This document shows, piece after piece, positions 1 to 6,947 of a stretch of 6,947 nucleotides of DNA (position 1 is the first letter of the stretch; each line of letters opens with the position of its first letter). The position numbers and the translations under genes are program-made. The notes under the pieces are model-generated. The model was not told where the DNA came from. It did no database searches and worked only from the letters and a program-made list of their open reading frames with translations. The DNA comes from a virus (taxonomy: Duplodnaviria > Heunggongvirae > Uroviricota > Caudoviricetes): IMG/VR virus record IMGVR_UViG_2529292882_000008. The stretch is one strand, 5' to 3'.

Positions 1-119
1 TAAGCAATGGCACTCAGCGTTTTTTCACGGGCCTGAGGCCAGCTACCCGGCAGGCGCTGTTCAATATTCTGTTCTGTACGGGCAATCAGCGATGATAATG
101 TCGGTGGTGAATAAGCCAT
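1..119 (-). CDS. Baseplate J-like protein (Mu gp47-like), N-terminal 39 codons only; gene continues beyond the window start
   Basis: Minus-strand ATG at 119-117 sits directly after the TAA of the upstream gene (TAAATG). The frame is open to position 1 and translates MAYSPPTLSSLIARTEQNIEQRLPGSWPQAREKTLSAIA, which resembles baseplate-J N-termini. Position after a gp46-family gene matches Mu-like baseplate order. Not in the ORF track because it is truncated. Confidence 0.55.
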   Translation of the reverse strand, partial: MAYSPPTLSSLIARTEQNIEQRLPGSWPQAREKTLSAIA

Positions 120-557
120 TTAAACCCCGTTAAATGCTGCTTTAAACTCATAAGGAATAACGGAACCATCCGGTAATGTCAGTGCAATGTAGAGGTATAA
201 CCAGCCCTGATGTAACTGTTCCGCTCTGACGTTAATCGCACTTACCCGGCCCGCTGTTTTCAGCCATTCCAGCGCCTCTTCGGCATACCCTCTGGCGCGT
301 TCCAGCGTATCCGGCGTGGCTTTTTCACGTGACAACAGCCACAACCGCGAACCGATGGGGCGGTCGCGGTAACTGTCACCCCACCATCCACGGCGATCAT
401 CTGAACCATCCGGCAGGGTGTCAGAATCCAGCGCGCGCCGGTCGGTAAACAGGGAGATTGTCACATCGGTTGTCAGACTGTCGTCGGTCAGCATATCAAT
501 GCCATCCTGTGCAATATCGCCGCGTCCGTTCGTCCAGATAATGGCTAAATCGGTCAT
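120..557 (-). CDS. Baseplate wedge protein, phage GP46 family (Mu gp46-like; T4 gp25 / P2 W class)
   Basis: 145-aa ORF containing the DRRGWWGD motif region typical of the GP46 family as I recall it. Its ATG (557-555) overlaps the upstream stop in an ATGA arrangement, indicating translational coupling. Stop TAA at 122-120. Confidence 0.85.
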   Translation of the reverse strand: MTDLAIIWTNGRGDIAQDGIDMLTDDSLTTDVTISLFTDRRALDSDTLPDGSDDRRGWWGDSYRDRPIGSRLWLLSREKATPDTLERARGYAEEALEWLKTAGRVSAINVRAEQLHQGWLYLYIALTLPDGSVIPYEFKAAFNGV

Positions 558-1147
558 TGCATTGGCCCCGTGGTTCCGCCGCTGTCGCCACGGTGGATAT
601 GCTTATCCGTCGATTTGCCATTGATGATGGCATCCGGGGCAGTAATATTGCTGTCGAACTGGCTTTTACCTTTAACGCCCAGACCTTTCTGGATCTCAAC
701 GTCGCCGGTAAACGTGGTTCTGGGTGTATCAACGGTCATACCTTCATCAGCGTAAACCTCAACCGTTTTACAGGTAATGATACAGCGCCCGTCCTTTGTC
801 AGCCTGATACGATGCCCCTCGTGGTGGTAAATGCCTGCATCACCCGGTTCAAGATTTGTCGGGCGGTAGCGGCGGTCTTCCACCACAACAGCAATCCCCT
901 GATCACGTTGTGCGCCCACACAGGCAATCAGCGCCTCTGCGCCCGGCAGAGGAACGCTGAAATGCCCGTAATTTTGCAGGCGCTCCACTTCATCAGATTC
1001 CTCATCATCCAGCAGACCGACCTGCAGGTTCTGAACCTTTCGCCCGTCGTTAATCACGTTAACAACAGCGCGCGCAAGCATCAGGCGCACACGACGCATC
1101 AGCGGCATCAGCAGGCGGTTCATGGCGGAATCATTTACTCTTTCCAC
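554..1147 (-). CDS. Baseplate spike / assembly protein V family (Mu gp45-like)
   Basis: 197-codon ORF whose sequence (GDAGIYHHEGHRIRLTKDG...GDVEIQKG...HIHRGDSGGTTGP) resembles Mu gp45 / P2 V-type spike proteins. Start is ambiguous: GTG at 1147-1145 (GGAG about 11 nt upstream, overlaps the upstream stop) or in-frame ATG at 1123-1121 (no clear Shine-Dalgarno). Stop overlaps the gp46 start. Confidence 0.8.
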   Translation of the reverse strand: MERVNDSAMNRLLMPLMRRVRLMLARAVVNVINDGRKVQNLQVGLLDDEESDEVERLQNYGHFSVPLPGAEALIACVGAQRDQGIAVVVEDRRYRPTNLEPGDAGIYHHEGHRIRLTKDGRCIITCKTVEVYADEGMTVDTPRTTFTGDVEIQKGLGVKGKSQFDSNITAPDAIINGKSTDKHIHRGDSGGTTGPMQ

Positions 1148-2274
1148 GGCGGCGTTTTCTCCGGGTGTCTGCGATAATAATCTTCAACCAGCGCATCAAT
1201 ACCGCCGTTACTGTCGCCGCCTTTCCTGTTTTTACGGTCGCTTTCAACCGGCACCAGAAAGCCTTCGCGTGGTGCAAGGCTAACGCGGGTTTTCAGCCCG
1301 TCCTGGTCATTCAGTATCAGGGTGACTTTGCTGACCAGTAATTCCGTGGTTTTGATGGCATATTTCGAGGCATCAATAGTGACCAGCAGGTTCGGCATCC
1401 AGAGTTGCCCATCCTTGCGAGTCCATCCGTCAATTTCTGCCTCAAAGGTTATGGATTTTGCCAGTCTGCGGCGTTGCTCACGCAGGGCGCGGGCCTGTGC
1501 ATCCTTCGCCGTAATTTTGCTGTCAGCAATGATGATCATCGGTCTGTAACGGGTCACATCACTGTCAGTGGCGGTCCCTTTCCGGGAGACGATACTTTTC
1601 GCATCAATATCATCACCCTCAGCACCGTTTGCGCGGGCATACCCCTTGACGGTGTATTCGCTGAACCGGTCGCGGAAGTCTTCCTCAAAATCCAGTGTCA
1701 GCAGATTTTCTCCGAGAACCAGCTCATCAGTGGCTGTGCTGGCAGCCCGGCTGAATACCAGCTCTCCTGCGGCATTGCTGGTCATCAGTACACCGCGTGC
1801 GCGGGAGGCACGCACCAGCGCCTCATAAACGGTTTCTGAATGGTCCAGCGTAAAAGACGGAAACGGCGCGGTGCTTTCCTTGTCTGTCAGCTCCTGGCGA
1901 ACGGTAACGCCATAAGGAGCGCACAGGTCACGCGCAATCTGCTCCAGTGTGCGGTTTTTCCACTGCCCGCCACTGTAAACGGCAGCACAGTCAATCAGGT
2001 CAGCCGTTTTGTCACGCCCGGCAACAATGATTTTCATACTGTCAGCGGTCATCTGACGTCGCCGCGAATCGATATAACCGGTGCAGACAATCTGTCCCCC
2101 GATTTCCAGCGTGAACGCCTTCCCCGGTGCCAGCCCGGATAAATCCGTACCCGGTGGCACATTCACCCCCAGCTCAAAATATCCGGCTACGGATTCAATC
2201 GAGCGGGTGACAGAGACTGACGTCCAGCCGGTAAAAAGCCTGCCATCCGCTCGCAGCGTGACGGTATTACTCAT
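1135..2274 (-). CDS. Baseplate hub protein, phage late control D family (Mu gp44 / P2 gpD-like)
   Basis: 379-aa ORF with N-terminus [28 protein letters not shown], typical of Mu P / gpD-family hub proteins. Shine-Dalgarno GAGGTG (plus-strand 2279-2284) lies 4 nt before the ATG at 2274-2272. The start overlaps the upstream gene's stop by 8 nt. Confidence 0.85.
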
Positions 2275-3754
2275 TAATCACCTCAATACTGACACCACCG
2301 GGAACAAACAACGGGTTGCTGATACCGTTCCTGCGGGCCAGCCGTTGCCAGTTCCGGCTGTTTCCTGTGTAACGGTACAGGGCCACCATTGCAGGCATCG
2401 TCTCCGGCAGGCGGTGCGTTTCACTACCCGCCAGTTGCAGCCCACGTTTTTCCAAGTCGGCAACAACCAGCAGACGCAGTTGCGTAAGCTGAACACTGTC
2501 TGTCGAAAAGCCCTGCTCAGATGCCGTCAGAATGACACTATCCAGCGCCGCCCCCAGCATGGCAGCGGTTTTTCCGATATCGGACACACTTTCAAATACC
2601 GGGGGCGTGGCTGTACCACTGTCTGAAAAGGATACCGGTGAAAAGCCGCCGTCCGGGGTTATCCCGGTTAACTGCAACTGGCTTTGTGTGACCGTGGACG
2701 ATGTGCTGCTGGCACCACTGGCGATGCCGGTTGTTGTGACTGATACATCCAGCACCGGTGCGCGGGCGGCATTATCCATCTGACGGCTGGAATCCAGTGC
2801 CGCAGTCAGTGCCTGGCTGGCAGCCTCCGCCCGGTATGTCTGCGCCGCTGCCAGCATGACGTAGTTCAGTGTGGCAATATTTTTTTCTGCAACCGGGCTG
2901 CTGTATGAAGTGGTAATGGCACCTTGCCTGTCAGTGGTGGAGGCATGTCGGCTTTCGAACCGCTGCGCCAGACGGTTCCAGGTGGAAAATGCTGTCCGGG
3001 TATCGCATAACGATGAAACGCCGGACAGCGCCCCCATCAGCGAGGAGGCCAGCATGGCAGGCTGGTTAATCAGGCTGGTCACAGAGCCTTTCATCGCAGA
3101 AAGCGATCCCATCAGACCGCTGACAGTCTGCGTAACCCCCAGATTGTCCACCGCATCACTGATATCATCGATGACACCGGTGACAGCATCCATCACGGCG
3201 GTTGCCGCCGCAGTGCCATCTTTTACGGTCTGCCAGACAGAGGACAACGTATCCCCCAGAGAACCGGTTACAGCAACGGCCTGCGCAGATACGGCTGCAC
3301 TGGTGTCTGTCTCTGCGTCCGGGGCAGTATCCTGCAACGACGGATAAACGGTAACGGTGAACGTGTAATAATTCAGTTCATCCGCTTTAGTACGGCATTC
3401 CCATGAATCCACCATGACGTCCACAGTGCCGAAATCAGGATGCACCAGCTCACCGCTACCCGGAGCATCAAGAGCATCCATCAGCGCACCCGCTTCATCT
3501 CTGGCAGTCTCTGCGTTGCTGTTCAGAATGCAGACGCTGAATGTACGGGAGCGAAGCTTTTTCCCCAGGTCATTGACGCCGCCGGTATCACGTAACGGGT
3601 ACTCGCGTTTAACCAGACGACGTCCGCCAGCCTGTTTTTGCTCCTCAATGACGAGAAACGGCACGTTACGGAACGTGCCTTTGCCGGTTGTTTTCTTACC
3701 ACCGCCGATTTTATCCCGGACAGAATTAACGGCATTTAAAGCATCTTCAAACAT
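2267..3754 (-). CDS. Tail / DNA circularisation protein (Mu gp43 N-like)
   Basis: 495-aa ORF. The N-terminal ~120 aa ([18 protein letters not shown]...[19 protein letters not shown]) resemble the DNA-circularisation N-terminal domain of Mu-like phages. The central part is Ser/Thr/Ala-rich low complexity. Starts 4 nt after the tape measure stop. Confidence 0.8.
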
Positions 3755-3758
3755 GGTT

Positions 3759-5870
3759 TTACCAGCCTGTAATGTAGTTATCGCCCGCGTAAATATTCAG
3801 CCCCATACCATCCTCGGTGACGCGGGAACTGGTCAGACGTAATCCTTCGCCAAGCTCGACGCGCAGCGATGCTTCCGCATTCACTTTTTGCTCCTGCGGT
3901 TCCCTTTCCGGGGCCGTCCATTTCTGATACAGGTCAGTCACAAAACCGCCCAGATATTCCCCGGCGACACTGCCCAGCGTGGCACCGGCAACCGTGCCCA
4001 GCGGTCCGGCAAGGCTGCCAACAGCACCGCCGAGCCAGGCGCCGGCAGTGCTGCCAATTGCTCCGGCTTTTTCATGAGTTGATGCCTGTTCATCCATCAG
4101 AACGGGAGCAAGCTGGAGTGCCCCCATCACCGGACCGCCAAGACGTGACAGTGCACGACCCGCGCCTTTCCCCATCCAGCCCAGTGCCCCGGCCCCTTTT
4201 GTCACAACCCGACCAATGGCACTGTCTGCAAGTTTGTTTCCGATACCGGAAAACAACCCGCCAACGGTACGACCGGCACCAGCCAGCTTTCCGATTGTTC
4301 CCGTAACCAGTTGTCCGGCAGCACTGCCTGCAAGCCTGCTCAACAGACCGGATTTGCCGGGTAAAGGTAACGATGCGTGCCGTGTGGCACCCGGCGCACC
4401 GGGAGATGGCAATGCCAGTACCGGGGACGGTGCAGGTAATGCCAGTGGTTTCGGTGCTGGTAATGCGGGAACAGTGCGTGGGGCCGGAAGTGCCAGCGGT
4501 TGTGGCCCGGACAGCAATAACGGCTGGCGGGGCAATGCTGCCGGTGTTTTACCTCCGTATCGGGAAAATCCGCCATATCCACCGAACCCGTTGGGCCAGT
4601 TAGTCACAAAAACGCGCTGAACTGTCAGTTCCCGCAGTAGTTCTGTAGCAGGTAGCGCATCCGGTGCCGGAATGCCTGTCTGTCCATGTTTGCGTTTTCG
4701 CATCCAGCGCCACATACGACGCCCGGTTTTGAACGGATAGCTGGCAACCTGCCATGATGGCTTCGCCACGGCCCAGCCCGCCCTCAGTGCTTTATTGGCA
4801 AGCCAGACAGACACCAGAACAGCAGCCAGTTTTTTCAGGCTGACAATATTCTGGTCAACCCATGCCAGCGCATCTTTACCCGGTTTCAGCCAGCGCCATA
4901 ATTCCTGCGCCGCGATTTTTACCGTTCTGAACGTGGTCAGAAATTTCTGACCAATGTTTTCTGCCAGTGCGTCAAGCTCCCCGGATTTATCCGCCACATC
5001 GTGCCAGTTAAGCACCCGGCGCATCTCGTTCTTGATTTCTTCAAAGGGGCCGCTGTTTGCCACCTTTATGCGAAATTCAAGCAGGTTAGCTTCCATCTGG
5101 GCGAACATCCCGTCCCAGGAGTTCATCGCACTGGCCTGTGCACCTTTTGACTGTTCTGACAGCGTTCTGAATACCGTCAGAATGGATTTCAGACCCAGCT
5201 TGCCTTTTTCACTTTGTTTGCGGATATCCTTAACGTCTTTACCCAGCGCATCAGCCAGCGTCTGGTAAACGTTAATACCGTAACCGGTCAGCAGGTTGGC
5301 ATCCGCCGCTGTGATTTGCTGGCGGGCAAACATCTGTTTCAGTTGCAGTGAGGCACCCTGTGCAGTGGGTAAATCCCAGCCGTGCATGGCCCCCTGATCC
5401 TGCAACATGGTGATGAACTGCTTCGTCTGTTCATCCGTCATGCCAAAGCCTTTCGACGAGCGAATTTCATCCAGAACGCCGCCCAGCCCCCACGTGGTAT
5501 CCTTCGCGTTCTGCTTCGCCCAGGCCATCATTGCCTGCGCTCTGGCCTTATCGCCGTGATACAGCGAGTTCATGGCGATAATCTGCTGCTCACGCTGAGC
5601 GGCTGCACCAATAAACAGTTTATTGGCGGTGTAACCCACCCCAGCAACACCCAGCGCCCCGGCTGACAGCATTCGGAATGTACGGGTTGACAGAGAACCC
5701 ATTCTGTCAATGGCACCAGAAACGCGCACAACCTCCATACGCAGGGCACGAAGGGAACTTTGCCCACTACGGGACAGGGCGTTTATCTGGTTCGAATACT
5801 GGCGGGAACGCCGGGAAAGATTGCCATTAAGATCAATAATGACAGACGCCTTTAAGCGTTTCCCGGTCAT
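3759..5870 (-). CDS. Tail tape measure protein (Mu gp42-like)
   Basis: 703-aa ORF, the longest in the cluster, located between the chaperone and baseplate genes. The N-terminal half looks helical; the C-terminal half has a basic Arg/Trp patch, a Gly/Tyr-rich segment, LPAP repeats and a long glycine-zipper-like hydrophobic segment. Shine-Dalgarno AGGAAA (plus-strand 5876-5881) lies 5 nt before the ATG at 5870-5868. Confidence 0.85.
4386..4508 (-). repeat. Imperfect in-frame tandem repeats (period ~23-28 nt, about 4 copies) inside the tape measure gene, encoding (P)LALPAP-type repeats
   Basis: Plus-strand units ggcaatgccagtaccgg (4408), ggtaatgccagtggttt (4435), ggtaatgcgggaacagt (4458) and ggaagtgccagcggttg (4486). 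The encoded protein segment is [36 protein letters not shown] (about aa 455-495). Confidence 0.5.
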
Positions 5871-5884
5871 AGATATTTCCTGAT

Positions 5885-6055
5885 TTAACGGTGATATTGA
5901 GAGAGGGTTTTAGCCTGCTGGCAGTGCCGGAAAAAGCGGGACAGCGGAAGAGACAAGGCCCATTCCGGGCCACTTTTCAGAATAACGCCAATCGCTGTCG
6001 CCGCTTTCTCAATATCATTCCGGCACCGCAGCCACTCGCCCCCGTTCTTGCGTCA
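5885..6055 (-). other. Putative frameshift-accessed extension of the tail assembly chaperone (lambda G/GT-like arrangement); hypothesis only
   Basis: The +1 frame relative to the chaperone is open from just after an in-frame TGA (6055-6053) to a TAA at 5887-5885, about 55 codons (RKNGGEWLRCRNDIEKAATAIGVILKSGPEWALSLPLSRFFRHCQQAKTLSQYHR). It has no ATG/GTG start of its own and ends 14 nt before the tape measure ATG. Confidence 0.3.
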
Positions 6056-6449
6056 GCGATGCCGCCACAGCCATGTCGTGCATCTCTGTAGCCAGCGACA
6101 GACGCTGGAAGTCATCAACAGACAGCTTGCGCATCAGCGCCAGCGATAACGGGCCTTTGATGCAACCCACGCTGGCAATCTGTCGGCGCAGCATTTCCAG
6201 TCCCATCCGGGACGGGGAACTGACCAGCACCGGGCCTTCCTTGCTCATTACCAGCTTTTCAGCAGCCGCCTGAGCATCAATCAGATCGCCTGCGGTCAGT
6301 TCACGCAGTGTCACGTCATACTGCATTTCAGTCTCGTCACAGGTGCCGAACGGCAGGCCGTCTTTCAGTTTCAGCACACCGGACTGAAGCTCTGCCACAA
6401 TACTGTCACGCAGTTCCTGTGCTTCAGGACCTAAATTCATTTCGTCCAT
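6015..6449 (-). CDS. Tail assembly chaperone (Mu gp41 / lambda G-like position)
   Basis: 144-aa acidic ORF sitting between the tail tube and tape measure genes, the conserved chaperone position. Shine-Dalgarno AAGGGGA (plus-strand 6454-6460) precedes the ATG at 6449-6447. The assignment rests mainly on synteny. Confidence 0.65.
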   Translation of the reverse strand: MDEMNLGPEAQELRDSIVAELQSGVLKLKDGLPFGTCDETEMQYDVTLRELTAGDLIDAQAAAEKLVMSKEGPVLVSSPSRMGLEMLRRQIASVGCIKGPLSLALMRKLSVDDFQRLSLATEMHDMAVAASLTQERGRVAAVPE

Positions 6450-6458
6450 TGTTTCCCC

Positions 6459-6815
6459 TTATGCAATGCGTTTGCTTTGTTTTGCCATCAGTACCAGCGA
6501 AATTTCGCCGCCGTCGTTTTTCGGTTCATCTGCCTGCCAGGCATTCGCCATCATCCAGGTTTCACCGGTATCTGCCTGAAACTCTGCCGTGATGTTTTCC
6601 CAGCCGATGATTTCATCCAGACCGATATCACCACCGCCCGGAATTTTGCATTCCAGCTTTGCGGCACGGGGTTTACCTTTCCAGCCATAAACCCGCGAGC
6701 CGGTCACTTCTTCACGGGTGATGCCGGAAGGTGTGAAGGAGGCACCTTCCATCGTTTCAAGCTCCATGCCATTGACACGGATGAACGCCACCCCCTGACG
6801 CTGATTTCCAGCCAT
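6459..6815 (-). CDS. Tail tube protein (Mu gp40-like)
   Basis: 118-aa ORF immediately downstream of the sheath gene and upstream of the chaperone. Size and position fit myovirus tube proteins. Strong Shine-Dalgarno AAGGAG about 6 nt before the ATG at 6815-6813. Confidence 0.7.
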   Translation of the reverse strand: MAGNQRQGVAFIRVNGMELETMEGASFTPSGITREEVTGSRVYGWKGKPRAAKLECKIPGGGDIGLDEIIGWENITAEFQADTGETWMMANAWQADEPKNDGGEISLVLMAKQSKRIA

Positions 6816-6820
6816 AAATG

Positions 6821-6826
6821 CTCCTT
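6821..6826 (-). promoter_or_regulatory. Ribosome-binding site (AAGGAG) for the tail tube gene, overlapping the sheath stop codon
   Basis: Plus-strand ctcctt at 6821-6826 gives AAGGAG on the minus strand, followed by a short spacer and the ATG at 6815-6813. Confidence 0.6.
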
Positions 6827-6947
6827 ACAGAATGAACTGAACTTGTGCCGCGAAAATGCGGAACTGGTTAATCAGATTCGGGCCGCACAGCACATCAAGA
6901 CGGTCTTTGTCGTCCTTGTTACGTGCCACATACAGCTCCTCTTTGAA
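6825..6947 (-). CDS. Tail sheath protein, C-terminal 40 codons only (Mu gp39-like); gene starts beyond the window end
   Basis: Minus-strand frame is open from the window edge to TAA at 6827-6825 and translates ...[40 protein letters not shown]. Its position directly upstream of the tube gene is the conserved sheath position. The fragment is too short for a strong family call. Confidence 0.5.

Follow-up and report, generated by a model that had tools for sequence, protein, structure and literature searches.

Whether a short proline-rich repeat in a phage tape measure protein varies in copy number, and whether such variation would alter the ruler of the tail or only a linker within the protein, is the question raised by a block of tandem repeats in the 6,947-nt stretch of phage DNA analysed here (the window). 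A sequence-only reading of this DNA had noted the block in a putative tape measure gene, and had pointed to in-frame gain or loss of units by replication slippage or recombination as a known route to length variation, in a segment that may be a linker or hinge.

The repeat-bearing gene is the tape measure gene of a Mu-like prophage

3759-5870, minus strand: tape measure gene, 703 aa, orthologue of Mu gp42 (open reading frame, Pfam TMP_3, DNA identity and synteny)

The gene lies on the minus strand, a point on which the sequence-only reading was silent. Over aa 105-266 its product matched the Pfam profile TMP_3 (PF20155) with an E-value of 1.3e-15 and a score of 58.1 bits, where the cut-off is 41, and at the DNA level the gene was 90-92% identical to gene 42 of Mu and D108. 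On the minus strand the gene order is tube (PF10618), gp41 (PF23746), tape measure gene, gp43/N (PF07157), gp44, gp45 and gp46, the same as the annotated Mu order of tail genes (gp40, gp41, tape measure, gp43, gp44, gp45, gp46). An exact sequence look-up returned the 703-aa protein as EIG49556.1/WP_000147076.1 of E. coli B799, and a full-length match (E=0) was found to chain g of PDB 9KI1, which is designated "Probable tape measure protein". The window gene is the orthologue of the Mu gp42 tape measure gene in a Mu-like E. coli prophage, and the original designation as a tape measure gene is upheld by the TMP_3 score and by the position between gp41 and gp43/N, which is that of a gene flanked by the tail assembly chaperone and the baseplate hub/initiator genes in a contractile-tail module.

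In Mu, gp42 occupies the lumen of a tube of 30 rings with a rise of ~35 Å, and its residues 674-690, the only ones modelled, are bound to the hub and spike (PMC11915804). The repeat region lies outside those modelled residues.

Four in-frame units form the repeat block

4401-4505, minus strand: repeat block, aa 456-490, four in-frame head-to-tail units (sequence and translation; homologues lose or gain whole units)
4505-4479, minus strand: unit U1, PQPLALPAP, 27 nt, CCACAACCGCTGGCACTTCCGGCCCCA
4478-4452, minus strand: unit U2, RTVPALPAP, 27 nt
4451-4428, minus strand: unit U3, KPLALPAP, 24 nt
4427-4401, minus strand: unit U4, SPVLALPSP, 27 nt
4428-4442 and 4452-4466, minus strand: two 15-nt near-identical direct repeats, GCATTACCAGCACCG and GCATTACCTGCACCG on the coding strand, 93% identity, 24-nt spacing

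The existence of the repeat was confirmed with some corrections. The four units are contiguous and each is a multiple of 3 nt, in keeping with a coding minisatellite of three or more units, and their measured lengths agree with the 23-28 nt first estimated. The interval originally given, 4386-4508, did contain the block, but it was slightly too wide at its low end, where it included the non-repeat codons for GAPGA. The 15-nt direct repeats, which form the 3' cores of U2 and U3, are identical at 14 of 15 positions, and degenerate copies of the motif flank the block (AALPRQP upstream and SLPLPG downstream). The remainder of the gene is non-repetitive, as had been described; the sole other match of Tandem Repeats Finder within it was a trivial 2.5-copy 12-mer at 4801-4829. 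Open reading frames that overlap the block in antisense or in an alternative frame (4216-4620 and 4373-4603 on the plus strand, and 4340-4582 in another frame of the minus strand) were read as by-products of the GC-rich repeat within a gene that is itself well supported.

Statistical support for the repeat from within the single sequence was modest. Tandem Repeats Finder, run over the whole window with a minimum score of 30, gave no report at the repeat locus because the repeat is too short and too degenerate. A direct-repeat search yielded just 11-15-nt pairs at the block, with spacings of 24 and 27 nt, and the DNA identity between units was 11-17 of 24 positions (46-71%). The fixed-lag self-match of the protein was not significant, with 5089 of 20000 shuffles reaching the observed value, because the spacing of the units alternates 9, 8, 9. 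When aa 441-505 were shuffled with their composition preserved, 460 of 20000 shuffles reached the top 3-mer count (ALP, five occurrences; p≈0.023). The 4-mer test gave p = 0.048, and four occurrences of ALPxP, a motif chosen post hoc, were reached in 1 of 20000 shuffles. Some apparent periodicity is to be expected of any Pro/Ala/Leu-rich stretch.

Alleles differ by whole units

The comparison of homologues that the sequence-only reading had proposed revealed that the repeat count is not identical but varies, with 2, 3, 4 and 5 copies in alleles whose identity elsewhere is 90% or more. Two units are present in the 690-aa proteins of Mu, D108, SfMu, PhiR68_1 and most prophages (~97 of 120 homologue clusters among those listed). 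Three units are found in P0128 (695 aa), which clusters with the window protein at 90% and was found on 7 contigs; a 3-unit allele is that of SRR29636604. Four units occur in the window, P0001, P0003, P0004, P0011 and L007, and in E. coli B799, SE11 and PEC422, and five in P0002/P0135, E. coli TA447. The allele lengths that arise through these 8-9-aa units are 690, 695, 703, 707 and 711 aa.

At the DNA level, the 3-unit allele L005 has cleanly lost the 24 nt that lie between the 15-nt repeats GCATTACC[A/T]GCACCG, a microhomology at the site of the indel, and the 5-unit allele L006 has an additional 24-nt copy at the same site. In the repeat, the Mu allele lacks 51 nt (27+24), with the junction in CCRCTGGCA. 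All three indels, of 24, 24 and 51 nt, are at unit boundaries and in register, and it is these in-register differences of exactly one or two units between alleles that allow the repeat to be regarded as real. With 3 of its 24 nt unlike those of the neighbouring unit, the additional unit of the 5-copy allele is not a fresh duplication. A phase-variable contingency locus was also considered and was rejected, since the units, at 24 or 27 nt inside the reading frame, have lengths divisible by 3, and in every variant allele the frame is kept and the product is full-length.

The gene is carried by 44 of 5426 complete E. coli genomes, and its length is ~2073 nt in 39 of them, 2112 nt in three (SE11, TUM9757 and PEC422) and 2445 nt in two. 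A scan for the tape measure protein in a genome collection with one genome per species gave no confirmed locus. In a large protein search with aa 395-538 as the query, the matches were seven fragments, each with 2 units, and none was a new allele; word-based seeding copes badly with such a low-complexity query.

The units lie in a proline-rich segment, a probable linker

4356-4550, minus strand: proline-rich low-complexity segment with the repeat block, aa 441-505 (composition in 30-aa bins)

In 30-aa bins the proline fraction is 0.30 and 0.23 at aa 451-510, versus 0.00-0.07 over aa 1-390 and 511-660, and each 8-9-residue unit has 3-4 prolines. Such a proline content is incompatible with an alpha-helix. 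An AlphaFold2 model, built from a 21-sequence alignment, was assigned as coil by DSSP at aa 415-509 and as helical on either side, although this is weak evidence because the mean pLDDT was just 34.7 (pTM 0.23). The earlier description of the segment as proline-rich and non-helical is supported by its composition, and the secondary-structure check suggested with it returned coil, not helix, at this very low confidence.

N-terminal to the segment is a helical part with the TMP_3 domain, a hydrophobic helix at ~aa 345-369, a basic patch and a VFVTNWP motif. C-terminal to it are Gly/Ala-rich helices, a Gly-zipper-like region (a weak Pfam match, E=0.0024, below the cut-off) and a terminal stretch of ~17 residues that in the Mu structure inserts into the hub of the baseplate. 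In distant TMP_3 relatives the corresponding position is often occupied by a low-complexity stretch of Pro, Lys and Gly, and strong proline enrichment there was seen in 4 of 125 full-length TMP_3 relatives.

Length differences among sampled alleles fall in a hot-spot within a divergent cassette

4368-4571, minus strand: indel hot-spot, aa 434-501 (gap columns in an alignment of 21 alleles of 690-814 aa)
4341-4700, minus strand: divergent allelic cassette, aa 391-510 (binned identity profile; recombinant alleles)

Every internal length difference among the 21 aligned alleles is located at aa 434-501, and the additional copies of an 828-aa allele that was outside this alignment fall in the same stretch. 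Alleles with larger duplications are P0021 (704 aa), P0005-P0019 (766 aa), P0020 (814 aa) and L019 (828 aa), and strains S6/1290 carry an 814-aa form. The hot-spot is contained in a region, aa 391-510, in which DNA identity to Mu is 42-74%, versus 82-100% elsewhere (88-100% except for the bin aa 211-240). The 707-aa alleles P0003, P0004, P0011 and P0136 have the Mu-type GGGRR stretch together with the 4-unit repeat and are cassette recombinants. Since the entire cassette has diverged, a single recent slippage from the Mu allele was rejected as the origin of the 4-unit state, and the difference between two and four units may be the product of old divergence and recombination and not of recent slippage.

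These data make it plausible that the segment lies outside the ruler and serves as a linker or hinge, as it is the sole place in the protein that has tolerated indels and it forms a divergent cassette. The unit-register allelic series supports the sequence-only reading as a whole, in which the length of a linker varies by slippage-type changes; the difference between two and four units, however, lies inside a diverged, recombining cassette.

A degenerate minisatellite is the likely explanation

We consider it likely that the block is a degenerate in-frame minisatellite in a non-helical linker, where shifts in copy number by slippage or recombination are tolerated. The array is short, 4 x 24-27 nt, and encodes units of the form x-P-x-L-A-L-P-A-P in a presumed linker joining the helical N-terminal part of the protein to its Gly/Ala-rich C-terminal part. 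We infer that units are gained and lost in register via replication slippage or unequal recombination between the conserved cores (CTGGCATTACCNGCACCG), giving rise to alleles of 2, 3, 4 and 5 units, with the 15-nt direct repeats of U2 and U3 the likely substrate for both the 24-nt deletion and the 24-nt duplication. As the linker appears to be the one region that accepts insertions and deletions, changes in unit number would be tolerated there and would persist, and the unit peptide itself appears to be conserved. At an average of 23 aa per 35 Å ring, one unit (8-9 aa) would correspond to ~0.35-0.4 of a tube ring, or to ~0.7-0.8 of a ring if fully extended. Given that a unit would be only a fraction of a ring, a change of one unit is probably accommodated as slack or shifts tail length by no more than one ring.

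It is unlikely, in our estimation, that the repeat is instead an element of the ruler, with each unit adding a defined length to the tape measure protein, the unit copies and the 14-aa and 62-aa duplications of other alleles setting the number of tube and sheath rings, and the allelic series reflecting selection for differing tail lengths. Mu-family alleles do range from 690 to 828 aa, all via the linker region, which at 23 aa per ring predicts ~30 to 36 rings, and if the Pro-rich units were extended (~3 Å per residue) two more of them (17 aa) would amount to ~1.5 rings. However, a unit is a non-integral fraction of a ring and tails grow by whole rings. Furthermore, the window allele has a 4-aa deletion just upstream of the repeat, so that its net gain is just 13 aa (~0.56 ring), and the predominance of the 690-aa form, in 39 of the 44 complete genomes, does not suggest active length tuning.

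The PxLALPAP units could also constitute a functional module placed between the N-terminal part of the protein, retained in the tube, and its membrane-active C-terminal part, as either a docking motif or a rigid spacer of polyproline. The copies (2-5) and the 14-/62-aa duplications would then set either how far the ejected protein extends over the host envelope or, one ring at a time, the length of the tail; we judge this distinctly unlikely. A related reading, in which the peptide docks the tail assembly chaperone (gp41/gp41.5) or the tube lumen, or serves as a rigid polyproline spacer once the ejected protein has exited the tube and contacts the periplasm and inner membrane, with copy number tuning reach or avidity, seems to us very unlikely. 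Consistent with such a motif, the unit core is invariant or nearly so across alleles, and LALPAP is kept in the protein while its codons, which differ between units mostly synonymously, are near-saturated at synonymous sites (pS 0.64 versus pN 0.12), a contrast that is biased because the units were picked out by amino-acid similarity. The segment has a hydrophobic helix and basic patch on one side and the Gly-zipper-like region on the other, an arrangement that also resembles the layout of T4 gp29. Against it, the rarity of strong proline enrichment in the wider family means that the motif is not a family-wide requirement, and copy number varies freely from 2 to 5.

It is extremely unlikely that there is no true repeat, only a Pro/Ala/Leu-rich low-complexity linker with chance periodicity and the generic indels of disordered regions, a reading in keeping with the negative Tandem Repeats Finder and fixed-lag results, the low identity between units and the marginal 3-mer and 4-mer tests but one that is largely refuted by three independent indels that match unit lengths and boundaries exactly, one of them flanked by the 15-nt direct repeats. 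The post-hoc count of ALPxP also speaks against it.

Comparison with other tape measure proteins

Mu gp42 (NP_050646.1; PDB 9KI1 chain g; PMC11915804) is the same gene in the same position, and its protein is 92% identical to that of the window overall and near 100% identical outside aa 391-510. Both have the PQPLALPAP...PVLALPxP motif and the C-terminal hub-binding tail, but Mu has 2 units in 690 aa versus 4 units in 703 aa in the window (+17 aa of repeat and -4 aa in a Gly/Arg stretch). The 14-aa and 62-aa tandem duplications of other Mu-type alleles are likewise in frame, in the aa 434-501 hot-spot and in the same protein family; they differ in having much larger units that include part of the Gly/Ala-rich helical region, of which the window has single copies.

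In siphophages, in-frame repeats and engineered duplications or deletions have been described for the tape measure proteins of lambda (gpH), lactococcal phage TP901-1 and mycobacteriophage, and myovirus tape measure proteins are reported to be typically without detectable tandem repeats (PMC13585406). The window gene shares with the siphophage genes its in-frame tandem units, length variation attributed to slippage or recombination and a potential route to changes in tail length. In contrast, the siphophage repeats are in a helical ruler whose length changes experimentally alter tail length, whereas the units described here are proline-rich, non-helical, from a myophage and known from sequence. 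A helical ruler repeat of the TP901-1 or mycobacteriophage type was rejected for this block on the basis of its 3-4 prolines per unit and the low-confidence AlphaFold2 coil.

In T4 gp29, the coiled-coil and transmembrane parts are reported to be separated by a proline-rich region (bioRxiv 10.64898/2026.03.06.709160). As in the window protein, this is a Pro-rich interdomain stretch in a contractile-tail tape measure protein that parts N-terminal helices from a membrane-active portion. However, the two have no detectable sequence relationship, no repeat or copy-number polymorphism is reported for T4, and in Mu-type gp42 the Pro-rich stretch comes after, not before, the first hydrophobic helix.

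Implications for Mu-type phages

The locus is otherwise an ordinary in-frame coding repeat polymorphism. Were the units a functional module, the range of 690-828 aa among Mu-family alleles would represent a natural series of adaptations. For annotation, aa 434-501 of Mu-type tape measure proteins should be viewed as a hypervariable, recombining hot-spot, and length differences among prophages in this stretch should not be taken for assembly errors. Mu is a model contractile phage with a solved tail, in which 30 rings are resolved and the tape measure protein is visible for its last 17 residues only. Near-identical tape measure proteins that differ in one linker are natural material for asking which parts of a myophage tape measure protein count as "ruler", and the allelic series could show how non-integral changes in length round to whole rings.

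Tail module and repeat block

The 6947-nt window is a Mu-like prophage tail module coded on the minus strand, in which the tape measure protein (TMP) gene carries four contiguous proline-rich units (aa 456-490, coding strand).

Features of the tail module and repeat block
6459-6815, minus, tail tube
6015-6449, minus, gp41 chaperone
3759-5870, minus, TMP ORF, 703 aa, Pfam TMP_3 above cut-off
2267-3754, minus, gp43/N
1135-2274, minus, gp44 hub
554-1147, minus, gp45 spike
120-557, minus, gp46
4505-4479, minus, U1, PQPLALPAP
4478-4452, minus, U2, RTVPALPAP
4451-4428, minus, U3, KPLALPAP
4427-4401, minus, U4, SPVLALPSP

The sequence-only reading had called the gene a tape measure gene, and this is correct: besides the TMP_3 match, gene 42 in Mu and in D108, where it is annotated as the tail length tape measure protein, shares 90-92% DNA identity with the 703-aa ORF. 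The protein aligns end to end with the gp42 chain in 9KI1, the Mu virion structure, and has an exact record (EIG49556.1, E. coli B799). Upstream, a 144-nt gap separates gp41 from the TMP start (5871-6014, minus), where D108 is annotated with gene 41.5. Running through this gap from the end of gp41, which it overlaps, is a ~55-codon ORF in a different frame, consistent with a tail chaperone of the G/GT type that is extended by frameshifting; no canonical XXXYYYZ slippery heptamer turned up in a simple search.

The four units match the earlier description of about four imperfect 23-28-nt repeats, with true limits slightly tighter than the 4386-4508 proposed. Judged on the window sequence by itself, the repeat has weak statistical backing: Tandem Repeats Finder called none at the block, a repeat search returned solely 11-15-nt pairs there (spacings 24 and 27 nt), the units match one another at 11-17 of 24 nt, and a fixed-lag test on the block was not significant. 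When the local Pro-rich segment was shuffled with its composition preserved, 2.3% of shuffles reached the five copies of ALP, the commonest tripeptide, and 1 of 20000 reached the four copies of ALPxP, a motif chosen post hoc. Differences between units in the LALPAP core codons are mainly synonymous (pS 0.64 vs pN 0.12), which suggests that the units are old and the peptide conserved, although recognising the units by amino-acid similarity biases this contrast. U2/U3 (pS 0.34) is the only pair whose DNA has stayed close enough to serve as an active substrate for slippage. A proline content that excludes helix sets the block apart from helical ruler repeats as that class is defined, and unit lengths that are multiples of 3 set it apart from contingency loci.

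Copy number among alleles

Comparison of allele sequences settles that the repeat is real. Of the 120 homologue clusters listed from a search of 5.8 billion proteins, 97 have 690 aa and two units. Only two units are present in the 690-aa proteins of Mu, D108, SfMu and PhiR68_1, relative to which the window TMP has 17 additional residues exactly at the repeat and a 4-aa deletion (GGGR) 30 residues upstream. Four units were found in the cluster that holds the window protein (80 members) and in three 707-aa clusters, and five in P0002/P0135 (711 aa, E. coli TA447), where KPLALPAP is present twice. The three-unit allele P0128 (695 aa, on 7 contigs), which lies inside the window's own 90% cluster, lacks exactly KPLALPAP. 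An identical count throughout, which would have refuted the sequence-only reading, is therefore not what the homologues show, and TMP length varies by in-frame gain and loss of units, as had been proposed.

At the DNA level, the three-unit allele has cleanly lost 24 nt between GCATTACCAGCACCG and GCATTACCTGCACCG, a 15-nt direct-repeat pair (14/15 match, at 4452-4466 and 4428-4442) also returned by the window repeat search. The five-unit allele has an additional 24-nt unit in the same place, with 3 mismatches to the adjacent unit over the 24 positions, and the Mu allele lacks 51 nt (27+24) present in the window, with its junction inside the common CCRCTGGCA. At least three indel events are thus in unit register. 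Microhomology is present at the 24-nt event, and units are gained and lost in register. From what is established about short direct repeats lying close together, between which sequence is deleted or duplicated, we infer that replication slippage or unequal recombination, which the data cannot separate, produced these changes.

A Mu-type TMP was present in 44 of 5426 complete E. coli genomes. The gene was ~2073 nt in 39 (two of these 2074/2075 nt), 2112 nt in three (SE11, TUM9757 and PEC422, the last matching the window over 4330-4580 at 100% identity) and 2445 nt in two (S6 and 1290). Among complete IMG/VR genes, 12 had two units, one had four and one coded for 828 aa. The matches in NZ_CP083503.1 (elppa5, 2075 nt) and NZ_CP028754.1 (A21, 2074 nt) are offset from the 2073-nt allele by lengths that are not multiples of 3; frameshifts in decaying prophage copies, or sequencing errors, may account for this.

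A probable variable linker in a diverged cassette

The segment had been described as proline-rich and non-helical, and both points were supported: proline is nearly nil in aa 1-360 and 511-570 and reaches 23-30% in aa 451-510, and an AlphaFold2 model from 21 alleles, unreliable at a mean pLDDT of 34.7, predicts helices to aa 414, coil at 415-509, helices at 510-652 and strands at 681-702, a pattern that agrees with the composition. DNA identity to Mu is 42-74% over a sharply bounded stretch (aa 391-510, window 4341-4700) and 82-100% in the rest of the gene (88-100% in every bin except aa 211-240). The four-unit state is therefore part of a diverged allelic cassette. In recombinant 707-aa alleles (P0003, P0004, P0011 and P0136) the four-unit block is joined to a Gly/Arg stretch of the Mu type, which indicates mosaic exchange inside the gene.

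All internal gaps in the alignment of 21 alleles (690-814 aa) fall at aa 434-501. At this hot-spot, besides the 8-9-aa units, relatives carry two further duplications directly C-terminal to the PLALPAP block, equivalent to about 4356-4400 in the window and onward downstream into 4170-4355.

Duplications in relatives
P0021 (704 aa), 14-aa duplication GVPVTARPAPLPxP
P0005-P0019 (766 aa), P0020 (814 aa) and L019:201-2684 (828 aa), 62-aa unit GKSGLPGRLAGSAAAQQVTGAAGTLADAGRTVSRLLSGAGNRQPAPSPVVPVTPRPAPRPLPA, tandem, 2 or 3 copies

Among 125 distant relatives (full-length, 50%-identity representatives), only four have at least 9 prolines per 30 residues. In many, a V(F/Y)VxNWP motif is nevertheless followed, at the same relative position, by a low-complexity stretch of Pro, Lys and Gly. 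Because of this recurrence a variable linker here looks like a family feature, with the PLALPAP repeat Mu-lineage-specific.

In the regions around the linker (window 4788-4836, aa 345-361, and 3864-3956, aa 639-669), the TMP has a moderately hydrophobic helix followed by a strongly basic patch, and a long Gly/Ala-rich region with a sub-threshold Gly-zipper Pfam match (aa 605-642, E=0.0024). The layout is reminiscent of membrane-active parts proposed for other TMPs. P0040 (694 aa, metagenome/ENA) has a 4-aa extension (…ITGWENHV) past an otherwise invariant C-terminus; that of Mu gp42 plugs into the hub (PMC11915804).

Predicted consequences for tail length

In the Mu tail, tube and sheath are stacked as 30 rings that rise by about 35 Å each, and the TMP is a trimer of which only residues 674-690 are modelled (PMC11915804). 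Thirty rings correspond to ~23 aa per ring. Polyproline-II rises about 3.1 Å per residue, and tail growth proceeds by whole rings. By calculation, one unit is ~0.35-0.4 ring at 1.5 Å per residue or ~0.7-0.8 ring as extended polyproline-II; the net +13 aa of the window allele is ~0.56 ring at 1.5 Å, and its 17 extra repeat residues as polyproline-II ~1.5 rings, partly offset by the 4-aa upstream deletion. The best inference is that a single-unit change would be taken up by a flexible linker or would alter the tail by no more than one ring. The relatives' duplications make the TMP as much as 138 aa longer, which at 23 aa per ring comes to about 6 rings, and the 766-828-aa alleles should give visibly longer tails if the region counts as ruler.

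In-frame TMP repeats and duplications are known to let tail length vary, as in lambda gpH, TP901-1 and mycobacteriophage TMPs. Tandem repeats in TMPs have been reviewed in general, and because myovirus TMPs are reported to be typically without detectable ones (PMC13585406), a polymorphic repeat in the lineage of Mu, the archetypal myophage, is a mildly unusual instance of the same kind. T4 gp29 is likewise reported to have a proline-rich interdomain region, sited between its coiled-coil and transmembrane parts. The repeat is confirmed, and the sequence-only reading of in-frame length variation in a probable linker is supported, apart from the proposed link to tail length. These alleles are chiefly of value as a natural series for dissecting the ruler of a contractile phage whose structure has been solved.

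What the first reader, a model, noticed from the sequence alone, without database searches (positions are those of the whole stretch)
5885..6055. Probable programmed translational frameshift joining the tail chaperone to an extension that fills the chaperone-tape measure gap
This is the only sizeable intergenic gap in an otherwise overlapping operon (5871-6014, 144 nt). It has no start-codon-initiated ORF of its own on the coding strand, but the +1 frame is open for about 55 codons from inside the last 12 codons of the chaperone (after TGA at 6055-6053) to a TAA at 5887-5885, ending 14 nt before the tape measure ATG. That is the geometry of the conserved tail-chaperone frameshift (lambda G/GT, P2 E/E+E'), which is placed between the tube and tape measure genes. 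A shift would have to occur between 6052 and 6018; the rare-codon cluster CGG-GGG-CGA (6044-6036, a G5 run) is a candidate site. The -1 frame is also open but ends after only 13 extra codons (TGA at 5979-5977), so +1 looks more likely, although -1 is the commoner direction in this family.
Basis: partly seen in the sequence, partly recalled or inferred. Interest (0 to 1): 0.5.

Follow-up and report, generated by a model that had tools for sequence, protein, structure and literature searches.

The report
Known phage Mu tail-chaperone −2 frameshift

Summary
On the minus strand the +1 (= −2) frame is open from 6052 to a TAA at 5887-5885. It fills the 144-nt gap between the chaperone gene (6015-6449) and the tape measure gene (3759-5870). 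The window is a Muvirus: 95% identical to D108 and 94% to Mu overall, and 96.6-98% across this junction. The sequence from the G-run to the tape measure start differs from Mu at one synonymous base. GenBank AF083977 annotates this joined CDS (Mu_56) as a "verified -2 translational frameshift", citing PMID 15469818. My comparison of 11 diverged relatives adds three results:
- CGG-GGG-CGA is kept despite rare synonymous codons.
- The extension frame stays open for 38-43 codons past the stop and ends near the tape measure start.
- Substitutions in the gap follow a coding pattern in that frame.

No conserved downstream RNA structure was found. The published direction is −2, not +1, which adds one residue (188 aa, not 187). 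Verdict: real, already known, low interest.

The parts
6459..6815 (-). Tail tube gene (Mu gp40/M homologue), immediately upstream of the chaperone
   Evidence: Pfam Tail_tube PF10618, E=3e-35. Annotated as tail tube protein in Mu and D108.
6015..6449 (-). Tail assembly chaperone gp41, the 0-frame product (144 aa)
   Evidence: Pfam Gp41_Mu PF23746, E=1e-34, plus a weak Phage_TAC_7 hit. phrog_508, tail assembly chaperone. Corresponds to Mu_41 in AF083977.
6036..6044 (-). Slippery site CGG GGG CGA (shift octamer GG GGG CGA = 6043-6036). tRNA-Gly on GGG sits in the P site and tRNA-Arg on CGA in the A site.
   Evidence: Identical to Mu and D108. The published tandem -2 slippage site is GG GGG CGA. 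CGGGGGCGA is kept in 9 of 11 diverged loci, and GGG and CGA in 11 of 11, although each makes up only about 0.16-0.17 of synonymous usage in these genes. The G and R residues are invariant in the 28-protein alignment.
5885..6037 (-). Extension read in the -2 (= +1) frame, GAG 6037-6035 through TAA 5887-5885: EWLRCRNDIEKAATAIGVILKSGPEWALSLPLSRFFRHCQQAKTLSQYHR (50 aa). The full product is join(6449..6036, 6037..5885), 188 aa.
   Evidence: Translation. The peptide is 100% identical to the extension of Mu_56 / UIW09302.1. phrog_12783, E=9e-29. Conserved in length and sequence in relatives. Codon-position substitution pattern 206:94:348 in this frame within the gap.
5878..5881 (-). AGGA ribosome-binding site of the tape measure gene, 3 nt after the extension's TAA
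   Evidence: Corresponds to the annotated Mu_42 ribosome_binding_site in AF083977. Sequence read.
3759..5870 (-). Tape measure protein gene (Mu gp42 homologue, 703 aa)
   Evidence: Pfam TMP_3 PF20155, E=1e-15. Annotated as tape measure protein in Mu.

Best explanation
This is the programmed -2 ribosomal frameshift of the Mu-type tail assembly chaperone gene.

Most ribosomes translate gp41 (6449..6015) to its TGA and make the 144-aa chaperone. A minority behave differently. With tRNA-Gly on GGG (6041-6039) in the P site and tRNA-Arg(ICG) on the rare CGA (6038-6036) in the A site, they slip two bases back on GG GGG CGA. They re-pair on GGG GGC and resume at GAG (6037-6035). They then read 50 more codons to TAA 5887-5885, just before the tape measure gene's ribosome-binding site. 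The result is a 188-aa fusion, ...QERGR-EWLRCRN...YHR.

By analogy with lambda gpG/gpGT, the shared gp41 part is inferred to coat the tape measure protein and the extension to recruit the tube protein. On that analogy a fixed low ratio of long to short product supports tail assembly, and neither product stays in the virion.

Shown here: the anatomy, identity to Mu's site, and conservation of the site and of the coding extension. Taken from the literature: the -2 direction and the experimental verification in Mu. Inferred: the roles of the two domains in Mu.
For: - The window is 95.2% identical to D108 and 94.4% to Mu over all 6947 nt, and 98% / 96.6% over 5700-6600.
- The junction alignment shows the G-run, the overlap and the extension identical to Mu apart from one synonymous base.
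It spans the positions equivalent to 6449..5885.
- PMC3458567 describes tandem -2 slippage on GG GGG CGA with A-site tRNA-Arg(ICG). PMC5009743 lists Mu among -2 frameshift cases and notes the extra amino acid relative to +1.
- Database products UIW09302.1 and P0DJY4 are both 188 aa.
- Comparative analysis: the GGG and CGA codons are invariant in 11 diverged loci (Kluyvera, Enterobacteriaceae MAG, Edwardsiella, Apirhabdus, Vibrio, Bilophila, Aeromonas, Aliivibrio, Pluralibacter). The upstream CGG is kept in 9 of 11. The flanks are not conserved.
- The -2 frame is open 38-43 codons past the 0-frame stop in every intact locus and ends -46 to +14 nt from the next long ORF.
- The extension peptides share a conserved LP(L/I/V)-R-x-L-(L/V/F)-R core.
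- Substitutions in the gap are 206:94:348 by codon position in that frame.
- The -1 frame end is not conserved.
Against: - Nothing in the window contradicts the explanation.
- Sequence analysis alone cannot separate -2 from +1. That rests on the cited literature, and I could not read the primary paper.
- No stimulatory RNA structure is detectable downstream. The z-score is +0.37 for 6050-5940, and RNAalifold found no consensus structure across 11 lineages. How efficiency is set is therefore not explained here.
- Two lineages (Salmonella L037-39, CAG GGG CGA; Edwardsiella L027, TCG GGG CGA) keep the extension with only four Gs. That weakens P-site re-pairing after a -2 slip and leaves room for another direction in those relatives.
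- GenBank and UniProt disagree on the junction residue, R versus G.
Confidence: 0.93

Rival explanations
1. A +1 ribosomal frameshift. With GGG in the P site and the slow CGA codon in the A site, tRNA-Gly shifts forward from GGG to GGC. Reading resumes at GAG and gives a 187-aa product...QERG-EWL...
For: It reaches the same frame and uses the same rare-codon context. Relatives with only four Gs (L027, L037-39) keep a separate extension frame although a -2 P-site re-pairing would have a first-position mismatch.
Against: The literature and GenBank call the Mu event a verified -2 shift, and both curated products have 188 aa. The two Gs upstream of GGG are not needed for a +1 slip. Yet they are kept as the rare CGG codon in 9 of 11 diverged loci and as GGG in a tenth, where CGG is about 0.16 of Arg codons in these genes.
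Confidence: 0.04
2. The extension is an independent small gene ('41.5', as annotated in D108), initiated on its own at a non-canonical CTG (6031) or at the TTG at 5956.
For: D108 records annotate a separate 48-aa CDS named 41.5 (P0043). A 54-position PHROG family, phrog_12783, exists for such ORFs.
Against: The frame has no ATG or GTG. The only canonical start is a TTG that would give 23 aa. The D108 start corresponds to a CTG with no annotated ribosome-binding site. The frame opens only 35 nt before the 0-frame stop and always contains the conserved slippery nonamer. The curated Mu record replaces this reading with the joined CDS.
Confidence: 0.02
3. The frame change happens at the nucleic-acid level, by RNA polymerase slippage or DNA heterogeneity at the G5 run (loss of one G), not on the ribosome.
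For: Several assemblies carry G4 and an in-frame fused 187-aa gene: L040, L026, L023 and L036, and proteins P0001, P0002 and P0047.
Against: Five Gs is shorter than the runs usually linked to productive transcriptional slippage (general knowledge). At least one fused case (L036) sits in a long-read assembly whose sheath and tape measure genes are also fragmented, which indicates homopolymer errors. L023 has a second frame break inside the extension. Loss of one G would give 187 aa, not the 188 aa recorded for Mu. The invariant CGA after the run has no role in this model.
Confidence: 0.01

Closest known systems
Phage Mu gp41 / FS-gp41 (Mu_41 / Mu_56; UniProt P0DJY4), the -2 frameshift described by Xu, Hendrix & Duda 2004, PMID 15469818
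   Same: Same genes in the same order (tube, gp41, tape measure). The slippery nonamer CGGGGGCGA is identical, as are the overlap and the 50-aa extension peptide. The junction is 96.6% identical in DNA to Mu and 98% to D108.
   Different: Only strain-level substitutions. There are a few amino-acid changes in the gp41 body (for example R14/H, L21/I, C38/G, H124/Y) and one synonymous base in the extension.
Lambda gpG/gpGT tail assembly chaperone frameshift
   Same: Position between the major tail/tube gene and the tape measure gene. A short product is made along with a C-terminally extended minor product from an overlapping frame that lacks its own start. The mechanism of action is presumed the same: the chaperone part binds the tape measure and the extension binds the tube subunit (for lambda).
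   Different: Lambda shifts -1 on a classical heptamer, G GGA AAG (from memory). Here the shift is -2 on GG GGG CGA. There is no detectable sequence similarity to lambda G or T (only Gp41_Mu and Phage_TAC_7 were hit). The virus is a myovirus, not a siphovirus.
P2 gpE / gpE+E' (Pfam Phage_TAC_7, PF10109)
   Same: The chaperone pair of a contractile-tailed phage, in the same gene position. Weak family resemblance: the Phage_TAC_7 hit scores 23.6 bits, just below the 25-bit cutoff.
   Different: P2 uses a -1 shift on a T-rich run (from memory). The sequence similarity is sub-threshold.

Membership tests
Mu-type tail assembly chaperone with -2 programmed frameshift (gp41 / FS-gp41) | The upstream ORF is a Gp41_Mu-family protein | tested here: met
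   PF23746 Gp41_Mu, E=1.2e-34, 119 bits against a cutoff of 27. phrog_508.
Mu-type tail assembly chaperone with -2 programmed frameshift (gp41 / FS-gp41) | [quoted passage not shown] | tested here: met
   Present at 6043-6036, 26 nt before the stop, and identical to Mu and D108. The published site is quoted.
Mu-type tail assembly chaperone with -2 programmed frameshift (gp41 / FS-gp41) | The -2/+1 frame is open from the site to just before the tape measure gene and encodes the conserved extension | tested here: met
   The 50-codon extension is 100% identical to that of Mu_56. It is conserved in 11 diverged loci with a coding substitution pattern.
Mu-type tail assembly chaperone with -2 programmed frameshift (gp41 / FS-gp41) | The long product is actually made, with the extra residue that marks a -2 shift | not testable with these tools
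   Reported as verified for Mu in the GenBank note and in reviews. The primary paper is not held. No protein data exist for this particular phage.
Conserved tail-chaperone frameshift of tailed phages (lambda G/GT class) | Two overlapping ORFs lie between the major tail/tube gene and the tape measure gene, and the second lacks its own start | tested here: met
   Gene order is tube 6459-6815, chaperone 6015-6449, extension, tape measure 3759-5870. No ATG or GTG in the extension frame.
Conserved tail-chaperone frameshift of tailed phages (lambda G/GT class) | Canonical -1 heptamer X XXY YYZ | tested here: not met
   The -1 frame ends after 13 extra codons in the window, and its end point is not conserved in relatives. 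The shift here is -2. Mu is the documented exception within this functional class.
Conserved tail-chaperone frameshift of tailed phages (lambda G/GT class) | Downstream stimulatory RNA structure | tested here: not met
   No structure beyond shuffles in the window (z=+0.37). No consensus structure across 11 lineages. This is not a universal requirement of the class.

The most novel reading that the evidence does not exclude
The shift direction may not be fixed within this chaperone family. Salmonella and Edwardsiella prophage relatives keep the separate extension frame but have only four Gs (CAG GGG CGA, TCG GGG CGA). If so, homologous sites a few substitutions apart would use opposite directions of ribosome movement to reach the same frame. 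In the window itself, a minor +1 or -1 product alongside the -2 product is likewise not excluded.
Probability: 0.2. Interest if true: 0.4.

Novelty: already known. Interest (0 to 1): 0.08.

Why it matters
For this window the result matters only for annotation. The 144-nt "gap" is coding, and the correct annotation is a joined CDS, join(6449..6036, 6037..5885) on the minus strand, giving a 188-aa FS-gp41 beside the 144-aa gp41.

Many deposited Mu-like genomes miss this. D108 calls a separate gene 41.5, RefSeq Mu lists only one chaperone, and the Yersinia phages list hypothetical proteins.

Biologically this is the textbook rare case of a -2 programmed frameshift in bacteria, so finding it again adds no new knowledge. 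The small added value is the comparative evidence that the nonamer CGGGGGCGA and the extension are conserved from Enterobacteriaceae to Vibrio, Aeromonas and Bilophila prophages, with no conserved RNA structure.

Tried and rejected
- **Primary sources.** I tried to read Xu et al. 2004 and Baranov et al. 2006. Neither is held, so I relied on the GenBank note and on two open papers that describe the site.
- **Stimulatory RNA structure.** I looked downstream of the site. The single-sequence fold is no better than shuffles. Per-lineage folds are mixed and RNAalifold gives no consensus. I rejected this as a conserved feature.
- **The -1 frame.** It gives only 13 extra codons here, and its end point varies widely in relatives. 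Rejected.
- **An independent start for the extension.** The frame offers only a 23-aa TTG ORF, and the D108 annotation starts at a CTG. Rejected.
- **Pfam on the extension alone.** No family at E≤1. Only phrog_12783, of unknown function, matched.
- **In-frame fused 187/199-aa proteins in the protein database.** I checked whether P0001, P0002 and P0007 show a natural fusion. L036 is clearly an error-ridden long-read assembly. L023 has a second frameshift. L040 and L026 cannot be resolved. I did not use them as evidence.
- **Searches that found only close relatives.** The single-protein scan of viral contigs returned only relatives at 92-98% identity. The alignment-based genome scan was needed to reach diverged loci.
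- **Two literature searches failed on term syntax**.

Full report
**What is in the window.** All long ORFs lie on the minus strand and form a Mu-type tail and baseplate block:

| Coordinates | Product | Pfam evidence |
|---|---|---|
| 6459-6815 | tail tube | PF10618 |
| 6015-6449 | tail assembly chaperone gp41 | PF23746 Gp41_Mu, E=1e-34 |
| 3759-5870 | tape measure | PF20155 |
| 2267-3754 | DNA circularisation / tube initiator protein | PF07157 |
| 1135-2274 | baseplate hub | gp44-like |
| 554-1147 | spike | gp45 |
| 120-557 | gp46 | PF07409 |

The whole window is 95.2% identical to phage D108 and 94.4% to Mu. The stretch 5700-6600 is 98.0% identical to D108 and 96.6% to Mu. The window therefore comes from a member of the species Muvirus mu or a very close relative.

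**Check of the observation.**
- The gp41 stop is TGA 6017-6015 and the tape measure ATG is at 5870, leaving a gap of 144 nt.
- In the +1 frame there is a TGA at 6055-6053, then 55 open codons to TAA 5887-5885, 14 nt before the ATG.
- The -1 frame ends at TGA 5979-5977.
- CGG GGG CGA is at 6044-6036.
- The extension frame has no ATG or GTG. Its only canonical start is a TTG at 5956, giving 23 aa.

The open stretch by itself is not statistically remarkable. Inside this window's own genes the +1 frame has 0.044 stops per codon, and 7 of 99 stop-free runs reach 55 codons. The chance of 49 stop-free codons is about 0.11. The case rests on geometry, conservation and identity with a characterised site.

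**Identity with the known Mu frameshift.** Aligning the junction with Mu (AF083977) and D108 (GQ357916) shows that the G-run, the overlap with the gp41 stop, the extension and the tape measure ribosome-binding site are all conserved. Only one base in the extension differs from Mu, and it is synonymous.

The curated Mu record carries two CDS that start at the same position:
- Mu_41, the 144-aa tail assembly chaperone.
- Mu_56, joined from two pieces and ending at the position equivalent to 5885. Its note reads [quoted passage not shown].

PMC3458567 states that this was the one documented -2 signal at that date. It describes tandem -2 slippage on GG GGG CGA, where the A-site tRNA-Arg (anticodon 3'-GCI-5') pairs better after slippage in the -2 frame than in the -1 frame. 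The review PMC5009743 lists Mu among -2 frameshift cases and notes that -2 adds one amino acid compared with +1.

Exact-sequence look-ups show both curated Mu products have 188 aa. GenBank UIW09302.1 reads ...QERG-R-EWLRC..., and UniProt P0DJY4 reads ...QERG-G-EWLRC... The 187-aa +1 product built from the Mu sequence is not in the collection. The extension peptide of the window is identical to that of Mu.

**Independent comparative test.** A protein search gave gp41 relatives down to about 44% identity. In the alignment of 28 of them, G137 and R138 are invariant and R136 is nearly so. These are the residues encoded by the slippery site, and they sit in an otherwise variable C-terminus.

A genome scan with that alignment returned 14 diverged loci. 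They come from Kluyvera, an Enterobacteriaceae MAG, Erwinia, Edwardsiella, Apirhabdus, Vibrio, Bilophila, Aeromonas, Aliivibrio and Pluralibacter. The results were:
- **Frame stays open.** In every intact locus the +1/-2 frame stays open 38-43 codons beyond the 0-frame stop. It ends between -46 and +14 nt from the start of the next long ORF. The end of the -1 frame varies widely.
- **Site is conserved.** The nonamer CGGGGGCGA is exact in 9 of 11 diverged loci, with unrelated flanks. GGG and CGA are used in 11 of 11 and CGG in 9 of 11. Elsewhere in these genes each of those codons makes up only about 0.16-0.17 of its synonymous family. This is the synonymous-site constraint expected of a slippery site. 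The conserved GG upstream of GGG is needed for a backward slip, not for a forward one.
- **Extension peptides are related.** The enterobacterial pattern is EWLxCRxxIExAAxAxGVxxKxGPEWALxLPLSRxFRHCxQA. All lineages, including Bilophila, Aeromonas and Pluralibacter, share an LP(L/I/V)-R-x-L-(L/V/F)-R core.
- **Gap evolves as coding sequence.** Among seven enterobacterial sequences, differences within the gap fall 206:94:348 on codon positions 1:2:3 of the extension frame. Variable columns are 23, 13 and 32 out of 37 each.

Those were stops in the +1 frame of homologous junctions, or no conservation of the extension.

**Mechanism.**
- *Shown.* A Gp41_Mu chaperone ORF carries GG GGG CGA 26 nt before its stop, and a conserved 50-codon ORF in the -2/+1 frame ends 3 nt before the tape measure ribosome-binding site AGGA (5881-5878).
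- *From the literature.* A fraction of ribosomes slip back two bases with tRNA-Gly and tRNA-Arg in the P and A sites, giving a 188-aa product.
- *Inferred by analogy with lambda gpG/gpGT.* The common gp41 part binds the tape measure protein and the extension recruits the tube protein, and both are absent from the finished tail. The Mu cryo-EM study could not resolve gp41 in virions and only suggests it is a chaperone.
- *Not found.* I saw no stimulatory RNA element. The 111 nt from 6050 to 5940 fold no better than shuffles (z=+0.37). Eleven lineages share no consensus structure. Flanking sequence is not conserved beyond the nonamer.

**Rival explanations.**
- *A +1 shift* reaches the same frame. 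It is contradicted by the published -2 assignment and the 188-aa products. It also does not explain the conserved upstream GG.
- *Independent initiation of a gene '41.5'*, as annotated in D108 from a CTG, has no canonical start and no support from the conserved overlap.
- *Transcript- or DNA-level loss of a G* is suggested by G4 fused genes in some assemblies. One of these (L036) is an error-ridden long-read assembly, and another (L023) has a second frame break. This model would also give 187 aa.

**Verdict.** Only the physical direction differs: -2, not +1. It is already known and experimentally verified in Mu, and the window is essentially a Mu/D108 variant. Interest is low. The practical outcome is the correct joined-CDS annotation.

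Noticed in passing
L037-L039 positions ~1923-1932 (Salmonella enterica prophages); L027 ~1548-1557 (Edwardsiella anguillarum): These gp41 relatives keep a separate, conserved extension frame, but the site has only four Gs: CAG GGG CGA and TCG GGG CGA. A -2 slip would leave a first-position mismatch for the P-site tRNA. Direction or efficiency may differ from Mu in these lineages.
   Followed up: partly
L040 ~1904-1913; L026 ~1598-1607; L023 ~1580-1589; L036 ~1943-1952; proteins P0001, P0002, P0007, P0047: Several assemblies have CGGGGCGA (one G fewer). gp41 and the extension then form a single in-frame 187/199-aa gene. L036 is a long-read assembly with fragmented sheath and tape measure genes, and L023 has a second frame break, so homopolymer errors or decaying prophages are likely. 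L040 has intact neighbours and remains unresolved.
   Followed up: partly
Mu products UIW09302.1 (P0041) and UniProt P0DJY4 (P0042); equivalent to window 6038-6036: The two curated sequences of the Mu frameshift product differ at the junction residue. GenBank has ...QERG-R-EWL (tandem slip after Arg is decoded). UniProt has ...QERG-G-EWL (GGC read after the slip). Both are 188 aa.
   Followed up: partly
L002 870-1016 (D108 gene 41.5), equivalent to window 6031-5885; also rows H2, H3, H7, H9 and H11-H14: Annotation of this feature is inconsistent across deposited Mu-like genomes. D108 calls a free-standing 48-aa '41.5' from a CTG codon. RefSeq Mu and SfMu list only one chaperone CDS. The Yersinia Mu-like phages list hypothetical proteins. 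Only AF083977 carries the joined frameshift CDS.
   Followed up: yes
L012, L019-L021, ~54 nt after the gp41 stop (equivalent to window ~5961): In these close relatives the 0-frame stop inside the gap (TAA within GGC TAA AAC in the window) is absent. An ATG in the gap is therefore in frame with the tape measure ORF and could mislead gene callers into an N-terminally extended tape measure protein. The extension peptide is unchanged or has a V-to-I change, so the substitution is presumably silent in the -2 frame; I did not read the base itself.
   Followed up: partly
window 6015-6449 (-), Pfam hits: gp41 also hits Phage_TAC_7 (the P2 gpE family) at 23.6 bits, just under the 25-bit cutoff. This hints that the Mu and P2 chaperones are distant relatives even though they use different shift directions.
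   Followed up: no
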